Part shown: in pieces, positions 1 to 64,000 of the stretch
How the letters are laid out: each line of letters opens with the position of its first letter
How positions within the stretch are numbered: position 1 is the first letter of the stretch
From: Anaerolineae bacterium
Lineage (GTDB): Bacteria; Chloroflexota; Anaerolineae; CG2-30-64-16
NCBI GenBank assembly: GCA_034434235.1
Contig: DAOTZV010000129.1
Span: 24,284 to 88,283 of the forward strand
Length of the DNA: 64,000 nucleotides
Direction: 5' to 3'
Notes under the pieces: generated by a model
What the model was told of the DNA's origin: nothing
Database searches by the model: none
The model's input: the letters and a program-made list of their open reading frames with translations, nothing else
Translations under genes and position numbers: made by a program

Positions 1-648
1 GGCATCTTCGGTCGGGACGGTGCGTTCGCCGAGTATCTGACCCTGCCGTTGCCCAACCTCTACCGCGTGCCGCCGGCCGTGCCGGACGAGCGCGCGGTGT
101 TCACCGAACCGCTCGCCGCGGCGTGCGAGATCCTGGAACAGGTCGCCATCCGGCCGACCGACCGCGTGATCGTGGTGGGGGATGGCCGGCTCGGCTTGCT
201 GGCGGCCGCGGTGCTGCGCCTGACCGGCGCCGACCTGCACCTGGTGGGCCGCCACCCCGAGAAGCTGGCCATCGCGCGCGGGTGGGGGATCGCGACGCAC
301 GAGGGGGCCGACGGCCTCCCCGAGCGCCGGGCCGATGTGGTGGTGGAGTGCACCGGTCGGCCGGCCGGCTTCGAGCTGGCGCGACGGCTGGTGCGGCCGG
401 CCGGCGTGCTGGTGTTGAAGAGCACCTATCACGGCGACGTGACGATCAATCTGGCAAGCCTGGTGGTGGACGAGATCACGCTCGTCGGCTCGCGCTGCGG
501 GCCGTTTGCGGCCGCGCTGCGGCTGCTCGAGGCGGGCCTGGTGGACCCGACCCCGCTGATCGCGGCGCGCTATGGATTGGCGGACGGCGAGGCGGCCTTC
601 GACCTGGCCTTCCATCGAGGGGCGCTGAAGGTTCTGCTGGAGCTTTGA
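1..648 (+). CDS. Zn-dependent alcohol dehydrogenase (MDR superfamily), C-terminal part; 5'-truncated by window edge
   Basis: Reading frame is open from nt 1; the Rossmann segment VIVVGDGRLGLLAAAVLRLTGA and a C-terminal GALKVLLEL are typical of zinc ADH/MDR enzymes. Track ORF 49..648 is the in-window M-start. Confidence 0.8.
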   Translation, partial: GIFGRDGAFAEYLTLPLPNLYRVPPAVPDERAVFTEPLAAACEILEQVAIRPTDRVIVVGDGRLGLLAAAVLRLTGADLHLVGRHPEKLAIARGWGIATHEGADGLPERRADVVVECTGRPAGFELARRLVRPAGVLVLKSTYHGDVTINLASLVVDEITLVGSRCGPFAAALRLLEAGLVDPTPLIAARYGLADGEAAFDLAFHRGALKVLLEL

Positions 649-656
649 GAGGAAAA

Positions 657-692
657 ACACGTGCCAGGCGCCTTTTCAGCGCCTGGCACATG
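657..692. repeat. Palindromic hairpin (family A: ACGTGCCAGGCGC-N7-GCGCCTGGCACAT) immediately after the ADH stop
   Basis: Inverted repeat read directly; the GTGCCWGGCAC core is shared with elements at 23455, 24372 and 45264. Confidence 0.5.
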
Positions 693-739
693 TGGAGCGG
701 AATCGTATGGCAGGGGCGCACGGCCGTGCGCCCTTGCCA

Positions 740-982
740 TCAGTGGCCGCAGGTCGAGCAGCTTCCGCCGGCGCACGACCCGCAGGATGATCCGCTGCCC
801 GCCACCAGCCGGCTGTTCCCGCTGGCGTCCTTGCCGACGGCCGCGAAGAGCGAGATCAGGCGCCGGCCGGTCAGCTCCGCGCAGTAGGGACAGGCCACGG
901 GCTCGTCCGCCTGGCTCATCGGACGGAGCACCTCGAAGCGCGTTTCGCAATTGGCGCAACGATATTCGTACAGTGGCATCAT
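740..982 (-). CDS. FmdB-family zinc-ribbon protein
   Basis: N-terminus MMPLYEYRCANCETRFEV and a second CxxC pair (CPYC), with a C-terminal Gly/Ser/Cys-rich tail; typical FmdB putative regulatory zinc ribbon. Confidence 0.8.
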   Translation of the reverse strand: MMPLYEYRCANCETRFEVLRPMSQADEPVACPYCAELTGRRLISLFAAVGKDASGNSRLVAGSGSSCGSCAGGSCSTCGH

Positions 983-2156
983 CTCACCTCGACGAAGGAT
1001 TGGTTTGAATTGTAGCCCGGATTCGACAGGACGTCAAGCTGGCGCGAGGTCTTGCACGATTGCGACGTTCCTCCTGGTGTGCCTCGCCGGCCTGGCCGCC
1101 GCGGGGTTCGGCCCGCCCGTGATCACCGATGGCCGACCGGGTGGATTGCGCCTGTATCCCGAGCACATCCGCGCGGCCCATGCCCTGGCCCGGCCGCCCG
1201 AGGTGACCGCGGCCGCGGCGCTCGTCGTGGACCTCGACGCCGGCCAGGCGCTCTACAGCCGCCGGCCCGCCGAGCCGTGGCCGCCCGCCAGCACGGCCAA
1301 GCTGATGACCGCCCTGGTGGTGGTGCGCCATGCCGATATCCGTCGCCAGGTCGTCGTGTCGGCCCGGGCGGCCGGAACGCCGGGCAGCCGGATGGGATTG
1401 ACGGCCGGCGAAACGTTGACTGTGCGCGACCTGCTCTACGGCCTCTTGTTGCCTTCGGGCAACGATGCGGCCGTCGCCCTGGCCGAGCACGTGGCCGGCA
1501 GCGAAGCGGCCTTCGTCGGCCTGATGAACGAGACCGCGGCCGGCCTGGGATTGCAGGGCACGCGCTTCGCCAACGCGCACGGCAGCGACGTGCCGGGCCA
1601 GGTCACCACCGCGGCCGATCTGGTGATCCTGGCGCAGGCCGTCCTGGCCGATCCGTTGCTCAGCCAGATCGTCGCGACGCCGTCGGCCCAGGTCGGGGGC
1701 CGCACGCTCGCGAACACCAACGAGCTGCTCGGCGCCTATCCGCGCGTGGATGGCGTCAAGACCGGCACGACGGACGCCGCCGGCGAATGCCTTGTCGTTT
1801 CGGTCACGCGCGAGGGCCATCGCCTGGTTGCCGTCGTGCTCGGCAGCCGGGATCGCTATGCCGACGCGCGGCGCCTGCTCGACTTTGCGTTGGTTGGCTG
1901 GCAGTGGCACAATACCGGATTGCCGGACAACGCGCTTGCGTGGACGATCGGGCCGGACGGGGTGGCCTACCGGTTGCGGAGCGTTGCGGCGTCCGACCTG
2001 TTTCTGCCGCGCTGGCAGTGGACGCTGGTGCAGCCGGTGCGCAGCCTGGACGCGGCCGCGGTGCTCACCGGCACGTTGCCGGTGGGCACCCTGACGTGGA
2101 CTTTCGCCGGCCAACCGTTGGCCGCGACGCCCCTGACCGTATGGCCGGGGCCCTGA
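951..2156 (+). CDS. dacB: D-alanyl-D-alanine carboxypeptidase (peptidase S11, PBP5/6-like); start uncertain (a TTG near 1003 is possible)
   Basis: Serine-peptidase motifs STAK (SxxK), SGN and KTGT; hydrophobic signal-like segment TFLLVCLAGLAAAG. Confidence 0.8.
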   Translation: MAQRYSYSGIISPRRRIGLNCSPDSTGRQAGARSCTIATFLLVCLAGLAAAGFGPPVITDGRPGGLRLYPEHIRAAHALARPPEVTAAAALVVDLDAGQALYSRRPAEPWPPASTAKLMTALVVVRHADIRRQVVVSARAAGTPGSRMGLTAGETLTVRDLLYGLLLPSGNDAAVALAEHVAGSEAAFVGLMNETAAGLGLQGTRFANAHGSDVPGQVTTAADLVILAQAVLADPLLSQIVATPSAQVGGRTLANTNELLGAYPRVDGVKTGTTDAAGECLVVSVTREGHRLVAVVLGSRDRYADARRLLDFALVGWQWHNTGLPDNALAWTIGPDGVAYRLRSVAASDLFLPRWQWTLVQPVRSLDAAAVLTGTLPVGTLTWTFAGQPLAATPLTVWPGP

Positions 2157-2177
2157 TGATGGCGGTTCATTTGACCT

Positions 2178-3725
2178 ATGGCTGTTGAACGACTTCAGAA
2201 GATCCTGGCGCAGGCCGGCCTGGGCTCTCGCCGCGCGTGCGAAGAGCTGATCACGGCCGGCCGCGTGAAGGTGGATGGCCGCGTGGTGGCCGAGCTGGGC
2301 GCGAAGGTGGACGCCGCCGTGGCCGAGATCACGGTGGACGACCGGCCCGTCCGACGGCAAGCCCTGCGCTACGTCATGTTGCACAAGCCGGCGGGCTACC
2401 TGTCCACGACGGACCCCCGCGCGGCCTATCCCTCTTGGGAAGAGCTGGTGCACACGCCCGAGCGCCTCTTTCCGGTCGGCCGGCTCGATCACGACAGCGA
2501 AGGGTTGCTGCTGCTGACGAACGACGGCGAGCTGGCCCAGCGCCTGTTGCATCCGAAGTACGAGCACCCCAAGACGTACCTGGTGCAGGTGGCCGGCGTG
2601 CCCACCCCGCGCAAGATCCGGCGCCTGCAACACGGCGTGATGCTGGACGACGGCCCGACCGCGCCGGCCGACGTCGAGCTGTTGCGCGAGCCGCCCCCCG
2701 GGTTTCGCTCCGCTGCTTCCGACGTCGGCCGGGGAGGAGCCGAGGCGCGGCCCACCCGCTGGCTCCAGGTGACCCTTTACGAGGGGCGCAAGCGCCAGTT
2801 GCGGCGCATGGTCGCGCTGCTCGGCCATCCGGCGTTGCGGGTCATCCGCATCGGCCTGGGACCGTTGCTCCTGGGCGATCTGCCGCCCGGCCACTGGCGC
2901 GATCTCACGCCGGACGAAGTGCGCGCCCTCCAGGAGGCGGCCCGTCGCGCCCGGCCGGAGGCGCCGGCCACATCACCCAAGAGCGAAAGGAAGAAACAGT
3001 CATTGTTGCCTGCAACGATTGCCATAGACGGCCCGGCCGCCTCGGGCAAGAGCACCATCGGCGGCCGGCTGGCCAGAAAGTACGGCTATCTCTATCTCGA
3101 CACGGGCGTGATGTATCGCGCGGTGGCGGCCGCGGCCCTGGCCCGCGGCATCCCCATCGCCGATGAAGCGGCCGTCACCGCGCTGGCGCGACGGATCGCC
3201 ATCCAGGTTTTGTCGCCCACCGTGGCCGATGGCCGCGATGTGACCGTGCTGGTGGACGGCGAGGACTTCAGTTGGGAGATCCGCAAGCCCGAAGTCGAGC
3301 GCGTGGTGTCGCCCGTGTCGGCCTATGAGGGCGTGCGCGAAGCCATGGTGCAACAACAGCGGCGCATCGCGCGGCAGGGCCCCGTGGTCATGGTGGGCCG
3401 CGATATCGGCACGGTCGTCCTGCCCGACGCCGACCTCAAGATCTATCTCGACGCGACCTTGCGCGAGCGCGCGAACCGGCGCTATCGCGAGCGGCTGGCG
3501 CGCGGGGAGCAGGCCGATTTCGAGCAGATCCTGGCCGACCTGCGCCGTCGCGACGAGATAGATTCGGGCCGCAAGCATTCGCCGCTGATGCCGGCGCCGG
3601 ATGCGATCATGATAGATAGCACGAACCTGTCCATTGACGAGGTCATGGAGCGGGTCGAGGCCCTGGTGGCGCGTTGGGTTGCCGCCCACGCCGATGGAGC
3701 AGAGCAGCACCATGGCAAAGCGTAG
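2178..3725 (+). CDS. Fusion protein: N-terminal RsuA/RluB-type pseudouridine synthase (S4 domain) plus C-terminal cytidylate kinase
   Basis: One uninterrupted 515-aa ORF. The N-terminus has S4-like LGSRRACEELITAGRVKVDGRVV and the RluB core HDSEGLLLLTNDGELAQRL. After residue ~280 come IAIDGPAASGKST (P-loop), LYLDTGVMYRAVA and the Cmk lid. Confidence 0.8.
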   Translation: MAVERLQKILAQAGLGSRRACEELITAGRVKVDGRVVAELGAKVDAAVAEITVDDRPVRRQALRYVMLHKPAGYLSTTDPRAAYPSWEELVHTPERLFPVGRLDHDSEGLLLLTNDGELAQRLLHPKYEHPKTYLVQVAGVPTPRKIRRLQHGVMLDDGPTAPADVELLREPPPGFRSAASDVGRGGAEARPTRWLQVTLYEGRKRQLRRMVALLGHPALRVIRIGLGPLLLGDLPPGHWRDLTPDEVRALQEAARRARPEAPATSPKSERKKQSLLPATIAIDGPAASGKSTIGGRLARKYGYLYLDTGVMYRAVAAAALARGIPIADEAAVTALARRIAIQVLSPTVADGRDVTVLVDGEDFSWEIRKPEVERVVSPVSAYEGVREAMVQQQRRIARQGPVVMVGRDIGTVVLPDADLKIYLDATLRERANRRYRERLARGEQADFEQILADLRRRDEIDSGRKHSPLMPAPDAIMIDSTNLSIDEVMERVEALVARWVAAHADGAEQHHGKA

Positions 3726-4413
3726 ACGTCGGATCCCGCCCGGGCGCTATTTCTGGGGCCTGGTCCTGCGCTTCTTGATCTGGCTTTTCGTCAGGGTCGA
3801 GATGCGGGGGCTGGAGAACCTCCCGCGGCGCGGTCCCGGCATCATCTATTATAACCACATCCATTGGCTCGACCCGGTCTTGATCAGCGGCAAGCTATCG
3901 CGCTACAACGTCCCTCTCACCAAGATCGAGGCCGCCTCCTGGCCGGTGGTCGGCTTTCTGTTGAAGGGCTATCACGTCATCTTCATCCGCCGCGGCACGG
4001 TGGATCGCCGCGCGTTGACCGCCACCTGGCAGGTGTTGGCCGACGGCGACATCTCCGTCATCTCGCCCGAGGGGACGCGCAGCCCCGACGGGACGCTGAA
4101 GCTGGCCAAAGAGGGGTTGGCCTTTGTCGGCCGCCGCGCGGCCGACGCCTGGTGGATTCCCTGCGCTGTCACCGGCACGCCGAAGTTCCGCTTCTCCATC
4201 CCGCTCATCAAGCGCACGCCGGTGACCCTGACCTTCGGCCGGCCGTTCCGGGTGCGCTGGCCCGAAGCTCAGCCCGAAAGCGCGAGTCGCGAGATGATGC
4301 GCGCGGTCACCGACGAGGCGATGGCCCAGCTTGCCGCGCTCCTGCCGGCCCACATGCGCGGGGACTATGCCGACGCCGATCCATCCCGGCAGCAGTGGAT
4401 CGAGTTTCTGTAA
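3712..4413 (+). CDS. plsC: 1-acyl-sn-glycerol-3-phosphate acyltransferase (PlsC family)
   Basis: HX4D motif NHIHWLDP and PEGTRS motif; N-terminal TM segment; ATG at 3712 overlaps the cmk stop by 14 nt. Confidence 0.8.
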   Translation: MAKRRRRIPPGRYFWGLVLRFLIWLFVRVEMRGLENLPRRGPGIIYYNHIHWLDPVLISGKLSRYNVPLTKIEAASWPVVGFLLKGYHVIFIRRGTVDRRALTATWQVLADGDISVISPEGTRSPDGTLKLAKEGLAFVGRRAADAWWIPCAVTGTPKFRFSIPLIKRTPVTLTFGRPFRVRWPEAQPESASREMMRAVTDEAMAQLAALLPAHMRGDYADADPSRQQWIEFL

Positions 4414-4432
4414 CGTCCGAACAGGGGGTCTC

Positions 4433-6280
4433 ATGTGTGGCATCGTAGGGTATATCGGCCCGCGCAATGCGGCGCAGATCATCATGGACGGCCTGCGCCG
4501 GCTGGAGTATCGGGGCTATGACTCGGCCGGCATCGCCGTGATCCAGGATGGGCGGATTGCCATCCGCCGGGATGTGGGCAAGTTGGGCAACCTGGCCGCC
4601 AGGCTGGAGCAGGCGCCGGTCGCCGGCAACATCGGCATCGGCCATACCCGGTGGGCCACCCACGGCAAGCCCAGCGAACGCAACGCCCACCCCCATGCCG
4701 ACTTCTCGGGCCGGCTGGTGGTGGTGCAGAACGGGATCGTCGAGAACTTTCGCGAGCTGCGCGCCGAACTGGAAGCCGAGGGGATCGAGTTCAAGTCGGA
4801 CACCGACACCGAGGTCATCGCGCACCTGATCGGCCTGTATTGCCGGGAGGGGGCGTCGTTGCCCGCAGCGGTGCGCCGGGCGCTGGCGCATCTGCGCGGG
4901 CCCAGCGCGATCGTCGTCCTCTCGCTCGATCAGCCCGACACGCTGGTCGCGGCCCGGCTGGGCAACGCCGGCGGCGTGACGATCGGCTTCGGCGACGGCG
5001 AGATGTTCATCGCCTCGGACATGCCCGCCATCCTGGAGCACACCCGGCGCATGGCCTTCCTGGAGAACCGCCAGATGGCCGTGGTGACCCGAGAAGGAGC
5101 CACCTTCAGCACCTTCGACGGCCAGCCGTTGCAGCCGGTCGTGCACACCATCCCGTGGGATCCGATCTCGGCGGCCAGGGGCGCGTACAAGCACTTCATG
5201 CAGAAGGAGATCTACGAGCAGGCCAATTCGCTGACCGATACGATTCGCGGCCGGGTAGACCTGGGCGCGGGCGAGGTGTATCTGGAGCAGCTCACCCTGT
5301 CGGCCGAGCAGGCGCGGCGCCTGACCCAGGTGGTCGGCGTGGCGTGCGGCACCTCGTACCATTCGGAGCTGGTGGGCGCGTTCATGTTCGAGCAACTGGC
5401 CCGGCTGCCGGTGCGGGTGGAGTACGCGTCGGAGTTTCGCTATCGCGATCCGGTCATTGACCAAAACACGCTGCTGTTGGCGATCACCCAGTCGGGCGAG
5501 ACGGTGGACACGTTGGCCGCGATGGAGGAGGGGCGCAACAAGGGCGCGCATCTGGCCACGATCGTGAACGTGATCGGCAGCCAGGCGGCGCGCGTCAGCG
5601 ACAGCGTGATCTACATGCACACCGGCCCGGAGATCGGCGTGGCGTCCACCAAGGCGTTCACGGCTTCGCTGGTGGATCAATATCTGCTGGCGGTGCACCT
5701 GGCCGGCCTGCGCGGCACCTTGCCCCCCGAACGGCGCCGCGCGTTGCTCGACGATCTGGCCGCGTTGCCGGCGCTCGTCGGCCGCGTGCTCGAGCCCGAG
5801 ACGCACAAGATCTACGAAGAGCTGGCGCAGCGCTTCTTCCAGTACACCAACTTCCTCTACCTGGGCCGCGGCATCAATTATCCCATCGCGCTGGAAGGCG
5901 CGCTCAAGCTGAAGGAGATCAGCTACATTCACGCGGAGGGGTATCCGGCCGGCGAGATGAAGCACGGGCCGATCGCTCTGATAGACGAGCACATGCCCGT
6001 GGTGGCCATCTGTCCCCAGGACGGCGTCTACGACAAAATGATCAGCCAGATCGAGCAGGTCAAGGCGCGCGGAGGGATCGTCATCGCGGTGGCGACGGAG
6101 GGGGACGATTTCATCCGCACCAAGGCCGATCACGTTTTGACCGTGCCGGCGGCTTCGCCGCTCCTGACGCCGGTGCTGACGGTGATCCCGCTCCAGTTGC
6201 TGGCGTACTACATTGCCGTCCGTCGCGGGGCCGACGTGGATCAGCCGCGCAACCTGGCGAAGAGCGTGACGGTGGAGTAG
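4433..6280 (+). CDS. glmS: Glutamine--fructose-6-phosphate aminotransferase (isomerising)
   Basis: N-terminal MCGIVGYIG with catalytic Cys2 (Ntn amidotransferase), two SIS domains, C-terminal KSVTVE. Confidence 0.95.
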   Translation: MCGIVGYIGPRNAAQIIMDGLRRLEYRGYDSAGIAVIQDGRIAIRRDVGKLGNLAARLEQAPVAGNIGIGHTRWATHGKPSERNAHPHADFSGRLVVVQNGIVENFRELRAELEAEGIEFKSDTDTEVIAHLIGLYCREGASLPAAVRRALAHLRGPSAIVVLSLDQPDTLVAARLGNAGGVTIGFGDGEMFIASDMPAILEHTRRMAFLENRQMAVVTREGATFSTFDGQPLQPVVHTIPWDPISAARGAYKHFMQKEIYEQANSLTDTIRGRVDLGAGEVYLEQLTLSAEQARRLTQVVGVACGTSYHSELVGAFMFEQLARLPVRVEYASEFRYRDPVIDQNTLLLAITQSGETVDTLAAMEEGRNKGAHLATIVNVIGSQAARVSDSVIYMHTGPEIGVASTKAFTASLVDQYLLAVHLAGLRGTLPPERRRALLDDLAALPALVGRVLEPETHKIYEELAQRFFQYTNFLYLGRGINYPIALEGALKLKEISYIHAEGYPAGEMKHGPIALIDEHMPVVAICPQDGVYDKMISQIEQVKARGGIVIAVATEGDDFIRTKADHVLTVPAASPLLTPVLTVIPLQLLAYYIAVRRGADVDQPRNLAKSVTVE

Positions 6281-6316
6281 GCGCACAGGATCCGGTTGAC
6301 GTATCCTCTATAAGCT

Positions 6317-6342
6317 GGGGGACGCCGGTCGCAGACCGGCTG
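6317..6342. repeat. Conserved hairpin element family B (GGGGGACGCCGGTCGCAGACCGGCTG) downstream of glmS
   Basis: A 26-nt identical copy lies at 28209-28234 and a related inverted copy at 59361-59396; the core is a 7-bp stem GCCGGTC/GACCGGC with a 3-nt loop. Confidence 0.55.
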
Positions 6343-6364
6343 GAAGCGGTTCCAATCCTCATAT

Positions 6365-6418
6365 GAACAAGGCCGTCCTGAGCGCTATCGTTGCTCAGGA
6401 CGGCCTTGTTTGTCTTCC
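6365..6418. terminator. Bidirectional intrinsic-terminator-like hairpin between convergent glmS and oppF
   Basis: Perfect 18-bp inverted repeat AACAAGGCCGTCCTGAGC/GCTCAGGACGGCCTTGTT followed by TGTCTTCC. Confidence 0.7.
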
Positions 6419-6434
6419 CCGCCGGCGGCCGGGC

Positions 6435-7445
6435 CTATGTCGGCAGCACGCTCGACAACTGTTCGGACGGCACGGACGGATGGTCTTCGTACCTGTAGCA
6501 CGCCACTGCGTGGTGATCGGCCAGGCGGAAGATCGGCGGCGGGTTCTGGCAAGGGGAAAAGGCGAACGGGCAGCGGGCGAAGAATTTGCAGCCGGTGCCC
6601 TGGTCGTTCAATTCGGATTCCTTCACCTTGATCGCGGTTTCGCCCCAGCGCCGATTGATGTCTGGCCAGGGGATCGAATCGATCAGCAGGCGCGTGTAGG
6701 GGTGTTGCGGGTTCTTGATGATCGTGTCCACATCGCCGGCCTCCATCACCGTGCCGCGATAGAGCACCACGATGGATTTGGCGATGTGGTAGGCCGTGGT
6801 CAGGTCATGGGTGATGTAGATGATGGAGACGCCGTAATCGCGTTGCAGGCCGCGCAACGTCTCCAGAATGGAGGCCCGCAACGAGGCGTCCACCATGGAG
6901 ACCGGCTCGTCGGCCACCAGCAGCTTCGGCCTGAGCACCAGGGCGCGCGCCACGTTGATGCGTTGGCGTTGCCCGCCCGAAAGCTGATGGGGAAACTTGC
7001 CGAGCACATCATCGGGGTGCAGGCCCACCGCCTTCAACGTCTCGTACATCATGCTGCGCACTTCTTTCTTGGATTGCGCCAGCTTGAAGCGGCGGATGGG
7101 CACGGTCAGCAGATGATCCACCGTGTAGAAGGGATTGAACACGGCGAAGGGATCTTGAAAGACCGCCTGCACCTCGCGGCGGAAGGTCATGCGGTCGGCT
7201 CCGCGTAGCTGGCTGATGTCCTGGCCTTTATACAGGATCTGGCCGGATGTCGGCTTGATGAACCCCAGCACCAGCATCGCCAGCGTCGTCTTGCCGCTGC
7301 CGCTTTCTCCTGCCACCGTCAAGATCGTGGGCTTCTCGTCGTCCAGCGTCAGCGAAATATTCGCCAGCGCCGTCGTCGAGATCTTGGAGAGCAGCCCGCG
7401 CGAGTAGACCTTGGTCACATGTCTGAGTTCCAATAATGGCGCCAT
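6435..7445 (-). CDS. oppF: Oligopeptide/dipeptide ABC transporter ATP-binding protein (OppF/DppF-like)
   Basis: Walker A GESGSGKTT, signature LSGGQRQR, Walker B LLVADEP, C-terminal oligopeptide-ABC extension; start MAPLLELRHV. Confidence 0.85.
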   Translation of the reverse strand: MAPLLELRHVTKVYSRGLLSKISTTALANISLTLDDEKPTILTVAGESGSGKTTLAMLVLGFIKPTSGQILYKGQDISQLRGADRMTFRREVQAVFQDPFAVFNPFYTVDHLLTVPIRRFKLAQSKKEVRSMMYETLKAVGLHPDDVLGKFPHQLSGGQRQRINVARALVLRPKLLVADEPVSMVDASLRASILETLRGLQRDYGVSIIYITHDLTTAYHIAKSIVVLYRGTVMEAGDVDTIIKNPQHPYTRLLIDSIPWPDINRRWGETAIKVKESELNDQGTGCKFFARCPFAFSPCQNPPPIFRLADHHAVACYRYEDHPSVPSEQLSSVLPT

Positions 7446-7447
7446 GG

Positions 7448-8413
7448 CTAGACCTTTGTCGAGAAGAGATGGCAGGCGACCGTGCGTTCGCCGGGCAGGG
7501 TGACCAGCGACGGAACGGTGGTGCGGCAGACCTCCATCGCGTGCATGCAACGGGGATGGAATGCGCAGCCGGGGGGCAGCCGCAACAGGGAGGGCGCCAG
7601 GCCCGGAATGCCCTGGAACACGCCTTTGTTATCCAGGCGGGGCAGGCTGTTGATCAACGCCTGCGCGTACGGGTGCTTGGGGTCGGTGAACATATCGCGC
7701 ACCGTGCTCACCTCCATCAGCCGGCCGGCGTACATCACCGCCACCTTGTCCACGAACTGGGCCATCAGCCCCATGTCGTGGCCGATCAGGATCACCGCCG
7801 CGCCGATCTGATTCTTCACCCGGTCGATCGTCTCCATCACCTGGCGCTGCGTCACCACGTCGAGGGCGCTGGTCGGCTCATCGCAGATGATCACCTTGGG
7901 CTTGAGCAGGATGCTGATGGCGATGCACACCCGCTGCTTCATGCCGCCGCTCAGCTCGTGGGCGTACATCTTGAGGACGCTGGGCTTGAGGTCCACCGAC
8001 TCGAGCGCCTGGCGGCAGCGTTCTTCGATCTCCTGCTTGGAGGCCGCGCGATCGTGCGCCCGAATGGCGTCGGCCATCTGCGCGCCGATGCGCGTCACCG
8101 GATTCAGCGAGTTCATGGCGCCCTGCGGGATATAGGCGATCTTGCTCAAGCGCGCCTGCAACATCTCCTGTTCGGAGAGATCCCGCAGATTGATCCCGTC
8201 TACGATCACCTGGCCGCCCTCGATGCGGCCAGGTGGCTTGATCATGCGCATCATGGCCAGCGCCATCGTGCTCTTGCCGGAGCCGGATTCGCCCACCAGG
8301 CCCAACTTCTCGCCCGGATTCAACGAAAACGACACGCCCGCCAGCGCCATGGCCCGGCCGGCGTCGGTGTAGTACGAAACCTGCAGGTCGCGAACTTCGA
8401 GAATCGGTTGCAT
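7448..8413 (-). CDS. oppD: Oligopeptide/dipeptide ABC transporter ATP-binding protein (OppD/DppD-like)
   Basis: GESGSGKST, LSGGMKQRV, VIICDEPTSALD; C-terminal Cys-containing extension (CAFHPRC) typical of OppD; start MQPILEVRDL. Confidence 0.85.
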   Translation of the reverse strand: MQPILEVRDLQVSYYTDAGRAMALAGVSFSLNPGEKLGLVGESGSGKSTMALAMMRMIKPPGRIEGGQVIVDGINLRDLSEQEMLQARLSKIAYIPQGAMNSLNPVTRIGAQMADAIRAHDRAASKQEIEERCRQALESVDLKPSVLKMYAHELSGGMKQRVCIAISILLKPKVIICDEPTSALDVVTQRQVMETIDRVKNQIGAAVILIGHDMGLMAQFVDKVAVMYAGRLMEVSTVRDMFTDPKHPYAQALINSLPRLDNKGVFQGIPGLAPSLLRLPPGCAFHPRCMHAMEVCRTTVPSLVTLPGERTVACHLFSTKV

Positions 8414-8420
8414 GGGGTAG

Positions 8421-9320
8421 CTACTCCGTCCGGCGGATGCGTGGGTTGGCCAGCTCATCGAGGCCCATGTTGATCAGGGCCAGCGAACCGAGGATGAGCA
8501 CCATCGCGATGGCGGGCTCAAGCGGCCACCACCACCAGCCGTTGAAGAAGGCGCCCTGCGATTGCGCCGCCCAGATCGTGTTGCCCAGCAGCGGCTCGCG
8601 CAGCGGCCCCAGGCCGAGCACCGCCAGATAAAACGAGGCGAACATGGATGAGAAGACCTGCCCCACGAATGCGGCGGCGATGAAAGGCAACAGATTGGGC
8701 AGGATCTCCTGAAAGATGATGCCCAGGTCGCCCATGCCCGACAGCTTCGCCACCGAAACGAACTGACGCTCCTTCATCGAAAGCACCTGCGCCCGAATCA
8801 CCAGGGTCGGATTCATCCAGGCCAGCAACACGACGATGAACGCCATGGTGTAGATCGTCACCTCCCGCTTATCAATCGAGCCGGCGATGACGACCTGGAT
8901 CAAGAAGGCCGGGATGGGCGTCAGGATCTGGCAGACGCCTTTGATGGCGGCGTCGATCGCGCCGCCGAAGTAGGCCGAAGTGAAGCCCAGGAACACGCCG
9001 ATCAGCGTGCCGATGGCGCCGGCGATGATGCCGATGAGCGCCGTCTGCCACAGCCCCACCACCATCGCCGCGTACAGATCGCGGCCGAAGAAGTCGGTGC
9101 CGAAGGGATACTTCGCGCTGGGGGGGAGCTTGGGGGGCGCCGCCAGCGGATAGGCGTTCTTCGGGTCAATGGTCAACATGCCGTGGATGGTGAAGACCGC
9201 CAGGGCCAGCACGACAAGCAAGCCGACGACCAGGCTTTGATTGCGGCGCAAATAGCGCAACACCAGCACCAGGCGGCTTGGTCGCAACACATCGGGTTGA
9301 GAAATCGCCACTGTAGTCAT
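8421..9320 (-). CDS. oppC: ABC transporter permease (OppC/DppC-like)
   Basis: Six predicted TM segments, N-terminal periplasmic segment, in-operon position. Confidence 0.8.
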   Translation of the reverse strand: MTTVAISQPDVLRPSRLVLVLRYLRRNQSLVVGLLVVLALAVFTIHGMLTIDPKNAYPLAAPPKLPPSAKYPFGTDFFGRDLYAAMVVGLWQTALIGIIAGAIGTLIGVFLGFTSAYFGGAIDAAIKGVCQILTPIPAFLIQVVIAGSIDKREVTIYTMAFIVVLLAWMNPTLVIRAQVLSMKERQFVSVAKLSGMGDLGIIFQEILPNLLPFIAAAFVGQVFSSMFASFYLAVLGLGPLREPLLGNTIWAAQSQGAFFNGWWWWPLEPAIAMVLILGSLALINMGLDELANPRIRRTE

Positions 9321-9333
9321 TGCGCCTCGCTTC

Positions 9334-10335
9334 TCAATCCTGTCGAATGCGTGGATCCAACAAGGGATACAGCAATTCCACCACCACCATCAGGGTCGCC
9401 ACCGCGATCGTGATAAACAAGACGATCCCGTAGATCACCAGAAAGTCGTTGGCCTGGATCGCCTGGGACAGCACGCGGCCCAGCCCGGGCAGCCCAAACA
9501 GGCTCTCCACCACGATGTTGGAGGTGACGACCGTGCCGAGCGCCAACGCCAGCCCGGTCACCTGGGGCAACAGGGCATTTCGCAGGTAGTAATCCTTGAA
9601 GATCACATAGCCGCTCAGCCCTTTGTGTTCGGCGAAGAGGACATAGTCCTCGCCCTGGATGGTGACCCCCATGCCGCGCATCGAGAGCACCCAGCCGCCG
9701 ACCGAGCCGAGGATGAGCGCCAGGGCCGGCATGATCTGGTGCTTGATCACATCCCAGATGAAGGCCGGCGAGCTCCAATCGGGCACCAGGCCGGTGGAAT
9801 AGGCGCTGCCCAGCGGCAGCAGCTTCAGGCGGAAGCCGATGAAGAAGAGCAGCAAAACGCCCATCAGCACCGGCGGCACGCCCATCAGGAGCACGAACGG
9901 CGTGGCGAGGCTGCGCAGCCAGCCGGGCGCGCGCGGCCAGGCCGCCACCGCGCCGAGCAGGTTGCCGATGACGAAGGACAGGATCGTGGTCACCAACAAG
10001 AGGGTGATCGTCCAGGGCAACGACTCCATGATCAGGTCGATCACGGTCTTGGGGTATTTGTTCAAAGAAACGCCCAAATCGAAGCGGGCAATGCTGGCGA
10101 TATAGTCGAAATACTGTTGGATCAGCGGTTTATCCAGGCCGAACTTGGTATTGTAAGAAGCGACGATGGTCTCCAGATCTTGGGGCGAGAAGCCGCCGAT
10201 CCGCGCCAATTCGGCAAAACGCTCGCGAATCGGGTTCCTGGGTGACAGGCGAGGAATAAAAAAGGTAATGGTGGACGCGGCCCAAATCACCAGGATGAGG
10301 AAGAGCAAGCGGCCCAGGATTTTTTTCAGGCTCAC
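9334..10335 (-). CDS. oppB: ABC transporter permease (OppB/DppB-like); GTG start after GGAGAA
   Basis: N-terminal SLKKILGRLLFLILVIW is typical of DppB/OppB; multi-TM protein. Confidence 0.8.
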   Translation of the reverse strand: MSLKKILGRLLFLILVIWAASTITFFIPRLSPRNPIRERFAELARIGGFSPQDLETIVASYNTKFGLDKPLIQQYFDYIASIARFDLGVSLNKYPKTVIDLIMESLPWTITLLLVTTILSFVIGNLLGAVAAWPRAPGWLRSLATPFVLLMGVPPVLMGVLLLFFIGFRLKLLPLGSAYSTGLVPDWSSPAFIWDVIKHQIMPALALILGSVGGWVLSMRGMGVTIQGEDYVLFAEHKGLSGYVIFKDYYLRNALLPQVTGLALALGTVVTSNIVVESLFGLPGLGRVLSQAIQANDFLVIYGIVLFITIAVATLMVVVELLYPLLDPRIRQD

Positions 10336-10404
10336 GGTGCTTCTCCTTGTAGATAAACAACAGCGTGGCACGTTGGCCGTGCCACGCTGTTGTGCGCCGC
10401 AGGT

Positions 10405-12276
10405 TTACTTCTGAACGCTCTTGAGACTGGTAACGACCAACATGCCGGTATGGTGCCAGAAGGCGCCGTTGCAGCCGACGCCCAGATTGGACTCAGTCGG
10501 CCAGTTGGTCCAGTAGGTCTGGTTGTAGGGGATGCGGTGCAGCCACTGAATCACCGGGATATCAATGACGTCCCGCCAGTAGATCTCCATCGCCTTGACG
10601 GCCAGCTCCGTGAACTTCGGATCGTCCGACCCCAAAGGCGCCATCGCATCTACGATCTGGTCGTACTCCGGGTTCTTGTAGCGCGAGAAGCGGTTGCTGC
10701 CCGCCGTCGTGCCGATCGCAGCGCTGTATTTGCCGTTGTACAGATCCAGGGTTGCCGCCGGATCGATCAGGCTGGCGCCATGGCCGAACATGTACAGGCC
10801 CGGCTTGCCATCGGCCATGTTGTTGTAGGCATCGGTGCCGAAGTTGACGCTGGAATCGAAGCCGCCCTGGCGCAACATCTCGGACAGGATCGGGACGATA
10901 TCGCTGTGGATGCCCTCGAAGCCATGGATGGTGGCGTTGACGGTTTGCCCCTGCTTGTCCACCCACAGACCGGCCGCATTCTTGGTGAAGCCGGCCTCTT
11001 GCATCAATCTGGCGCTCTCCTTCGGGTCGTAGGCGCCCGGATTGTACTTCTTGACCAGGGCCTGCATCTCCGGCAGTTGGGTGAACTTGACCAGGTTCGG
11101 ATAGAGCGGGAAGGGATAGATGGTCGTGACGTGGGCGCCCTCGTACACCATCTGGTCGATCTTGTCGCGATCGATCACCAGGCTCATGGCGCGGCGCACG
11201 CGCACGTCGTTATAGGGCGGAAGCTGGGTGTTGACCCACAGCGAGTTGGGCCACCAATCCAGGTAGCCGTAAGGGGGCTTGTTGCCGGTATGCGTCGTGA
11301 TCTTGGGGTTCTGCTTCAGGATGTTGCCGATGACGGCGCTGCGCATGTCGAGCGTGGCGTCATACTCGTTGTTCACGACGCGCTGGGCCACCGTGTCCAT
11401 GTTCTGGCCCACCTGGCCGCCGATGTTGGTCATCACGATCCGCTTGACATCGGGCATCGGGACGAGGCCGGCCTTGACCGCCCACCAGTCCTCGCGCAGG
11501 TCGAGGATCTTCTGGTTCTGATCCCACACCACCGTGTTGTACGGCCCGGAGTGCGGCATGTCCAACCCGCCCTGGAAGGCGTTGACGTCTTCCTGTTTGC
11601 TCAGGATGTGCGCCGGGACGATGGGAATGCCGGTGTCGAACTTCAAGGTCAGCACCTCGAACTTGAAGCGCGGGGCGGGCATCTTGAACACGACCACCAC
11701 CGTGTAATCGTCCACCAGCTTGACTTCTTTCACGAAGGTCTGGAACTGCGCGTGATAGGGCAGCTTCTCGTTCTTCATCTGCCCTTCGAACGTGAAGACC
11801 ACGTCCTTGGCCGTCAAGGGCGTGCCGTCGCTCCATTGGGCTTCCTTACGCACCTTGATGGTCAATTCGGTGAAGTCCGGCTTGGTATAGGTCATGCTTT
11901 CGGCCAACCAGGGCAATTCCTTGTTGGCATAGATCAGATAGTAGGAGAGCCCTTCCCACATCATGGCGTTGGCTTCCTGATGGGTGTAACCAGGGGAAGC
12001 CCACGGGTTCGTCACGCCGATCGGCGAGCTGATGCTCCAGGCCAGGTGCAAGGTCTGGTTGCGCGGCACGTTCTTCAGGGGGCCGACCGAAAGCGAAGGC
12101 GCCTTGGTTGGCTCTGGAGCCTTGGTGGCCGCCGGGGCCTTGGTTGGCTCCGGGGCCTTGGTGGCCTCTGCGGCTTTGGGCGCCGCCGGGGCCGCGGGGG
12201 GCTGAGCGGGCTGCGCGCACGCCGTGACAACCAGCGCGACGACAGCCAGGATCCAAAGTAACCTGAACTTCGACAT
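10405..12276 (-). CDS. oppA: ABC transporter substrate-binding lipoprotein, family 5 (OppA/DppA-like)
   Basis: Lipoprotein signal with lipobox VTAC, then a low-complexity linker with a repeated KAPEPTKAP, then a ~560-aa SBP family-5 body; first gene of the opp operon. Confidence 0.85.
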   Translation of the reverse strand: MSKFRLLWILAVVALVVTACAQPAQPPAAPAAPKAAEATKAPEPTKAPAATKAPEPTKAPSLSVGPLKNVPRNQTLHLAWSISSPIGVTNPWASPGYTHQEANAMMWEGLSYYLIYANKELPWLAESMTYTKPDFTELTIKVRKEAQWSDGTPLTAKDVVFTFEGQMKNEKLPYHAQFQTFVKEVKLVDDYTVVVVFKMPAPRFKFEVLTLKFDTGIPIVPAHILSKQEDVNAFQGGLDMPHSGPYNTVVWDQNQKILDLREDWWAVKAGLVPMPDVKRIVMTNIGGQVGQNMDTVAQRVVNNEYDATLDMRSAVIGNILKQNPKITTHTGNKPPYGYLDWWPNSLWVNTQLPPYNDVRVRRAMSLVIDRDKIDQMVYEGAHVTTIYPFPLYPNLVKFTQLPEMQALVKKYNPGAYDPKESARLMQEAGFTKNAAGLWVDKQGQTVNATIHGFEGIHSDIVPILSEMLRQGGFDSSVNFGTDAYNNMADGKPGLYMFGHGASLIDPAATLDLYNGKYSAAIGTTAGSNRFSRYKNPEYDQIVDAMAPLGSDDPKFTELAVKAMEIYWRDVIDIPVIQWLHRIPYNQTYWTNWPTESNLGVGCNGAFWHHTGMLVVTSLKSVQK

Positions 12277-12428
12277 AGTGACACCCTCCTTGTAGTGGAA
12301 TATGGATGAGTTGATCTGGAAAGCAGACTCAAGCCGCGGCTTTGGGTTGTCTGGATTTGAAGGCTATATTATAATCTTAGTATCATTCGCGAAAAAAGTC
12401 AACCGCGTCGTCTCGGGAAAGAGAGAAC

Positions 12429-12743
12429 ATGACCAAAGCATCTGGAACGATCTTATCCGCGCTGGTCGGCTGGATTGCCGCAGTCGTGACCTTGTTGGGC
12501 TGGAGTTTCCTCTGGCCGCAGATCGTCCCGCTCACCGAGCGCGCCAGCGCCCTGCCGGGCCATTGGAAGATCCTCTTGGTTGTGCTGGTGTTCATCACGC
12601 CGTTCGGTCTGACCGGCGGCATCATCGGCGGCCGGTTGCCCTATGAAGGCGGTCGCCGCGAGCAGCTCCTCTATGCCGCACTGGGCGGCGCGGCGGCGAC
12701 GTTGGTCTTCGGCTCCTGCGCGTTCTGGTATGGCGGCTGGTAA
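12429..12743 (+). CDS. Small hypothetical membrane protein (3 predicted TM helices)
   Basis: Hydrophobic segments, high-GC third positions, and an upstream AT-rich promoter-like stretch (TTGTCT-N17-TATAAT). Confidence 0.4.
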   Translation: MTKASGTILSALVGWIAAVVTLLGWSFLWPQIVPLTERASALPGHWKILLVVLVFITPFGLTGGIIGGRLPYEGGRREQLLYAALGGAAATLVFGSCAFWYGGW

Positions 12744-12753
12744 GCCGAACCGA

Positions 12754-13854
12754 TCAATAGCTGACCTTGAACGGGGTGCGCACCTCCGCAATCGTGGCCC
12801 CCACCACTTTGATCTCGTCGAGCACGTTCGTCCCCAACCCCAATTGACGCGCCATGTTCAGATGATTGTAGGCATGGACGAAGGGTGGGGCGGGATATTC
12901 CGCCTGCGGGTCGAAGCCCATGACCGCGGTGGCGACGGCGTCGGCGGCAACCGGATCCTTGCCCGCGATCAATACGCCCGGCTTGAGTTGATTCAACCCC
13001 TTGACCCACGGACCTTCTCCCCCTTCGACCGTCAGCACGCCGTCGATCACCGCCAGGTTGACCGGCCGCGCCCGATTGAGATCCATGATCACAGCCGGCA
13101 GCCGCCTGGGCGTTTCCGCCGCCTGCCCGTGAAAGCCCGAACGGTATTCATCCTTTTCGTTCATCCGATAGAAACGGAAGGGGACCAGGCCGACCAGGTT
13201 TTTGATCGAATGGGTGACGCCGCAGGTGTTGTGACATTTCATCTTGGCAATCGAGACGAACGCATCGATGTCGTTGAGGACGGGGTGAAATGTGAATTTG
13301 TCGTAGATGTGCGGCGTAGGCGGCACCGGCGTCACGGCGAAGTCGTGATACGGCGCCGGATCGTTCAGATCTATCAGCGTCGCGCCGAGCGCCCGAGCGA
13401 CCTCGTCCCAGCCGTAATCGTGCCAGTGCGCCTTGGCATAGACCGCTTCCACGATGTACAGTTTGGTGACGCCGGTATCGCGCAGGAGTTGCCCCACGGC
13501 CCGCACGACCTCGGGATGCGTATGGTAGGTCTCGATCTCGGGCAATCCATTGACGCGCTGCATCTCTTTGCTGCCGGTGATGTTGACCTTGATGGCGGCC
13601 CGGTTGCCGTGCTTGAGCACATCGGCAATCCCGCCGATCTGGTCGAGGGCCGCCTGGACTTGCTGGCGGATCAGCCGGGGATCGTAACCGGCAGCGCGCG
13701 CGATGGCAACGGTGGATTTCGCGGCCGTGCCCGGCCTGGACAGGCAACCGGCGGTCAGCGCGCCGGCAGCCGCCACGCCCAGCGTCTTCAGGAAGGCGCG
13801 CCGGGACAAGGCGTGATCGGTTGGGGAATGCACGGAGTGAAACGGACCGGACAT
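12754..13854 (-). CDS. DUF362 domain protein with twin-arginine (TAT) signal peptide
   Basis: N-terminal SRRAFLKTLGVAAAGAL is a TAT motif; overall resemblance to the DUF362 family. Confidence 0.65.
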   Translation of the reverse strand: MSGPFHSVHSPTDHALSRRAFLKTLGVAAAGALTAGCLSRPGTAAKSTVAIARAAGYDPRLIRQQVQAALDQIGGIADVLKHGNRAAIKVNITGSKEMQRVNGLPEIETYHTHPEVVRAVGQLLRDTGVTKLYIVEAVYAKAHWHDYGWDEVARALGATLIDLNDPAPYHDFAVTPVPPTPHIYDKFTFHPVLNDIDAFVSIAKMKCHNTCGVTHSIKNLVGLVPFRFYRMNEKDEYRSGFHGQAAETPRRLPAVIMDLNRARPVNLAVIDGVLTVEGGEGPWVKGLNQLKPGVLIAGKDPVAADAVATAVMGFDPQAEYPAPPFVHAYNHLNMARQLGLGTNVLDEIKVVGATIAEVRTPFKVSY

Positions 13855-14242
13855 GACGATCTACTCCCTGGCAGAGGTTTCGCGCAAGCGGTCGGCTGTT
13901 ATTATACTCATTCATGCCATCCGGTCAACTTGTCAAGGGGTAGCATCAAGCTAAGGGACTTGCCCGCCGATCAAGTCGGCGGGCTACCGAACGACGCCCC
14001 GTGAACGGAGCTATAACGGCTGGCGGCAGAAGCCCGCGGCCGCCAGCCTGCTTCAGCGGGCGTAGCCTGGGTAGCACGGGTACTTGATGCCCGTGCGGCT
14101 GGGGGACGTGGTCCACGATCCCGCCGAGCGATGCGCAGGGAGCGGTGCGGGTCCGGTCTTGTTTTCTCCGCTATGTAATGTGATTCGTAACATTAAAATC
14201 GTATACTCGCAGTGGCGATTATGATCTGAAAGGAAGGGGAAG

Positions 14243-17200
14243 ATGGGAATTTCAGTGCGCGCTTTGGCAATTGCGGTCATTTCCGCTGTGCTCGTTGTGG
14301 CCGGCGCGGGCGCCCTGGTGTGGGCGACGGGCACACAGGATGGCACCGGCGCAATTGCTGGCGTCGTCTTCTTTGACAAAGATGCCGACGCTGCGCGCGG
14401 ACCGGCCGAAGGCGGACTTGCCGGAGTGACGGTGGAACTGCGCGATGGCGTGACCGGCGGCCAGGCCGTGCATCGCTTTGTGCAAACCGCCTCTGACGGC
14501 TCCTTCAGCTTCGCGGAGCTGAGCGCTGGCGCCTACACGGTCGCCGTCCTCCCGGCCGATCCCTTCACGGCCACGACGACCAGCCCCGTAGCGGTGGTGG
14601 TCGACTCTGCGCCTGTCGTCGGCGTGGATTTCGGCGCCACGCTTCTCCAGACTCTCACCGGCACCGAATTCAACGATCTGAACGGCGATGGCGCCAAGGG
14701 ACCACGCGAGCCGGGCATCGCCGGCTGGCTGATCCAGGTCTTCGACGATGTCAACGGCAACGGCCTGGTCGACATGGGTGAGGCGTTGTTGGGCTCGGCC
14801 GTTAGCGACCACCAGGGAAACTGGAAGGTGTCCGGGCTGTTGCCGGGCCGCCGCGTGGTCGTGCGTCGGCCTCCGGCCGGCGCAGAAGCGATGGCCGATC
14901 CGCTCTCGCTGACGGCCGAGGAGGCCGGCGGCGCCGGCCATCTGTGGAACGGCCGGCCCGAGGCGCGGACGGCGCCTGCCTCTGTCAATGCCGATGCCGC
15001 GGCCTATGTGCCGGGCGAGCTGTTGGTGGGCGTTCAGCCGGGCCTCTCGCTGGCGCGCGTCGCCGAGATCTTCCGGGATCTCGGTCTCGCGATCAGAGAG
15101 CCGTTGGGCGGAGATGCCTATCGGGTGGCGACGACCGAGGACGCGGCCGATGCCGCGCTGGATGCGTTGAAACGCCTGCCCGAGGTGCGTTACGCTGAGC
15201 GCAACGGCCTCGTCAGCGCGCTGCTCACGCCGACCGAGCCGCTCTTCAACGATCCGTTTTACATCTTTGCGCCGCAGACGATCAACGCGCCGACGGCCTG
15301 GGACATCTCCACCGGTTCGCCGGAGGTGATCGTTGCCATCGTGGATTCGGGCATCTCGCTTTCGCATCCTGAGTTTGCCGGTCGTCTGGTTGCCGGCTGG
15401 GACTACGTCAACGGCGACAGCGATCCGTCCGATGACAACGGCCATGGCACACACGTGGCCGGCATCGTGGCCGCAGCCATGAACGGCGAGGGTGTGGTCG
15501 GCATCGCGCCGAACGTCAGGCTGATGCCCGTCAAGATCCTCAACGCATCGAAGACCGCCACCTGGGCCAACACGGCCTTGGGGATCCGCTATGCGGCCGA
15601 CCACGGCGCGAAGGTGATCAACCTGAGCATGGGAGGCACTTCCTACTCGGCCGCGCTTCAGGATGCCATCCGTTACGCCGCCGGCAAGGGGGTCGTCATA
15701 GTCGCTGCTGCGGGCAATCAGGGGAGCAGCGGGCCGTTCTATCCGGCCTATTTCGAGGAGACGATCGCCGTCGGCGCGACGGACGAACACGACGAATATT
15801 GGACGATCTCCAACTATGGCAACTGGGTGGACGTAACGGCGCCCGGCGCCAGCATCTACAGCACCTGGTGGACGGCGGACAACCCCAATACCTATGGCTT
15901 CATGAGCGGGACTTCGATGGCGGCCCCGCACGTCAGCGGCCTGGCCGCCCTTCTGCTTTCGTATCGGCCCCAGCTTTCGGCGGCCGATGTGCGCGCCATC
16001 ATCCAGCAGACCGCGGTGGACAAGGGCGCGGCCGGCTTCGATATTTACTACGGTTGGGGCCGCATTGACGCAGGCGCGGCCATGACACTGGCGACGACCT
16101 GGATCCCCTACACTCCCACGCCGACGGCCACGGCGACGGCCACGCCGTCGGCCACGCCGACAGCGACGCCAACGAATACACCGACACCGACGTCGACGAA
16201 TACGCCGACAGCGACGCCAACGAATACACCGACACCGACGGCAACGAATACGCCGACGCCCACGCCGACCGCCACGCCGACGGCAGTGCCGTATCTGAAG
16301 CGGGTCAACGCGGGCGGGGCGAGCTTCACCGACAGCCTGGGCCAGGTGTGGGATCCGGATCAGGCGTATGCGACCGGTGGCTGGGGCTATGTGAGCGGCA
16401 CGGCCAAATCCTCGACCACTGCGGTGAACGGCACGGTGGACGACCTGCTCTACCAGAAGTACCGCGAGGGGATGACCGCATATCAATTCACGGTGCCGAA
16501 CGGTCAGTACCAGGTGACGCTCAAATTCGCCGAGTTCGCCGCCAGCAGTTCGAAGCAGCGCATCATGAAGATCACGATCGAGGGCGTGGTGGTGGAAAGC
16601 GCGCTCAACGTGCTGGCGTTGGCCGGCAAGGCCACGGCTTTCGATCGCACCTACACGACGACGGTGGCCGACGGCATACTGAACATCGCCTTTGCGCAGA
16701 ACGGCGGCAGCTACAAGCCGATGGTGTCGGCCATCGAAGTGAAAAGCGCCGAGGCCGGGCCGACCGGCACGGGCACCGAGCCGACGCCGATAGCAACAAA
16801 TGTGCCGATCGCAACGGCAACGAATACGCCGACCCCGACGCCGACGCCAACCCGGCCGGCCTACAGCGTGCGCGTGGACGCGGGTGGCCCGACCTTTACC
16901 GATGGCCAGGGGCTCACCTGGCAGGCCGACCAGGCCTTCAGCGCGGGGTCGTGGGGCTACATCGGTGGGTCGCCCGGCTCCTCGACGGTCGCAGTGGCCG
17001 GCACGAAGGACGACCTGCTGTTCCAGAAGTACCGACAGGGGATGTCGGAGTTCAGGTTCACGGTGCCGAACGGCAGCTATCAGGTGCAGTTGCGGTTCGC
17101 CGAGTTCGCGGCCACCGGGCCGGGCCAGCGGGTGATGGAGATCACCCTGGAAGGGACGCCGGTGGAGAGCGCGTTGGACGTGTATGCGGCGGCCGGCGGC

Positions 17201-17320
17201 GCGGCCAGGGCGCTGGACAGGACTTACCAGGTGACGGTGAACGACGGCATCCTGAACATCGGCTTTGCTCAGGTCGGGGGCGCCCTGCCGCCAATGGTGT
17301 CGGCTATCGAAATTAAATAG
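14243..17320 (+). CDS. Secreted S8 (subtilisin-like) serine peptidase with N-terminal carboxypeptidase-regulatory-like domains, a Pro/Thr linker and two C-terminal malectin-like carbohydrate-binding domains
   Basis: Signal peptide; catalytic triad motifs AIVDSGI (Asp), HGTHVAGI (His) and [11 protein letters not shown] (Ser). PT-rich linker [27 protein letters not shown]. Two copies of a ~150-aa module (YQKYREGM...FAEF...ILNI.FAQ.GG...PMVSAIE[VI]K) resembling malectin/di-glucose-binding domains. Confidence 0.85.
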
Positions 17321-17429
17321 ATAAACTGGTGCAAAACCAGGACTTGATTTGGTGCGAATTTGTGATATGATGAATATAGTGTATCCGGTTCATCCGTCCC
17401 ATTGTCACAGCGCAGGAGAGGATTTTGCC

Positions 17430-19334
17430 ATGAAGCAGATGCGGAGGATGCAGAGCGCGCGACCGGCATGGGGGTTGGTGCTGGTGACGTTGGCCTTGCT
17501 GCTCAGCATGATGCCGGGTGCAGCGGCCGCCAGCAGCCCGGCGGGCAGCGGTTCGGTAGCCGGGGTGGTCTTTTTCGACGCCTACGGAGTTGGCTCGGCC
17601 GCCGGTCGGCCGGGCGTGGCCGGAGCGACGGTGCGGCTTGCCGGGTCGGGCGTGGCTCTGACCGCGGCGACCGATGCGGCCGGCGCCTACCTCTTCGCCG
17701 GGTTGGCGGCCGGCAGCTACACGGTGACGGTCGAGCCGCCGACGGGCTATGTGACGACCACCGCCAGCACTCGCGCGGTCTCGGTGACGGGCAGCCCGTT
17801 GACCGGCGTGGACTTCGGCCTGGCATATCCCATCTCGCTGTGGGGCGTCCTGTGTCAGGACCTCAACGGGGACGGCATGTGCGGTCCGGCCACGGCCGAG
17901 CCGCGCATCGCCGACGCCCTGGTGCAGGTGTTCGACGACGCCAATCGCAACGGATTGATTGACCTGGGCGAAGGCGTCGTGGCCAGCACCACTTCCAGCA
18001 GCAAGGGGCTATATCTCCTGTCCGATCTGCGTCCCGGCAGCCGCAACCTGGTCGTCCGCCTGCCGGGCGGCGCGGAGAGCAACAGCGAACCGCTGGTGTT
18101 GGAAAGCGACGAAGCGGGCGCCACGAGCTTCGAGTACAATATGGCCATCGGCCGGGCCACCCTTCAGGGGGTTGTCTTCAACGATGTGAACGGCGACGAA
18201 TTCCCGGATGCAACTGAGCCGCGCATCCGCGGCGCGGTCGTCCAGCTCCTGGCCGCCGCGTCGGGCCAGGTGGTGACGCCCATCACCGTGGTTGCCACGG
18301 CCACCACCGGCGCGGATGGCCGGTACGTGTTCGCCGATGTGCTGGCCGCCACCTATCAGGTGCGGGTCTATTCGGCGCCCGTGCCGCCCGCCTGGTGGCA
18401 AAGCTCCGATCCCTCGGCGCTCCTCCGCACCTTGCCGGCCGGCGTGACCACCACGCTGGACATCGGCTTCTTCGACCCCGCGGCGGCGCCGCCGATGAGC
18501 GTGGCCGATTGGAAGCGCGAGCTGCGCCAGGCCGATCAGTGGGCCTATACCGCGAGCGAAGTCGCGACCTTCAGCGCGGCGGCCGAAGAGATCTCGCGCG
18601 TGTTCTCCGAGACCGTGGCCTTGCGCAATGCGCTCCTGTTGGGCGGCGCGACGGGGATCTCGGGAGCCCAATGGCGGGCTTTGAAGGAGCATGCGGCGCT
18701 CTCGTTGAACATCGCCAGCGGCCGGCTGCGACCCGAGACGATCGTCAACCTGGGTACGCTCTCCACCGCCACCACGGTGCGTCAGGCGCGCGATCAGATC
18801 GAGGCGCTTTTGTTGGCGCCATCGTCGTCTGACGACGACTTCGGGTTGGCGTTTGCCATCGCCCGGTCGCTCAACACGGCCCAGGGGGTGGGGGCGGGAC
18901 GCATGGGCCTGTCGGCCGTCATTGACGCCGTCTATCGCGGCGCGCAGGTGGCGAGCAAGCTCAGGCCCGGCGGCGACATCGTGGATCTGAGGGCCGATGG
19001 GCTGTTGACCCTGCGCAAGTGGAGTGCCGGCTCTTACGGCGCCACGACGAACACGTTGATGCCCAGGATCCGCCTGCGGGTGAAATCGTTCAACGAGGGG
19101 GGCGTCCTCGACGTCGTCCAGGTCTTCCCCGATGGCCGGCGCCTGAAGCTCGGCACCCTGCAGTCGGCGGTGCAGAACCGGGACGTGAACAAGGTCTATC
19201 AGCTCGATCTTGCCCGTGTGACGACGGTCGCCGAGATGGTCAATGCGACCATCGTCTTGACGGTGCGCGATGTGAACGGCGGCAAGCCCGCCTCGGTCAA
19301 GCTGGATAGCGCGGAGATCATTTTCGGCTATTAG
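17430..19334 (+). CDS. Secreted hypothetical protein; N-terminal carboxypeptidase-regulatory-like repeats and an uncharacterised C-terminal domain
   Basis: Signal peptide MKQMRRMQSARPAWGLVLVTLALLLSMMPGAAAA; repeated modules (GVVFFDAYG..., GVVFNDVNGDEFPD...) paralogous to the N-terminus of the S8 peptidase; no catalytic motifs recognised. Confidence 0.6.
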   Translation: MKQMRRMQSARPAWGLVLVTLALLLSMMPGAAAASSPAGSGSVAGVVFFDAYGVGSAAGRPGVAGATVRLAGSGVALTAATDAAGAYLFAGLAAGSYTVTVEPPTGYVTTTASTRAVSVTGSPLTGVDFGLAYPISLWGVLCQDLNGDGMCGPATAEPRIADALVQVFDDANRNGLIDLGEGVVASTTSSSKGLYLLSDLRPGSRNLVVRLPGGAESNSEPLVLESDEAGATSFEYNMAIGRATLQGVVFNDVNGDEFPDATEPRIRGAVVQLLAAASGQVVTPITVVATATTGADGRYVFADVLAATYQVRVYSAPVPPAWWQSSDPSALLRTLPAGVTTTLDIGFFDPAAAPPMSVADWKRELRQADQWAYTASEVATFSAAAEEISRVFSETVALRNALLLGGATGISGAQWRALKEHAALSLNIASGRLRPETIVNLGTLSTATTVRQARDQIEALLLAPSSSDDDFGLAFAIARSLNTAQGVGAGRMGLSAVIDAVYRGAQVASKLRPGGDIVDLRADGLLTLRKWSAGSYGATTNTLMPRIRLRVKSFNEGGVLDVVQVFPDGRRLKLGTLQSAVQNRDVNKVYQLDLARVTTVAEMVNATIVLTVRDVNGGKPASVKLDSAEIIFGY

Positions 19335-19339
19335 GCGGT

Positions 19340-19500
19340 GTGGGGGCGAGATGAATCTCGCCTTACGTAGCGTAGGGCGAGATTGATCTCGCCCTGGATT
19401 CAATCGGGGTGTGGGGGCGAGATGAATCTCGCCCTACATTCTCGCTGGGACCGGATCGGGACGCCCACATCCTCGGTCGAACAGGATGTGGGCGTCCGTT
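19340..19500. repeat. Array of four hairpins: three copies of GGGCGAGAT-NN-ATCTCGCCC (two preceded by GTGTGG) plus a 15-bp perfect stem
   Basis: Read directly at 19345-19362, 19376-19395 and 19414-19433; the long stem GGACGCCCACATCCT/AGGATGTGGGCGTCC is at 19459-19497. It lies between two same-strand genes. Confidence 0.6.
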
Positions 19501-19529
19501 TAAGCAAACACCGGCAGAGGCGAAGCACC

Positions 19530-21746
19530 ATGATGAGATGGTTGCAGTTCTTGCGGCAGCGCGCCGTGTCGAGTTGGCTTGCCGGGGCCGTGCTGGCGTG
19601 GGCATGCGTGGGCATGGCAGGAGCCAGTCCGTGGCGCGCCGCCGTCGCAGATTCCTGGACGATCGCGTGTGTAGAGTGCCCACGGAGCTTCGATGCCCTG
19701 ACCGATCGCAGCCTGCGCCTGTTGCCCGATGGCCGGCCGGCCGTCGCTTACGGGGGAGATCATCTCTATTATGCCTGGCGCGTCGATGTCGGCTGGCAGG
19801 TTCAGGTGGTAGATGAGGCGCCGGCCGTCGGCGGGTCGGCGTCGCTGGCGGTGTCGGCCGCCGGCCGGCCGCACATCGCGTATTACGACGCGCTCAACCG
19901 CGACCTGAAGTACGCGCGGATGGAGGCTGACGGCTGGGCCCGCGAGACCGTGGATGCGACGGGAGATGCGGCCGCGGTGGCGGCGTTGGCGTTGGACCGA
20001 TTCGACCGGCCGCACATCGTCTATTACCGGGACAATGGCGACGGAGCATCGCCGCGGCTGGCGTATGCCCGACGGGGCGATTCGGGGTGGGAGTTCGCCG
20101 TGATCGCCGTATTGACTTCCACGGCGCGCTACATTTCGCTGGCGCTGGACGGCGCCGATCGGCCGCACGTGGCCTATTACGACGAGGGGACGCATCACCT
20201 GCGCTATGCCCGGCTGACCGAGGGCGGCTGGGACGTGCAGGCGGTGGACGGCGACGGCGACGTCGGTTCGGGGTGTTCCCTTGCGCTCGACGCGGCCGGC
20301 CACCCGCACATCAGCTATTACGATTACGACACCGTGCGCGGCGCGCTGCGCTATGCCGCGTGGGACGGCGACGCGACGCATCCCTGGCAGATCGCGGTGG
20401 TGGACGACGCGGACGACGTCGGCGGCTACACCTCGCTGGCGCTGGATCGCCTGGGCCGGCCGGTGATCAGCTATCACGATTACACGCACGGCGCGCTCAA
20501 GCTGGCGCGCGGCGCTGCGGCGCTATCGGCCGGCGCATCCGCCTTCTCCTGGCAGATCGAGACCGTCGAGGACGAGGGGGACGTGGGGCTCTACACGTCT
20601 CTGGCGCTCGACGCTGAGGACCGGCCGCATATCCTGCACTTCGATCTGACCCGCCGGGCGATCCGCTACGCGGGGTGGGAAGGAGATCGCTGGCAGTTCG
20701 CGGAGGTGGATCGCGCCGGCCGCGTCGGCGAGTACACCTCTCTGGCGCGGGATGCGGCCGGCATCCTTCACGTCAGTTACTACGACGTGGATGGCGGACA
20801 TCTGAAGCATGCCCATCGGGCCGGCGCGGGCTGGTCGAGCGAAACGGTGGACGATGCGCCGGGCGCGGGCCTTTACACGAGCCTGGCGCTGGATGGAAAC
20901 GGCGCCGGGCACATCAGCTATCAGGACGGCTACGCGTTGGCCCTGAAGTATGCGTTCCAGACGCCGACCGGCTGGCAGACCGTTACGGTGGACGCCGACG
21001 GCGAGGTGGGCGCGCACACGTCCATCGCCGTGGACGCCGCGGGCCGGCCCCACATCAGCTACTACGACGCGACCGCCCAGGCGGTCAAGCACGCGGCCCG
21101 CGGCGAGACCGGCTGGACGGTCGAGACCGTCGAGCGGGTCGGCCCTCCGACCGCTACGGCCCTGGCGGTGGATGCGACCGGTGCGGTACACGTCGCCTAT
21201 TGTGCGGGCGAAACGGCCGGCGTGCTGCACTATGCCGTGCGCAGCGGAGGCGGATGGCAGATCGAGCCGGTCGACGCGGCGGGCGACATGGGCGGCCGCA
21301 TCGCGTTGGCCCTCGATGCCCAGGCCGCGGCCTATATCAGCTACTACGACTTCGCCGGCCGGCGCGTGCTGCTTGCCCATCGCGGGCCGACCGGCTGGGC
21401 GACGGAGGTCGTGGCCGTCGGGGTCGGCGAGAGCCACACGGCGTTGGCCCTGGATCGCGACGCCGCGCCGGCCGTGGCGTTTTACGACAGCGCGGAGGGC
21501 GCTTTGAAGTTCGGCCGCCGGTCGGCTTCGCGCGCGCGGGGCGTGGCCGGCGTTGCCGCGGGGTGGGACGTCGTGACCGTCTACCGCCAGGGGGATGCCG
21601 GCGCATATCCTTCGCTGCAGTTCGACGCCGCCGGCCGGCCCTGGATCAGCTTCTATGACGCGACGAACGGCGACCTCCTGATCGCCCAGGGCCCCGCCAT
21701 CGCGAGGGCGACCTTCCTCCCGCTCTTGTTGCGCAACGCCCGTTGA
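19530..21746 (+). CDS. Secreted repeat protein: about 13 tandem ~48-aa repeats (consensus ...SLALD..GRPHISYYD.....LKYA...GW....VD..GDVG...), probable beta-propeller
   Basis: Signal-peptide-like N-terminus (MMRWLQFLRQRAVSSWLAGAVLAWACVGMAGA); the repeat periodicity is visible in the translation; no family recognised. Confidence 0.6.
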   Translation: MMRWLQFLRQRAVSSWLAGAVLAWACVGMAGASPWRAAVADSWTIACVECPRSFDALTDRSLRLLPDGRPAVAYGGDHLYYAWRVDVGWQVQVVDEAPAVGGSASLAVSAAGRPHIAYYDALNRDLKYARMEADGWARETVDATGDAAAVAALALDRFDRPHIVYYRDNGDGASPRLAYARRGDSGWEFAVIAVLTSTARYISLALDGADRPHVAYYDEGTHHLRYARLTEGGWDVQAVDGDGDVGSGCSLALDAAGHPHISYYDYDTVRGALRYAAWDGDATHPWQIAVVDDADDVGGYTSLALDRLGRPVISYHDYTHGALKLARGAAALSAGASAFSWQIETVEDEGDVGLYTSLALDAEDRPHILHFDLTRRAIRYAGWEGDRWQFAEVDRAGRVGEYTSLARDAAGILHVSYYDVDGGHLKHAHRAGAGWSSETVDDAPGAGLYTSLALDGNGAGHISYQDGYALALKYAFQTPTGWQTVTVDADGEVGAHTSIAVDAAGRPHISYYDATAQAVKHAARGETGWTVETVERVGPPTATALAVDATGAVHVAYCAGETAGVLHYAVRSGGGWQIEPVDAAGDMGGRIALALDAQAAAYISYYDFAGRRVLLAHRGPTGWATEVVAVGVGESHTALALDRDAAPAVAFYDSAEGALKFGRRSASRARGVAGVAAGWDVVTVYRQGDAGAYPSLQFDAAGRPWISFYDATNGDLLIAQGPAIARATFLPLLLRNAR

Positions 21747-21768
21747 TGATGAAAACGCACAGGATAGC

Positions 21769-22959
21769 TTGTCCCACAAGGATGGCGCCATGTTTCGCAC
21801 CGGCCTCGACGTCCTTTTGCACGAGAATCTGGCGCGCGTGGCCGGCCGCCGCGTCGGCCTGATCAGCCACCCGGCGGCCGTCACGGCCGATCTCACTCCG
21901 GCGGTGGATGCGCTTCACGCGGCCGGGGCGAAGCTGGCCGCGCTGTTCGGCATGGAACACGGCTTCGGCGGCGCGATTGCCGACGGCGCGGCCGTGGCCG
22001 ATGCGCTGGACGGCCGGCTGGCGGCGCCGATCTACAGCCTCTATGGCGCGACGCGCGAGCCGACCGCCGCCATGCTCGCCGGATTGGATCTCCTGTTGTT
22101 CGACGTGCAGGATGTCGGCGCGCGTTTTTACACGTTCATCAGCACCCTGTACTACGTGTTGCGCGCGGCCGGCCGCCACGGCATCCCGCTCGTCGTGCTC
22201 GACCGGCCCAACCCCATCGGCGGCGACGCCATCGAGGGGCCGCCGGTCGCGTCGGGGCTGGAGTCGTTCGTCGGCATCGCGTCGATCCCCATCCGCCACG
22301 GGATGACGATGGGCGAGCTGGCGCGCTATTTCAACGCCGCCTTCGGCTTCGGCGCCGACCTGACGGTTGTCTCGATGAGCGGCTGGCGCCGGGCCATGTG
22401 GTTCGACGACACGGGCCGGCCGTGGGTGCCGACCTCGCCGGCCATGCCGCACCTTTCGACCGCGACCGTTTATCCCGGCACGTGCCTGGCCGAGGGCACG
22501 AACCTGTCGGAAGGCCGCGGCACCGCGCTGCCGTTTGAGGTGATCGGCGCGCCGTGGCTCGACGGCCACGCGCTGGCGGCCGCGCTCAATCGGCTCGATC
22601 TGCCGGGAGTGCGCTTCCGGCCGGCCGAATTCGCGCCGTCGGCCGGCAAATACGCCGGCGAGCTGTGTCGCGGGGTCCAGGTGCACGTGACGGACCGTCG
22701 CGCCTTCCGGCCGGTTGCGGCCGGCCTCCACCTGATCGCCGCGTGTCGCCATCAAGCCCCCGACCGTTTCACATTCCTCCCCTCCAGTTGGGAAGGGAAA
22801 CCACCCCACTTCGATCTGTTGATCGGCGATCCCCGCATCCGGCCGGCTCTGCTGTCCGGCACGCCGGTGGAAGCACTGGTCGCATCCTGGGATGTCGACG
22901 CGGCTTTTTGGGCCGAACAACGTCGGCCTTACCTGCTGTACGATATGACGACGGACTGA
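21769..22959 (+). CDS. DUF1343 domain protein (NamZ-like exo-beta-N-acetylmuramidase family)
   Basis: The conserved LLFDVQDVGARFYTFISTLYYVL block and overall ~390-aa architecture match DUF1343. Confidence 0.8.
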   Translation: MSHKDGAMFRTGLDVLLHENLARVAGRRVGLISHPAAVTADLTPAVDALHAAGAKLAALFGMEHGFGGAIADGAAVADALDGRLAAPIYSLYGATREPTAAMLAGLDLLLFDVQDVGARFYTFISTLYYVLRAAGRHGIPLVVLDRPNPIGGDAIEGPPVASGLESFVGIASIPIRHGMTMGELARYFNAAFGFGADLTVVSMSGWRRAMWFDDTGRPWVPTSPAMPHLSTATVYPGTCLAEGTNLSEGRGTALPFEVIGAPWLDGHALAAALNRLDLPGVRFRPAEFAPSAGKYAGELCRGVQVHVTDRRAFRPVAAGLHLIAACRHQAPDRFTFLPSSWEGKPPHFDLLIGDPRIRPALLSGTPVEALVASWDVDAAFWAEQRRPYLLYDMTTD

Positions 22960-23070
22960 TCCGCGTCATACCCTCCAGGCCGAATCTGGCGTAGCATGCT
23001 CTATGCATGAATGCGCATAGAGCAAGAAGTAGCGCATCGGATGGACCTCGCATAGCCAGGAGGTGGCCGG

Positions 23071-23448
23071 ATGTGGCGTCCGCGTGCATGGACTTATCAG
23101 GGTTTATTGGCGGATAACATCGTCCCGCTCGTTCTGCTCGGCAGCAACCTGTTTTTCAACATCCTCGCCAACGCCGGCTTCAAGCTGTCGGCGGCCAGCT
23201 CCGGTTGGCGCGGCTTCCTGGCGTGGCAGGTCGTCGGCAACCTGGCCGGCTTTATCACCGTGTTGACCCTGACCGGCCTGCTGCGCTACCTGCCGCTGCA
23301 CGTCGCCTATCCGATCACCGCCGGGTTGGCCGTGATCGGCGTCCAGGTGGTGGCGGCGCGCTGGCTGTTCGGCGAGGCGATTTCGTCCGGCCAGTGGCTG
23401 GGCACGTTGCTCGTCGCCATCGGGATCGTGCTGGTATCCAGGGGATAA
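23071..23448 (+). CDS. Small DMT-superfamily membrane protein (EamA/ArnE-like, 4 TM)
   Basis: 125 aa with four hydrophobic helices; upstream inverted repeat GCTCTATGC-ATGAAT-GCATAGAGC (22995-23020) may be an operator. Confidence 0.5.
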   Translation: MWRPRAWTYQGLLADNIVPLVLLGSNLFFNILANAGFKLSAASSGWRGFLAWQVVGNLAGFITVLTLTGLLRYLPLHVAYPITAGLAVIGVQVVAARWLFGEAISSGQWLGTLLVAIGIVLVSRG

Positions 23449-23454
23449 AAGACG

Positions 23455-23505
23455 CACGTGCTTTTACGTGCCTGGCACTTCCAAAGCGCCAGGCACGTAA
23501 AAGCC
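23455..23505. repeat. Palindromic element family A (CTTTTACGTGCCTGGCAC-loop-GCCAGGCACGTAAAAG)
   Basis: 16-17-bp perfect stem; near-identical to the element at 45264-45309. Confidence 0.6.
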
Positions 23506-23525
23506 TCTCAAGGATAAACACAGCC

Positions 23526-24380
23526 ATGAAACCCGCGCCTCGAACGAGCCACATCATCGTGACCGCCGACGATTTCGGCCGCTCGCCGGCCATCAACGCG
23601 GCGATCATGCGGGCGCACCGTGAGGGGATCCTCACCGCCGCCAGCCTGATGGTGGCCGGCGACGCCTGGGCCGAGGCGGTCGAGCTGGCGCGCGCCATGC
23701 CCACCCTGGCGGTCGGGCTTCACCTGGTGGTGTCCGGCGGCCGCGCCGTGTTGAGTCCCGGCGAGATCCCCCACCTGGTAGGCCCCGACGGCCTCTTTCC
23801 CGATGATCCGTTGCGCCTGGGCCTGCGCTACACTTTCGACCGCGCCGCACAGAGGGAGCTGGCGGCCGAGATCGCGGCGCAGTTCGCACGCTATGCCGCC
23901 ACGGGCCTGCCGCTTTCGCACGTGGACGGTCACCAGCACCTGCACGTGCATCCGGTCGTGTTCAACCTGTTGTTGTCCCTGGCCAAACAGTATGGCGCGC
24001 ACGGCGTGCGCGTGCCGGCCGACGACCTGATGTTCGCGCTGCGCTACGATCGCCGCGGGGCCGGCGCAAAGATCGGCTGGGCGCTGGGCCTGGGATTGGT
24101 GCTCGGCTGGTGTCGCCGCCGGGCGCGCGCCGGCGGCCTGGCCGTGGCCGATCGGGTGTACGGCGTCTTCCAGAGCGGCCGGATGACGGAGGGGTACGTG
24201 ATGGGTGTGTTGCGTGCGCTCAAGGCCCCTGTGGCCGAGTTCTACTTCCACCCGTCGCTGGAGAGCCTGGGCGAGGCGCTCGGCCCCAACCCCGGCGACC
24301 TGGCGACCCTGCTCAGCCCGGCGGTGCGCCAGGTGATCGAGGCGCGCGGGTTGCGCCTGGCGACATATGCGACCGCGTAA
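23526..24380 (+). CDS. ChbG/YdjC/HpnK-family carbohydrate deacetylase
   Basis: N-terminal IIVTADDFGRSPAINAAI is the hallmark of YdjC-like proteins; catalytic D/H residues (HVDGHQHLH). Confidence 0.75.
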   Translation: MKPAPRTSHIIVTADDFGRSPAINAAIMRAHREGILTAASLMVAGDAWAEAVELARAMPTLAVGLHLVVSGGRAVLSPGEIPHLVGPDGLFPDDPLRLGLRYTFDRAAQRELAAEIAAQFARYAATGLPLSHVDGHQHLHVHPVVFNLLLSLAKQYGAHGVRVPADDLMFALRYDRRGAGAKIGWALGLGLVLGWCRRRARAGGLAVADRVYGVFQSGRMTEGYVMGVLRALKAPVAEFYFHPSLESLGEALGPNPGDLATLLSPAVRQVIEARGLRLATYATA

Positions 24381-24440
24381 CGTGCCTGACGCTCTGGCAT
24401 ACCGCCGATTGACTTCACGTGCCTGGCACGTAACGCCAGA
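24372..24440. repeat. Palindromic element family A variant (CGTAACGTGCCTG...CACGTGCCTGGCACGTAACGCC)
   Basis: Central palindrome ACGTGCCTGGCACGT plus flanking inverted CGTAACGTGCC/GGCACGTAACG; lies between ydjC-like and modE-like genes. Confidence 0.5.
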
Positions 24441-24455
24441 ACTGCGACCGATGCC

Positions 24456-24821
24456 ATGGAACCATCCGATAACCTGTCTGGGGCACCCCTCACCGCCCAC
24501 GCCAATCTCTGGCTGGAAGCCAACGGCCAGGTCGCGCTGAGCCGCTGGCGCGTGCAACTGTTAGAAGCGATCGCCGCGACCGGCTCGATTCGCGCCGCGG
24601 CCGCGCAGATGAAGATCACCTACAACCTGGCGTGGCACCGCCTGGACGAGATGGAGCAGGCGCTGGGCGTCCAGTTGGTGCATCGGCAGCGCGGCGGCCC
24701 CGGGGGCGGCGCGGCGCAGCTCACCGAACAAGGCCGGGCCTATGTAGCGCGCTTCAACCGCTTTGCCGCAGAGGTGGACGCGGTCATGGCGCGGGCCTTC
24801 GAGGCCCATTTCGGCAGCTGA
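24456..24821 (+). CDS. ModE-N-terminal-like (LysR-type HTH) transcriptional regulator lacking molybdate-binding domains
   Basis: LSRWRVQLLEAIAATGSIRAAAAQMKITYNLAWHRLDEMEQALGVQLV resembles the ModE N-terminal HTH; located directly upstream of a tungstoenzyme gene. Confidence 0.65.
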   Translation: MEPSDNLSGAPLTAHANLWLEANGQVALSRWRVQLLEAIAATGSIRAAAAQMKITYNLAWHRLDEMEQALGVQLVHRQRGGPGGGAAQLTEQGRAYVARFNRFAAEVDAVMARAFEAHFGS

Positions 24822-24850
24822 GGCGCAGGAGATTTGGGGCTGCCGCAAAC

Positions 24851-24880
24851 TTGCATAATCGGCCGAAATGCGTACAATGA
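24851..24880 (+). promoter_or_regulatory. Sigma-70-like promoter TTGCAT-N17-TACAAT
   Basis: Near-consensus -35/-10 read directly in an AT-richer intergenic segment upstream of the AOR gene. Confidence 0.5.
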
Positions 24881-25116
24881 TTTTGTAAGCCTGCTCCCTA
24901 TCTTGCTTGTAGTCCACCGACAGGGTAATGACAGCGCAGTATTTGCCCGGCAACACTTCGCAGCGGTCCGGAACATCTCTGATCAAGCTGTTTCGGAAGG
25001 GTGAGGAAGCGAAAGGGCGTTATATCTGGCCGATATAACGCCCTTTTTGTTTCACATGAGGATGGCCAGCCACATCATTCCCATAAAATGTCCGCAGAAT
25101 GCATAAGGAGGTGCAC
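24881..25116 (+). promoter_or_regulatory. About 230-nt structured 5' leader of the AOR gene ending in an intrinsic terminator; candidate riboswitch/attenuator (Moco/Tuco-type suspected but not confirmed)
   Basis: Long leader between the predicted promoter and the SD-ATG (GGAGG 6 nt upstream of ATG 25117). Terminator 25014-25053 lies inside the leader, with a purine-rich segment GGAAGGGTGAGGAAGCGAAAGGGCG capable of alternative pairing. Confidence 0.35.
25014..25053 (+). terminator. Rho-independent terminator (AAGGGCGTTATAT-CTGGCCG-ATATAACGCCCTT + TTTTGTTT)
   Basis: 13-bp perfect stem followed by a T-run, 65 nt upstream of the AOR start codon. Confidence 0.7.
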
Positions 25117-26934
25117 ATGAATCTGGGCGGATATGCCAATCGGGTGGCCTGGATCGACCTGACCAAAGGGACGGTCGAGTACAAGCCGATCGCGGAGGAG
25201 GACGCGCTGAAGTACATCGGCGCGCGCGGCCTGGGGGTGAAGTACGTCTTCGACAACGGCCCCAAGGTGGATCCGCTGTCGCCGGAAAACATCCTGTGCT
25301 TCATGAACGGCCCGTTGACCGGCACCGACGCCAACATGAGCGGTCGCATGGCCATCGTGACCAAGTCGCCGCTCACCGGCACCGTGACCGACTCGCATCA
25401 CGGCGGCTGGTCGGCGGCCCGGCTCAAGTGGGCGGGCTTCGACGGCCTGGTCTTCAAGGGCAAGGCCGAAAAGCCGGTCTATGCCTATGTGGAGAACGGC
25501 CAGGTGACGTTGCACGACGCCAGCGACCTGTGGGGCAAGGGGGTCCACGAGACGATCAAGATCCTGCAAGAGCGCTACGGCAACGAAAAGGAGCTGAGCA
25601 TCATCGCGATCGGCCCGGCCGGCGAGAACCTGGTGAAGTTCGCCTGCTGGGTGAACGAGAACGATCGCGCCTCGGGTCGCGGCGGCACCGGCTGCGTGGG
25701 CGGCAGCAAGCACCTGAAGGCCATCGTGATCCGCGGCAAGCACGCCGATCGGCCCCGGCCGGTGGACCGGGACGGCTGGAAGACGGCCCACCAGCGCGCG
25801 CTGGCTACCATCATGGACGAGGCCAACGTCACCTCCCCGCGCAAGGGCGGCCTGTCGGTCTACGGCACCAACGTGCTGATGAACATCACCAGCAACATGG
25901 GCGCGCTGCCCAGCTACAACAGCAAGGTGACCAGCTTCGGCGAGAACGGCGAGCTGATCAGCGGCGAGTGGGTCAAGGCGAACATCCTGGTGAATGACCC
26001 CACTTGCCACGCCTGCCCGGTGGCCTGCAAGAAGGAGGTCGAGGTCAAGGAAGGGCCGTTCAAGATCCACATGGAGAGCCTGGAGTACGAGCCGGCCTGG
26101 TCGCTGGGCGCCAACTGCGGCAACAACGACGCCGGCGCGATTGCCTACATGATTGACCGGGCCAACGACTACGGCTACGACGCCATCGAGATCGGCGATG
26201 TCCTCTCCCTGTACATGGAGTACAGCGAGCGGGGCTACGCCAACGGCGACGGCCTGGCCTGGGGCGACCGCCACGGCATGGTCGAGCTCATGCGCAAGAT
26301 CGCCTACCGCGAGGGGATCGGCGACATCCTGGCCGAGGGCACCGGCAAGGCGGCCGCGAAGCTGGGCCATCCCGAGCTGGGCATGCACGTCAAGGGCCAG
26401 GGCATCCCGGCCTACGATCCGCGCGGCCTCAAGGGCATGGGCATCGCCTACGCCACCTCGAACCGCGGCGCGTGCCACCTGCGCGGCTACACCCCGGCCA
26501 GCGAGCTGGGCCTGATCCCGCTCAAGACCGACCCGCTGGCCTGGAAGGGCAAGGGCGAGCTGCTCAAGCTGCTCCAGGACTTGCATGCGTTCTCCGACAG
26601 CCTGGATCTGTGCAAGTTCTCGGCCTTCGCCGAGGGCGCGGAGGAGTACGCCCTCCAGTACAGCGCCATGACCGGCCGGGCCATCACGGCCGATGAGGTG
26701 CTCAAGACCGGCGAGCGCATCTACAACCTGGAGCGCTACTACAACAACCTCTGCGGCTTCGACGGCAAGGACGACACCCTGCCGGAGCGCTTCCTGAAGG
26801 AGCCTTCCACCATGCCCGGCTCCCAGGGCCATGTCTGCGAGCTGGACCTGATGAAGGAGGAGTACTATCGGGTGCGCGGCTGGGATAACGGCGTGGTCAC
26901 CGAGGCCAAGCTGAAGGAGCTGGGGATCGCTTAA
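25117..26934 (+). CDS. aor: Tungsten-containing aldehyde:ferredoxin oxidoreductase (AOR family)
   Basis: N-terminal domain (GYANRVAWIDLTKGTVEY...GARGLGVKYV), AOR motifs including GRMAIVTKSPLTG, Cys ligands for the [4Fe-4S] cluster (CHACPVAC), about 605 aa. Confidence 0.9.
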   Translation: MNLGGYANRVAWIDLTKGTVEYKPIAEEDALKYIGARGLGVKYVFDNGPKVDPLSPENILCFMNGPLTGTDANMSGRMAIVTKSPLTGTVTDSHHGGWSAARLKWAGFDGLVFKGKAEKPVYAYVENGQVTLHDASDLWGKGVHETIKILQERYGNEKELSIIAIGPAGENLVKFACWVNENDRASGRGGTGCVGGSKHLKAIVIRGKHADRPRPVDRDGWKTAHQRALATIMDEANVTSPRKGGLSVYGTNVLMNITSNMGALPSYNSKVTSFGENGELISGEWVKANILVNDPTCHACPVACKKEVEVKEGPFKIHMESLEYEPAWSLGANCGNNDAGAIAYMIDRANDYGYDAIEIGDVLSLYMEYSERGYANGDGLAWGDRHGMVELMRKIAYREGIGDILAEGTGKAAAKLGHPELGMHVKGQGIPAYDPRGLKGMGIAYATSNRGACHLRGYTPASELGLIPLKTDPLAWKGKGELLKLLQDLHAFSDSLDLCKFSAFAEGAEEYALQYSAMTGRAITADEVLKTGERIYNLERYYNNLCGFDGKDDTLPERFLKEPSTMPGSQGHVCELDLMKEEYYRVRGWDNGVVTEAKLKELGIA

Positions 26935-26974
26935 AAAAGCTCACACAAAGACACAAAGAGCACAAATTGGACAA

Positions 26975-27016
26975 GATAGCAACCGGCACACTCCGCGCCG
27001 GTTGCTATCTTTTTAT
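26975..27016. terminator. Bidirectional intrinsic terminator (GATAGCAACCGGC-loop-GCCGGTTGCTATC-TTTTTA)
   Basis: 13-bp perfect stem plus T-run between the convergent AOR gene and the 27013-27921 gene. Confidence 0.7.
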
Positions 27017-27921
27017 CTTCCCGGCGGGAAGATGCTCAGCCGGTCGCCGGGCACCAGCGCGGCCTGCAACCCGCCCGCGTATTCCACGTTGCGGCCGTTG
27101 AGGCGGATGTTCCAATCGCGCCGCGGCCGATAGGCCGGCCGCACCCGCATCCAGGGGGTGCCCTCCTCGTCCGGCCGATATTCGTCCAGCCACACGGGAT
27201 CGAACACCTCGCGGCGCAGTTCGGGGAAGTAGTTGAAGAACTTGCGCAGGGCATGTTCGACGCGGCTGCCCGCCCCCAGCTTCACGCTCACCTCTTCGGC
27301 CTCGATCAGCGTGCGCAGCCGGCCGTAGACTTCGACCGGCAGGGCGAAGTCGCCCGCGTCCAGCTCGCGCGCGGCATGATAGCCGGCCGACATCAGGTGC
27401 CCGTGCATGGTGAGCAGCTTGTGCCAGCCGCTCAACGCGCGCGCCACCAGCGCCGCATCGCGCAGCTCGGCCGCGATGTAGCCGGCGAAGTTGGCCTGCG
27501 CCAGGCTGATCGCGCCGGACACGTAGACCTCGGGCACGTGGATGTGCCGCGGGCCGTGGCCGGCATGGTACTTGCCGGCGCGGTACAGGTAGCGGGCCAG
27601 GTCGTCGCTCAGGTCCAGGCCGATGGTGCGCGCCAGCCAGATGGTGAAGAAGCGCCGGCGTTCGGCCAGGTGCTCGGGGTCGGGGCCCTGCTCCCAGCCC
27701 AGGATCTCGGCCGTCTCCTTGAAGTTCAGCAGATAATCATACGCGCCGACGACGAATTCCGTGCCGTGGCGCATCAGGATCTCGACCGTCTCGGCCATGG
27801 CCGCCAGGTCCTGCCGGTTGAGATCCAGGAAGCTGCGCAGGCGCCGCCACTCTTCTTCCGGCGCCGGCGCCAGATCGGTCAACAACATGGCATCGGCATG
27901 TACACCCTCTCCGCCGTCCAT
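27013..27921 (-). CDS. Hypothetical protein (all-alpha N-terminal domain; the C-terminal tail ...GDRLSIFPPGR weakly resembles the end of ThiS/MoaD-like beta-grasp proteins)
   Basis: Codon usage supports a real gene; no confident family assignment. Confidence 0.45.
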   Translation of the reverse strand: MDGGEGVHADAMLLTDLAPAPEEEWRRLRSFLDLNRQDLAAMAETVEILMRHGTEFVVGAYDYLLNFKETAEILGWEQGPDPEHLAERRRFFTIWLARTIGLDLSDDLARYLYRAGKYHAGHGPRHIHVPEVYVSGAISLAQANFAGYIAAELRDAALVARALSGWHKLLTMHGHLMSAGYHAARELDAGDFALPVEVYGRLRTLIEAEEVSVKLGAGSRVEHALRKFFNYFPELRREVFDPVWLDEYRPDEEGTPWMRVRPAYRPRRDWNIRLNGRNVEYAGGLQAALVPGDRLSIFPPGR

Positions 27922-27936
27922 ACTTCCCTCCGTCGG

Positions 27937-28185
27937 CTATCCGCCCGCGCGGATGGCTTTCTTCTGCAACGCCGCAATGACCTGCTCAACGGCGGCTGGC
28001 TCGCCGCTGAACGCCACCTCGGTGACCCCCAGCCGCAGCGCGTGGAGGCGGACCGGCTCGCCGGCCCATACCCGCGCCTGCCACCCCGGCCCCGCGATCA
28101 GGCCTGGCGCCGTCTCCGCGCCGCCCAGCTCGGTCAGGTAGAGGATCACGATGGGCACGCCGATCCCGCGCAGTGTCAGTTGCAT
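27937..28185 (-). CDS. Small hypothetical protein (82 aa) ending in Gly-Gly
   Basis: Fills the gap between two minus-strand genes with coding-like GC3; the C-terminal ...AIRAGG could indicate a ubiquitin-like/sulfur-carrier protein but the body is not typical. Confidence 0.35.
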   Translation of the reverse strand: MQLTLRGIGVPIVILYLTELGGAETAPGLIAGPGWQARVWAGEPVRLHALRLGVTEVAFSGEPAAVEQVIAALQKKAIRAGG

Positions 28186-28198
28186 CGGCTTGTTTCTC

Positions 28199-29074
28199 TC
28201 AATAAGCCGGGGGACGCCGGTCGCAGACCGGCTGCAAGCTCGCTTGCAAGAACTTCAAGCCGGCGCGCACGAACTCCTCGCCGTTCGGGCAAACGTTGTG
28301 GAACATGCCGCGGCGATAGGCGAAGTCGCCCCGGCCGGAGTTGTAGCTCTCCATCAGCACGTAGCCGTCGAAGGCCAGCTCGCGCAGGGCCGCGAAAACG
28401 GCTTCCCACGGCACCAGGCCGCCGCCGGGCGCGCCCCGGTCGTTCTCGCACGCGTGCAATCCCCACAGCCGCCGGCCCACCGTCCGGATCGCCTGGCCAT
28501 AGTCACGCACTTCGGTGATCAGGTGATAGGTGTCCAGCAGGACGCTCAGGTTGGGATGGCCGGCCAGATCAAGCAGGCGCATGGCCTGGGCCGGCGTGTT
28601 GACCACGTGCGTGCGAAAGTGGCTCATCGGCTCGATCACGATCGCCACCCCACGGCGGTCGGCGTATTCGGCCAGGCGCGCCAGGCCCTCGGCCGTGCGC
28701 GGGTATTCGTCGGCCGGGGGGATGCGCCGCTTGACGGTGCCGGGATGGCCGTAGAGCGCGCCGGTATAGGCTACGGCGCCGATCTCGGCCGCGCGATCCA
28801 CCTGGCGCATGTGCCACGCCAGGCCCGCGGCCCGCTCGGCCGGATCGTCGGCCGAAAGGTCGCACGCGGCGGGCCACTCGCCGCCCGGGCTCACGATCAA
28901 CGTCAGGCCGAGCGCCTCGGCCCGCCGCCGGGTCAACGCAGACGTGAACTCTACGTCGTCGCCGACGGCGATCTCGAAGCAATCCAGGCCCAGCCCGGCG
29001 GCCACGTCCAGGATGCCGATCTGGTCGTCGGCCCACCGCTCGGTGAAGATGAAGCTGTGCGCGCCGAACTTCAT
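28199..29074 (-). CDS. Sugar phosphate isomerase/epimerase (xylose-isomerase-like TIM barrel)
   Basis: Family-typical blocks: DCFEIAV, a metal-binding E in VIEPMSH, and LLDTYHL. Confidence 0.7.
   Translation of the reverse strand: MKFGAHSFIFTERWADDQIGILDVAAGLGLDCFEIAVGDDVEFTSALTRRRAEALGLTLIVSPGGEWPAACDLSADDPAERAAGLAWHMRQVDRAAEIGAVAYTGALYGHPGTVKRRIPPADEYPRTAEGLARLAEYADRRGVAIVIEPMSHFRTHVVNTPAQAMRLLDLAGHPNLSVLLDTYHLITEVRDYGQAIRTVGRRLWGLHACENDRGAPGGGLVPWEAVFAALRELAFDGYVLMESYNSGRGDFAYRRGMFHNVCPNGEEFVRAGLKFLQASLQPVCDRRPPAY
28209..28234. repeat. Family B hairpin element (identical 26-mer to 6317-6342) immediately after the isomerase stop
   Basis: GGGGGACGCCGGTCGCAGACCGGCTG read directly. Confidence 0.55.
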
Positions 29075-30168
29075 GGCCCGGCCGCCGGTTCGACGCCGGT
29101 CACCGCGCCGAAGGTGTTGATCTTCAGCTTCCAGCGCGTGCCGGGCTGAAAGCGGCTGAACTCCGCGGCGTCGGCCGGACTAAACGTGTAAGTCTTGTCG
29201 TTCGCCAGGAAGTTGACCTGATAGCTTTCCTGCCGCGCGCCGGCGCGCTGGCCCTCGGCCAGCCGCACTTCGGGCCAGATGGGGTTGGGATCGGCGCCCT
29301 GGGCCACCACCGTGTTGATCACGCGCCATTCGAGCGCCTGATAGTCGCACCAGTCGGCATACACCTCGTACCAGCATTGTTGCACGACCTTGCCGTAGCC
29401 GCTGCCCTGATCTACGGTGTAGGGCGTGCCGCACACCTCTTTGGCATCCGGCGCGGGGTTCGGCTGGGTGTGGTGCACCTTGCGCGTGCACTGGCCCACC
29501 GTCGCACCGGCGGGGATCTCGTCTCGCCACGCCTGCCGCGTGACCGGCGCCAGCGCCTCGACGGCGATGGCGCGCCGCCAGCTCACCCCGTTTACCTGGC
29601 CGATTGTGTCGGTGGTGCGCGTCGAGAGCGCGAAGAGGAGGCCCCCCAGCAGACAGAGGCCCAGGAGCACTGCAACGAGGATGCCGGTCGGGAATTTCGC
29701 TTTGGCCGGCGCGGGCGCCGCGGCCGGGGCCACAGGTTGCGCCAGGGCCGCGCCGCACGCCGCGCACTTCAGCGCGGTGGCCGGGTTCTCTTTGCCGCAC
29801 GCCGGACACTTCAGCGGCGCCGCGGGCTCAGCGCGAAACGCGCCGAGGACCTGTCCCGCCTGGCGCGCCTTGCCTTCGGCCAGGTCCGCGCCGCACTGCT
29901 TGCACGTCTTGGCCGTGGCCGGGTTGGCCGTGCCGCAATAAGCGCACTGGATGTCGGGGCCGGCCCTGGCCTGGGCAAGCCTGGCCTCGTCGGTGATCAG
30001 TTCTTCCTGGGGCGCCTGCTCGAACCGGATCTCCTCGGTGAGCGCCGCGCCGCATTGCCGGCATTTCTTCGCGCTGCCGGGGTTGCGCGTGCCGCAGCTC
30101 GGACACCGCCACTCCAGCTCGACATAGCCTAATTCTCTCTCGGTCATCTTGCCCCTTTGCGAGCTCAA
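29071..30168 (-). CDS. Membrane protein with four N-terminal zinc-ribbon repeats, one TM helix and an uncharacterised extracytoplasmic domain
   Basis: Repeats CPSCGTRNPGSAKKCRQCGA / CAYCGTANPATAKTCKQCGA / CPACGKENPATALKCAACGA, followed by TGILVAVLLGLCLLGGLLFAL. Confidence 0.6.
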   Translation of the reverse strand: MSSQRGKMTERELGYVELEWRCPSCGTRNPGSAKKCRQCGAALTEEIRFEQAPQEELITDEARLAQARAGPDIQCAYCGTANPATAKTCKQCGADLAEGKARQAGQVLGAFRAEPAAPLKCPACGKENPATALKCAACGAALAQPVAPAAAPAPAKAKFPTGILVAVLLGLCLLGGLLFALSTRTTDTIGQVNGVSWRRAIAVEALAPVTRQAWRDEIPAGATVGQCTRKVHHTQPNPAPDAKEVCGTPYTVDQGSGYGKVVQQCWYEVYADWCDYQALEWRVINTVVAQGADPNPIWPEVRLAEGQRAGARQESYQVNFLANDKTYTFSPADAAEFSRFQPGTRWKLKINTFGAVTGVEPAAGP

Positions 30169-30175
30169 GCTCGCC

Positions 30176-31195
30176 CTACGAAATGAGCTCTCCTGCGTAG
30201 GCGAAGAGCGCCGGACTGCCGCCGGTGTGCCAGAAGATGATCGTGTGCGCGTCGGCGATGCCGAAACGCGCCAGGGCGCCGGGCCGACGCAACAGCTCGA
30301 GCAGGCCGCCGAATGCCCGGCCGGTGTACACCGGATCGAGCAGGATGCCTTCAGTGCGGGCCATCAGGCGAATGGCTTCGCGTTCCAGGTCGCCCATGAC
30401 GCCGTAGCCGCCGCCCAGGAACGCGTCGCTCACCAGGATGTCGGCCGCGGCGAAGGTGTGGGGCTTGCCCAGGCGCCCGGCGGTGCGGGTGGCCAGTTCG
30501 GCGACCGCAGCTTGCAGTTTCGCCTCCGGCTCGTCTATGCTGATGCCCAGGATCGGCACATCCCAGCCGAGCGCGTATGCGCCGGCCACCAATCCCGCCT
30601 GGGTGCCGCCCGAGCTAGAGGGGACCACGATCAGGTCGGGTGTGATGTCCAGCGCATGCACCTGCTCGTGCAGTTCCTCCAGCGCCAGCGCGTAGCCGCA
30701 AGCGCCGACCGGATCGGACCCGCCGTAGGTGATGAGATAGGGGCGTCGTCCGGCCGCGCGCAGTTCTGCGGCCAGCTCGTTCAGCCGGTTCAGCCGGTTT
30801 GCGCGCGTTGTCCAGTGGCATCTGGCGCCGAAGAGCAGGTCGAGCAGGTAGTTGCCGGTCGGCGGATCGGTCGGCTGGCCGGCGAGCACCAGCTCGCACG
30901 CGAGGCCGGCGAGGGCCGCCGCGGCCGCCGTCTGCCGACAGTGGTTCGATTGCACGGCGCCGGTCGTGATCAACGTGTCGCACCCCTGCGCCAGCGCGTC
31001 GGCCACCAGGAACTCCAGCTTGCGCGTCTTGTTGCCGCCGGTCGCCAGGCCGGTCTGGTCATCGCGCTTGAGCCAGAGCTGGATGGGCGCCCGGCCGACG
31101 TCGTTCGTCAGCCGGGCGCTCAATCGCGACGCCGGGTGGAGCGGCGTGGGCAGAAAGGCGATGGGATGACGAGGGAGATGGGAAGTGATAGACAT
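30176..31195 (-). CDS. PLP-dependent 1-aminocyclopropane-1-carboxylate deaminase / D-cysteine desulfhydrase family protein
   Basis: The PLP-Lys block LWLKRDDQTGLATGGNKTRKLEF defines the ACCD/DcyD family. Confidence 0.75.
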   Translation of the reverse strand: MSITSHLPRHPIAFLPTPLHPASRLSARLTNDVGRAPIQLWLKRDDQTGLATGGNKTRKLEFLVADALAQGCDTLITTGAVQSNHCRQTAAAAALAGLACELVLAGQPTDPPTGNYLLDLLFGARCHWTTRANRLNRLNELAAELRAAGRRPYLITYGGSDPVGACGYALALEELHEQVHALDITPDLIVVPSSSGGTQAGLVAGAYALGWDVPILGISIDEPEAKLQAAVAELATRTAGRLGKPHTFAAADILVSDAFLGGGYGVMGDLEREAIRLMARTEGILLDPVYTGRAFGGLLELLRRPGALARFGIADAHTIIFWHTGGSPALFAYAGELIS

Positions 31196-31214
31196 GAGTT
31201 TTTCCGCTCGCTGC

Positions 31215-32531
31215 TTACAGGATCCGCCGCGCTTCCATGTAGAAGCGCTTTTCGCGCGCCTCGCCCATCGAAAAGGTCTTGCGCGGCAACACGCCGTCCA
31301 CGATCACGGTCTTGAAAAAGCTGCTCTTGGCGATGGCCGGCAGATAGAAGCCGATGTTCCCCTGTTGTGTCCCCAGCCGTTCAACCACATCGCGTCCGTG
31401 GACATAATCTATGCGTTGATAGCCGCCGGCCTTGCCCCAGGCATCCAGGAAGTTTTGCAGCGTGCCCACCGGCAGGTTGGAGGGCGGATCGGCCACATAG
31501 GCCACGGTGAAGCCGTCGGCCGTAATGACGCCGAAGGTGTGCTCGGGACGCTCCTCGTGCTCGACCAGGTCTATCATGGCCTGAGCGTTGGCGCACGGCA
31601 CCAGGTGACAGCGATCCGGGTAGAAGTCGCACAGTGCGGCCAGGGCATCGGAGCGGGCGCCGAAGAGCACGCGATGGATCGGCTCGAACACCAGGCCGGG
31701 GTCGTGGATGTTCTCCACTTCCACCAGGGCGTAGCGCGCCGGATGGTCCATGCCCACCTGCGGCCTGATCTCCTCCCAGATGGCCCTGGCGGTCGCCAGG
31801 GAATGGTTGCCGTCGCCCACCGCGAAGAGCAGGGGCGGACTGCCGGCCGGCAGGCCGTATCTGGCCGCGCAGGTTTCGGCGTCGGCCAGCCGGTTGAGCG
31901 CGGCCACGACCTGCTGCTCCAGGTGCGGATCGTCCACCGAGTAGCCGGTCAGGTGGCCGCTGCCGAGCATCAGCTCGAAGTCGTAGAGCCGCGGCAAAGC
32001 TGCGCGCGCCCGCACCAGCGGCCCGATGACCGTGTGCTCGGGGTCGTCAATCAGCACCAGGATGTGCGGCAGCTCCAGGATGGCCCCGCGGCGGATGCGC
32101 ACGCGCGGGGGGATGCGCTCCTGGATGACGCCTTCCGAGGCGCGGATCAGGCCGGTGGCGCCCGGCTTGTAGTCGTAGTGCTCCAGGTCGAGCGCGAGCA
32201 TGATGCCGTGTCGCGTGCGGCCGGCGGCCGTCCGTTCGACCAGGATCAACCTTTCGTGCTCGACGAAGAGCCCTTGGTCCAGATAGGCCCGCATGGCCTC
32301 CTGGATCTGGCGGCCGCGACGCTCCTCTTCGGCGGTCCCCAGGAAGATCTCCGGCAGGGTCAGGTGGTAGGTGGAAGGCGCGTCGCCGACCAGCGCCTCC
32401 ACGGCTTGCCAGTATTCCGGCTCGGAGGTGAACTGATCGCAGGCGATGACCGCCCATTTGTGCAGGTCAATGCCCGGGCCCGGCAGGAGGACCGTGGGGA
32501 TCTGAAAGCCGACCGGTTGCGACATGGCCAT
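31215..32531 (-). CDS. DUF1015-like hypothetical protein
   Basis: About 438 aa with the block AVGDGNHSLATA and an architecture reminiscent of DUF1015; the assignment is from memory. Confidence 0.4.
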   Translation of the reverse strand: MAMSQPVGFQIPTVLLPGPGIDLHKWAVIACDQFTSEPEYWQAVEALVGDAPSTYHLTLPEIFLGTAEEERRGRQIQEAMRAYLDQGLFVEHERLILVERTAAGRTRHGIMLALDLEHYDYKPGATGLIRASEGVIQERIPPRVRIRRGAILELPHILVLIDDPEHTVIGPLVRARAALPRLYDFELMLGSGHLTGYSVDDPHLEQQVVAALNRLADAETCAARYGLPAGSPPLLFAVGDGNHSLATARAIWEEIRPQVGMDHPARYALVEVENIHDPGLVFEPIHRVLFGARSDALAALCDFYPDRCHLVPCANAQAMIDLVEHEERPEHTFGVITADGFTVAYVADPPSNLPVGTLQNFLDAWGKAGGYQRIDYVHGRDVVERLGTQQGNIGFYLPAIAKSSFFKTVIVDGVLPRKTFSMGEAREKRFYMEARRIL

Positions 32532-32610
32532 GAAAGCACCTCACAGGACATGGTTTGTTGCGCGCCGGGTGCTCGCGGCGAGGCGCCCGGCGCGGCATCT
32601 GGCAGGCGCG

Positions 32611-33519
32611 TCAACACCCGTCCCGGTTGAGGCCGATCAGGATGTCGGCCACTTCGTCGCCGATGCGGGCGGTGGCTTCGTGCGTGCTCGCGCCGATGTG
32701 CGGCGAGCCGATCACCTGCGGCAGCTCGAACAGCTTGCGGTCGGTCAGCGGCTCATTCTCGAACACGTCCAGCGCGGCGCCGGCCACCTTGCCGGCGCGG
32801 ATCGCGTCGTAGAGCGCGCCTTCATCTATCACGCCGCCGCGCGCACAGTCCACGATGCGGACGCCCGTCTTCATCTTGGCGATGGTCTCGGCGTTGATCA
32901 TATGATGCGATTCCGGGGTGAGCGGCAGGTGCAGCGTGATGAAGTCGGACTTCGCCAGCAGCTCGTCGAGGGTCACCATCTGCATGAAGGGCGCCGGGCC
33001 GATCGAGCGGCTGTCGTAGCCGAGCACGATCATGCCCAGGGCTGCGGCGCGCGTGGCGACCGCCGTGCCGATCCGCCCCATGCCGATGATGCCCAGGACC
33101 TTGCCTTGCAGCTCGATCCCCTCGAATTTGGACTTTTCCCACAGCCCTTCGCGCATGGAGATCGTGGCCTGGACGATGGGCCGGGCCAGGGCGAACAGAT
33201 AGGCTAATGTCAGCTCGGCCACCGAGGCGGTGCTGGCGCCCGGGGTGTTCATGATCCTGATCCCCTTTGCCTGGGCGTAATCCACGTCAATGTTGTCCAC
33301 GCCCACGCCGCCCCGCACGATGACCTTTAGCTTTTTGGCCGCGTCGATGACCGGCTTGCGCACCTTCGTTCGGCTGCGCACCACGATCGCATCGTACTCG
33401 CCGACGACCTGCAACAGCTCGTCGGCCGTGATCTTGTCCTGGACATCTACCTCGATGCACGCCTTGCGCATCCGTTCGATGGCGTGCGGGGAGATGGAAT
33501 CGCAAACGAGAACTTTCAT
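32611..33519 (-). CDS. D-isomer-specific 2-hydroxyacid dehydrogenase (short SerA/D-3-phosphoglycerate dehydrogenase-like)
   Basis: NAD-binding GIIGMGRIGTAVA and the catalytic R/E/H pattern. Confidence 0.8.
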   Translation of the reverse strand: MKVLVCDSISPHAIERMRKACIEVDVQDKITADELLQVVGEYDAIVVRSRTKVRKPVIDAAKKLKVIVRGGVGVDNIDVDYAQAKGIRIMNTPGASTASVAELTLAYLFALARPIVQATISMREGLWEKSKFEGIELQGKVLGIIGMGRIGTAVATRAAALGMIVLGYDSRSIGPAPFMQMVTLDELLAKSDFITLHLPLTPESHHMINAETIAKMKTGVRIVDCARGGVIDEGALYDAIRAGKVAGAALDVFENEPLTDRKLFELPQVIGSPHIGASTHEATARIGDEVADILIGLNRDGC

Positions 33520-33536
33520 GATGGATTTGCTCCCGC

Positions 33537-34607
33537 CTATTGCAGGCCAAGTATATCATCTATCTGCGCAGTGAGCCACTGCACGTCGGCCAGCGTCAAA
33601 TCGCCCATGTGGCCGATGCGGAAGGTCTTGCCCTTGAAGGGGCCGTAGCCGTCCGAGATCTGGGCGCCGCGCCGGCCCAGCTCCTTGTTCAGCGCGCTGA
33701 AGTCGAAGCCGATGGTGTTGGTGATATGCGTGACGGTCGGCGAGGCGTAGCGCTCGTCTCCGTAAAGCGCGAAGTGCTTCTTGGCCCACGCCCGGCAGTG
33801 TTCGGCCATGGCCCGGTGGCGGGCATAGCGGTTCTCCAGCCCCTCGGCGAACATGCGATCCATCTGTTTGTCCAGGGCGAAGAGGTGGCTGATGCTCGGA
33901 GTGGCGGGGGTGTTGTTCTTGACGGCGAACTTTTCCATCTCGAGGAAATCGAAGTAGTAGCCGCGGTAGGGGATCGTCCTGGCGCGTTCCAGCGCGCGGG
34001 CGCTCACGGTGGCCACGGCCAGGCCGGGCGGCAGGCCGAAGCATTTCTGCACGCCGGCCAGACATACGTCGAGCCCCCATTCGTCGTTCTTGATTTCGAC
34101 CCCGGCCATGCACGAGACGGCATCCACCAGGATCAGCACGTCGGGGTATTTGGCGCGCACCAGCCTGGCGATCTCGGGCACGGGGCTCAGGATGCCGGTC
34201 GAGGTTTCGTTGTAGGTGAGACAGACCGCGTCGAAGCCGCCCTTCGCCAGCGCTGCATCTACGATCTCCGGGGTGATGGCCTGGCCGGGCGCCACCTCGA
34301 CCGTTTCGGCTGCCACGCCGCACGCTTTGGCGATCTCGTGCCAGCGGCGGGAGAATTCTCCGTTCAGGGTGTTCAGCACCTTTTTGCCGACGCAGTTGCG
34401 GATCGCGCCTTCCATGACGCCGGTGGACGAGGAGGTGAAGAGCATCACCCGTCCTTCGGTGTTCAGCAGCTTTTTGAGCTTGGCCTCGCACGAGGCGTGC
34501 AGCTCGGCATAGGCCGAGGAGCGATGGCCGATCATGGGCGTGGCCATGGCCTGCAGTATTTCGTCTACGACTTCGGTCGGTCCGGGGATGAAGAGCTTTT
34601 TGTGCAT
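33537..34607 (-). CDS. Class V aminotransferase (serine--pyruvate / alanine--glyoxylate / archaeal-type phosphoserine aminotransferase family)
   Basis: N-terminal LFIPGPTEV is typical of this family, with a PLP-Lys region (GVQKCFGLPPGLA); it sits next to the SerA-like gene. Confidence 0.8.
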   Translation of the reverse strand: MHKKLFIPGPTEVVDEILQAMATPMIGHRSSAYAELHASCEAKLKKLLNTEGRVMLFTSSSTGVMEGAIRNCVGKKVLNTLNGEFSRRWHEIAKACGVAAETVEVAPGQAITPEIVDAALAKGGFDAVCLTYNETSTGILSPVPEIARLVRAKYPDVLILVDAVSCMAGVEIKNDEWGLDVCLAGVQKCFGLPPGLAVATVSARALERARTIPYRGYYFDFLEMEKFAVKNNTPATPSISHLFALDKQMDRMFAEGLENRYARHRAMAEHCRAWAKKHFALYGDERYASPTVTHITNTIGFDFSALNKELGRRGAQISDGYGPFKGKTFRIGHMGDLTLADVQWLTAQIDDILGLQ

Positions 34608-34675
34608 GAAGGTGACCCTCCTTATGGGATGGTGATATTTTACACCAAGATCGCCAGCGATTGAAATCCCGTCTC

Positions 34676-34836
34676 GTAGCCGCGCGGCGGCGCGTGAAGC
34701 GCAAGCCGGAGGCTTGCGTTACGGGGCCGATGCCGCGCGGCTCGGCTTGTAGCGGGATACCCGTAGCATAAGCCTCCGGCTTGTAGCCGCGCGGCGGCGC
34801 GTGAAGCGCAAGCCGGAGGCTTGCGTTACGGGGCCG
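34676..34836. repeat. Two copies of a 54-bp direct repeat separated by a 53-bp spacer that contains an inverted copy of the core
   Basis: The repeat GTAGCCGCGCGGCGGCGCGTGAAGCGCAAGCCGGAGGCTTGCGTTACGGGGCCG occurs at 34676-34729 and 34783-34836; each copy carries the hairpin CAAGCC-GGA-GGCTTG; the spacer holds AAGCCTCCGGCTT. Confidence 0.6.
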
Positions 34837-34846
34837 GCGATGCGCG

Positions 34847-37800
34847 TTACTGCGACAGCGTCAGCCGTACGGTCTTGATCTCAAACGGCCGGAAGTCGAG
34901 CGCGATCTGGCCATCGTCGCACGCCAGGTCGGCCACATGCGCCTCCAGCATGTCGGTCAGCGCGGCGCGGCCGACCGGCAGGGTGGTGGACAGGACCGCG
35001 CGCGTCGCCGTGTGCTTCGCCTCATAGAGCCGCACCACCACATCGGCCGAGCCGTCTTCGGCCGGCTTGACCGTCTCGATGATGATATTCGGCGCATCCA
35101 CGCTGAAGAGAGAGCGCTCCCCGCCGTCGCCGGCCGCGGTCGTGGCCGGCACGTTCAGCTCGTAGGCCTCGCGCACGACATCGCTCTCGGCCAGGGGACC
35201 GTTCCAGGCGTAGAAGCTGTAGGTGAAGGTCTGGATCCCTTTGTCGGCCGTCATGTCGGGCGCCAGGGCCGATTTGAGCAGGGTCAGGTTGATCGAGTTG
35301 CCCAGGACGTTGACGCCGTACTTGCTGTCGTTGAGCACCGCGCAACCCCGCGCCTCTTCGGCCAGCGCGGTCCACTTGTGGTTGCACACCTCGAAGCGGT
35401 TGGCGTCGAACGGCCGCGAGTAGTGGTTGGGCCGCCGGATGTGGCCGAACTGGATCTCGTGAATTGCTTCGTTGGCGTGCACGGTGACCGGGAAGGCCAC
35501 CTTGAGGAGCTTGTGGCTTTCGCGCCAGTCCACGGTCGTGGCGAAATCCACCCGTCGGCTGTTGCGGCGCAGGCTGATCACCTGCGTCATGGTCGAGTGG
35601 TGCAGTTGCCGGGTGACGCGCAGCCGCGCTTCGAGCGGCCCCGCGGCCTCCACGACGATCGTCGCCGGCTCGGTCAGTTCCACCGGTGTCTCCGTGTACA
35701 TGCTGTCGATGTCCCAGGCGTCCCACGCGCCCGGCACGTCCTTGTACATCTTGAAGCTGTTGCACGGCCCGGCGGCCAGCTCGCGCTGCGCCTCCTTGTC
35801 GAAGAGGCTGACGATCTCGCCCAGGTCGTTGAACTCGATCCGCAGGCACTCGTTCTCCAGCATGCGCGGGGTCGCCTGCAGGGCATTCGATGTCGCTGCC
35901 GCCCCTGCCCCCCCAAAGTTGGGGGGAACGGAGGGCCACCAGATCGTCGTCCAGCCGCACGACGGCACGGTTACCTCGGCCCAGGCGGCATCGGCTTCGA
36001 CCTGCACCGGCAGCGGCCGGCCCGCGCGGTCGGCCGCCGTCTGCGCGCCGGCCGGCAGGCGCACCAGCGCCCGTCGTGGCCACGAGAGGGAGTTGAACAC
36101 GGTGACGGCCTCGGCCGGCCGCACCAGGGCCGCCTGCGCCTGGCCGGCCGCCCGGCGGGCCGCGGCGATCGCCTCGGCGTGGCTGGCCTCGGCTTCCTCG
36201 TAGACGCGATGGATCGAGGAGCCGGGCAGGATGTCGTGGAACTGGTTCAGCAGGACGGTGCGCCACGCCTCTTCCAGGTCGGCCGCCGGATAGGCGTAGC
36301 CGGGTCCGGCAAGAGCGCGCGCGGCCGCGCCCCACATCTCGGCTTCGCGCAACGCCAGCTCGGCGCGACGGTTGTTCTGCTTGGTCCTGGCCTGCGATGT
36401 GTACGTGCCGCGGTGCGCCTGGAAGTAGAGCTCGCCCACGTAGCGCTCGCGCGGCAGGCCGCGGCGCTCCAGGTCCTTGAAGAATTCGATCGGGGAAGCC
36501 ATCTTCACCCGCGGGAGGCCCTCCAGGTCTTTGGTCCGGCGCAGGAACTCCAGATGGTTGCGGGTGGGGCCGCCGCCGCCGTCGCCGTGGCCGAACGCCA
36601 GCAGGATCGTGCTGATGCCGTCCTTCTGGACGCGCTGGCGCCAGCGTTGCATCAGCGCGTTGGGATCGGTGTAGCTGTTGTAGTCGTTGAAGATGTGGGC
36701 CAGGACGGCGGTGCCGTCGATCCCTTCCCACATGAACGTGTTGTAGGGGAACGGATCGCCGCCGTTGTAGGTCCAAAAGATCTTCTGCGTGGCGAAATAC
36801 TTGATGCCGCAGCCGGCCATGATCTGCGGCAGCGCGCCGGAATAGCCGAACACGTCGGGCAACCAGAGCAGTTCGTTTTCCGCGCCGAACTCCTGTTTGA
36901 AGAAGCGCTTGCCGTGGATGAACTGGCGGATCAGCGCCTCGCCGCCGCTGATGTTGGTGTCGGCCTCGATCCACATGCCGCCTTCGGGGATGATCTTGCC
37001 GGCCTTGACCGCGGCCTTGACCTCCTCGTACTTGGCCGGATAGCGGCGTCGGAGCATCCAGTAGAGGTGCGGCTGGCTCTGGATGAACTTGAACTCGGGG
37101 TATTCCTGCATCAGCGCCAGTTGGGTGCTGATGGTGCGCGCCATCTTGCGCTCGGTCTCCTGGAGCGGCCAGAGCCACGCCACGTCTATGTGCGAATGGC
37201 CGATGGCGAAGAGGGTCGGCGCGGTGCTGCCGTTGACGCATTCGAGGAGCGGCTTGAGCCGCGCCCGCGCCCGGCGCACGGTGGCCAGGAACTCGTCGGG
37301 CGGCAGCTCGGGATCGGCGATCAGCGTGAAGTCCTTCAGGCCGGCGTCTATCTCGGCCACGCGGAGCGAATCGGGGTCGAGCAGGTTGCGGGTCTGGAAC
37401 AGCGTTTCGACGTCGAGCCAGAGCTGATAGACCTCTTCGTTCCAGATGCCGAAGGTGGTTTCGCCGACGGCGGTTTGCGTGGGGGGCGGCTCGGGCACGC
37501 TTTCGCGGCCGTAGCCCACCGGCCCCTTGCCGGCGGTGCGCAGGCCGTGGCCGGCGTAGGCTTCGATCAGAAGCTCGTAGCGGGCGCCCGGCGCGCCGCT
37601 CATGGCCAGGGTGATCTCGGTGTGCTCGCGGTCAATTGCGCCGGCCAGCCGGCCGTTGATCCACACCGCGCTTTCGCCGCCCGGGTTGGCCCGCAATACG
37701 ATGCGTTGGCCGGCCGCGGAAGGCGGCAGGACGATCTCGCCCTTGAACCAGCCGTATTCCCACTTGGCGCCCCAGCGGGTGCCGACCGGCATCGGCGCGA

Positions 37801-37948
37801 AGGGGCCGGCCAGGGCCTGGTCGGCCGTCAGTTGCTCTTTGGTGACGAAGCCGCTCAGCTCGACGGCGCCGAGCGGGCGGTAGAAGTGGTTCGTCAGCTC
37901 ATCGCGCCAGTTGGTGACGCGACGCAGCCACTCGGGATTGAGGGACAT
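34847..37948 (-). CDS. Alpha-mannosidase, glycoside hydrolase family 38
   Basis: 1033 aa; the N-terminal region and the GH38 catalytic block FAIGHSHIDVAWLWP are recognised. Confidence 0.85.
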   Translation of the reverse strand: MSLNPEWLRRVTNWRDELTNHFYRPLGAVELSGFVTKEQLTADQALAGPFAPMPVGTRWGAKWEYGWFKGEIVLPPSAAGQRIVLRANPGGESAVWINGRLAGAIDREHTEITLAMSGAPGARYELLIEAYAGHGLRTAGKGPVGYGRESVPEPPPTQTAVGETTFGIWNEEVYQLWLDVETLFQTRNLLDPDSLRVAEIDAGLKDFTLIADPELPPDEFLATVRRARARLKPLLECVNGSTAPTLFAIGHSHIDVAWLWPLQETERKMARTISTQLALMQEYPEFKFIQSQPHLYWMLRRRYPAKYEEVKAAVKAGKIIPEGGMWIEADTNISGGEALIRQFIHGKRFFKQEFGAENELLWLPDVFGYSGALPQIMAGCGIKYFATQKIFWTYNGGDPFPYNTFMWEGIDGTAVLAHIFNDYNSYTDPNALMQRWRQRVQKDGISTILLAFGHGDGGGGPTRNHLEFLRRTKDLEGLPRVKMASPIEFFKDLERRGLPRERYVGELYFQAHRGTYTSQARTKQNNRRAELALREAEMWGAAARALAGPGYAYPAADLEEAWRTVLLNQFHDILPGSSIHRVYEEAEASHAEAIAAARRAAGQAQAALVRPAEAVTVFNSLSWPRRALVRLPAGAQTAADRAGRPLPVQVEADAAWAEVTVPSCGWTTIWWPSVPPNFGGAGAAATSNALQATPRMLENECLRIEFNDLGEIVSLFDKEAQRELAAGPCNSFKMYKDVPGAWDAWDIDSMYTETPVELTEPATIVVEAAGPLEARLRVTRQLHHSTMTQVISLRRNSRRVDFATTVDWRESHKLLKVAFPVTVHANEAIHEIQFGHIRRPNHYSRPFDANRFEVCNHKWTALAEEARGCAVLNDSKYGVNVLGNSINLTLLKSALAPDMTADKGIQTFTYSFYAWNGPLAESDVVREAYELNVPATTAAGDGGERSLFSVDAPNIIIETVKPAEDGSADVVVRLYEAKHTATRAVLSTTLPVGRAALTDMLEAHVADLACDDGQIALDFRPFEIKTVRLTLSQ
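35905..35937. repeat. Palindromic G/C-run element (CCCCTGCCCCCCC-AAAGTT-GGGGGG) embedded in frame in the mannosidase gene
   Basis: Read directly; the translated insert is ...SVPPNFGGAGAAA...; same family as the three copies at 42596-42716. Confidence 0.6.
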
Positions 37949-38135
37949 GAAGTGACTCCTTGCTGTAACGACTGAATGCGGTACTGCGGTTCATATCTAC
38001 CATGCGGCAGAGATTTCGTCAAGAATGCCATCGTAACGATGCAAGGAGTAGCCCGGACATGGCGGCATGATGAGCGCCTATGTCGGTTTGGCTCTGCCCC
38101 TCGGACGTGCTATACTCTGACGGTTAGGGAGATGA

Positions 38136-39995
38136 ATGCCCGGCACCCCATTGGCCGATAAGGTATTTGATCGAATGTCTGTACCCCTGATTCTGACCCT
38201 GTTGATTTTGGTAGCGGCGATCGCTTTGTTGTTGACCGATCGGTTGCGCGCCGACCTGGTGGCCCTCTTGGTGGTAGTGGCGCTGGGCCTTACAGGAGTG
38301 CTTACCCCGCGCGAGGCATTTTCTGGCCTGGCCAGCTCGGCTGTGATCACGATTATCGCCATTTTCGTGCTCGCCGAAGCTTTGCGCGTGACCGGCGTTA
38401 GCGATCGTGTCGGTAGCCTGTTGTTACGGGTGGCCGGCATGGGCGAGGGCCGGCTGGTGGCAGTGATCATGTTGGCCGGCGCGACATTATCTCTGTTTAT
38501 GAACAACATCGCGGCCGCGGCCGTGTTGCTGCCGGCAATCTCCGGCATCGCGCGCAAGAGCAAGGTCAGCACCGGGCGCCTGCTGATGCCGCTGGCCTTC
38601 GCTACCATTCTCGGTGGCATGGCGACTTTGTTTACTACAACCAATATTGTGGTTAGCGGAATTCTCCGCACACAAGATCTGCCTGGCTTTGGCGTGTTGG
38701 ATTTCGCGCCGGTGGGCGTGCCGATCGTAGCGGCGGGGGTGCTTTACATGGCATTGTGGGGCCGTCGGCTGCTGCCGGGCCATTCCGGCATGGAGATTGA
38801 CCTGCCGACCGATCTCGCCGCCAACGGCCTGGCCGATGTTTATCGTTTGAGCGAACGGTTGTTTCGGGCGCGTCTGCCGGAGGGTTCCTGTCTGGTCGGT
38901 CTGCCGCTGGCGCGCAGTGGCCTGCGCGAAGCCCACCGGGCCAACGTGATCGCCATCGAGCGGAATGGCCGGCTGTGGACCGCGCCATCGGCCGATATGG
39001 TTCTGGCTGCCGGCGACATCCTGCTGCTGTTGGGCCGGGTGGATGAGGTGCGGGCCCGCGACCGGGAAGGGTGTCTGGAGATCCTGCCGCTTCAGCCAGA
39101 GCATCTGGACGGACTGACGGCAGGCGACCAGGTGCTGGTGGAGGCCGTGTTGGCCCCGCGCTCGGCTCTCCTCGGCCAGACGTTGCGAACGGCGCGCTTC
39201 CGCGAAAAGTACGGCATGGCTGTTTTGGGCATCTGGCGGGCGGGCCGACCGATCCGTACCGGCCTGGGCGACCTGCCGCTGGAATTCGGCGATGCGTTGT
39301 TGCTTCAGGGGCCGGCCGAACGGGTGGCCGTGTTGCGCAGCGAACCCGATCTGGTGATCCTGGATCGTCAGATCATGCGGCCTGTGAGCACCATGCGCCG
39401 CCAGGGTTGGCTGGCAGTGGCGATTCTGGCCGGCGCGTTAGTGGCGGCCTCTTTGAATACGGCGCTGGTAGGTGAGATCATGCTGGGCGCCGCGTTGCTC
39501 ACCGTCCTGTCCGGTATTTTGACAATGGATCAGGTCTACGGCGCCATCGAGTGGCGCACAGTGTTCCTGGTGGCCGGGACGCTGCCGCTCGGTCTTGCGT
39601 TGAGCAAGAGCGGCGCGGCGGTGTTATTGGCCAATCTGTTGATCGGCGCTCTGGTCCCTTATGGGCCGTTGGTCATCCTGGCCGGGCTATTTATCCTGAC
39701 GGTTTTGTTGACACAAGCCATAGCCGGGCCGGCGGTGGCGGGCATCATTGCGCCGATCGCTGTTCAGGCGGCCATCCAGACCGGCATGAATCCGCGGGCT
39801 CTGGGAATGGCTGTGGCGTTGGCTACTTCGATGGCTTTCATCACCCCCCTGGGACACCCGGTCAACATCCTCGTGATGGGGCCGGGAGGCTATCGCTTCC
39901 GGGATTATCTGCGCGTGGGCCTGCCCCTTACCTTGCTCCTCTTTGGCGTTGTCATGGTGTGCCTGCCGATCTTCTGGCCGTTGGCCGGCCGCTGA
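38136..39995 (+). CDS. SLC13/DASS-family permease with two central TrkA-C (RCK C-terminal) domains
   Basis: N- and C-terminal multi-TM halves flank two soluble ~80-aa modules (ARLPEGSCLVGLPLARSGLRE...; ...LLGQTLRTARFREKYGMAVLGIWR), the typical TrkA-C-containing DASS architecture. Confidence 0.75.
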   Translation: MPGTPLADKVFDRMSVPLILTLLILVAAIALLLTDRLRADLVALLVVVALGLTGVLTPREAFSGLASSAVITIIAIFVLAEALRVTGVSDRVGSLLLRVAGMGEGRLVAVIMLAGATLSLFMNNIAAAAVLLPAISGIARKSKVSTGRLLMPLAFATILGGMATLFTTTNIVVSGILRTQDLPGFGVLDFAPVGVPIVAAGVLYMALWGRRLLPGHSGMEIDLPTDLAANGLADVYRLSERLFRARLPEGSCLVGLPLARSGLREAHRANVIAIERNGRLWTAPSADMVLAAGDILLLLGRVDEVRARDREGCLEILPLQPEHLDGLTAGDQVLVEAVLAPRSALLGQTLRTARFREKYGMAVLGIWRAGRPIRTGLGDLPLEFGDALLLQGPAERVAVLRSEPDLVILDRQIMRPVSTMRRQGWLAVAILAGALVAASLNTALVGEIMLGAALLTVLSGILTMDQVYGAIEWRTVFLVAGTLPLGLALSKSGAAVLLANLLIGALVPYGPLVILAGLFILTVLLTQAIAGPAVAGIIAPIAVQAAIQTGMNPRALGMAVALATSMAFITPLGHPVNILVMGPGGYRFRDYLRVGLPLTLLLFGVVMVCLPIFWPLAGR

Positions 39996-40035
39996 GCGAT
40001 CTCCGCGCCGCCAGAGCCGACATCGCCGACGAAGT

Positions 40036-41094
40036 TCACACCTGGCCGATGGCCGGATCGTCCAGCCGCACGCGGCGCCCCTCGCGCGTCGAGACATAGG
40101 TGGCGAGCACCATGCGGAGCACGGCGCGGCCTTCTTCGGCGGTTGCAATGGGAGGCCGCCGGCCGGCGAAGAAGTCGGCCAGGGGACCGGCCAGGCCGGC
40201 GATGCGCGCGCTGTGGTTGGCGGGGCTGGGGATGGCGCTCGGCGTCCAGTCCTTCTTGTCGAGCGTGTACCACTTCTGCCCGACCGCGCCGGCCGGCCGG
40301 GGCACGTTGCAGCTCGGCACGTCGCCGTAGTTCTGGATCAGGGTGCCCTTCTCGCCGATCACCTCTACCGTGTTTTCGGCCGCCACGCAGGTGAAGGAGC
40401 AGACGACCTCGGCCAACATGCCGTCGGCGTAGCGGTAGATGGCGACGCCGTTGTCGTTGGGCGCCCGCGGATTCAAGAGCGAGGCGATCTCGGCCGTCAC
40501 GGTCTCCGGCTCGCCCAGCAGCCAGTAGATGAAGTCCACCGGGTGCGCGGCGTCGTCGGCCCAGATGTCGCGGTTGAGCTGCGGGTCGAAGTGCCACATG
40601 CCGGCGACATCCCAGAGCTGGGTGGGCAATCCGTGCCGTCGGCGCACCATGAAGATCTTGCCGAGCGCGCCGCTCTCGATGATCTGCTTGATCTCGATGT
40701 TTTGTGGGTCCACGCGCATCTGCCAGGCCATGGTGAAGGGCACGCGATGCCGCTCGACCGCGGCGACGATGCGGTCGGCCTGGGCCATGGTGAGCGCGAT
40801 CGGCTTTTGCAGCGCGATCATCTTGCCCGCGGCGGCCGCCTTCTCGACCACATCGGCATGCATGGAGGTTTCGACGCCGATGACGACCGCCGGCATGTCG
40901 GGCCGGGCCAGGAACGCGTCCAGGTCGGCGTAGCCGGCGACGCCGAACTGGTCGCAGTTCTTCTGCAGCCGGGCTGCGTCGTGATCCCACCCCGCGACCA
41001 GGTTGATCTCCAGGCCGGGGTTCTGTTTCCACTGATGGCAATACATCCCGACATGCCCGTGGGCGAAGCCGAGGACGCCGAGGTTGATGGTCAT
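40036..41094 (-). CDS. Gfo/Idh/MocA-family NAD(P)-dependent oxidoreductase
   Basis: N-terminal Rossmann fold MTINLGVLGFAHGHVGMY..., about 350 aa; start at the ATG after GGAG. The track ORF extends upstream through the heptamer array in an out-of-context frame. Confidence 0.8.
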   Translation of the reverse strand: MTINLGVLGFAHGHVGMYCHQWKQNPGLEINLVAGWDHDAARLQKNCDQFGVAGYADLDAFLARPDMPAVVIGVETSMHADVVEKAAAAGKMIALQKPIALTMAQADRIVAAVERHRVPFTMAWQMRVDPQNIEIKQIIESGALGKIFMVRRRHGLPTQLWDVAGMWHFDPQLNRDIWADDAAHPVDFIYWLLGEPETVTAEIASLLNPRAPNDNGVAIYRYADGMLAEVVCSFTCVAAENTVEVIGEKGTLIQNYGDVPSCNVPRPAGAVGQKWYTLDKKDWTPSAIPSPANHSARIAGLAGPLADFFAGRRPPIATAEEGRAVLRMVLATYVSTREGRRVRLDDPAIGQV

Positions 41095-41106
41095 GGTGGA
41101 TGCTCC

Positions 41107-41160
41107 GTGAAACGTAAAACGTAAAACGTAAAACGTAAAACGTGAAGCGTGAAATGTGAG
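41107..41160. repeat. Tandem heptamer array (R)AAACGT x7 (mRNA-sense ACGTTTY) filling the intergenic 5' leader of the Gfo/Idh/MocA gene
   Basis: Read directly: GAAACGT AAAACGT AAAACGT AAAACGT AAAACGT GAAGCGT GAAATGT; it ends 13 nt before the start codon. Confidence 0.7.
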
Positions 41161-41168
41161 CAGTTTGG

Positions 41169-43175
41169 TTACTGGATCTCGACCTCCCCACACCGGATCT
41201 GGCCCGGCGCGCCGGGCGCTTCGAGGATGAGCCGATAGGTTCCGCGCGGGGTCACGGGGTTCAGGTTGACGTCGTGATGGCTGCGCACGATCTCGCCGGC
41301 CACCCAGCGGTCGGCCGGCCAGAGGCCGAACGCGTCGTTCGGCCGGGCCATGCTCTCGCCCCACACCTGGCCCTGCGCGTCCACCAGCCGGAAGCGCGGG
41401 CGGAGCTCGCCGGCGGCCGGCCGGTCGCCGGGCCGCCAGTAGCTCGTTACGTGGATCCATGCGCTCGGCGGATGGAACAGGTCGTCGCGCGGGCGCAAGG
41501 CGGCCGGATCATACAGACAGGCCAACGGCTGCACGCCGTCCAGGGCCGGCCAATCGCTGCGAGACGGCACGTTCGACGGCAGGTCGGCCAGCCGATAGCG
41601 CTGGTCGTAGACGTGGATGGCGATCCCCGGCGGGAATACCTCGGTGATCAGCGGATAGCGCGCGGCGAACCAGCCCAACACCACGTTGTTCGGGTCCAGC
41701 TCCTGATGGTGCGACTGTACCACCCACACCGCGTCGAAGGGGGCCAGCCCCGCCAGCGGCCCCTCCACCTGGTCCGCATCGCGGATCCGGTCGGTGAACG
41801 GGACGAAGATGTCCTGCGGGCCGCGGAAGTAGCGCCGGAACGCGATCTGGACGTAGTCGGGCTGGATCAGGATGGCGTCATGGGGGCCGGCGTGCGCCTG
41901 CACGAACGCCGCGGCCTCGCGCCATGCCTCGCGGCGATTCTGCGGCGCCCAATCGTAGGGCAGCGCGGCCGCCGTCGTCGCGAAGATCAGGCCGGCCGCC
42001 GCCAACCCGACCGGCCGGCGCCAGGCCCACAGCCGGTCGAGCGCCCGGCCCAGCGCCACGCAGAGCGCCGGCGCCAGGGCGATCTGGTAGCGCGTTTCGG
42101 CGAAGGTGCGGCTGTCGCGGCTCAGCAGGGCGCCGCCGATCAGGATCACGACGAGCGGCCAGATGAGGATGTAGAGTCCGCCACTTCGCCGGTTGCCGCG
42201 ATCGGCCGGCAGGAAGCAGCCGAGGAGGGCCAGCGCTCCCATCCCCGCGGCCAGGATCGTCGTCAGGCGGGCGTCCCATGCGGGCCAGCCGAGCGTGTAG
42301 GCCCTCAGCATCGTCGCGAGGGGCGCCCACATTCCCTCGAACGGCCGACCCGGTACGGCCTCGGCACCGCTCACCCGCCACGCCGACCAGGCCAGCGGCA
42401 GGAAGAGCACTGCGGCGATGCCCAGGCCCAGGACGCCCAGCCAGAAATCGCGATCCGCGTCCCGTTCGCCCCGCCGCGTCCAGCGCGCCATCAGCAGCCA
42501 GAGCCCGGCCACCGGCAGCAGGAAGGCACTGTAGAGATAGCTGTAGAGCGCGGCCGCGAAGCCGCCGCTGAGCAACAGCAGGGCGAGCGAGGACGGCCCC
42601 CCCCTCCCCCCAACTTTGGGGGGCGCCCCCCCTTCCCCCCAATCTTGGGGGGCCAGGGGGGCGGCCCCCCCCTCCCCCCCAATGTTGGGGGGCCAGGGGC
42701 GCGGGGGCGTGCGCCATGCGCCATGCGCCGCCCGCAGGAGGCCGTAAAGCCCCACCAGCGCGAAGGCCGTCGCCGGCATGAACATGCGCGCTTCCTGGCT
42801 ATACCACACCAGGAACGGGTTGATCGCCAGCAGGAGCGCGGCGAACGCGGCCCCGCGTGGCCCGCTCAGCCGCCGGCCGATTCCGTAGAGCGGCAACACG
42901 GCCAGCGCGCCGATCAGCGCGCCGAGGGAACGCACGGCCAGATCGCTCCCGCCGACCAGCGCCGTCCAGCCGTGCAGCAGGAGGTAATAGAGCGGCGGGT
43001 GCTTGTCCTGGACGAGCGCCATGCCCACGCGCCAGATCTCGCCGGCCGGCCGACCGGCCCAGTACGTACTGACGACCTCGTCGAACCACAGGCTATGGTA
43101 CGTGAGATGGTAGAAGCGCACGCCGAGCGCCAGGACCAGGATCCAGCTCAGCGGATGGCACAGTAATCGCCTCAT
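41169..43175 (-). CDS. Membrane glycosyltransferase, family 39 / PMT-ArnT-like (dolichyl-phosphate-mannose-protein mannosyltransferase superfamily)
   Basis: N-terminal multi-TM region with the family-typical WFDEVVSTYWAG...DKHPPLYYLL, and a large C-terminal soluble domain. It contains a low-complexity Pro/Gly insertion encoded by the repeat at 42596-42716. Confidence 0.7.
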   Translation of the reverse strand: MRRLLCHPLSWILVLALGVRFYHLTYHSLWFDEVVSTYWAGRPAGEIWRVGMALVQDKHPPLYYLLLHGWTALVGGSDLAVRSLGALIGALAVLPLYGIGRRLSGPRGAAFAALLLAINPFLVWYSQEARMFMPATAFALVGLYGLLRAAHGAWRTPPRPWPPNIGGEGGAAPLAPQDWGEGGAPPKVGGRGGPSSLALLLLSGGFAAALYSYLYSAFLLPVAGLWLLMARWTRRGERDADRDFWLGVLGLGIAAVLFLPLAWSAWRVSGAEAVPGRPFEGMWAPLATMLRAYTLGWPAWDARLTTILAAGMGALALLGCFLPADRGNRRSGGLYILIWPLVVILIGGALLSRDSRTFAETRYQIALAPALCVALGRALDRLWAWRRPVGLAAAGLIFATTAAALPYDWAPQNRREAWREAAAFVQAHAGPHDAILIQPDYVQIAFRRYFRGPQDIFVPFTDRIRDADQVEGPLAGLAPFDAVWVVQSHHQELDPNNVVLGWFAARYPLITEVFPPGIAIHVYDQRYRLADLPSNVPSRSDWPALDGVQPLACLYDPAALRPRDDLFHPPSAWIHVTSYWRPGDRPAAGELRPRFRLVDAQGQVWGESMARPNDAFGLWPADRWVAGEIVRSHHDVNLNPVTPRGTYRLILEAPGAPGQIRCGEVEIQ
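42596..42716. repeat. Three tandem copies of a palindromic G/C-run element (C7-8 T C6-7 / AAYNTT / G6) inside the GT39 coding sequence
   Basis: Read directly: CCCCCCCCTCCCCCC-AACTTT-GGGGGG, CCCCCCCTTCCCCCC-AATCTT-GGGGGG, CCCCCCCCTCCCCCCC-AATGTT-GGGGGG. Translated on the gene strand as ...PPNIGGEGGAAPLAPQDWGEGGAPPKVGGRGG.... Confidence 0.7.
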
Positions 43176-45204
43176 TGCACGATCACCTTGCCCAACAGGA
43201 TGGCGTCTTCTCCGCGCGGCCGTTGGCTGATGGCGCGCGCATTGCCGGCCGTCGGGTCATAGAGGCCGACCTCGATCTCGTATTCGCCGGCCGGCATGTC
43301 GGCCGGGAGCCGGATCTGATGCTCGTCCAGGACCAGATCGCCGGCCCGCCAGCTCGTGGTAGCCGCGCTGCCCTGGCCGGGGCGACTGTCGTGGCCGGCC
43401 CACACGATGCTCCCATCTTCCCGTGGCGGGCCGAGCACGTGCGTGAAGACGGTCCAGTCGGTCGTCGGGGTCTCGGCGGCCCGCCACCACAGTTGCAGGT
43501 AGATGATCTCGCCGGGGTGATAGATCGGCTCGTTCAGGTCGTAGCCCCATAGTGCGATGCCCGGCCAGCGGGTGCGGGTCACTGCAGTGGGCCACCGGCT
43601 GAGCGGAGCGCCGGCCGGTACCCGAAATGCCCGCGCGTAGACCCTGCCGCTGCGATCCAGAAAGACCTTGATCTCCTGCGCGTCCCTGTAGAGCTGCTGC
43701 AACAGGCCGCTGCCGCGGAAATCTTCGTGCTCGATCACGATGTAAGTCGCCTCCTGTGTCGCCTGTCCGAGCGCCACCTGGGTGATCCAGGCCGAACGGC
43801 CATCGAAGTGGCGCACGGTCGGCCCGTTGCGCCAGGCGAAGGCCAGGGTGGCATCGCTGGCCGGCCGCGGACTGATGTAGATGGCTTCGTCGGCCGACAG
43901 CGTCTGCACGTATTGCCCGATCTGCCACAATCCCTCATCGTAGGCGTAGAACAGATCGAGGCTGCGCCCCCAGACGACGAAATAGTCGCGGATGTTCCAG
44001 GCGGCGCTGCCCACCAGCAGGAGCGCCGCGATGGCCGGGCCGGCGATCGGCCGCAGCCGCCGGTCGGGCGCATAGCCGGGAGCCGCTCCGTCCTGAACTG
44101 CGCAATGGTGGCCAGGCCCAGGCCGCTCCACAGCGCGATCACCGGCGTGATGCCGAGCGCCCGCCGGAAGTGGGGCGCGTACTCGCTGAGCATGGTCGTC
44201 AACAGCATCGTGCCCGCGGCCAGGAAGAGCACGCCGGACCCCGGCTGTCTCCACCGTCGCAGCGCCGCCAGCAGCCCCAGGTAAAACGGGATGGCAATCA
44301 GGGCGTCGAGCGCCGGCCGGCCGGGGATGTTGCTGCGCGGATCGGCGTCTCCCGCCACGCTGAACATGCCCAGGGCCTTAAGCAGGTTGCCGGCGAGCAC
44401 ACCGACCGTCTCCTGCAGCGGTTGGCCGGGCCGGATGACGATCACCTGACCGCTGCGAAGGGTCGCCAGTTCCGGGTGTTGCAGGAAGAAGACGGCCAGC
44501 GGCGCGGCCAAAGCCGCCGCCAGCAGCGCGGCCAGGATCAGGCCGCGACCGCGACCGGCCAGTCGCTGCGGCGCGACGAGCCGCAAATAGACCAGGATGC
44601 CGCCCATCATGGGCCAAAGCAGCCAGGCGGCCGGATAGGTGTAAACGCTCAAGCCCAACGCCGCGGCCAACCCCACCCAGGCGACCGGCCGATCGGTACG
44701 CAACCCCGCCAACAGCGTCCACAGGATCACCGTCAGGAACAGCGGCACCAGGATCGGCTCGATTGCCACCCGGCTGAAGGTGATGTGCCAGCGCAGGACG
44801 GCCAACACGGTCGCGGCCAGCAACGGCAACTGTCGCGGCAAGCGTTCATCCGCCCGCACCATCTCCCGGCCGAGCGCATAGACCGCCGGCACCGTCAAGG
44901 TGCCGATCAGCGCGGTCACCGCGCGACTGACGGCCGGCCCGGCCGGGAACAGCCGAAACGCGCAGCTCTCCAGATAGATGAGCATGGCCGGCAGGCCGAA
45001 ATCGCCCGGAAAGAAGACCGGATGGTAATCGGGCCGGGTGATCACCCGCCAGGCTTCGAGCGCCTCCAACGCTTCATCGTAGTGGAAGCCGGGCGGAATC
45101 TGTTCCAGGTTTACCAGGCGCAGCGCTGCCGCCCACAACGTGACCAGGACCAGGCCGGGCCAGGGCGACCGACGCCAGGCGACAATGAACGAATGGACGG
45201 ACAT
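43172..45204 (-). pseudogene. Frameshifted GT39/PMT-like membrane glycosyltransferase, tandem paralog of 41169-43175
   Basis: Track ORF 43735-45204 carries the TM N-terminal half and ORF 43172-44254 the C-terminal domain in a +1 frame; homology to the neighbour is continuous across about 44050-44090, implying a frameshift or sequencing error. The C-termini are alike (...GEYEIEVGLYD... versus ...GTYRLILEAPG...). Confidence 0.55.
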
Positions 45205-45263
45205 GAGCGACCCTCTCGTGCATTGATCTCAGCTCAGCAGGCCGACATCTCCGGTCATGGCCG

Positions 45264-45309
45264 CGTTTTATGTGCCAGGCAACCTCCAAGGTGCCTGGCA
45301 CATAAAACG
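45264..45309. repeat. Palindromic element family A (CGTTTTATGTGCCAGGCA-loop-TGCCTGGCACATAAAACG)
   Basis: 18-bp perfect stem; same core as 23455-23505. Confidence 0.6.
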
Positions 45310-45369
45310 AGCTGTTTTCAAGGTAGTATAGGCGCTGTTTCTGAGAAATGTCTGAGAAGCGTCGCGTGT

Positions 45370-45624
45370 TCAGGCTTCGAACTCCTGTTCGTTGGGGTGG
45401 AGCGCCCACTTCAGGTTGACCCGCGCGCCGGCCGGCTTCGGCACAGGGCCGGCCAACAGCGGATCGGCGGTGGCGCGCATCCAGCGTTCCAGGCGCTCCG
45501 CCAGCTCAGTACGGACCGGCGCGCCCTCCCGCGCCAGCGCCATCAGGTTCGGCGTCGGGACGGCGTGGCCGTAGGGCTGGATGAAACGGCCGGTGTCGTG
45601 GGTGTGGATGTAGAGGATGTTCAT
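45370..45624 (-). pseudogene. Remnant of a sulfatase-like (alkaline-phosphatase superfamily) gene: N-terminal ~35 aa fused to C-terminal ~45 aa
   Basis: MNILYIHTHDTGRFIQPYGHAVPTPNLMALAREG resembles a sulfatase N-terminus, but the ORF is only 84 aa; suggests an internal deletion. Confidence 0.4.
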
Positions 45625-45872
45625 TCTTCTGGAGCGGACACCGCCTGACTGTGGGCATAGAGAAACTCCGGATCAAGGTCCAGGCCGTTCTTCCACGCCA
45701 CGGTGTCAAACGAGATGCCGATCTGCTTGAAGACATTGATGTCTCTGAGTTCGGCGAATCGTCCAAGACCCAGGTAGGGCTTGAGGTCGAAGAGACGATA
45801 TTCGTTGTTGTCGAACTTCAGAATCAGTCGGTAGTCATCTATGGCTCGAACTTCGGTAACTCCCCTGTACAT
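45621..45872 (-). CDS. DUF2442 domain protein
   Basis: Small protein with ...FDLKPYL...WKNGLDLDPEFLY typical of DUF2442; lower-GC region; forms a pair with DUF4160. Confidence 0.6.
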   Translation of the reverse strand: MYRGVTEVRAIDDYRLILKFDNNEYRLFDLKPYLGLGRFAELRDINVFKQIGISFDTVAWKNGLDLDPEFLYAHSQAVSAPEE

Positions 45873-45887
45873 GGCTAAGGCTCCTTG

Positions 45888-46175
45888 TCATTCCAAAGGT
45901 GCGATCTTATACGGCGTCTCACCGTTCATAACCAGTATCCAGTTAGCTCGCAACTCATCGGCGTGCAATTCGGCCCAAGCCTGCACAAGGCGTAATTGCT
46001 TTCTGGGCAAACTGCCTTCCAGAATCTCCAAGGTGTCCATTGCAACCGTGGCCTTATATTCATTGTAGTAGGCATGAAAGTGCGGAGGATTATGCTCACC
46101 AGGAGCATAATACATGCGAATAATGATGCCATAGAACATCGAGATGGTTGGCATGGCATCCTCCGGAGCAAACAC
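45888..46175 (-). CDS. DUF4160 domain protein
   Basis: PTISMFYGIIIRMYYAPGEHNPPHFHAYY is the conserved DUF4160 N-terminus. Confidence 0.65.
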   Translation of the reverse strand: MFAPEDAMPTISMFYGIIIRMYYAPGEHNPPHFHAYYNEYKATVAMDTLEILEGSLPRKQLRLVQAWAELHADELRANWILVMNGETPYKIAPLE

Positions 46176-46209
46176 CGGACCGCCGGCTTGAACAATCGGA
46201 CCCGTGCTT

Positions 46210-48135
46210 TTATAATATCGGAAACTCCGTAATTCGCAAGTTGGTGCATCCGTACGGGATCAGCGTTAGTTCTTCCGGCGGCCCGGAGACAGCGATCGGG
46301 CCGGCCGGCACGTCGGCGGCCGAGCCGTTTTCCATGCCCCAGTCGGGCACCCGCAAGCCCCGCACCGTCGCCGAGACCGGCGCGCCGTCGGGCGAGAAGG
46401 GCCGGTCGCCGAGCGGGTGCTCGTGGAAGGTCACATCTTGCGCCAGCGTCGCGGCCGAGACGGCCAGCGCGTAGTTCCACGGCGTCGTCGGATAGACCTC
46501 CCAATCCGCGTGCGGCAGCTCGCGATGCGGCAGGTCCTGGTTCACCTGTCGCCATTCCTCGCCGATCTTCAGCGCGTAGACCAGCGGCCCGCGCGCGATC
46601 GCTGCCGCGCCGTTGTACCCGGGCAACAACGTCGGCCGCATCGGCAGGGTCAGGATGATCTCCGTCGTCCCGGTCCACTCGCGTTCCAGCCGATGGAACG
46701 TCCCGGCCGTCGGCGCGATGGGTTCTTCCCCCTCGATCTGCAACCGACTCTCCTCCGCCCATGCCGGGATGCGCAGGAGCAGCGGGAAGCGCACAGGGCG
46801 GTCAACCGTCACCGTGAAGCGCAGCGTCTCGCGGAACGGATAGCCGGTGTCGAGCGCCACGTTCACGGCCGCGCCGCCGATCTGGGCAGCGACCGTCGAG
46901 GGCGCGTAAGCCACAGCCGCCAGTCCGCCGTCGGCCGTGCGCATCCACAAATGCGCGGCGAACTTGGGCCATCCCTGGCTCAGGTTGGCGGTGCAACAGC
47001 CGTAGTTTGGCTCCAGCCCGAAGATGTTGGCTTCCGGGCCGTTGCTGTTCCACGGCCGGCCGGCGCGGATAGAGCATTCGACCTGGTTGACCTGCTGGTC
47101 GTACTGGTGCGCCCACATATCGGGCGAGAAGGTGGCCGGCAGCGCGTTGAACGTCACCTGCTCCAGCCGATCGCCGAAGGCCGGGTCGCCCAGGATGCTC
47201 AGGAGGACTTCGAGCGAGTACATGAACTCCACCACCGCGCACAGCTCGGTTCCCTGCGTGGGACGCTTGCCCGCCAGGCATTCGTCGCCGGTAAACATGC
47301 CCGTGACCATGCCGTGATGCCGGTCCAGCCTGGCGATCATGTCGTAGGCCGCGAGCCGGTCGGCCTCTTCGCCCGTCAGCCGCCACCAGAGCGCCGGCGC
47401 CTTGACCGCCATGGCGTTGTTGACGACATGGCCCATGTAGGTCCACTGTCGGGGCGGGGTCGGTTTCGTCAGCGGCCAGCGTCGGAAGAAGTCGCGCCAG
47501 TTGAATCCCTGCGCGTGGAGCTTGATCGCCAGCTCGGCCAACCACTGCTTTGCGTTGTCCCCATCGGCTTTCTGCTCGGGCTCGCTGCGCTCCCACACCC
47601 AGTAGATGCTGATCAACGCCTCGAACCAGCGAAACATGGCCCAGTTGAAGAGCGGCGCCCGGTCAATGTGGCGTTCGATGCGGCGCAGGCACTTTTCGAC
47701 GGCCGGCGCGACGCGGCCATCGCCGGTCGCATCGGCGTACTGCGTGAGCGCCTTCAGGATCAAGAAGAGCGCCCAGAGGTCGTAGTGCTGAAGCGGGGTC
47801 GGGCTTTGGCCGGCCGTCCACACCATCTGGCCCGGCCCCAGCCAGCCGTCCTCGGCCTGGTGCTCCAGGATATAGCCGACGTAACGATGGACCTTCGCCT
47901 TCAGTGTCTCGTCGTCCAGCAGGAAGGCCAGCGGGATCACGCCGTCCAGCCAGTAAGGCGCACGTTCCCAGCCCTCGCGGTCGCCGCCGAACCAGCGGCT
48001 CTCCTGGATGTCGGGCCAGAACTCGTCGAGGTGGCCGCTCAGGCCGTCGGCCTGGATGCGCAGCTGGCGGGCCAACCAGCCCTGCGGCCGGACGCTGCCG
48101 AGGGGCAACGCTCGGAATACCGGAGGGAAAAGCAT
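46210..48135 (-). CDS. Six-hairpin glycoside hydrolase-like protein (GH127 / DUF1680 beta-L-arabinofuranosidase-like)
   Basis: N-terminal LPLGSVRPQGWLARQLRIQADGLSGHLDEFWPDI...GWERAPYWLDG block recalled from GH127/DUF1680-annotated proteins; 641 aa. Confidence 0.5.
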   Translation of the reverse strand: MLFPPVFRALPLGSVRPQGWLARQLRIQADGLSGHLDEFWPDIQESRWFGGDREGWERAPYWLDGVIPLAFLLDDETLKAKVHRYVGYILEHQAEDGWLGPGQMVWTAGQSPTPLQHYDLWALFLILKALTQYADATGDGRVAPAVEKCLRRIERHIDRAPLFNWAMFRWFEALISIYWVWERSEPEQKADGDNAKQWLAELAIKLHAQGFNWRDFFRRWPLTKPTPPRQWTYMGHVVNNAMAVKAPALWWRLTGEEADRLAAYDMIARLDRHHGMVTGMFTGDECLAGKRPTQGTELCAVVEFMYSLEVLLSILGDPAFGDRLEQVTFNALPATFSPDMWAHQYDQQVNQVECSIRAGRPWNSNGPEANIFGLEPNYGCCTANLSQGWPKFAAHLWMRTADGGLAAVAYAPSTVAAQIGGAAVNVALDTGYPFRETLRFTVTVDRPVRFPLLLRIPAWAEESRLQIEGEEPIAPTAGTFHRLEREWTGTTEIILTLPMRPTLLPGYNGAAAIARGPLVYALKIGEEWRQVNQDLPHRELPHADWEVYPTTPWNYALAVSAATLAQDVTFHEHPLGDRPFSPDGAPVSATVRGLRVPDWGMENGSAADVPAGPIAVSGPPEELTLIPYGCTNLRITEFPIL

Positions 48136-48138
48136 GTC

Positions 48139-48339
48139 TCAGTCCCAGATCGTTTGAATCTGACTGTCTCGAATCTTGCCGTCTCGGCTGACCAACGGAA
48201 CACCCAGGTTGACGGCGGTCGCTGCCTGCTGTCCCTGGGTCGTAGCTGCATCAATCTGTCGGTGTGCAGTCGGCGATAGCCGGGCGTCGGCGTGCAACAA
48301 CCAGATTATCGAGTGGGTGTCAAGCACCAACGCGATCAT
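48139..48339 (-). pseudogene. vapC: Truncated VapC-like PIN-domain toxin (66 aa; the N-terminal and C-terminal ends of a ~130-aa VapC)
   Basis: MIALVLDTHSIIWLL (PIN N-terminus with catalytic Asp) joined to ...LVSRDGKIRDSQIQTIW (PIN C-terminus); the middle is missing. Confidence 0.45.
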
Positions 48340-48599
48340 GACGCGTCCTCACGATCCCATGTCGCCCACAACTCGCGCCGCGTTTCATCCAGCTCGGCTG
48401 TAGACGCCACTGAGCCGCCGAGGTGACATAAGACGCCGTATAGCGACCCGGCCGAGGCCTGCGACCGCACGCTGTCTCGACGAATGGGGCGTTTTTGCAG
48501 TCTGAGCAGAGCGTGGTATTCCTCAATAGGCAAGATGACGCCGATCTGTTTGCCTGATGCATCCCTGATGTATTGTCTCGCCAGCCCAACATTGGACAT
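48336..48599 (-). CDS. vapB: Type II antitoxin (VapB/Phd-like)
   Basis: LARQYIRDASGKQIGVILPIEEYHALL is a typical antitoxin N-terminal fold; overlaps vapC by 4 nt; lower-GC region. Confidence 0.5.
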   Translation of the reverse strand: MSNVGLARQYIRDASGKQIGVILPIEEYHALLRLQKRPIRRDSVRSQASAGSLYGVLCHLGGSVASTAELDETRRELWATWDREDAS

Positions 48600-48729
48600 G
48601 ATAGCCTATCCTCCCGGTGTAAACATGCGTCTCTTTGGCTGATATTTACATCGGGGAAATTATACCTTTGGCCGACCCCGAAGTCAATGAAACGCTTGGA
48701 GACAGCGTACACGGGTGTTGTTTCATCGT

Positions 48730-49524
48730 TCACCCACCGAGCTGTTTGAGCACGCGCAGCGCGGCCGCCGCGTCCTCCCGAAAGTTCTCGGTGCGGGCCT
48801 CCACGCTCACCCGCGCCTGATAGCCGATGGCCTTGAGGTTGGCGAAGAACGACAGGAAGCCCGGTTCGACCGTCACGGGATAGGTGCGGGCCGGCGCGCT
48901 CGCGATGTGGATGTGCCGGATCGCATCCCGTGCTTCCAGCACGATGTCGGCCGATTCGCCCTCGAGCACCATGTGGTAGTAGTCAATCAGCAGTTGCACG
49001 GCCGGCCGGTCAACCTCACGCGCCAGCTTCAGTCCCTCGGCACCGGTGAGCACGATATTGGCCTCTTTCCGGTTCAGCGGCTCGATCACGATGGTGATCC
49101 CGTGCTCCTCGGCGATGGGCGCGGCGATGCGCATCGCCTGGACGATCTGCGCCCACGCCCGCTCATACGGAAAGCCCTCCGGCACGTTCTTGGCGCCGGC
49201 GCTGCCGAAGACGATCACCTGTGCGCCCAGCCGGGCCGCGCGGCCGATCGCGCGGCGATCGTAATCCTCTACCTGCGCCCAATCCACGTCCGGACCGGTC
49301 AGGCGCACGGTGCGCGGGTAGAAGACGCAACACGCCTCGCACGGGATGCCGGCCCGATCCAGGCGATCCACGACCGCCTGGAATTCCTCCTCCGGCAGAG
49401 CCGTCAGCGCGGCCAGGTAAAGCTCGACATAATCATAGCCGATCTCCGCGAGCTGCTCGATGTTCGGCGCGCGCGCGCCGTCCGGCGTGCGCGCCAGCGC
49501 GTCTACGCAACAACCGTATTTCAT
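48730..49524 (-). CDS. Sugar phosphate isomerase/epimerase (xylose-isomerase-like TIM barrel)
   Basis: Family-typical blocks DYVELYL, VIEPLNR and LIDYYHM; the start at MKYGCC overlaps the upstream stop (ATGA). Confidence 0.7.
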   Translation of the reverse strand: MKYGCCVDALARTPDGARAPNIEQLAEIGYDYVELYLAALTALPEEEFQAVVDRLDRAGIPCEACCVFYPRTVRLTGPDVDWAQVEDYDRRAIGRAARLGAQVIVFGSAGAKNVPEGFPYERAWAQIVQAMRIAAPIAEEHGITIVIEPLNRKEANIVLTGAEGLKLAREVDRPAVQLLIDYYHMVLEGESADIVLEARDAIRHIHIASAPARTYPVTVEPGFLSFFANLKAIGYQARVSVEARTENFREDAAAALRVLKQLGG

Positions 49525-50420
49525 GATCTTGTCCTCGCTTCCACTCCGGCCAGCTTCTCCAGCACGGTGATGACTGCCGTGTGATCCAGGTCGCCGCCGC
49601 CGGCCGCCAGGAGCGCCGCGAACAGCTCGTGCACCAGGCTCGTCACCGGCAGGGGCACGCCGTAATCGTTGCCCGTCTTCAGGATGATATTCAGGTCCTT
49701 GAAATGAAAGCGCGCCTTGAAGCCGGGCTGAAAGTCGCCCTGGATCACCTTTGGCCCGCGCACGTCGGCCACGCGCGACTGGGCGTAGCCGCCGCTCAGT
49801 ACCTTGTGGATGATCGCCGGATCTACGCCCGCCTTCGCGCCGAGCACCAACGCCTCGGCCATGCCGAGGATGTTCAGCGCCACCTGGATCTGGTTGCACG
49901 CCTTGACGATCTGACCCGCGCCGTTCGGCCCGCAGAGCGTGATCGTCTTGCCGAGCTTCTCGAAGATCGGTCGCATGGCCGCGAAGTCGTCCTCCGCGCC
50001 GCCGACCATGATCGAGAGGGTGGCGTTGATCGCGCCGACCTCGCCGCCGCTGACGGGCGCATCGAGACAGCGCACCCCCTTCGCCGCGAGTGCGTGCGCC
50101 ACCTTGACCGCGGCCGTCGGCGCGATGGTGCTCATATCGGCGTAAAGGACGCCGGGCCGCACGCCTTCGATCAGGCCGTCTGGGCCGAGCGCGACCGCCT
50201 CCACGTCGGGCGAGTCGGGCAACATGGTGATGATCACGTCGCTGCGCGCCGCGACTTCCCGCGGCGAAAAAGCCTCGGCCGCGCCCGCGGCAACCAGCGT
50301 CGCGACCGCCTGGCGGTTCAGGTCATGCACGACCAACGGATAGCCGGCCTTCAGCAGATGGCCGGCCATCGGCCGGCCCATGATCCCCAGTCCGATAAAG
50401 CCGATGGTAAGTGGTGTCAT
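49521..50420 (-). CDS. garR: NAD-dependent 2-hydroxy-3-oxopropionate (tartronate semialdehyde) reductase / 3-hydroxyisobutyrate dehydrogenase family
   Basis: IGFIGLGIMGRPMAGHLLKAG dinucleotide fold, catalytic Lys region (ADMSTIAP...KL), about 299 aa. Confidence 0.8.
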   Translation of the reverse strand: MTPLTIGFIGLGIMGRPMAGHLLKAGYPLVVHDLNRQAVATLVAAGAAEAFSPREVAARSDVIITMLPDSPDVEAVALGPDGLIEGVRPGVLYADMSTIAPTAAVKVAHALAAKGVRCLDAPVSGGEVGAINATLSIMVGGAEDDFAAMRPIFEKLGKTITLCGPNGAGQIVKACNQIQVALNILGMAEALVLGAKAGVDPAIIHKVLSGGYAQSRVADVRGPKVIQGDFQPGFKARFHFKDLNIILKTGNDYGVPLPVTSLVHELFAALLAAGGGDLDHTAVITVLEKLAGVEARTRS

Positions 50421-50444
50421 GGTGAACTCCCTTATGACAAGGTC

Positions 50445-51251
50445 TTACGCACTTTTTGCTCGCCGGCGGTCTGCGACCTCTGTCTGGCCGTCCAAGACGG
50501 CGCTTGCCTCTCGCCACATGATGATCTGCCGCGCAACTTCGACCACCGGCGCCGTCCAGATCTCGTTTCGGCGGCGGGCCAGGTGGCGGCACAGGGCGCG
50601 AAACGCGACCTCCGACAGGGGCAAGCTGCCGTCCCCCACATCGTGAATGGTGAAGATGACCCAGCGGCCCAGCTCGGCCGCCTGTTCCGCCAGGCCGACG
50701 AGGGTCGGCCCGGTCATGTGTTCGACGTTCCACGAGAAGAGGTAGGCCAGGTCGCACGTGGCGGGGTCGTTGTGGCCGAACTCGCCGCGGCCGCGGCCGG
50801 CGATGAAGAGCCGCGCGATCAACGGCACGTAGCTCTGTCGGGTTGGCCCCGCGCCGACATGCTCCTGGTAGCACGGATAGCAGAAGGTGAAGTCGGCCTG
50901 CTCCGGGATCGCCGCGCGCAGGCGACGGGACGCTTCTTGAATGTCCGCTTCCAGCTCGGCGAGGGTCAGCTCTTCCAGGCACGGCCGGCAGTTCGGCAAC
51001 ACCGAGCGCGTGCACGGATGCGCCAGCGTGTGGTTGCCGATCTCGTGGCCGGCGGCCGCCGCCTCGCGCCACGGCGCCAGGTCGGCGAGCCAGTTGTCTC
51101 CGCGCGGGTTCAGGTAGAAGGTGCCGGTCAGGCCGTGCTCGGCCAGGATCGGGATGGCCCGGCCGAGCTGCGACGGCCGGCCGTCGTCGAAGGTGAGCGA
51201 GACGGCACCCCGGCAGCCGCCGGGCCAGGGGGAAGATGCGGCCTCGGACAT
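50445..51251 (-). CDS. Polysaccharide deacetylase (NodB homology domain, carbohydrate esterase family 4-like)
   Basis: LTFDDG and HTLAHP motifs; start at MSEAASS after GAGGTG. The 565-aa track ORF upstream is an out-of-frame overlap with the transaldolase gene. Confidence 0.7.
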   Translation of the reverse strand: MSEAASSPWPGGCRGAVSLTFDDGRPSQLGRAIPILAEHGLTGTFYLNPRGDNWLADLAPWREAAAAGHEIGNHTLAHPCTRSVLPNCRPCLEELTLAELEADIQEASRRLRAAIPEQADFTFCYPCYQEHVGAGPTRQSYVPLIARLFIAGRGRGEFGHNDPATCDLAYLFSWNVEHMTGPTLVGLAEQAAELGRWVIFTIHDVGDGSLPLSEVAFRALCRHLARRRNEIWTAPVVEVARQIIMWREASAVLDGQTEVADRRRAKSA

Positions 51252-51274
51252 GAGCACCTCCGCTGGTGGCTGGA

Positions 51275-52309
51275 TCAGGGTCGGAACGCTTCCATCGGTC
51301 GCCAGCCGGCTTCGAGGAACTGCGTAAGGGTGCGCTGGGTGAGGCCGAAGGCGATGAACTCCTCCGGCCTCATGCCGTCCGGCTCGTAGGAGCGCACGAA
51401 CTCGGGCAGGCGACGCAAGCGCGCGATCACATCGGCGCCGATCGGCTCGTCTATTCCGCGGGCGCGGGGCACGCCATCCTGGAGCAACGTCGCCTGAACC
51501 GACGGGTGGATGGAGAGGATCAGGTCGGCGCCGACCAGGCCGAGCACGTGGTGGTTGCCGCGCAGCGCCGCGATCAGCAGCGTGGCCTCGTAACCGCGGG
51601 CCTTGTAAAGGTGATACGCGCGGCGGGCGGTCGCCAGGCCGGCGAGGCGCAGGTCGGCTTCCTCCACTCCGGCGCGCTGATCGAGCGCCATGTCGCGCAG
51701 GTAGTCGTCCAGCCGGCCGATCATCATGACCGCGAAGCAGCGGCCGGGCCGCACTCCGCCGGCGCGGGCGCGCGCCAGCCCGCGGCGGTAGCGCTCGGCG
51801 ACCGCGATGACCTGCGGCACGGTGAAGCTCACGGTCATGGTGACGGTGATCCCGTTGGCCGCGCATTCCTCCAGCACATCGAGTCCGGCCGCCGTGGCCG
51901 GCAGCTTGACCGCGATGTTGGGCGACCACTGCGCGAAGCGCTGCGCCATGGCGAACATGGCCTCGCGTTGGCCGGCCCATGCCGGGTTCACCTGCGCGCA
52001 GACATAGCCCTGGCGACCGGCCGTCTCCTCGTAGATCGGCAGCAGTTCGGCCGCCGCGTGGCCGACCACGACGCGCATCCACGCCTCGGCGCGGGCCTCC
52101 GGCGAGAGATCGGCCGGCAGGGGGCCGGCCGCCTGCGTCCACCGCTCGGCGCGGCTGCGCAGCGCCAGGCCGGCGAGCACGGGGTTGGTCGTCGCGCCGA
52201 CCGCGCCGTGCGCCAGGCCGCGCGCCAGCTCATCGGGATCGGCCGAGTCGTGCCACCAGGCGGTCGGCGTTTCCTGGGCCAACCATTGCAGATAGCTTGT
52301 TGGGCTCAA
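51275..52309 (-). CDS. tal: Transaldolase-family protein
   Basis: ATTNPVL motif near the N-terminus, Schiff-base Lys region (NIAVKLPAT), about 344 aa. Confidence 0.7.
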   Translation of the reverse strand: MSPTSYLQWLAQETPTAWWHDSADPDELARGLAHGAVGATTNPVLAGLALRSRAERWTQAAGPLPADLSPEARAEAWMRVVVGHAAAELLPIYEETAGRQGYVCAQVNPAWAGQREAMFAMAQRFAQWSPNIAVKLPATAAGLDVLEECAANGITVTMTVSFTVPQVIAVAERYRRGLARARAGGVRPGRCFAVMMIGRLDDYLRDMALDQRAGVEEADLRLAGLATARRAYHLYKARGYEATLLIAALRGNHHVLGLVGADLILSIHPSVQATLLQDGVPRARGIDEPIGADVIARLRRLPEFVRSYEPDGMRPEEFIAFGLTQRTLTQFLEAGWRPMEAFRP

Positions 52310-52316
52310 GGTGTCC

Positions 52317-53513
52317 TCACCCGCCGAACGTCTTGCGCATCTTGTCGCAGTAGTATTGCACGTTTTCCCATTTGGCGTCGGGCGCCAGGCGATGGTCGGG
52401 ACAGGGGATGTAGCCGCCCAGCTCGACCAGCGGCTTCAGGCGCTCGATCTCGGCGTCTATCGCCGCGTAGTCATAGGCGAACACCCGCTTGTCCATCCCG
52501 CCAACCCCTCGCAGCTCGGGGCCGTATTTCGCCCGCCAGGGCGCGATGCTGGCGCCCCAGGTGCCCACTTCGATGGGGAACATGGTGTTGACGCCGTTCT
52601 CGAACCAGGTAGGGATCAGCGCATCTATCTTGCCGTCGCAGTCGAGCGACACGATATGGATGCCGTGCCTGTTCAGCAGGTCGGTGATGCGCCGATAGTG
52701 CGGCCCCACCTTCTGCTTGAACACCTTCGGGCTGACGAGCGGGCCGCTCTTGAAAGCAATGTCCTCCCAGAAGTGGCCGAAGTCCCAGTTGTCGCCGTAG
52801 ACTTCCAGCGCTTTCTCGGTGGCCCAGTAACACAGATCGGCGAAGGTCACGATCATCTCATCGAAGAGCGCCGGGTCATCGGCCTGGAGGTAGGAGAGGT
52901 TGATCATGCCGACGATGTCGCGGATGCGGCCGTAGAGGCTGCCGCACATCAGGCCGAGGGGCCGCTCCCGGTCGGTGCGTTGCACCTCGTCTATGAGATC
53001 GCGGACATGGGTGCGGAAGCGGCGCCGGGGGTCATCATCCTCGCGGCCGACCTGCAGATCGCCGATCACCGGCTCGGGCCTGTAGATGCGCCGCTCGTCG
53101 GGTTGCAGCCGCGGCTTGAAGAGCTCCTCCCATTCCTTGCGGCCCTTGAACAGGTGGTCTATCTCGGTAGGGATGCCGGTCGCATCGTCCTTCTGGAGGA
53201 TGATCACGCCGTCGGCGTTGATCTCCTTGCGGGTGCCATCGGGCAAGACTTCGAGCACCTTCTGCTCGAACGGCGGCAGCAGATTGGTGTAGACGCCGAA
53301 GACGTGATACCAGTTGAAGTCGAAGCCGAGCTTTGCGCCGATGGACAGGTCGGCGGCGTTGCCGTCGGCCCAGGCGGCCGCCTCTTCCCTGGTGATGTGC
53401 CCTTCGCGGGCCCATTTGTCGAGCGTCTCGTTCCAGAAGCCGAAATGGACGACGGGCATGCGGTCGTAAGGCTGATAGTTGAGGATGGCCAGTGCACGTT
53501 CTCGATTGTTCAT
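52317..53513 (-). CDS. Uroporphyrinogen-decarboxylase (URO-D) family protein (MtaA/CmuA-like, non-heme role likely)
   Basis: C-terminal ...GGYIPCPDHRLAPD and the overall ~400-aa architecture of URO-D-like enzymes. Confidence 0.55.
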   Translation of the reverse strand: MNNRERALAILNYQPYDRMPVVHFGFWNETLDKWAREGHITREEAAAWADGNAADLSIGAKLGFDFNWYHVFGVYTNLLPPFEQKVLEVLPDGTRKEINADGVIILQKDDATGIPTEIDHLFKGRKEWEELFKPRLQPDERRIYRPEPVIGDLQVGREDDDPRRRFRTHVRDLIDEVQRTDRERPLGLMCGSLYGRIRDIVGMINLSYLQADDPALFDEMIVTFADLCYWATEKALEVYGDNWDFGHFWEDIAFKSGPLVSPKVFKQKVGPHYRRITDLLNRHGIHIVSLDCDGKIDALIPTWFENGVNTMFPIEVGTWGASIAPWRAKYGPELRGVGGMDKRVFAYDYAAIDAEIERLKPLVELGGYIPCPDHRLAPDAKWENVQYYCDKMRKTFGG

Positions 53514-53528
53514 GGGACTCCTCTCTGA

Positions 53529-56396
53529 TTATGCGCTGCTCCCGCGCAGAGTAAGCAGTCGCGGCAGGCGACGGATGAGCGCAACGGCGATGACCACCAG
53601 CTCCAGGCCGATCATGATGCCTGCAAACGTGATCGCCATTTGCGCGATCAGGTCGTCGGGCACGACCGGCAACAGGGGCGGCAAGGGCGCGTTCTTGACG
53701 CCGGCGATGCGGAAGAAGGGCGCGAACAGATAGGATGCAAAGGTGCCGATGAGCGCGCCGCCGGCCGCGCCGTAGGCCGTGATGGCGATGTATTCCAGCA
53801 GCACCTGGCCCAAGATCTGGCGGCGCTGCAGGCCGATGGCGTGGAGCACGGCAAAGCTGTGCAGGCGTTCGTTGAGGGATGCATAGGTGTTGATCAGCAG
53901 CCCGGCCAACGCCATGGCGGCCGCGGCCAGGAAGCCGACGGTCAGCGTGCCGAACACGCCGACCCGCTCGGTCTTGGCTTGCTCTTCGCGGATGGCGGCG
54001 TTGGCGTCGCGCAACCTGGCGGCTTCGACGCCCATGCCCCGCATGGCCTTCAACACATCCGATCCACTCGCGCCCGGCTTCAGGCGCAACCAGATCTGGT
54101 GTTCGACCGGCCCGCCCGTGAGCGAAAACAGGTAGTCCAGGTTGGTGATGCCGACCGGTTGATCCTCGTAGACCGTCGGAAAGTACTTATAGGTGCCGAC
54201 GATCGTAAAACGGACCTGGTAGGAACCGGCGCTGCCCAGGCTCACTTCGGCCTGGAGCGGATCGCCGATCCGCAACTGGCTGTTGGCCAGCACGGTTTCG
54301 GGGACCAGGATGCCATCGGGCCGCTGCGCGAGCAGGTTCATCAGTCCCCCGAGCGGTTCCTGGGCGAAATCGCGGCGAAACCAGGCCACAGCCGGAAAGA
54401 CCACCCGATCAATGCCGAGCAGCCGGCCGGCCGTGACCCGGCTGCCGCTGCTCAATCTGACGCGCATGGCATAGTTGCCGACGCGCGTGCCGTTGGCAAC
54501 GCCCGGCAGTTGCAGGAAATCTTCCAGGGGCAGGATCCAGGTCGCGTCGGTCGCCAGGCTGCCCTCGGCGCTGGCCGGCACCGGCACGAAGCTCAGGTCG
54601 GCGCCGGCTTCGTAATACATGCGATCCACCAGCCATTGATCGAGGCTGGCGGCCAGGGAGAAGGTATAGATCCCCAGGCCCAGCGAGATCATGATGAGCA
54701 AAAGCGGATTGACATAACTTTGGACCTGTCGGCCCAGTTGGCGGAGCGCCAGGTGCGGCGCGATCCACGGCAGCAGCGCGGCGATCCAATCCAGCGCGCG
54801 CATGATCAGCGGAAAGATGCGCATGACCAGGAGCGCGGCGGTCAGGATGAAGAGGGCCGGCACCAGCACGAGCAGCGGATCGCGAAAGAGGTCGGTGGGC
54901 CGGTCGGTGACGAGCATGGCCAGCGAGCCGTGGCGCTGGAGCTGGTCGTAGGCGTAGGCGGTGGGAAGGAGCAGGAGCAGGTCGAGATAATAGCGATACC
55001 AGAAGGGCGCGCGCACGGGGCGGGCGTGCTCGCGCTCGGCCTCGACCACGCTCTGTTGGCCGGCGCTCCAGGCCGGCACGAGGCGGGCGATCAACGACAC
55101 GAGCAGGGCCGCGATCACCAGCCGGAAGTCGAGTCCCTGCAACGAGATCGGCATCGGCGGCCGCGCGGTGAACTCCAGGAAGCTGACCGTCTGGCCCATC
55201 AGCAACGCGATGCCCGCCCCCATCGCCACGCCCAGCGGCACGGCGACGACGAAGATCAGCAGTTGCTCCACCAGGGTCAGGCCGAGCACCGAGAGCAAGC
55301 TGACCCCGCGGCTCACCAGGATCGCGGTTTCCCGGCGCTGCCAGCGGGCGACGATGGCCGAAGTGAGCACCAGGAAATAGAGCAGAAAGCCGAAGGCCGG
55401 CAGGTTGAAGCCGAGGAGGAGGATCGTCAGGGTCTGGTTGCGGTTGACGAAGTTCTCCAGCGGCTTGATCGGCGAGACGTCCAGCCGGGCGCCGGGCGCG
55501 AACTGCTCGATGACGTTCATGGCGCGCTGAAAGCCCTTCAGATAGGCCGACGAACGGGACGGATTCAGCGCGGTTTCGTCCAGGATGAGCTGCCAGGCGA
55601 CGAAGCGCGAGCCGCCGATCACCACCGGCTGGATGTGCGCCACGTAGTCTTCCTTGCGCACCAGGAAGGTATCGTTCAGTGCCAGCGACGGGTCGGTGAA
55701 CCAGAAGGGGTCTTTGGGGTTGATCGGCTTCCAAAAGCCGCGCACCCGAACGGGGATGATCTGCGACGCCATCGTGACGCCGAGGGAGTAGCGGTCGCCC
55801 ACGTTCATGCCGGCTTTGGCCGCCAGCTCGTGCGGCACCCACGCCTCCAGGATATCGCCGGCCGGCGGGGCATCCATCGGATCGCCGATGATCTCGATGT
55901 GGTCTTCCACTCCTTCGATATAGCCGACGTTGGCATTGCCCAGGTAGCGCGCCTCGCCGGTGCTGCCGCTGTCGCCGGGTTGCGCCTGGAGCATCAGGCC
56001 GCCGCTTTCGATCTCGAAGTGGGCGGCCTTCAGCGGTAGGCCGATCTCGGCCGCCAGCGTTCCTGCCACATGTGCGGTGAGCCGTTCGGCCGTCTGGAGG
56101 GTGACCGGCACGTCGGCGTTGGGCATCATGTAGACGCGCATCGAGAAGGGCGGCCGGCCGGTGGATCTGGTCAGTTCCGCCAGCTCTTGCAGGAGCACGA
56201 CGCGATCTACGGCCTGGGCGAAGAAGCCCGCGCTGGTGACCAGGCCGATCGCGAACGCGACGGCGAGCAGGGCCAGGAAGGACAGCTCGAGGCGATAGAA
56301 GAGGCGCTTGCGCGCCAGATGGATGAGTGCCCACACCATCAGCAGCGGTTGGGCGATCGTAACGAACTCGTGTTTTCGTTCAGGCATTGGAGTCAT
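53529..56396 (-). CDS. Large ABC transporter permease with two FtsX-like domains (MacB/LolE-type, 955 aa)
   Basis: Two sets of four TM helices with large extracytoplasmic loops; no cognate ATPase gene adjacent in the window. Confidence 0.75.
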   Translation of the reverse strand: MTPMPERKHEFVTIAQPLLMVWALIHLARKRLFYRLELSFLALLAVAFAIGLVTSAGFFAQAVDRVVLLQELAELTRSTGRPPFSMRVYMMPNADVPVTLQTAERLTAHVAGTLAAEIGLPLKAAHFEIESGGLMLQAQPGDSGSTGEARYLGNANVGYIEGVEDHIEIIGDPMDAPPAGDILEAWVPHELAAKAGMNVGDRYSLGVTMASQIIPVRVRGFWKPINPKDPFWFTDPSLALNDTFLVRKEDYVAHIQPVVIGGSRFVAWQLILDETALNPSRSSAYLKGFQRAMNVIEQFAPGARLDVSPIKPLENFVNRNQTLTILLLGFNLPAFGFLLYFLVLTSAIVARWQRRETAILVSRGVSLLSVLGLTLVEQLLIFVVAVPLGVAMGAGIALLMGQTVSFLEFTARPPMPISLQGLDFRLVIAALLVSLIARLVPAWSAGQQSVVEAEREHARPVRAPFWYRYYLDLLLLLPTAYAYDQLQRHGSLAMLVTDRPTDLFRDPLLVLVPALFILTAALLVMRIFPLIMRALDWIAALLPWIAPHLALRQLGRQVQSYVNPLLLIMISLGLGIYTFSLAASLDQWLVDRMYYEAGADLSFVPVPASAEGSLATDATWILPLEDFLQLPGVANGTRVGNYAMRVRLSSGSRVTAGRLLGIDRVVFPAVAWFRRDFAQEPLGGLMNLLAQRPDGILVPETVLANSQLRIGDPLQAEVSLGSAGSYQVRFTIVGTYKYFPTVYEDQPVGITNLDYLFSLTGGPVEHQIWLRLKPGASGSDVLKAMRGMGVEAARLRDANAAIREEQAKTERVGVFGTLTVGFLAAAAMALAGLLINTYASLNERLHSFAVLHAIGLQRRQILGQVLLEYIAITAYGAAGGALIGTFASYLFAPFFRIAGVKNAPLPPLLPVVPDDLIAQMAITFAGIMIGLELVVIAVALIRRLPRLLTLRGSSA

Positions 56397-56494
56397 TCAT
56401 CGGATTGCCGTACAGGCGACCGATCGTGAACATGGAATCAAGCTGCTTCATGTCTTACTATAGCAGCATGTAGCTGAATCAGCAAGCTGTGTAT

Positions 56495-56932
56495 TTATGC
56501 GTCATTCATCGGTCGGGCTGATCGGTTGCACAATCCCCGCGCTCGATACACCTCGGCCGCCTCGCGCACGAACGCGGCCGTCTCGTGCGCCTGGAACTCG
56601 TCGGCCAGGCGGGCCGCCAGCGCCAGCATCTCTTCGTATGTGGCACGGCCCGGCCGCAGCGTCTCGTACATGCGCAGCAGCTCGGCGTTGGGGACGGCGG
56701 TCAGCTCGGCCGCGCGGCGCAGGTTGGCCGCCAGCTGCGGAAAGCCGGCCCGCGCGGCGATGGCGGCCTGCGCGCGCAACGCCTCGGCCGTGATGCGCAG
56801 GTCATCGTCGGTCAGTTCGCCCGCGGCCAACCGCTCCAGCGTGATCTCGTCCAGCGGCCGGCCGCTCGCCGCCCGCAACTCTTCACCTGCGTTCTCCGTC
56901 AACGGATAAACACTCTCCATGCTGATCTCCAA
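56495..56932 (-). CDS. pduE: Coenzyme B12-dependent diol/glycerol dehydratase small (gamma) subunit (PduE/DhaB3-like)
   Basis: ...LRMYETLRPGRATYEEMLALAARLADEFQAHETAAFVREAAEVYRARGL aligns with the PduE C-terminus (IYNALRPFRS...AAFVRESAEVYQQR). Confidence 0.75.
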   Translation of the reverse strand: MEISMESVYPLTENAGEELRAASGRPLDEITLERLAAGELTDDDLRITAEALRAQAAIAARAGFPQLAANLRRAAELTAVPNAELLRMYETLRPGRATYEEMLALAARLADEFQAHETAAFVREAAEVYRARGLCNRSARPMNDA

Positions 56933-56968
56933 CCCCCAACCCCCAATCCCTAACCCCTATCCCCCGCC

Positions 56969-59287
56969 TCACTCCGGCTCCCAATCGAACCACAGCTCCT
57001 GCGGCGGCCTGTCGGCGACCTCGTCGGTCTCGCGGCGGTGCAGGAGCGCGGTCTTGACGATCAGGCGCAATCGCGCCCAGTTATCAATCTTCACCCCCAC
57101 CGGCGCCGGCGGGACGCCTTTGGCGTAGCGCGCCGCGTTTCGGCCGATCGCCCGGTACGTCTCCAGCGTCAGGCTCGGCGATTGCGGAAAGAGCTCCAGG
57201 TTGTTGAGCCGGGCCAACCCGCGCTTGTGGATGACGGCCGTGCCGCGCGATTGCAGGCCGATGGCGATGCCCGATCCGCTGAGCTCTGCGCCCGCGTAGC
57301 CGATGGCCGCCAGGTCGGAGCTGCGGTACACCTTCACCACGCGGGCGGTCAACCCTTCGTCGGCCACGCCCGCCAGGATGGCCGCCAACACCGCCTCGTG
57401 CTCCAGCCCCCCGATGGTGCGGGTGAGCGCCGCGTTGAACGCCGGGCCGACCGCGACGATCACTTCGGGTCGGGTGCCCGGCCGGGCCGGACCCAGCTCC
57501 ACCAGCTTCGGCGAGGCCGGGCCGACGTGCGGCGCGACGAATTGGCGCGGGGACTGCGCCTGGCGGATGGCCTGGAGCCGGGCCCAGCGTTCCCCTGCCA
57601 GCCGATAGCCGGTGCCCGGGCCGGTGTAGTCGTTCGGATCGTTGATCGCGCTGAGGACACGGAAGCGACCGGCCCCTCCGGCCGTCTCTGCTGCACGGGG
57701 AGAGGAAGTCCGGCTCTCCCCTCTCCTTGCAGGAGAGGGGGCGGGGGAGAGGTCGAAGATCGCGGCCGGCTGCAGATAGTCCCCCGCCACGCGCTGGCGG
57801 CCCATCTCCAGGATGTTGGCGGCCACATCTGCAAATCCGCGACGGCGCAGCGCGTCGGCCACGGCCAACATGCCCAGATCGCTCGCCAGGAAGCGGTCGG
57901 CCGCGGCCAGGTCGGCCACGGCGTCGCGGTCGGGCATGTCGTCGCTGCTGTGCGCCGTCGTGGCCGCGGCCACCTCGTCGTCGCTGATCGGCGGCAGGCC
58001 CAGCTCCGCGTAGACCGCCTGGATCGCCCGGCCGGCCCGCTCGCGCACCGCCAGGGCCGCCTTTTCGGTGATGGGGACAATCCCGCCGTCCACCTGCATG
58101 TCGCGCTGGAGCACGTTCCAGTCGTCGAAGTCCTCGGCGTCGAAGTTGCCGCCGCCGAACAGATTGTCGCGCTTGGGCACCGCGCTGTAGCCGGAGCAGA
58201 TGAAGTCGGTGCCGGGGATGAACTGGAGCATGAGCTTGGCCGATTTGCGCATGGTCGAGTGCGACGCGAGCGCGTCGTTGCCCGAGGCGCATTCCAGGCC
58301 GAGCATGGAGGCGAGCAGGTTCTCGGCGAGCACCGCGCGCACGCCGGCCGGCAGCGCTTCGGGCAAGGCGATGCATGAGATCGAGCCGTTCTGCACCCCC
58401 TGGCTGCCGGCGCCCTTCGTCACCAGCAGGCAACGCGCCTCCAGGTAGAGCATCGAGCAGCGTTCGGCGTGGCCCATCAGCGCCTCAGAGCCGGTGCCCG
58501 AGGTGAAGCGCACCTTGATTCCGCGCGATGCGTAGGCCGCGGCCAGGAACGCCTTCGACCAGGGGGTGTCGTCGCCGTCCACGAAGGCCCGTTCGGTGCC
58601 GTAGACCGAGAGGGTCTCGGCGTAGGTGGTCAACCCCTTCAGCGCGATCCGCAGGCCCAACGCCTCCTCGACCGCGCATTGGGTGAGGACGCCGCCGCGG
58701 CCCGTTTGCGTGCCGACGAGGACGGCCAGCGCGTTGAGCGGCGCGTTACGGGCCACGCGCACGGTCGTTTCGACCTCCGCGAAGCCGCGCAGGGCCGCCT
58801 CGGCCGCGTCGGCCGCGAGGAGCGCGGGATGCTCCTTCCAGTTGGTCACGTGCGCCTGGTTGGCGGGCGTCCGCCGGACGCGCATCTTGGCGAGGCCGAT
58901 CATCATCTCGAGCACGTTCATGTGGCGGATGATCTCGACCAGCTTGGCCGGGGTGCAACCGGCCGCCAGCCGGCGCACGGCCGCCTGCGGCACGTTGATG
59001 TCGGCCAACATGCGCGCGATCTGGAGGGACGGCGTCGCCATGGCCTCTTCGGCCACGGCCAGATCGAGCGCGTGGTCGGCGATGAAGATATCCAGGCTAT
59101 CGAACTCGGCCCGCGGCTTGCCGTCCATCTCGACCACGCGGCCGGCCTCCAGGCGCAGGGACGGCTGCGGGTCGTAGGGGCTATCGGCGACGATCAGCCC
59201 GGCCTCGGGCCATGGCTCGACGAACGTCTCTTTGTTGATGTCGCGTTCGGCCAGGATGGCGAAACGACGGGATGGGTTGGGTGTCAT
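56969..59287 (-). CDS. pduCD: Fused large (alpha) plus medium (beta) subunits of coenzyme B12-dependent diol/glycerol dehydratase (PduC-PduD fusion), with a ~30-aa low-complexity insertion
   Basis: Residues 1-~560 match PduC/DhaB1 closely, including QAHVTNWKEHP, DGDDTPWSKAFLA, GSQGVQNGSISC and FDDWNVLQRD. Residues ~580-772 match PduD (EVIVAVGPAFNA..., GLTARVVKVYRSSDLAAIGYAGAELSGSGIAIGLQSRGTAVIHKRGL...LELFPQSPSLTLETYRAIGRNAARYAKG). Confidence 0.85.
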   Translation of the reverse strand: MTPNPSRRFAILAERDINKETFVEPWPEAGLIVADSPYDPQPSLRLEAGRVVEMDGKPRAEFDSLDIFIADHALDLAVAEEAMATPSLQIARMLADINVPQAAVRRLAAGCTPAKLVEIIRHMNVLEMMIGLAKMRVRRTPANQAHVTNWKEHPALLAADAAEAALRGFAEVETTVRVARNAPLNALAVLVGTQTGRGGVLTQCAVEEALGLRIALKGLTTYAETLSVYGTERAFVDGDDTPWSKAFLAAAYASRGIKVRFTSGTGSEALMGHAERCSMLYLEARCLLVTKGAGSQGVQNGSISCIALPEALPAGVRAVLAENLLASMLGLECASGNDALASHSTMRKSAKLMLQFIPGTDFICSGYSAVPKRDNLFGGGNFDAEDFDDWNVLQRDMQVDGGIVPITEKAALAVRERAGRAIQAVYAELGLPPISDDEVAAATTAHSSDDMPDRDAVADLAAADRFLASDLGMLAVADALRRRGFADVAANILEMGRQRVAGDYLQPAAIFDLSPAPSPARRGESRTSSPRAAETAGGAGRFRVLSAINDPNDYTGPGTGYRLAGERWARLQAIRQAQSPRQFVAPHVGPASPKLVELGPARPGTRPEVIVAVGPAFNAALTRTIGGLEHEAVLAAILAGVADEGLTARVVKVYRSSDLAAIGYAGAELSGSGIAIGLQSRGTAVIHKRGLARLNNLELFPQSPSLTLETYRAIGRNAARYAKGVPPAPVGVKIDNWARLRLIVKTALLHRRETDEVADRPPQELWFDWEPE
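57670..57752. repeat. In-frame palindromic insertion inside the dehydratase gene (…CTCCCCTCTCC-TTGCA-GGAGAGGGGG…)
   Basis: Inverted repeat read directly; encodes DLSPAPSPARRGESRTSSPRAAETAGGAGR, which is absent from canonical PduC at this position. Confidence 0.55.
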
Positions 59288-59352
59288 GGGTAGTCGAGTA
59301 GTCGAGTAGTCAGATAGTCAAGTAGTCAGATAGTCGGGTAATCGGACAGTCA
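59288..59352. repeat. Tandem octamer array (GAGTAGTC-like x8; mRNA-sense GACTACTC) directly abutting the dehydratase start codon
   Basis: Read directly: GGTAGTC GAGTAGTC GAGTAGTC AGATAGTC AAGTAGTC AGATAGTC GGGTAATC GGACAGTC; no canonical SD between the array and the ATG. Confidence 0.7.
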
Positions 59353-59360
59353 GCGATGCT

Positions 59361-59396
59361 CCAAGCCGGTCTGTGACCGGCGGTCGGGGGTCACCC
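59361..59396. repeat. Family B hairpin element (inverted orientation: GCCGGTC-TGT-GACCGGC + GGTCGGGGG)
   Basis: Its reverse complement closely matches the 26-mer at 6317 and 28209; it lies downstream of the isomerase gene end. Confidence 0.5.
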
Positions 59397-59524
59397 TCTG
59401 AGCCTGAATGCGTGGTCTACTGAGTCTTGTGTGCTTTGGCGGCCCGGACTGCGTTGAGATAGGTCTCTTCGGTCTTGAGCACGTGTTCGAGCACCTGCAT
59501 CGTATCAAGCCTCGGGATTGCTTT

Positions 59525-60277
59525 CTACGCCTTCCCCATCCTGCGCAGGTTGTCCAGGCATCGCGCCACCACTTCCAGCGGCGGGTACTTGTAGCTTTCC
59601 TGCTCGACGATGTACCACTCGGTGCCGCCCTGCGTCTCGCACAGCTCGAAGACGCGTTGCCACGGCACATCCCCTTCGCCCAGGATCGCCAGCGGATCGG
59701 TCGCCGAGTACTCCTTGAGGTGCACGGTGATCGCCCGGCCGGGGTAGCGCGCCAGGTAGGGGATCGGGTCGCCGCCGCCGTGCAGCGCGTTGCCGATGTC
59801 CACCTGCATGATCACCTCTTTGCGGGTGTTGCTGAAGAAGGTATCCCACGGCAGCTCGCCTTCCAGCGGCTGGAATTCGATGGCGTGATTGTGATAGCCG
59901 ACGAGCATGCCGTAGGGCCGGAGCCGCTCGGCGATCTCGTTGAAGATGCCGGCCGTGCGCAGCCACGCGGCGCGCGAGCTGCGATATTCCTCGGCCAGCG
60001 CCGGCACCACCAGGTACTTGTTGCCGAGGATCTGGTTGAACTCGACGGTGCGGAGCAGCTCATCGCCCAAGAGGGTGTCGAGCCGGATGTGCGTGCCGCA
60101 GCACTTCAAGCCCAGGTCGTCGAGCATGGCGCGCAGTTCCCTGGCCGTGCGATCGTAGTAGCCGGCGAACTCAACGCCGACGTAGCCCATCTTCGCCACC
60201 GCGGCCAACGTGCCGGGCAGATCCGCCGCGCACTCGTGGCGAACGGAATAGAGTTGGAGTCCGATTGGGATGGTCAT
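59525..60277 (-). CDS. Sugar phosphate isomerase/epimerase (xylose-isomerase-like TIM barrel)
   Basis: Family-typical blocks IGLQLYSV, GYHNHAIEF and the metal-ligand pattern; SD GGAGG before the ATG. Confidence 0.7.
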   Translation of the reverse strand: MTIPIGLQLYSVRHECAADLPGTLAAVAKMGYVGVEFAGYYDRTARELRAMLDDLGLKCCGTHIRLDTLLGDELLRTVEFNQILGNKYLVVPALAEEYRSSRAAWLRTAGIFNEIAERLRPYGMLVGYHNHAIEFQPLEGELPWDTFFSNTRKEVIMQVDIGNALHGGGDPIPYLARYPGRAITVHLKEYSATDPLAILGEGDVPWQRVFELCETQGGTEWYIVEQESYKYPPLEVVARCLDNLRRMGKA

Positions 60278-60294
60278 GGGATGTCCTCCGATAG

Positions 60295-60365
60295 TCAAAC
60301 GTCAAACGTAAAACGTCAAACGTAAAACGTCAAACGTGAAACGTGAGACGTTTTACGTTTTACTT
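60295..60365. repeat. Tandem heptamer array (C/A)AAACGT x8 followed by two inverted copies (ACGTTTT), occupying the whole intergenic leader of the isomerase gene
   Basis: Read directly: CAAACGT CAAACGT AAAACGT CAAACGT AAAACGT CAAACGT GAAACGT GAGACGT TTTACGT TTTAC; same unit as the array at 41107-41160. Confidence 0.7.
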
Positions 60366-61466
60366 TTCACGATACTCTATCCCCGCCGCCTCGATCTCCG
60401 CAGCCGTCACTTCGCGGCCGAGGTGGCTGGAGAGATAGATGCCCTCGGTGATCAGGGCGGTCTTGAGCGCCAGGCCGGCCGTGTCGAGCAGCGGCACGCG
60501 GCCGAGCTGCGCCCAAACCCAGTGGCGCTGCGAATGGTCGAAGCCGGCCTCGAGCGGGTTGCACTGATGCCAGCGCCAGTCGGCCTGTTTGATGTCGAAC
60601 GTGGCGTTCATCTCCATGTCCGACAGGGTGGTGAAGTAGCCGAACGGCTCGACCCGCAACCCGGCGTGCGAGCCGAACACGCGGTCGCCGTCCGAGCTGT
60701 CGGCGTGGATCGCCCATGCTTCTTCGATGAAGTAGGTGATCCCGCCGGCCAGGCGCACCAGGCCCATGCCGAGCTCCTCGACGTTGTAATTGCCCGAGGC
60801 CCGGCGGTCGGGGTACATGTTGTCGAGCATCTGATAGGTGCGGCCCGAGACGGTCTCGACGGCCGGATTGCCGAGCAACCACATCATGCGCGCGATGTGA
60901 TAGACCGCCATGTCCACCAGCGCGCCGCCGCCGGCCATCTCTTTCTGGACGAAGGCCGGCGTGCCGTAGCCGTCCACCCACGGCCGGCCGCGGCGGCGGT
61001 AATGCGACGACTTGGCGTAGTAGATCTGGCCGAGCTGGCCTTCGTCAATCATCCGTTTGGCCGCGCGCGCCTCCGGCGTGTAGAGCGTGTTGAGCTGGAT
61101 GTGGAGCATCCGGCCGGTGCGCCGGGCGGTGTCGTACATCGCCTTTGCCTCTGAGTATACCCAAGACATCGGCTTTTCGCAATAGACGTTCTTGCCCGCC
61201 TCCAGCGCGGCGATGGTCACCGCCGCGTGCAATCGGTTGTGCAACGCCACGTCTACCGACTGGATGTCGTCTCGTCGGAGCAGCTCCCGGTAGTCGCTGT
61301 AAACCGCCACCTCCGGGCCAATGGCCTGGGCCACCCGCCGCGCTTCGTCCTCGCGCAGGTCGCACACGGCCACGATCTCGGCTTCGGGGACCTCTTTGTA
61401 GCGCTCGACGTGGACCTTGCCGATCTGGCCCACGCCGATGATGCCGATGCGGACTTTGTCGGTCAT
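60360..61466 (-). CDS. Gfo/Idh/MocA-family NAD(P)-dependent oxidoreductase
   Basis: N-terminal Rossmann fold MTDKVRIGIIGVGQIGKVHVERY, EKP motif (YCEKPMS), 368 aa. Confidence 0.8.
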   Translation of the reverse strand: MTDKVRIGIIGVGQIGKVHVERYKEVPEAEIVAVCDLREDEARRVAQAIGPEVAVYSDYRELLRRDDIQSVDVALHNRLHAAVTIAALEAGKNVYCEKPMSWVYSEAKAMYDTARRTGRMLHIQLNTLYTPEARAAKRMIDEGQLGQIYYAKSSHYRRRGRPWVDGYGTPAFVQKEMAGGGALVDMAVYHIARMMWLLGNPAVETVSGRTYQMLDNMYPDRRASGNYNVEELGMGLVRLAGGITYFIEEAWAIHADSSDGDRVFGSHAGLRVEPFGYFTTLSDMEMNATFDIKQADWRWHQCNPLEAGFDHSQRHWVWAQLGRVPLLDTAGLALKTALITEGIYLSSHLGREVTAAEIEAAGIEYREK

Positions 61467-63337
61467 GGTGCACTCCTTGGGGAGTAGATATTGGGGTATT
61501 GGATCTTGGACGCGGTCGGTTCCGCGAAACCCATCGTGTACAGGTGGTAATATGCCCCGCGGCGCGCCAGCAGCTCCTGATGCGTCCCCTGCTCGATGAT
61601 CCGACCATGGGCGAGCACCACGATCTGGTCGGCGCGGACGATGGTGCTGAGGCGGTGCGCGATGACGAACGCGGTGCGCCCCTCCAGCAGGCGATCCATC
61701 GCCTCCTGAATGACCTTCTCGGTCTGCGTGTCAATGCTCGACGTGGCCTCGTCGAGCACGAGGATGCGCGGGTCGGCCAGGAGCGCGCGGGCGAACGCCA
61801 GCAGTTGTCGCTGGCCCACCGACAGGCTGGCGCCCCCCTCCTCCACCATCGTCTGGTAGCCGAAGGGCAGCGCCTCGATGAACTCGTGCGCGCCGATCGC
61901 CCGCGCGGCCGCGACGATCTCATCGTCGCTCGCGTCGAGCCGGCCGTAGCGAATGTTGTCGGCTACGGTGCCGCGGAAGAGGAACGTCTCCTGGAGCACG
62001 ATCCCCATCTGCCGGCGCAAAGAGGAGAGCTCCACGTCGCGCACGTCATAGCCGTCAATGCGCACGCTGCCGGCCTTCACGTCATACGAACGGTTCAGCA
62101 GCTTGACCAGCGTGCTCTTGCCCGAACCGGTCGCGCCGACCAGGGCGATGAGCTGGCCGGGCCGCACGTGCAGATTGATGTCGTGCAGAACGGGAAGATC
62201 GGGTTCGTAGTGGAAATACACGTGATCGTAGATCACCTCGCCCCGGATCGGCGGCATCTCCGGCGCGCCGGGCTTGCTCTCGATCTCGATCGGCCGATCG
62301 AGCAGGCCGAAGATGCGCTCGCCGGCCGTCATCGCCTGTTGCAGCGTGTTGTAGCGCTCGGCCAGATCGCGAATCGGGTCGAAGAAGCGACCGATGTACA
62401 TCACGAACGCCACGAGCACGCCGGGGGTGAAGACGCTACCGCCCACGGCCAGCGCGCCGCCGAAGCCGATCACCAGCGCCACCGCCAGCGTGCCGAGGAA
62501 ATCCACGGCCGGGAAAAACATGGCCGAGAGCCGCGCCGCGCGCTGTTGCGCCCGGTTGAAGCGATAGTTGATCTGGTTGACGAACTTCTCCAGGTTCAGC
62601 TTCTCCCGCGTGAACGCCTGCACCACGCGCACGCCCTGGATGTTCTCCTCGATGTAGCCCAGCATCCGTCCGTTGTAATAGCGCACGCGACGCCAGTTGT
62701 CGCGTGCCCGCGCCCGCCACATGGCCGTCAACAGCGCCATGATCGGCAGCACCGCGAAGGTGATGAGCGACAGCCGCCAGTCCAGCGCCAGCATCACGAT
62801 CACGATCCCGATCAACGTGAAGAGGTCGGACGCAGTGCCGACGATGGCCCAGGTGACCAGCTCCTGCAGCGCGTTGATGTCGGAGGTCATGCGCGACATC
62901 AGGATGCCGACGTCGGCCTTGTCGAAGAAGCTCATGGACTGGCGCTGGAACTTCTCGAACAGGTCGCGGCGCACGCCGTAGATGCTGGACTGTCCGGCCT
63001 CGGCCACGGCCGCCACCTGGGCCGCACGCGCGATCCAGCCGACCAGTTGTGCCAGGAGGAAGACGGCGATCAGCCCGCGGAGCAGTCCCATGTCGCCGGC
63101 CGGGATGGCGTTGTCGAGGGTCAGCTTGATGATGTAGGGGCCGGCGAGAGATGTGGCCGTGATGACGCCCATCAGCAGCAGCGCGATGAGCATCTGCCGG
63201 CCGTAGGGCCGCACGTAGCGGAACAGCCGGCCGACGATGCGGCGGTCGTAGCCCCGAAACTGGAGGTCTTCGGGGAGGTCGAATTCGACCTGGCCTTCCT
63301 TGAAGAGGCTGCGGAAACGTTGGATGAGCGCGGCCAT
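61463..63337 (-). CDS. ABC exporter, fused permease plus ATP-binding domains (type I exporter; second subunit of a likely heterodimer)
   Basis: Six-TM domain, then Walker A GATGSGKST, signature LSVGQRQLLAFARAL and Walker B ILVLDEATSSID; start at MAALIQRF. Confidence 0.85.
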   Translation of the reverse strand: MAALIQRFRSLFKEGQVEFDLPEDLQFRGYDRRIVGRLFRYVRPYGRQMLIALLLMGVITATSLAGPYIIKLTLDNAIPAGDMGLLRGLIAVFLLAQLVGWIARAAQVAAVAEAGQSSIYGVRRDLFEKFQRQSMSFFDKADVGILMSRMTSDINALQELVTWAIVGTASDLFTLIGIVIVMLALDWRLSLITFAVLPIMALLTAMWRARARDNWRRVRYYNGRMLGYIEENIQGVRVVQAFTREKLNLEKFVNQINYRFNRAQQRAARLSAMFFPAVDFLGTLAVALVIGFGGALAVGGSVFTPGVLVAFVMYIGRFFDPIRDLAERYNTLQQAMTAGERIFGLLDRPIEIESKPGAPEMPPIRGEVIYDHVYFHYEPDLPVLHDINLHVRPGQLIALVGATGSGKSTLVKLLNRSYDVKAGSVRIDGYDVRDVELSSLRRQMGIVLQETFLFRGTVADNIRYGRLDASDDEIVAAARAIGAHEFIEALPFGYQTMVEEGGASLSVGQRQLLAFARALLADPRILVLDEATSSIDTQTEKVIQEAMDRLLEGRTAFVIAHRLSTIVRADQIVVLAHGRIIEQGTHQELLARRGAYYHLYTMGFAEPTASKIQYPNIYSPRSAP

Positions 63338-63338
63338 G

Positions 63339-64000
<662 letters not shown>

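Follow-up and report, generated by a model that had tools for sequence, protein, structure and literature searches.

A 38-nucleotide nested-hairpin repeat in frame within a GH38 α-mannosidase gene, and its dispersed counterparts in Chloroflexota and Cyanobacteria

Colonisation of genes in frame by palindromic repeats is documented mainly for the Rickettsia palindromic elements (RPE) and has been proposed as a source of new protein segments. The passages on RPE in two papers (PMC10969869 and PMC3733652, after Ogata et al. 2000) present them as palindromic repeats lying in frame in many unrelated functional Rickettsia genes, with a length of ∼150 bp (PMC10969869) and a range of about 100–150 bp. 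The repeat described here, from a GH38 α-mannosidase gene of an Anaerolineae bacterium, resembles RPE in being palindromic, dispersed and in frame within unrelated genes that stay intact (GH38 and GT39 here, and six Pfam-verified genes elsewhere), in contributing extra peptide where the fold permits, and in having no known autonomous parent. Compared by description, the two differ in that RPE measure about 100–150 bp and are confined to Rickettsia, whereas the present element is 38 nt long, is built of C and G runs, has all six frames open and in use, and is found in Chloroflexota and Cyanobacteria. It belongs to a known kind, the intragenic palindromic mini-repeats; judged by length and hosts it is analogous to RPE, not one of them, and on this analogy RPE appear to be its closest counterpart. 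If true, a second independent system, much smaller than RPE, in free-living Chloroflexota and with intergenic cousins in cyanobacteria, would make the phenomenon general, and six open frames combined with the coding of loops would constitute a simple tolerance rule for repeats in genes.

Sequences of the REP/REPIN type (PMC3116915, PMC3733652) are likewise 20–40-nt imperfect palindromes with conserved mismatches, high copy number, no autonomy and no target-site duplication, and the element, a 38-nt nested hairpin at >200 loci, falls within this size and symmetry. The GTAG or CGTC tetranucleotide that marks REP/REPIN ends is absent from the 61-copy matrix, which ends in G-CCCCCC (5') and GGGGGG-C (3'), and no RAYT gene was seen in the 8-kb stretches around copies. 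The extragenic location of REP/REPIN is shared by the cyanobacterial copies only, those of Chloroflexota being intragenic. Bacterial MITEs include cyanobacterial ones derived from IS701-group elements, with ISPlag1 bearing the terminal inverted repeat CAGGACTTACGCA... (PMC2464740), and Nezha. Many of the long-form copies in cyanobacteria are embedded in bigger hairpin units, some of them with ISPlag1-like outer inverted repeats. In the 38-nt unit, the C6/G6 arms are the only terminal repeats, and there is no target duplication and no parent IS. Since several different MITE shells, some with ISPlag1/IS701-like terminal repeats, carry the same 38-nt unit, it appears to be a module nested in MITEs and not one of them.

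The small dispersed repeats (SDRs) of cyanobacteria, set beside the element by description only, are also very short, hairpin-capable and often nested. Work by Elhai et al. in 2008 on Nostoc is said to describe SDRs as 21–27 nt long, hairpin-capable, resembling mobile DNA, often nested in other repeats and with no known mechanism, and they reportedly reside in non-coding DNA of heterocystous cyanobacteria. To our knowledge, SDRs in Chloroflexota or in frame within genes have apparently not been described. Many filled and empty orthologous sites would let the movement of very short repeats be worked out, a question that dates from REPs and cyanobacterial SDRs. The palindromic amphipathic repeat coding elements (PARCEL), as introduced in PMC2996958, are amphipathic coding sequences repeated in tandem within the genes of surface proteins in Mollicutes and other microbes. 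Like the element, they are palindromic repeats within coding sequence that can be translated on either strand, but as introduced there they differ from 38-nt C/G hairpins dispersed among the genes of housekeeping enzymes. Literature searches on palindromic or in-frame repeats and on MITEs in Chloroflexi and cyanobacteria yielded no published description of the element. Its diagnostic strings had no match to the element in literature text; the one useful match, to the terminal repeat of ISPlag1, accounts for one outer shell.

Copy A and its host gene

The window (the whole 64-kb stretch of DNA that was analysed) contains a GH38 α-mannosidase gene on the minus strand (34847..37948; 1,033 aa) that is intact by Pfam and orthologue alignment, its N-terminal, middle and C-terminal domains being present and uninterrupted (PF01074, PF09261, PF07748 and PF17677, all above cut-offs). 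A preliminary description had placed a palindromic G/C-run element inside this open reading frame, coding in frame, at 35905–35937. Both the location and the frame proved correct, the coordinates to within a few bases, and the string on which that description was based, CCCCTGCCCCCCC-AAAGTT-GGGGGG, lies at 35902–35926. The repeat, copy A, spans 35899..35936 on the plus strand, as supported by sequence, profile match and RNA fold. With a profile built from 61 independent copies, nhmmer places it at 35900–35936 (E = 4.5e-9 on the plus strand, 2.6e-4 on the minus strand); its canonical orientation is that of the plus strand and therefore antisense to the host gene. Copy A reads C-CGCCCC-TGC-CCCCCC-AAAGTT-GGGGGG-AAC-GGAGGG-C, also written (C)CGCCCC-TGC-CCCCCCAAAGTTGGGGGG-AAC-GGAGGG-C, with imperfect outer arms and a strandless core palindrome, CCCCCCAA-AG-TTGGGGGG (35909..35926), that is a perfect 8+8 with 8-bp arms and two central bases. 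Folded as RNA, it forms a nested hairpin of −27 to −29 kcal/mol. The gene-strand translation is in frame, PSVPPNFGGAGAA or (P)SVPPNFGGAGA, and the host frame reads across the repeat as ...WWPSVPPNFGGAGAAATS....

Copy A lies between PF09261 (ending at residue 608) and PF07748 (starting at residue 697), where it corresponds to residues ∼672–685, a coil between β-strands 665–670 and 691–693. The AlphaFold2 model shows the peptide as a coil of low confidence flanked by two strands (pLDDT <50 at residues 676–685), and copy A is predicted to add a flexible proline/glycine surface loop to the α-mannosidase. The codon usage of copy A is foreign to the GH38 gene. Its codons GGG and TTT are rare elsewhere in the gene (8% of Gly codons and 5% of Phe codons, respectively), and the encoding of PPNFGG as found has a probability of 3e-5 under the gene's own usage. 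The preliminary description had named, as evidence that would count against an inserted element, the same peptide with ordinary codons in orthologues, and nothing of the kind was found.

Across orthologues the insertion site aligns as a hypervariable, indel-rich linker. Thirty-six GH38 orthologues (66–83% identity) have an unrelated, shorter linker at the site of copy A, and four members of the same 90% cluster (89–96% identical in amino acids, 93.3% in nucleotides) have WWKA-----EGARPEATANAL where the source has WWPSVPPNFGGAGAAATSNAL, so the peptide is common to neither the 36 distant orthologues nor the four close relatives. Presence/absence polymorphism among relatives, which the preliminary description had proposed as a check, was also seen: the element is in eight assemblies of the lineage (P0001, P0121, P0123, P0129–P0132 and L169) and missing from P0122 and P0125–P0127. 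In the empty-site relatives (93% DNA identity), 24 nt correspond to 39 nt in the source, the empty site itself holds a small palindrome, CCGGCCGG, and no target duplication was found on comparing the filled and empty sites. The event has the look of a replacement of 24 nt by 39 nt and not of a clean insertion, with boundaries that cannot be fixed because the nearest empty site is 7% diverged. Judged by these filled and empty sites, the arrival of copy A in the GH38 gene is evidently recent and postdates the divergence from the relatives with 93% DNA identity.

A second host gene and a family in two phyla

A second host gene encodes a PMT_2/GT39-type membrane glycosyltransferase (41169..43175, minus strand; 668 aa; identified by Pfam PF13231 and orthologue alignment), and it contains three copies in an array (42596..42702) that lies in a loop missing from GT39 orthologues. 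All three lie on the minus strand: copy B3 (42665..42702; E = 1.8e-8) is read PWPPNIGGEGG, copy B2 (42625..42662; E = 1.5e-11) is in another frame and read APLAPQDWGEGG, and copy B1 (42596..42625; E = 2.1e-6), which is without its own 5' outer arm, is read PPKVGGRGG. The core occurs three times within 42606–42692, and the array folds as RNA with −99.7 kcal/mol. In the whole window the core is found with up to three mismatches at four sites (eight strand matches), compared with 0.08 matches expected from shuffles, and none of 100 shuffles reached the observed count. Searches with nhmmer revealed no copies beyond these four in the 64 kb, degenerate ones included. One candidate for a degenerate copy, G7-AGCTT-G6 at 9120–9137, was rejected as it does not match the profile.

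The consensus of 61 copies is a 38-nt unit, G-C6-TGG-C6-AAnnTT-G6-AAC-G6-C. Its 3' part, AAC-G6-C, and its 5' G are conserved although they lie outside the search pattern, as is the asymmetric, non-complementary internal loop TGG/AAC, whereas the flanks are not. Scans of public genomes and metagenomes located the same unit at >200 unrelated loci, nearly all in Chloroflexota and Cyanobacteria. The genome scan gave at least 118 loci, with cultured isolates among them that include the closed chromosome of Altericista sp. CCNU0014, and among the matches listed all named taxa are Cyanobacteria or Chloroflexota except for one Armatimonadota MAG. The metagenome scan gave 84 loci, seven of them from the same metagenome as the source organism. 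The copy A variant TGC...AACGGAGGGC recurs in locus L109, and AACGGAGGGC is also present in L179. The bare 18-mer core was discarded as a diagnostic by itself, since it had 45 matches in viral contigs that are unrelated to the element, most of them CCCCCCAAAATTGGGGGGTTTT terminators from AT-rich phages.

Cyanobacterial copies take a longer, two-hairpin form and are mostly intergenic, with 15% lying within ORFs versus 64% of random positions. In high-GC contigs, coding status was judged by ORF length except in seven ORFs that Pfam was used to check. There, ORFs of at least 600 nt span 96% of the compact copies, on a par with the 86% for positions drawn at random from those contigs. Six of the seven Pfam-checked ORFs carry the element within the coding sequence, the seventh (L073) having it just upstream of the start. 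The verified hosts, all in frame, are a GH20 protein, a MalK-like ATPase, an adenine deaminase, a B12 radical-SAM enzyme, a CoA ligase and a BTAD regulator. Chloroflexota copies fall in every one of the six frame/orientation classes (counts of 10/5/10 and 8/9/10), and all six frames of the unit are free of stop codons and encode Pro/Gly-rich peptides.

Spread, persistence and alternative readings

The reading of the element as dispersed, mobile or recombinogenic, put forward in the preliminary description, is supported by the >200 loci in two phyla, the empty orthologous sites, the foreign codons and the variable array count. We propose, with a probability of roughly 75%, that copy A is a short, non-autonomous dispersed repeat, non-coding by origin, which recently entered the GH38 gene. 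Transposition, recombination and templated repair are candidate routes. All-versus-all clustering of 1,493 ORFs from the 118 loci listed revealed no protein family enriched near copies that would be a linked mobilising enzyme; TnpB occurs in five loci, 1.4–5.8 kb from copies and at no fixed distance. At 26 perfect copies no 2–5-nt direct repeat was present above permutation expectation, and owing to this lack of target-site duplication classical DDE transposition is unlikely. Spread might instead occur at the DNA level through the hairpin, without target-site duplication, possibly with a trans-acting enzyme encoded elsewhere, such as the HUH/Y1 transposases that serve REP/REPIN and IS200/IS605, or, in place of an enzyme, where forks stall, by template switching or by ectopic gene conversion. 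The GH38 gene would have survived because the length change is divisible by three, because none of the unit's six frames contains a stop, and because the product is a flexible Pro-Pro...Gly-Gly loop. Either intrastrand (quasi-palindrome) correction or selection may keep the arms perfect. A broader proposal is more tentative, and we rate it at a little under even odds: a family of nested-hairpin mini-elements in two phyla, coding-neutral and colonising Chloroflexota genes wholesale, in the manner of RPE in Rickettsia, would spread in a hairpin-dependent manner without target-site duplication, have its arms kept by intrastrand correction, and seed loops, peptide arrays and slippage-prone G/C tracts.

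The MalK-like gene has one orthologous copy in three taxa with perfect arms, a flipped loop and flanks that are ∼13% different; the central loop can therefore flip, and the arms remain perfect while the flanks diverge. Such 100% conservation of arms, together with the conserved asymmetric TGG/AAC loop, the strong hairpins of copy A and of the GT39 array, and the G/C run lengths and copy numbers that vary between near-identical assemblies, would also suit a functional cis-element kept by the host, as opposed to purely selfish DNA. As mRNA it might form a hairpin stable enough to stall ribosomes or to shield the transcript, as DNA it might be recognised by a dimeric binding protein, or slippage in its runs of G6–G8 and C6–C8 might render the host gene phase-variable. 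We consider a host function unlikely, though worth keeping in view, since the element occurs in both orientations, in all frames, and in unrelated genes and intergenic DNA with no common gene class, and since close relatives lack the GH38 copy. Intrastrand correction can equally explain the conservation of the arms, the stems are invariant homopolymers and so offer no covariation, and no Rfam covariance model matched, six loci with canonical copies having given only sub-threshold, spurious microRNA matches.

Copies in place expand to arrays by in-frame tandem duplication of 33- or 54-nt units. The GT39 array has three copies in one and five in the other (L169) of two assemblies that are 99.86% identical, a difference for part of which short-read repeat collapse could account. 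Tandem pairs are 33-nt in-frame duplications, and self-insertion of the element into its own arm was set aside as their source, tandem duplication being simpler. This clear local expansion, the change from 24 to 39 nt without clean boundaries or duplication, and the small palindrome already present at the empty site would fit an independent origin of each copy within its gene, a C-run/G-run hairpin having been built de novo from a GC-rich variable linker through replication slippage and template switching at quasi-palindromes, with no transfer between loci. We find such an origin improbable. It cannot give the identical order C6-TGG-C6-AAnnTT-G6-AAC-G6, with its TGG/AAC loop, at >200 loci in two phyla, nor the identical TGC...AACGGAGGGC variant in L109, and the window has no other C6/G6 pairs of the element's type despite being 66% G+C.

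Hypervariable, indel-rich sequence at this site in all orthologues, and the fact that P/G-rich linkers are common, could point to an ordinary piece of variable linker or a selected Pro/Gly peptide motif in which the palindrome is incidental, but this is very improbable given that the three GT39 copies are in different frames and so encode different peptides, that the six frames are used about equally family-wide, that the codon choice is so rare for the GH38 gene, and that no orthologue has the peptide. A sequencing or assembly artefact, such as poly-G noise or a chimeric join, is scarcely credible even for error-prone, homopolymer-rich sequence whose array copy number varies between assemblies, as the JGI and Logan assemblies, made independently, agree on copy A letter for letter, its peptide is kept in proteins from ENA and NCBI assemblies, reading frames stay open across the element, and isolate genomes, the closed Altericista chromosome included, contain it. 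The homopolymer tracts and strong hairpins that the element creates within genes do bear on how MAGs are assembled, on how their genes are called and on frameshift artefacts.

A nested hairpin in a mannosidase and a glycosyltransferase gene

The palindromic G/C-run element that the preliminary description had placed within the GH38 alpha-mannosidase gene was found on re-reading, with description and coordinates right to within a few bases. The + strand at window positions 35902-35926 reads CCCCTGCCCCCCCAAAGTTGGGGGG and contains a perfect palindrome (35909-35926) with the core CCCCCCAA-AG-TTGGGGGG and 8-bp arms, in a window with a G+C content of 63-71%. The host ORF (34847-37948, minus strand) encodes 1033 amino acids with Pfam domains PF01074, PF09261, PF07748 and PF17677 all present, and its translation across the element (copy A, 35899-35936) is ...CGWTTIWWPSVPPNFGGAGAAATSNALQAT.... 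The palindrome core recurs three times, at 42606-42623, 42635-42652 and 42675-42692, within the 668-residue PMT_2/GT39 membrane glycosyltransferase gene (41169-43175, minus strand). Four window sites match the core with up to three mismatches, compared with 0.08 matches expected from 100 shuffles.

All four copies extend beyond the core, with an upstream C-run and a downstream G-run around the core hairpin. The 38-nt consensus from 61 non-redundant copies in public genomes and metagenomes is G-CCCCCC-TGG-CCCCCC-AA(A/c)(G/t)TT-GGGGGG-AAC-GGGGGG-C. The position matrix of these copies is biased at positions fixed by the search pattern, though the 3' AAC-G6-C and the 5' G, which lie outside the search patterns, are conserved in roughly 70-100% of the copies; no conservation was seen in the matrix beyond the 38 nt. 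Since the internal loop TGG/AAC is non-complementary, the unit has a defined orientation. The 61-copy profile matches exactly four places in the 64-kb window: copy A on the + strand (35900-35936, E = 4.5e-9) and, on the - strand, B1 (42596-42625, E = 2.1e-6), B2 (42625-42662, E = 1.5e-11) and B3 (42665-42702, E = 1.8e-8). Copy A is therefore antisense to its host gene and the GT39 copies are sense. A candidate at 9120-9137 (GGGGGGGAGCTTGGGGGG), in which AGCTT lies between two G-runs, was rejected as non-palindromic and unmatched by the profile. Some copies of this compact form on other public contigs (L195:5603, L208, L214 and others) have a third nested layer, CCCC-TGG-CCC before the 38 nt and GGG-AAC-GGGG after them, so that the TGG/AAC motif is symmetric on both sides.

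In copy A the outer arms (CGCCCC...GGAGGG) are slightly imperfect, and TGC replaces TGG. The TGC...AACGGAGGGC variant is also present in an unrelated Anaerolineae MAG (L109), and AACGGAGGGC in a further locus (L179), so at least part of the deviation from the consensus may mark a subfamily instead of reflecting decay at this site. A nested hairpin is predicted for copy A, at -27 to -29 kcal/mol for RNA and -12 to -15 kcal/mol for DNA, and the array of GT39 copies (42596-42702) folds at -99.7 kcal/mol; z-scores relative to shuffles are modest (-1.3 to -3.2), since C/G runs still pair after shuffling.

The codons of copy A are foreign to the GH38 gene. Elsewhere in the gene GGG represents 8% of Gly and TTT 5% of Phe codons, and under this usage the chance of PPNFGG being encoded as CCC CCC AAC TTT GGG GGG is 3e-5; the ordinary codon usage that had been named as evidence against the element is not seen. 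In an AlphaFold2 model of the protein (mean pLDDT 85, pTM 0.86), residues 671-690 are a coil between strands 665-670 and 691-693, with a pLDDT below 50 for the element peptide (residues 676-685). The insert is predicted to be a disordered loop, which would plausibly explain its tolerance by GH38.

Gain and change of copies in place

The preliminary description had proposed looking for an insertion in aligned GH38 orthologues and for presence or absence among relatives, and both comparisons bear out its reading. None of the 36 orthologues aligned (66-83% identity) contains the element peptide, and the copy A site falls in their one hypervariable, indel-rich stretch, which is bounded by the conserved motifs CGWTT and AT..LENE. 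Of the 13 members in the protein's 90%-identity cluster, eight carry the element and are identical there, and four (P0122, P0125, P0126 and P0127; 89-96% amino acid identity) are empty, reading WWKA-----EGARPEATANAL or similar; the remaining member (P0128) is a fragment whose coverage lies outside the site. Contigs L002 and L003 have 93.3% DNA identity to the window over the GH38 gene, and the flanks of the site can be aligned base for base. The stretch enclosed by TGGTGG and GCGACA differs in length: 24 nt in these relatives (AAGGCGGAAGGCGCCCGGCCGGAG) and 39 nt, comprising the entire element, in the window (CCCTCCGTTCCCCCCAACTTTGGGGGGGCAGGGGCGGCA). The event is a replacement that adds a net 15 nt (5 codons). 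The short length in the outgroups shows that copy A was gained in the window's lineage. The replacement would have happened either in a single step or by insertion and later deletion, two routes blurred by the 7% background divergence.

The whole ∼35-residue G/C-run segment of the array is missing from GT39 orthologues at 75% identity or below. An ENA contig (L169), which shares 99.86% identity with 22 kb of the window, has five copies versus three in the window, the difference being two extra 54-nt (18-codon) units (L169:10594-10660 compared with window 42581-42624). This is either real strain polymorphism or assembly collapse, and either way the array is unstable. Successive window copies are offset by 40 and 29 nt (together 69 nt or 23 codons) and are translated in different frames, giving PPNIGGEGG, PQDWGEGG and PPKVGGRGG. 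The repetition is at the level of DNA and not of peptide.

In orthologous genes elsewhere, adjacent copy pairs and single copies differ by exactly 33 nt (L196 versus L178 and L210; L228 versus L192, L194 and L244), which is an in-frame tandem duplication. In a MalK-like ABC ATPase gene, three taxa (L078:6949, L187:9962 and L215:1888) retain an orthologous copy. Its flanks have diverged by ∼13%, all 26 arm bases are the same, and the central dinucleotide is flipped (AAAGTT versus AACTTT). Template switching within one strand at palindromes yields loop inversion between perfect inverted repeats and arm-to-arm correction, outcomes established in quasi-palindrome mutagenesis and plastid-DNA hairpin-loop inversions. 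We infer formation of the hairpin in vivo, at the DNA level.

Distribution, long form and position relative to genes

In 185,579 species, each represented by one genome, a search with the pattern CCCCCC-N1-3-CCCCCCAANNTTGGGGGG gave at least 118 loci, and the compact form was found at 84 metagenome loci, in keeping with the dispersed element first suggested, here in two main phyla. Named taxa among the genome matches listed are Cyanobacteria (Okeania, Moorena, Lyngbya, Petrachloros, Snowella, Waterburya, Gloeobacterales and others, including cultured isolates and a closed chromosome) or Chloroflexota (Anaerolineae, Caldilineaceae, Ardenticatenales, Chloroflexia and Thermomicrobiales), save one Armatimonadota MAG. 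The metagenome loci range in G+C from 0.34 to 0.72, most being at least 0.55; seven compact-form contigs come from the source organism's own metagenome (Ga0272448) and one Ga0068707 contig has five compact copies. Tandem 24-nt units (GGTACT-CCCCCCAATTTTGGGGGG) or long C/G runs at or near the ends of AT-rich viral contigs (L023:6525-6566, L025:12325-12366 and L040:118-135) are unrelated to the 38-nt element and may be terminal repeats or artefacts.

The majority of genome matches listed are a long form, GCCCCCC-TAG/TAA-[C6-AAnnTT-G6]-AAC-spacer-[TC5-AGAATT-G5]-xx-GGGGGGC, in which two hairpins are held by one outer stem, often nested in still larger inverted repeats. In one cyanobacterial subfamily (L075, L079, L081, L087, L112 and L136) the outer inverted repeat around the units, CAGGACTTACGCA, is identical to the terminal repeat of ISPlag1, an element of the IS701 group (PMC2464740). 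Conserved shells of other kinds, for example GAGGATATCTGAAAAGTTTTTTGATACTGAATTTT- and GGCGTTGCTGATTCTGGGTATGATTTT-, surround other cyanobacterial copies. The Chloroflexota long form (Caldilineaceae and Chloroflexia; L066, L103, L115, L129, L142 and L147) has a further flanking inverted repeat, GTAAGCGTTCACCCCCG...CGGGGGTGAACGCTTAC, and the whole makes up a branched hairpin about 110 nt long. The Thermomicrobiales MAG YX1bin8 (L070, L099, L102 and L162) contains an AACGTT-loop variant, GGCCCCCCCGG-CCCCCCAACGTTGGGGGG-AGAGGACG..., with a different conserved downstream part and without the second hairpin, which could represent a distinct repeat or encode a small RNA.

The compact unit is intragenic in Chloroflexota. 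Six copies were located inside ORFs with clear Pfam domains (GH20, MalK-type ATPase, adenine deaminase, B12 radical-SAM enzyme, CoA ligase and BTAD regulator), and a seventh Pfam-checked copy is just upstream of a diacylglycerol-kinase start codon. For copies other than these seven, coding status is judged by how long the ORFs are in high-GC DNA: on the high-GC metagenome contigs, 96% of copies, versus 86% of random positions, are spanned by an ORF of 600 nt or more. At cyanobacterial loci (G+C < 0.5) the corresponding values are 15% versus 64%, indicating that the cyanobacterial element is extragenic, as in REP or MITE sequences. The 52 non-redundant compact copies in long ORFs use all six orientation and frame classes (sense 10/5/10, antisense 8/9/10), with the peptides PPWPPKVGGNGG, PPGPPKLGGTGG, APLAPQSWGERG, PPVPPNFGGPGG, PPFPPTLGGQGG and APRSPQLWGARG; the compact unit is thus free of stop codons in all frames, and each of them encodes Pro-Pro...Gly-Gly. 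The intergenic long form has TAG/TAA at the position of TGG in the intragenic compact form. One two-hairpin long-form copy (L106:1744, Chloroflexota MAG CSMAG_2462) lies in frame in the amidohydrolase domain of an adenine deaminase, between ...TDDRH and EGHID, presumably as an insert of ∼35 residues relative to the E. coli enzyme.

Modes of spread and related repeats

No target-site duplication was found at 26 perfect copies, and no conserved tetranucleotide flanks the unit. Among 1,493 ORFs from 118 loci no protein family is enriched beside the copies, and nearby TnpB genes lie at no fixed distance. That no duplication was found speaks against a DDE transposase. This result is compatible, by analogy with REPINs and IS200/IS605, with HUH/Y1-type mobilization of single-stranded hairpins, and equally with template switching or ectopic conversion. 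We favour a non-autonomous element that would be mobilized in trans and spread in a hairpin-dependent manner, with low confidence as to the enzyme.

Rickettsia palindromic elements are the closest analogue in how they behave; however, by description the window's element is far smaller and has different hosts, and it is an analogue rather than a member of that group. Kinship with the cyanobacterial small dispersed repeats (SDRs; Elhai et al. 2008) is possible. REP/REPIN sequences are similar in size and hairpin form, but the 38-nt compact element departs from them in head motif and in its non-extragenic positions. A classical MITE was rejected, no duplication and no parent element having been found. 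Six loci with canonical copies matched no Rfam family, and searches of 8 million papers by literal sequence and keyword found no published description of the element.

The window contains other repeats. Two heptamer tandem arrays, CGTAAAA x7 at 41106-41154, directly 3' of the GT39 gene (stop at 41169), and GTCAAAC/AAACGTG x7-8 at 60294-60351, are reminiscent of cyanobacterial STRR heptamer repeats. A 12/48-nt tandem repeat (ACGCCGAC...) occupies 16116-16284. In the spacer downstream of the GH38 stop, a 61-nt sequence is doubled at 34669-34729 and 34776-34836, 107 nt apart; JGI contig L001 apparently has a single copy, and the spacer would represent a 107-nt tandem duplication polymorphism.

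What the first reader, a model, noticed from the sequence alone, without database searches (positions are those of the whole stretch)
41107..41160. Heptamer (ACGTTTY)n tandem array as the entire 5' leader of a Gfo/Idh/MocA oxidoreductase gene
Seven heptamer units ((R)AAACGT on the + strand, ACGTTTY in mRNA sense) fill the 75-bp gap between the GT39 stop and the oxidoreductase start, ending 13 nt before GGAG-ATG. The same heptamer array recurs 19 kb away upstream of a sugar-phosphate isomerase (60295-60365). Short perfect direct repeats at 7-bp period are unusual for bacterial operators, which are usually palindromes. Possible roles: a binding platform for a regulatory RNA-binding or DNA-binding protein, or a phase-variable slipped-strand repeat tuning expression of sugar catabolic genes.
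Basis: seen in the sequence. Interest (0 to 1): 0.8.

Follow-up and report, generated by a model that had tools for sequence, protein, structure and literature searches.

The report
Chloroflexota intergenic heptamer repeat arrays
The two runs of a 7-base repeat (ACGTTTY) between genes are real, but they belong to a widespread family of short tandem repeats found next to unrelated genes across Chloroflexota, much like the long-known, still unexplained heptamer repeats of cyanobacteria, and are not a switch specific to sugar genes.

Summary
Both arrays exist as described and are far beyond chance (14 matches against 0.06 expected). They lie on the coding (-) strand in 74- and 82-nt gaps inside co-directional gene clusters. 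Each ends at the Shine-Dalgarno sequence of the next gene. Array B also has 2-3 inverted units that cover the upstream stop codon and give a predicted 23-bp hairpin.

The same unit occurs in more than 117 genome stretches, 65 of them named Chloroflexota. There it precedes unrelated genes (ATP synthase beta, RecF-like, PBP1A, LysA, COX3 and others). Period-7 runs of many other unit sequences are also over-represented, and the window has a GGGGTTR leader array as well.

The arrays are polar. Their 3' end sits about 25 nt before a start codon, or directly on the stop codon of an opposite-strand gene. They avoid divergent (promoter) gaps.

Copy number changes slowly. It is identical in 4-8 assemblies, differs by one unit in a 99% strain, and ranges from 0 to 9 units among 80-89% orthologs.

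Verdict: this is a new Chloroflexota family of the STRR / TAACTGA-type intergenic heptamer repeats. It is probably transcribed spacer RNA. A sugar-regulon operator is refuted, and fast phase variation is not supported. The function is still unproven; a predicted "frees the RBS" effect was tested in silico and not found.

The parts
41109..41157 (-). Array A: 7 tandem heptamers. In mRNA sense: ACATTTC ACGCTTC ACGTTTT x4 ACGTTTC.
   Evidence: identical in 4 independent assemblies
41103..41108 (-). Partial last unit ACG fused to the Shine-Dalgarno GGAG (41103-41106) of the Gfo/Idh/MocA gene, whose ATG is at 41092-41094.
   Evidence: '...TCACGGAG' is kept in all array-bearing orthologs
40036..41094 (-). 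Downstream gene of array A: Gfo/Idh/MocA oxidoreductase, 352 aa.
   Evidence: PF01408, PF02894, PF22725
41169..43175 (-). Upstream gene of array A: PMT_2 (GT39-like) membrane glycosyltransferase. Its stop TAA is at 41169-41171.
   Evidence: PF13231
60296..60344 (-). Array B, sense arm: 7 tandem heptamers ACGTTTC/G/T/G/T/G/G. A degenerate unit ACTATCG and the SD GGAGG (60285-60289) follow; the ATG is at 60275-60277.
   Evidence: copy number identical in 8 assemblies, with only point changes
60348..60371 (-). Array B, inverted arm. In mRNA sense: CGUGAAAAGUAAAACGUAAAACGU. It overlaps the last codons and the TAA stop (60360-60362) of the upstream Gfo/Idh/MocA ORF (60360-61466).
60307..60371 (-). 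Predicted RNA hairpin: a 23-bp stem (7+2+14 pairs) formed by the inverted arm and sense units. The last two units and the SD stay outside the stem.
   Evidence: MFE -39.2 kcal/mol, z = -4.15, 0 of 200 shuffles as stable
59525..60277 (-). Downstream gene of array B: sugar-phosphate isomerase/epimerase (AP_endonuc_2 TIM barrel), 250 aa.
   Evidence: PF01261
56929..56965 (-). Same class, different unit: GGGGTTR heptamers (about 4-5 copies) fill the gap up to the GGAGA-ATG of the next gene (ATG at 56920).
59290..59351 (-). Related leader array with period 8: YGACTAYY x ~7, ending 2 nt before ATG 59287 of a diol-dehydratase-like gene.

Best explanation
The two arrays are copies of a dispersed, lineage-wide family of intergenic heptanucleotide tandem repeats (unit ACGTTTY) typical of Chloroflexota. 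This is the same kind of element as the cyanobacterial STRR heptamers and the TAACTGA repeats of Beggiatoaceae.

In this window they sit inside co-directional gene clusters with no promoter-like site. They are therefore most likely transcribed as intercistronic spacer / 5' leader RNA that runs directly into the Shine-Dalgarno sequence.

The most likely mode of action (inferred, not shown) is a generic, gene-class-independent RNA tract with a 7-nt register. It would be bound by a single-strand nucleic-acid-binding protein (cold-shock-domain or S1-type, with a footprint of about 7 nt). It would set how efficiently the downstream cistron is initiated, or how the transcript is processed. Unit number would be a slowly drifting tuning parameter generated by slipped-strand mispairing.

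Array A is an unstructured single arm. Array B has an added inverted arm and forms a 23-bp hairpin across the upstream stop codon, which fits a processing/stability or coupling element.

Confidence by step. Shown: existence, family membership, distribution, position and orientation rules, lack of a gene-class link, and slow copy-number change. My confidence in this classification is about 0.85. Inferred: transcription, a binding factor and an effect on expression. My confidence in this functional part is about 0.3.
For: - Non-random arrays.
- More than 117 stretches in species-representative genomes carry 4 or more units. 65 of 117 record titles name Chloroflexota lineages.
- In 881 kb, perfect runs of 3 or more copies number 204 at period 7, against 26, 3, 5, 10 and 2 at periods 4, 5, 6, 8 and 9. 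About 85 of the period-7 runs have other unit sequences. The window itself has a GGGGTTR leader array.
- Sense arrays end a median of 25 nt before a same-strand start codon (25 of 45 lie at 10-40 nt), with a normal SD in between.
- Downstream genes are unrelated in function, and 26 of 30 were validated by Pfam.
- Arrays are depleted from divergent gaps (2, against 22 convergent and 65 co-directional; baseline 60, 64 and 239; p = 4e-5). Neither window gap has a sigma-70-like site.
- The oxidoreductase leader keeps in-phase units ending in TCACGGAG in 83-100% orthologs, even where the upstream gene differs. Unit counts are 7, 6, 3-4, 3, 1 and 9.
- Array A is predicted unstructured (z = -0.69) and array B a strong hairpin (z = -4.15).
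- Literature parallels: TAACTGA repeats just upstream of start codons, with S1, Csp and CsrA proposed as binders (PMC4679880). Nostoc heptamers near start codons (10.1101/2022.06.06.494920). The transcribed (ATCTTTC)n 5'-UTR hairpin cut by RNase III in H. influenzae (PMC12721329).
Against: - No transcript or binding data exist.
- About 40% of arrays in co-directional gaps are antisense to the flanking genes (28 against 41). 22 lie in convergent gaps with no start codon to serve.
- Many unrelated heptamer sequences share the period, which argues against one sequence-specific binder.
- Predicted RBS accessibility is no better with the native array (0.474) than with random same-locus sequence (0.482) or with the array deleted (0.490); n = 31, p = 0.57.
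- Array B is absent from 88% and 79% orthologs, and array A from the 80% ortholog. The arrays are therefore dispensable.
Confidence: 0.5

Rival explanations
1. Non-functional by-product. A lineage-specific mutational process (replication or transcription-associated slippage that favours 7-nt registers, or a copy-and-paste process) seeds and expands heptamer arrays. Purifying selection then leaves them only where they do no harm. The positional rules would follow from coding constraints: the sense strand has no stop or ATG/GTG codons, while the antisense strand supplies TGA/TAA in all three frames.
For: - Period 7 is over-represented whatever the unit sequence.
- Both orientations are common.
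- Presence or absence and unit number vary among orthologs.
- Antisense arrays often supply the stop codon of the adjacent ORF.
- Depletion from divergent gaps could reflect damage to promoters.
- No gain in RBS accessibility.
Against: - The same unit recurs across several Chloroflexota classes and at many loci per genome. Free drift of a neutral repeat would not preserve it.
- There is a sharp polarity: the 3' end lies on a gene boundary and the 5' end about 60 nt away. Inverted pairs are 24:1 in one arrangement. Asymmetric decay does not explain this.
- Units stay in phase up to the SD in the oxidoreductase leader, despite complete turnover of the upstream context.
Confidence: 0.3
2. DNA-level boundary element. 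The double- or single-stranded DNA array is bound by a nucleoid-associated or other DNA-binding protein, or adopts slipped or cruciform structures. It would mark or insulate gene ends independently of the direction of transcription.
For: - The polarity is defined relative to the nearest gene boundary on either strand, not relative to transcription.
- The [RAAACGT]n-spacer-[ACGTTTY]m arrangement is strand-symmetric and strongly preferred (24 against 1).
- Arrays occur in convergent gaps.
Against: - A 7-bp period is out of phase with the DNA helix, so successive sites face different sides.
- No candidate protein is known.
- Many different unit sequences exist.
- There is no evidence of conserved spacing to promoters or terminators.
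Confidence: 0.1
3. Phase-variable contingency switch. Frequent slipped-strand gain or loss of units would switch or grade expression of the downstream gene within a population, as in H. influenzae hmw1A (ATCTTTC)n.
For: - The tract is a heptamer tandem repeat in a leader.
- Units differ by one (7 against 6) between strains with 99% identical protein.
- Two assemblies break inside array A.
- The known precedent is PMC12721329.
Against: - Copy number is identical in 4 assemblies (A) and 8 assemblies (B) from different samples, while point substitutions did accumulate in B.
- Units are heterogeneous; the longest perfect run is 4 units in A, which slows slippage.
- Family members precede housekeeping genes.
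Confidence: 0.05
4. Operator or binding-site array of a transcription factor (or RNA-binding attenuation protein) dedicated to sugar catabolic genes.
For: - Both window arrays precede sugar-type enzymes (Gfo/Idh/MocA, sugar-phosphate isomerase).
- AAACG/CGTTT resembles LacI-family half-sites (own knowledge).
Against: - Family members precede unrelated genes: ATP synthase beta, a RecF/SMC-family ATPase, PBP1A, LysA, COX3, Dtd, FTHFS, a kinase and others.
- No promoter-like sites in the gaps, and arrays avoid divergent gaps.
- The sugar-isomerase ortholog in a related MAG lacks the array, while the oxidoreductase ortholog in the same MAG has 9 units.
- Gfo/Idh/MocA and AP_endonuc_2 genes are simply very abundant here; the window has at least three such genes.
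Confidence: 0.03

Closest known systems
Cyanobacterial STRR (short tandemly repeated repetitive) heptanucleotide sequences (Mazel et al. 1990, own knowledge; recent Nostoc work in 10.1101/2022.06.06.494920)
   Same: Both are 7-nt tandem units in several sequence families per genome. Both are dispersed at many intergenic sites, often close to start codons or promoters, next to unrelated genes, and of unresolved function.
   Different: The phylum differs (Chloroflexota) and so does the unit (ACGTTTY against CCCCAGT, TTGGTCA, CAACAGT, TTTTGAA or GACYAAT). Here I also find a gene-boundary polarity, near-absence from divergent gaps, and frequent inverted arms. I do not know whether these have been described for STRRs.
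TAACTGA direct repeats of marine Beggiatoaceae, some cyanobacteria and Bacteroidetes (MacGregor 2015, PMC4679880)
   Same: Both are heptamer direct repeats, mostly intergenic and in 'forward' orientation just upstream of start codons. Downstream genes show no functional pattern and include essential genes. A post-transcriptional role via S1, Csp or CsrA-type binders has been proposed.
   Different: TAACTGA repeats overlap the expected RBS, and most downstream ORFs lack an SD. The ACGTTTY arrays stop just before a canonical GGAG/GGAGG. The unit and the taxa differ. Here a second class sits antisense on stop codons.
Haemophilus influenzae hmw1A/hmw2A (ATCTTTC)n simple sequence repeat (PMC12721329)
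   Same: Both are heptamer repeats with a similar T-rich unit, transcribed within a 5' UTR. The repeats form one arm of a long hairpin, as in array B. RNase III cleaves that hairpin, and unit number grades expression.
   Different: The hmw tract is a long, perfect, hypermutable tract at one or two adhesin loci of a pathogen. The arrays here are short, imperfect and stable across assemblies, and occur at many housekeeping and metabolic loci.
Direct-repeat operators of transcription factors (for example SARP heptamers at 11-bp spacing, DeoR/IolR-type direct repeats; own knowledge)
   Same: Both involve short direct repeats rather than palindromes.
   Different: Those sites lie in promoters, are spaced in phase with the helix (about 10-11 bp) and define coherent regulons. 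The arrays here have a contiguous 7-bp period, avoid promoter gaps, and precede unrelated genes.

Membership tests
Dispersed intergenic heptamer tandem repeats (STRR / TAACTGA kind) | Head-to-tail units of exactly 7 nt, 3 or more copies | tested here: met
   TRF period 7, 7.0 and 7.3-7.9 copies, 87-90% matches; sequence read directly
Dispersed intergenic heptamer tandem repeats (STRR / TAACTGA kind) | The same unit at many dispersed loci, in intergenic DNA | tested here: met
   2 arrays in 64 kb. More than 117 stretches in other genomes, several per MAG (for example 6 loci of one MAG). 165 of 204 period-7 runs lie outside called genes.
Dispersed intergenic heptamer tandem repeats (STRR / TAACTGA kind) | Several heptamer sequence families co-exist, with period 7 itself over-represented | tested here: met
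   Period 7 gives 204 runs against 26 or fewer for any other period from 4 to 9. About 85 have other units. GGGGTTR is present in the window.
Dispersed intergenic heptamer tandem repeats (STRR / TAACTGA kind) | No common function among adjacent genes | tested here: met
   Pfam on 30 downstream genes gave unrelated families
Cyanobacterial STRR in the strict sense | Unit sequences STRR1-3 (CCCCAGT, TTGGTCA, CAACAGT) in (heterocystous) cyanobacteria | tested here: not met
   The unit is ACGTTTY and the hosts are Chloroflexota. It is therefore the same kind, but not a member of STRR1-3.
TAACTGA repeats (MacGregor 2015) | Repeats overlap the RBS position and the downstream ORFs mostly lack an SD | tested here: not met
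   Arrays end 10-40 nt before the start codon with GGAG/GGAGG/AGGAG in between
Phase-variable SSR contingency locus | Unit number varies within and between closely related populations | tested here: not met
   4 assemblies (A) and 8 assemblies (B) have the same unit number. The only difference is one unit in a 99% strain. Read-level heteroplasmy was not testable.
Phase-variable SSR contingency locus | Long perfect tract | tested here: not met
   The longest perfect run is 4 units (A). B alternates G and T variants.
Transcription-factor operator array | Located in a promoter region, overlapping -35/-10 or upstream of them | tested here: not met
   No sigma-70-like site in either gap. Arrays are depleted in divergent gaps. 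This was a consensus scan only; Chloroflexota promoters were not verified.
Transcription-factor operator array | Coherent regulon | tested here: not met
Known structured RNA families (Rfam 15) | Match at the family gathering score | tested here: not met
   No hit in the window at gathering thresholds. With an E-value threshold of 1 all matches lie far below gathering scores: miRNA-precursor plus two sRNA/antitoxin models over array B's hairpin, and one Yfr1 match beside array A.
RNase III-processed repeat hairpin (hmw-like) | Duplex of 20 bp or more in the transcript formed by the repeat tract | tested here: inconclusive
   Array B is predicted to form a 23-bp stem (z = -4.15). Array A forms none. 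Cleavage is not testable here.

The most novel reading that the evidence does not exclude
A conserved 7-nt-register system operates in Chloroflexota, and possibly also in cyanobacteria, Beggiatoaceae, filamentous Desulfococcaceae and some Bacteroidota. A trans-acting single-strand nucleic-acid-binding protein, or a repeat-adding or repeat-maintaining enzyme, recognises or writes heptamer arrays. These arrays cap intergenic spacers pointing outward: (ACGUUUY)n in front of ribosome-binding sites and (RAAACGU)n on stop codons. This would give a genome-wide post-transcriptional layer that sets initiation, termination coupling or processing at cistron boundaries.
Probability: 0.2. Interest if true: 0.85.

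Novelty: new member of a known kind. Interest (0 to 1): 0.55.

Why it matters
Intergenic heptamer repeats have been known in cyanobacteria since 1990 and in giant sulfur bacteria since 2015, without an established function.

This work finds a third, deep-branching phylum with an abundant family of its own, a clear excess of period 7 whatever the unit sequence, and simple positional rules. The rules are an outward polarity toward start and stop codons, avoidance of promoter gaps, and a preferred inverted arrangement. These give testable constraints on the mechanism.

The finding also points to cultivable thermophilic or mesophilic Chloroflexota as test organisms.

On the practical side, the arrays break short-read assemblies and can extend ORF calls, because the sense strand has no stop codon in any frame.

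Tried and rejected
- **Known RNA family:** there is nothing in Rfam at gathering thresholds. All sub-threshold hits (E-value up to 1) are far below gathering: hairpin-like miRNA-precursor and two sRNA/antitoxin models over array B, plus one Yfr1 match beside array A.
- **Promoter inside or beside the arrays:** no two-hexamer sigma-70 match in either gap. In the 87% ortholog a perfect TATAAT lies about 45 nt upstream of the array, but the scan did not call a promoter, so this is only a weak hint that the array is in a 5' UTR.
- **Sugar regulon:** rejected by Pfam on 30 downstream genes.
- **"The array keeps the RBS unpaired":** partition-function accessibility of positions -18 to +6 was compared for the native array, 30 random same-locus replacements, and deletion, at 31 loci. 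There was no difference.
- **Positional polarity as an artefact of asymmetric decay:** rejected, because in-phase flanking units decay symmetrically.
- **"Stop-abutting" arrays as artefacts of shadow ORFs:** checked by codon-position GC and by comparison with alternative ORFs. Most adjacent ORFs look genuine (250-640 aa, GC3 > GC1 > GC2), but they were not validated by homology.
- **TCACGGAG as a general RBS context that seeds arrays:** rejected, at 2 hits against 2.4 expected.
- **Population survey of array A alleles in metagenome contigs:** both scans returned nothing. The second pattern was mis-specified for the window allele.
- **Literature:** no paper in the held library links heptamer repeats with Chloroflexota or contains the unit string.
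- **Caveat on gene calls:** genes in the 117 loci came from my own crude ORF caller. The first two versions picked antisense shadow ORFs and were discarded.

Full report
**1. What is in the sequence**

All genes around both sites are on the - strand.

*Array A.* It occupies 41109-41157, as seven in-phase units. In mRNA sense the 74-nt gap reads TAA-CCAAACTGCTC-ACATTTC-ACGCTTC-(ACGTTTT)4-ACGTTTC-ACGGAGCATCCACC-ATG. The array therefore runs straight into the Shine-Dalgarno GGAG (41103-41106) of a 352-aa Gfo/Idh/MocA oxidoreductase (40036-41094). It starts 11 nt after the stop of a PMT_2/GT39-like gene.

*Array B.* It fills an 82-nt gap between a second Gfo/Idh/MocA gene (60360-61466) and an AP_endonuc_2 sugar-phosphate isomerase (59525-60277). 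In mRNA sense it reads ...CGU GAA AAG UAA AACGUAAAACGU CUC ACGUUUC ACGUUUG ACGUUUU ACGUUUG ACGUUUU ACGUUUG ACGUUUG ACUAUCGGAGGACAUCCC AUG. It thus has seven sense units (60296-60344) plus 2-3 inverted units (60348-71) that include the upstream stop codon.

*Chance.* The repeats are far beyond chance. There are 14 matches to AAACGTNAAACGT (up to 1 mismatch) against 0.06 expected, and 9 to ACGTTTYACG against 0.11. All lie in the two arrays.

**2. Local properties**

- Neither gap contains a sigma-70-like two-hexamer site.
- Rfam has no family for either region.
- Folded as RNA, array A with its flanks is no more structured than shuffles (z = -0.69).
- Array B forms a 23-bp hairpin (60307-60371; -39.2 kcal/mol; z = -4.15). 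Its 5' arm contains the last codons and the UAA of the upstream ORF. The last two units and the SD lie outside the stem.
- The same operon-like cluster holds two more short-period arrays that end at start codons. One is GGGGTTR x ~4-5 at 56929-56965. The other is YGACTAYY octamers at 59290-59351.
- The ACGTTTY arrays are therefore one family among several "leader repeats" in this genome.

**3. The family elsewhere**

By record title:

| Group | Loci |
|---|---|
| Chloroflexota lineages (Anaerolineae/-ales, Caldilineaceae, Litorilinea, Thermoflexales, Ardenticatenaceae, Promineifilaceae, Chloroflexia) | 65 |
| One filamentous Desulfococcaceae genome (arrays up to 41 units) | 5 |
| Unnamed MAGs | 11 |
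| Scattered over other phyla | remainder |

Arrays are often flanked by runs of related heptamers (ACGCATC, ACGTATC, ACGCTTC) and of unrelated ones (AGATTTC, TTGGATG, CAATCTC).

In the 881 kb held, I counted perfect runs of 3 or more copies by period:

| Period | 4 | 5 | 6 | 7 | 8 | 9 |
|---|---|---|---|---|---|---|
| Runs | 26 | 3 | 5 | 204 | 10 | 2 |

About 85 of the period-7 runs have units other than ACGTTTN. The 7-nt period, not only this unit, is what these genomes favour.

**4. Position and orientation rules**

These rest on my own crude gene calls. They were checked by Pfam for 30 downstream genes, of which 26 had hits. For the stop-side ORFs they were checked by codon-position GC.

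- Of 146 arrays, most are intergenic.
- In the array's own orientation (ACGTTTY), the 3' end lies next to a gene boundary. It lies either a median of 25 nt before a same-strand start codon (25 of 45 at 10-40 nt, with a normal SD between), or within 10 nt of the stop codon of an opposite-strand gene (31 of 59).
- In the stop-side cases the TGA or TAA is often part of the first GTGAAAC or GTAAAAC unit.
- The 5' end lies a median of about 60 nt from its neighbour.
- This is not caused by hidden degenerate units, because in-phase flanking units decay symmetrically on both sides.
- When two arms are present, they are arranged [RAAACGT]n-spacer-[ACGTTTY]m in 24 cases and the other way round in 1. 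Array B is such a pair; array A is a single arm.
- Gaps with arrays are 65 co-directional, 22 convergent and only 2 divergent. Array-free gaps in the same loci are 239, 64 and 60 (p = 4e-5 for convergent against divergent). Arrays therefore avoid promoter-only gaps and lie downstream of at least one gene.

**5. No gene-class association**

Genes directly downstream of sense arrays encode (by Pfam domain):

- a tRNA methyltransferase, PBP1A, a GNAT acetyltransferase and AnmK
- ATP synthase beta, a response regulator, DUF503 and an HD hydrolase
- an ABC permease, a RecF/SMC-family ATPase, an ABC-transporter ATPase, COX3 and DUF374
- a diaminopimelate-decarboxylase-type enzyme, a ketoacyl synthase and a Ser/Thr kinase
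- a DHODH-like enzyme, D-Tyr-tRNA deacylase, a phosphodiesterase, formate-THF ligase and an epimerase

The sugar-gene link seen in the window is most simply explained by the abundance of such genes there.

**6. Evolutionary behaviour**

*Array A, same strain.* The oxidoreductase protein is encoded identically on 6 metagenome contigs. The four that span the gap have exactly the same 7 units. Two contigs end inside the array.

*Array A, orthologs.*

| Ortholog identity | Locus | Units |
|---|---|---|
| 99% | L123 | 6, with two unit substitutions |
| 89% | L124, L143 (different upstream gene) | 3-4, differing from each other by substitutions |
| 87% | L125-127 (divergent upstream gene; TATAAT about 45 nt upstream) | 3 |
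| 85-86% | L128, L129 | about 1 (ACACCTCACGGAG) |
| about 83% | L110 | 9 |
| 80% | L144-147 | none |

*Array B.* It is identical in unit number in 8 assemblies, with three point variants. It is absent from the 88% and 79% orthologs. The 88% ortholog without array B comes from the same MAG as L110, which has 9 units at the array A locus.

*Conclusion.* The arrays are gained, lost, expanded and contracted on the time scale of sequence divergence, not on that of a contingency locus.

**7. Interpretation**

The robust conclusion (about 0.85) is one of classification. This is a new, Chloroflexota-centred family of the known kind of dispersed intergenic heptamer tandem repeats: cyanobacterial STRRs and the TAACTGA repeats of Beggiatoaceae (PMC4679880; 10.1101/2022.06.06.494920). 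I found no paper linking such repeats with Chloroflexota.

On mechanism, several points favour a transcribed-spacer (RNA-level) role:

- the location in co-directional gaps without promoters
- the end-on junction with the SD
- retention of in-phase units in the oxidoreductase leader after complete turnover of the upstream context
- depletion from divergent gaps

A protein with a footprint of about 7 nt (cold-shock-domain or S1-type, as MacGregor proposed) is the most plausible reader of such tracts. Array B's long duplex across the stop codon resembles the RNase III-processed repeat hairpin of H. influenzae hmw (PMC12721329). These steps are inferred (about 0.3).

The simple variant "the array keeps the RBS unpaired" was tested in silico and not supported (0.474 against 0.482 against 0.490; p = 0.57).

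The main rival (about 0.3) is a non-functional by-product of a 7-nt-biased mutational process filtered by selection. It explains the multiplicity of unit sequences, both orientations and the lability. It does not explain the deep conservation of the unit or the polarity.

Three further rivals rank lower:

- A DNA-level boundary element (about 0.1) would fit the strand-symmetric polarity.
- Fast phase variation (about 0.05) is disfavoured.
- A sugar-regulon operator (about 0.03) is disfavoured.

**8. Verdict**

A binding platform is possible. The sugar-specific reading and fast phase variation are not supported.
- Novelty: new member of a known kind.
- Interest 0.55. The kind has been functionally unexplained for decades, and this family adds clear, testable positional rules. 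The element itself is neither unique to this locus nor mechanistically resolved here.

Noticed in passing
window 56929-56965 (- strand): A GGGGTTR heptamer array (GGGGTTA GGGATTG GGGGTTG GGGGTTG) fills the gap between a stop codon and the GGAGA-ATG of the next gene. It has four or more G-tracts, so an RNA or DNA G-quadruplex is conceivable, and the unit resembles telomeric repeats.
   Followed up: partly
window 59290-59351 (- strand): An octamer array (YGACTAYY x ~7) ends 2 nt before the ATG (59287) of a diol/glycerol-dehydratase-like gene (Pfam Dehydratase_LU/MU), with no obvious SD. Its unit number is the same in 8 assemblies, with one T/C variant.
   Followed up: partly
window 26943-27013 (+ strand): ACACAAAG x3 lies directly after the stop of the + strand gene 25117-26934. 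A terminator-like hairpin (GATAGCAACCGGC...GCCGGTTGCTATC) and a T-run follow.
   Followed up: no
window 42596-42704, inside the PMT_2 ORF (41169-43175): A G/C-rich 29-40-nt tandem repeat lies within the coding sequence (a PPNIGGEGGAAPLAPQDWGEGG...-type segment). The called product is 668 aa here, 673 aa in L118 and 704 aa in L119, although the downstream oxidoreductase is identical. Start-codon choice versus repeat number was not checked.
   Followed up: no
window 16116-16284: A 12/48-nt periodic repeat (ACGCCG-rich; TRF period 48 x 2.2-2.7) lies inside a 1026-aa ORF. It is probably a low-complexity linker.
   Followed up: no
L121 and L122 (position 1), also L033, L091, L103: Contigs from several assemblies begin or end inside ACGTTTY arrays. 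The arrays act as assembly breakpoints, as expected if the same k-mers recur at many loci of the genome.
   Followed up: partly
L032 5415-5702; L083 2427-2644; L017 7886-7998: Very long mixed arrays occur: 41 units of ACGTTTC/ACGTATC in a filamentous Desulfococcaceae genome, 31 units in a Flavobacterium MAG, and 16 or more units at a locus edge in a Chloroflexota MAG.
   Followed up: no
window 40036-41460 (- strand frame): The sense strand of the array has no stop codon in any frame, so the oxidoreductase ORF stays open through array A up to 41460. Naive longest-ORF calling gives a false 122-codon N-terminal extension that overlaps the PMT_2 gene.
   Followed up: yes
L140-L142 2306-3750: The 79% ortholog of the isomerase gene is followed by a BglII-type restriction endonuclease and an N6/N4 methyltransferase pair. 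DprA lies upstream.
   Followed up: no

Follow-up and report, generated by a model that had tools for sequence, protein, structure and literature searches.

Palindromic repeats that colonise genes in frame have so far been regarded as a peculiarity of organelle genomes and of Rickettsia. The Rickettsia palindromic elements (RPEs) are gene-less palindromic repeats, many of which lie in frame in functional protein genes, with their peptide at tolerant positions (PMC10969869, PMC3733652); they are ∼150 bp in length and were reported from Rickettsia (PMC10969869). The REP, BIME and REPIN sequences, associated with RAYTs (IS200/IS605-like Y1 transposases), are imperfect GC-rich palindromes of 20–40 nt with a conserved stem mismatch; REPs are found alone or clustered, in either orientation and with no target duplication (PMC3733652, PMC3116915), and one of their ends bears a conserved tetranucleotide, GTAG or CGTC (PMC3733652). 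Yeast mitochondrial GC clusters (GC42) and the double-hairpin or repetitive hairpin-forming elements of fungal and sponge mitochondria are ∼40 nt in size and GC-rich, with substitutions centred in the loop; they are found single, tandem, merged or nested, and cut-and-paste is insufficient for their amplification (PMC4478555; PMC2800124). The cyanobacterial MITEs, including Nezha and the Microcystis MITEs, are small non-autonomous repeats that can nest in one another (PMC3184786).

The window, which is the whole stretch of 64,000 nucleotides analysed here, contains three tandem C-run/G-run nested palindromes at positions 42597–42707 (minus strand). They are located inside a gene for a membrane glycosyltransferase of the PMT_2/GT39 type (41169–43175, minus strand; 668 residues, Pfam PMT_2), whose homologues carry the NCBI name ‘glycosyltransferase family 39 protein’. 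A preliminary description of this DNA had placed three tandem palindromes at 42596–42716, with C6-AANNTT-G6 as the unit. The sequence is as described and the core is present; however, the true unit is larger, a 36-nt hairpin with two nested stems. Unit 1 (42597–42623, minus strand) is the last in gene direction. It reads C8-T-C6-AACTTT-G6 on the plus strand and C6-AAAGTT-G6-A-G8 on the gene strand, is devoid of the 5′ outer C-arm, and was matched by nhmmer at 42624–42598 (model positions 10–36, E = 3.5e-5). Unit 2 (42626–42661, minus strand) is one complete 36-nt element, C7-TT-C6-AATCTT-G6-CCA-G6 on the plus strand and C6-TGG-C6-AAGATT-G6-AAG-G6 on the gene strand; its nhmmer match (42662–42625, E = 1.3e-11) covers the full model. 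Unit 3 (42665–42707, minus strand), the first in the gene reading direction, is C8-T-C7-AATGTT-G6-CCA-G4-CGC-G5 on the plus strand and CGCCCC-TGG-C6-AACATT-G6-GAG-G6(GG) on the gene strand; its 5′ outer arm is degenerate (nhmmer 42699–42666, E = 1.1e-7).

The open reading frame is intact, and the array is translated in frame, as claimed previously, into the Pro/Gly-rich PWPPNIGGEGGAAPLAPQDWGEGGAPPKVGGRGGP; the array codes for residues ∼157–193 (PWPPNIGGEGGAAPLAPQDWGEGGAPPKVGGRGG) and has zero stop codons in six frames. The repeat periods are 29 and 40 nt, neither of which is a multiple of 3, and the three units give three different peptides, PPNIGGEGG, APQDWGEGG and PPKVGGRGG. The last one is encoded by unit 1; the peptide of unit 3 is PPRPWPPNIGGEGG, and that of unit 2, in another frame, is APLAPQDWGEGG. 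As the units do not share one reading frame, it is the DNA that is repeated.

Across the 64 kb, the profile built for the 38-nt element matched four copies only (E = 1e-11, 2e-9, 1e-7 and 4e-5). With one mismatch allowed, the pattern CCCCCAANNTTGGGGG has four matches in the window, compared to 0.02 expected from 100 dinucleotide shuffles, none of which (0/100) reached four. The fourth match, which the preliminary description had put at 35905, is a solitary and partly decayed copy (35899–35936, plus strand; E = 1.6e-9, pattern match at 35910–35925). It resides in a gene for a GH38 α-mannosidase (34847–37948, minus strand; 1033 residues), in the hypervariable loop between CGWTT and LENE. The copy is (G)CCCCTG-C7-AAAGTT-G6-AAC-GGAGGG on the plus strand and is read on the gene (minus) strand as PSVPPNFGGAGA; with respect to transcription, it has the reverse polarity of the GT39 units. 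The half-copy seen earlier in oppC (9120–9137, G7-AGCTT-G6) consists of two G-runs without any palindrome, and it was rejected as a family copy by its profile score (E = 67, 0.1 bit).

Alignment to orthologues bore out the proposed insertion. Twenty-five GT39 orthologues, at 43–75% identity, have no such segment, and the gene in the window is 90 nt longer than the L204 orthologue; in mannosidase orthologues of 79–83% identity, the PPNFGG segment is absent. In the GT39 protein, the insert lies between two predicted helices (residues 132–151 and 194–212). The element breaks Pfam domain matches, and here the PMT_2 match stops at residue 150, at the insert. The AlphaFold2 model of the protein has a pLDDT of 84.9, and residues 156–192 form the sole long stretch below 50; the insert is thus modelled as a disordered loop joining two helices, the only long one of the protein.

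The array differs in length between close relatives. Strain L001 is 99.86% identical to the window over 22 kb; its array contains five units, compared to three in the window, with two extra 54-nt units at the position of unit 1, and these represent the one large length difference found over the 22 kb. The reading frame is kept in both assemblies. Slippage or unequal exchange between units is the inferred cause of the difference; repeat collapse during short-read assembly could in principle produce it as well. Such a change from three to five units between nearly identical strains suggests a route for fast creation and resizing of surface loops.

In public scans, the canonical element is C6-TGG-C6-AANNTT-G6-AAC-G6 with flanks (G)...(C), which is 36 nt or 12 codons in length. 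It is built of an outer C6/G6 stem, a 3 × 3 internal loop, an inner C6/G6 stem and a 6-nt loop. The internal loop is conserved and asymmetric, whereas the two central bases of the 6-nt loop are free; variation is centred in the loop, and the central NN takes 12 values over 50 sites. Two related forms were observed, a 7+7 form with TTCAT/AAAGA bridges and a two-hairpin ‘composite’ form with a TAG bridge. The genome scan gave at least 118 loci; among the 118 listed, on which the group counts rest, 55 are cyanobacterial, 50 belong to Chloroflexota and 13 to other groups, so that Cyanobacteria or Chloroflexota account for 105 of 118. Of 123 matches, 104 have conserved bridges together with the outer arm of C/G runs. 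The TGG pattern, with its 25 specified bases, matched 87 times, corresponding to 51 non-redundant metagenome sites. The window holds copies at two loci, and the fetched loci have a modest density of additional copies. A phage vector was rejected on the basis of one single match in 2.9 million viral contigs.

Rfam returned zero matches at gathering thresholds for the whole window, only sub-threshold chance matches to generic GC hairpins for 42400–42900, and nothing relevant for eight related loci. Among the papers searched, no description was found by element sequence variants or by keyword; the keyword searches returned general REP, MITE, RPE and GC-cluster papers only. As suspected from the sequence at the outset, neither an Rfam family nor a paper that names the element was found, and the palindromic element family is apparently undescribed. 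The composite cyanobacterial form may overlap one family of the small dispersed repeats (SDR) of cyanobacteria, which were reportedly treated by Elhai et al. in 2008.

A tally of copies inside and outside ORFs, which the preliminary description had proposed, located 37 of the 51 metagenome sites (∼73% of TGG-type copies) in ORFs of at least 200 residues with coding-like GC3; some copies lie in non-coding spacers. All six frame and orientation classes are present among the in-ORF copies, 18 of which have the same orientation as the gene and 19 the opposite one. The Pfam-verified hosts include class-I aminoacyl-tRNA synthetase, Pyr_redox_2, FlpD/Fer4, DUF3160, Peptidase_C11, PMT_2 (twice), CHAT-TPR and Type ISP R-M enzyme. 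The canonical element is stop-free in six frames, whatever its central dinucleotide, and the dodecapeptides encoded in the six frames are all Pro/Gly-rich (PPWPPKVGGNGG, PPGPPKLGGTG, PLAPQSWGERG, PPVPPNFGGPGG, PPFPPTLGGQG and PRSPQLWGARG). The element can reside inside working genes because it adds 12 codons, has no stop in any frame and encodes a floppy Pro/Gly loop; these same properties explain how a selfish hairpin can persist in essential genes.

Like RPEs, to which the units had been compared in the preliminary description, the element is gene-less, palindromic and in frame within functional ORFs. The comparison does not extend to membership: RPEs are ∼100–150 bp in length, AT-rich and grouped in ten Rickettsia-specific sequence families, whereas the element is 36 nt in length, has C6/G6 homopolymer stems, occurs in Chloroflexota and Cyanobacteria and bears no sequence relationship to them. 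The element is not an RPE, and the likeness is functional only. In size and form, as an imperfect 36-nt palindrome found single and in tandem, it agrees with REP/REPIN sequences, as it also does in its conserved stem mismatch, its two orientations and its lack of a regular target duplication; however, its consensus carries no GTAG or CGTC tag, and REPs are extragenic by definition, different from the largely in-ORF TGG-type copies. With GC clusters, the element shares loop-centred variation, the single, tandem and nested forms and the insufficiency of cut-and-paste. Those clusters are organellar, belong to AT-rich genomes and lie mainly between genes, and an AG target duplication accompanies GC42; the element is bacterial, belongs to GC-rich or moderate-GC genomes and is largely intragenic, and the AG duplication is absent. 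Judged by analogy, this resemblance is one of behaviour and not of descent (PMC4478555). The small size, non-autonomous nature and nesting are also seen in cyanobacterial MITEs and SDR, and the composite form lies within MITE-like units with outer inverted repeats, but published MITEs measure 70–300 bp and have both target duplications and terminal inverted repeats, and neither the compact nor the composite form shows a target duplication of fixed length. On the best reading, the behaviour of the element is that of the RPEs of Rickettsia or the GC clusters of yeast mitochondria, while it belongs to neither.

Filled and empty alleles were found at three separate sites of one GDP-mannose-3,5-epimerase-like gene, whose homologues are 75–91% identical. 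The polarity of the element is reversed between two orthologues at one of these sites, and at another of them a copy lies nested in the loop of a second copy. The exact junctions are blurred because the filled and empty alleles are only ∼80–90% identical. The net insertion sizes are irregular (+33, +48 and +24 nt, the last of which replaces 12 nt), therefore, classical cut-and-paste transposition is unsupported. Empty target sites are rich in C and G to begin with (GCCCCCACC/CAGG and ACCC/TGGGG; GGGGCGGCGTCCCC in a GT39 orthologue). Three sites were thus hit in one conserved epimerase gene, and copies are also carried by redox enzymes, membrane glycosyltransferases and an aminoacyl-tRNA synthetase.

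Taken together, the units are probably copies of a small, gene-less, copy-propagating and non-autonomous palindromic DNA element, which belongs to a broad C-run/G-run hairpin family. Its dispersal over many unrelated genes and spacers, its presence or absence among close orthologues, its occurrence in both orientations and all three frames, and the nesting and adjacency of copies are regarded as established. New copies may be generated by a trans-acting activity on the folded or single-stranded hairpin, or alternatively by template switching primed on C/G-run microhomology; insertion would take place at or beside short runs of C or G, without a regular target duplication. A wider reading can be offered tentatively. 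Nested C-run/G-run hairpins may form a cross-phylum class of ‘protein-coding palindromes’ that is a major ongoing source of protein loop insertions in Chloroflexota and Cyanobacteria, spreads without classical transposition and has its sequence shaped so that insertion in any frame is survivable. Spread would then proceed by hairpin- or microhomology-primed template switching, or by RNA-mediated copying of a two-hairpin composite master form. Our data suggest that in-frame palindromic gene colonisation is common in two large free-living phyla, and the propagation of gene-less hairpin repeats without target duplications becomes a testable question.

Mobilization by a parental IS was also considered. 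The element could be a minimal MITE, composed of the two terminal inverted repeats (∼18 nt each) of an IS and moved by its transposase through cut-and-paste or copy-and-paste; we find this unlikely. The element forms an inverted repeat whose polarity is defined by its bridges (TGG versus AAC), and the cyanobacterial composite copies lie inside MITE-like units bearing further outer inverted repeats (GGACTTACGCA..., TGTACACACA..., GGCGTTGCTGATT...). In addition, direct repeats of at least 11 nt flank 15% of the composite copies, compared to 1.6% of controls. However, these flanking repeats vary from 12 to 34 nt, unlike those of a fixed staggered cut, and the compact copies have no regular target-site duplication, with a mean best flanking repeat of 5.6 nt versus 4.8 nt for controls. 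Neither did the neighbouring genes point to a linked mobiliser: when 4375 flank ORFs were clustered all against all, only generic families emerged, with no transposase family among them. The genes recurring near copies are ABC, SpoIIE-GAF, TPR-CHAT and DegT, and Uma2 is found in only 4 loci. No recurring transposase family or RAYT was present in ∼1.4 Mb of flanks, taken as 8-kb flanks within which a single-copy gene would rarely fall. In the fetched loci, no half-site pair 0.7–3 kb apart encloses a transposase-like ORF, and the four candidate pairs are separate inserts within ordinary ORFs.

The predicted structure of the array is very stable. The predicted RNA fold is −109 kcal/mol over 141 nt (z = −3.75) and the predicted DNA fold is −54.7 kcal/mol (z = −2.95); for the mannosidase copy, the predicted fold is −34 kcal/mol. 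The G:C hairpin is predicted to be the ground state of the array. Such stability, together with the many G6–G8 and C6–C8 runs and the presence of three PMT_2-type envelope glycosyltransferases among the hosts (the window gene, L022 and L063), would fit a nucleic-acid signal selected by the host, either a G-quadruplex or i-motif, a hairpin that pauses transcription or translation, or phase-variable C7–C8/G6–G8 tracts in surface glycosyltransferase genes. In Neisseria and Campylobacter, glycosyltransferase genes with poly-G/C tracts are classical contingency loci. Nevertheless, a host-selected signal is quite improbable, as the copies have no orientation bias, use every frame, occupy housekeeping genes (aminoacyl-tRNA synthetase and epimerase) and occur in spacers too, and no frameshifted allele was found between the window strain and L001. 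G-quadruplex or i-motif formation, which the preliminary description had raised, would be permitted by the sequence of the array, but with loops of ≤7 nt the G4 prediction gave only one canonical motif, G7-A-G8 at 42665–42680, which is trivial. No terminator-like site was found in 40900–43400 and no T-run follows any unit; a rho-independent terminator was therefore rejected. The GTT/AAC triplets of the element called for a comparison with integron attC sites, whose pattern is RYYYAAC/GTTRRRY. Identity with attC was rejected as well, as the flanking purine/pyrimidine pattern is wrong and copies lie in ORFs.

It is very improbable that the copies arose without any mobility, each site independently, through local slippage and template switching at quasi-palindromes where a GC-rich genome has native runs of Pro (CCC) and Gly (GGG) codons. 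Although the empty target sites were C/G-rich beforehand, arrays expand in place and junctions are irregular, the same A..TT loops and TGG/AAC or TAG/AAC bridges recur at dozens of unrelated sites across organisms; independent local origin cannot therefore account for them. The 87 exact matches to a pattern of 25 specified bases are far beyond chance, and the six-frame distribution contradicts bridges forced by codon usage.

Selection at the protein level is scarcely credible. Duplication, within the protein, of a selected PPxxGG motif serving as linker or turn would agree with a Pro/Gly-rich, loop-forming insert and with the recurrence of similar peptides in many proteins; however, the units are in different frames and their peptides differ, whereas the conservation lies in the DNA, and the same DNA is found in each of the six frames as well as in non-coding spacers.

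As for the element's existence, an artefact of sequencing or assembly at homopolymer runs can be dismissed: although the window and L001 are both metagenome assemblies with different unit numbers, and homopolymers and hairpins are error-prone, the same array is found in two independent assemblies, one of them from ENA, with its frame kept in both, and the family has copies in cultured isolates (Lyngbya PCC 8106, Moorena bouillonii PNG, Okeania KiyG1 and Petrachloros mirabilis) and in the closed chromosome of Altericista CCNU0014 (NZ_CP137338.1). The element is a likely trouble spot for assembly and PCR, and it inflates the ‘low-complexity’ part of proteins predicted from metagenome-assembled genomes (MAGs). 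It could also serve as a marker in strain typing.

The array at 42597-42707 lies in a minus-strand ORF (41169..43175) encoding a 668-residue protein with a Pfam PMT_2 match, whose homologues are named 'glycosyltransferase family 39 protein' at NCBI. On the plus strand it reads C8-T-C6-AACTTT-G6 / CG / C7-TT-C6-AATCTT-G6-CCA-G6 / CGG / C8-T-C7-AATGTT-G6-CCA-G4-CGC-G5. Repeat finders returned three copies at spacings of 29 and 40 nt, together with numerous overlapping inverted repeats. The core CCCCCAANNTTGGGGG has four matches in the 64-kb window compared to 0.02 expected, and none of 100 shuffles reached four; the fourth match (35910-35925) lies in another minus-strand ORF (34847..37948), which encodes a five-domain GH38 alpha-mannosidase. 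A profile of 21 independent 38-nt elements recovered exactly these four copies (E = 1e-11, 2e-9, 1e-7 and 4e-5). The palindromic feature is real and far beyond chance, and the preliminary description, which placed three units in the glycosyltransferase gene and a fourth in the mannosidase gene, interpreted it correctly in outline. Its half-copy in oppC was rejected, as G7-AGCTT-G6 is a pair of G-runs in direct order that forms no palindrome (profile E = 67).

Read on the gene strand, the three units give PPNIGGEGG, APQDWGEGG and PPKVGGRGG. Because these peptides differ, the units are in different frames, which fits the spacings not divisible by three; the array is a DNA-level insert. In the 26-homologue alignment, 25 GT39 homologues (43-75% identity) run from a helix ending in GLYGLL through a short variable linker into the next helix, with no Pro/Gly block, and DNA comparison across the insert interval showed that the gene is 90 nt longer than its orthologue at the related locus L204. 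The PMT_2 match ends at residue 150 (profile position 93 of 160), directly before the insert. In the AlphaFold2 model from the same alignment, which is confident as a whole (pLDDT 84.9, pTM 0.80), the insert corresponds to residues 156-192, a predicted coil between helices 132-151 and 194-212 and the only long segment below pLDDT 50. Seven mannosidase orthologues (79-83% identity) fill the same hypervariable loop with unrelated sequence of similar length, and PPNFGG is present in none of the seven. The orthologue alignments thus bear out the proposed in-frame insertion. The array is abutted by a TGCGCCA tandem repeat (2.9 units, 42710-42729), which is native coding sequence (AHGAWR) and, being conserved in orthologues without the insert, does not belong to the element.

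Predicted folding energies of the 141-nt array are -109.1 kcal/mol for RNA (z = -3.75) and -54.7 kcal/mol for DNA (z = -2.95); that of the mannosidase copy is -34 kcal/mol. Since all stems are homopolymer runs, the array may fold in alternative registers. A G-quadruplex or i-motif at the array is conceivable; in the G-quadruplex motif prediction with loops of at most 7 nt, only G7-A-G8 qualifies. A role as terminator was discarded, there being no T-tract at the array.

The protein P0001 is encoded on L001, an independent ENA metagenome contig that matches the window at 99.86% identity over 22 kb, with the array as the only large difference in length found. The array has five units in L001. Each of the two extra units (54 nt) consists of a complete element and, behind it, a diverged ∼15-nt copy of the right flank of the array; the reading frame is intact in both arrays. 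The array is dynamic, although the exact unit count may reflect collapse of the repeat in short-read assembly.

The element is not confined to the window. Scanning one genome per GTDB species with CCCCCCAANNTTGGGGGG gave at least 118 loci, including cultured isolates and a closed chromosome; by record title, the matches listed comprise 55 from Cyanobacteria, 50 from Chloroflexota and 13 from elsewhere. In 104 of the 123 genome hits listed, recurrent bridges join the core to a second C-run or G-run no more than 12 nt away. The metagenome scan with CCCCCCTGGCCCCCCAANNTTGGGGGG (25 specific bases) gave 87 hits in 84 loci, reduced to 51 non-redundant sites. The central dinucleotide is free at these sites: it takes twelve values, with AG found 20 times and its complement CT 8 times.

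Three forms were recognised. The compact 6+6 form is (G)C6-TGG-C6-AANNTT-G6-AAC-G6(C), which as the reverse complement has GTT...CCA bridges; the units of the window belong here, with small changes in the bridges (plus strand, CTT/CCA; gene strand, AAG or GAG). The compact 7+7 form, C7-TTCAT-C7-AANNTT-G7-AAAGA-G7, is common in Anaerolineae metagenome-assembled genomes (MAGs). The composite form, found in Cyanobacteria, Chloroflexia and Caldilineaceae, reads G-C6-TAG-C6-AANNTT-G6-AAC, a 10-25 nt spacer, C5-AGAATT-G5, a short bridge and G6-C; it consists of two hairpins closed by an outer stem, often within MITE-like units with further inverted repeats. No Rfam family matches the element, and no paper containing its sequence was found in a literature search whose reach stopped short of the cyanobacterial small-dispersed-repeat paper (Elhai 2008), with whose repeats the composite form may overlap.

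An ORF of at least 150 aa spans the core in 51% of genome hits, compared to 83% of random positions, so many copies, especially the cyanobacterial composites, are intergenic. For the TGG-type subfamily, 37 of the 51 sites lie within ORFs that are 200 aa or longer and have a GC3 at least 0.08 above the local GC content; these copies occupy all six frame/orientation classes, 18 in gene orientation and 19 opposite. The canonical element of 36 nt equals 12 codons and contains no stop codon in six frames with all 16 central dinucleotides. Of the six frames, two are closed in the TAG-bridged form and one in the 7+7 form. The six readings of the canonical element, PPWPPKVGGNGG, PPGPPKLGGTG, PLAPQSWGERG, PPVPPNFGGPGG, PPFPPTLGGQG and PRSPQLWGARG, were each seen in real ORFs. 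Pfam confirmed that the hosts are real genes, often with the insert within a domain match; among them are a class-I aminoacyl-tRNA synthetase, a Pyr_redox_2/Fer4_20 oxidoreductase, a FlpD-Fer4 protein, DUF3160, Peptidase_C11, two further PMT_2 glycosyltransferases, a CHAT-TPR protein and a Type ISP restriction-modification enzyme of a Pseudanabaena MAG (L013, 1394-1492). The last carries two composite copies in frame between its coupler and methylase domains (APLAPQVWGEQDGSPPELGDLGG, twice), so the cyanobacterial TAG-bridged form can be coding too. One gene can accumulate many copies, as in the 771-residue helicase-like ORF of locus L128 (371-2686, minus strand), where C/G-run inserts occur in at least three separate places (APPPFIPPNWGGLRGAG, PLPEVGRGWGRGP and PPKPALSPVEGLGGAEEGVTTSPPGLGGTEGG).

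The strongest case for movement is a GDP-mannose-3,5-epimerase-like gene, which carries two copies at locus L131. Its homologues (75-91% identity) are mostly 320-326 aa without insert; in subsets of them, C/G-run elements occupy three different sites, each with filled and empty DNA alleles. At the first, GCC-CC(C/T)-ACC followed by CAG-GCC becomes GCG-CCG-C6-GTT-C6-AACATT-G6-CCA-G6-CAG-GCC (net +33 nt). The second lies between ACCC and TGGGG (+48 nt), where two orthologues have opposite element polarity (GTT...TCA versus TAA...AAA) in identical flanks. At the third, 12 native nt are replaced by 36 nt (net +24 nt). The targets are short C/G runs, junctions overlap the runs and net lengths are irregular; in locus L209, a second complete element is nested in the loop of the first. 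The 27 unique sites of the compact form lack a consistent direct repeat at their flanks (mean 5.6 nt versus 4.8 nt in controls); a few outliers reach 14-17 nt. Among composite copies, 15% have flanking repeats of 11 nt or more, versus 1.6% of controls, and these repeats are 12-34 nt long. Chloroflexia/Caldilineaceae examples (L059, 4680-4745; L033, 341-408; L106, minus strand; L062, 1894-2060) end in a conserved GTGAACG(A/C)TTAC tail, and in L062 a 32-nt flank occurs three times around two composite copies. Duplications of such varying length do not resemble the outcome of transposition with a fixed staggered cut.

When the 4375 ORFs of all flanks were clustered, the families that recurred were generic (ABC transporters, SpoIIE-GAF, TPR-CHAT, DegT), with Uma2 nucleases in four loci. 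Half-sites 0.7-3 kb apart, considered as ends of a parent IS, proved to be separate inserts in ordinary ORFs, e.g. the L128 helicase-like protein. The element is essentially absent from viral contigs. The TGG/AAC and TAG/AAC bridges are kept in both phyla, as are the A...TT ends of the loop, which points to recognition by some machinery or to recent horizontal spread. Classical cut-and-paste is disfavoured by the missing target duplication, nested self-insertion and irregular junctions; these three features would fit a mechanism working on the hairpin in single-stranded form, like that of REP/RAYT and IS200/IS605, or else microhomology-primed template switching.

Rickettsia palindromic elements (RPEs) lie in frame and are tolerated within proteins (PMC10969869, PMC3733652). 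The resemblance to them drawn in the preliminary description holds for this behaviour and not for class membership, as size, sequence and host differ. Different from REP/REPIN, the element is not extragenic and lacks a GTAG or CGTC tag; different from MITEs, it has no fixed target duplication, and a parent IS was not found in the loci analysed. It is thus outside all three classes as defined, and is best placed among small palindromic mobile repeats able to occupy coding sequence. In behaviour it is similar to the mobile GC clusters of yeast mitochondria, hairpins of ∼40 nt with loop-centred variation and single, tandem or merged copies, whose mechanism is unresolved (PMC4478555). Its unusual traits are the nested homopolymer stems, 12-codon length, six-frame openness, mostly intragenic copies in one subfamily and two-phylum distribution.

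The window contains other repeats. A 61-nt direct repeat (34669-34729 and 34776-34836, 96.7% identical) lies in the spacer that directly follows the mannosidase stop codon. It includes the hairpin GCAAGCC-GGAG-GCTTGC, is also present in strain L001, and looks like a different, REP-like extragenic element. AT-rich heptamer arrays fill the short leaders of two minus-strand genes, both beginning ATGACCAT. One, (CGTAAAA)x7 on the plus strand (41106-41154), lies between the GT39 stop (41169) and a Gfo/Idh/MocA start (41094), 12-60 nt upstream of the ATG and immediately before a GGAG; the other (60294-60371) has ∼11 units of GTCAAAC/GTAAAAC/GTGAAAC. We take these arrays to be reminiscent of cyanobacterial STRR heptamer repeats; they could be a regulator-binding site or translational enhancer. 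Further short lineage-specific in-frame inserts, unrelated to the C6/G6 element, occupy fixed positions in subsets of 80-90% identical homologues in the epimerase (A3) and mannosidase (A4) alignments: PSAGSGQR, AQGRLL(PDGDPSTG...), FDDASSNKT repeats and SPQGGEGRGEGG (twice in protein P0466). These inserts suggest that Anaerolineae harbour several small-repeat families compatible with coding.
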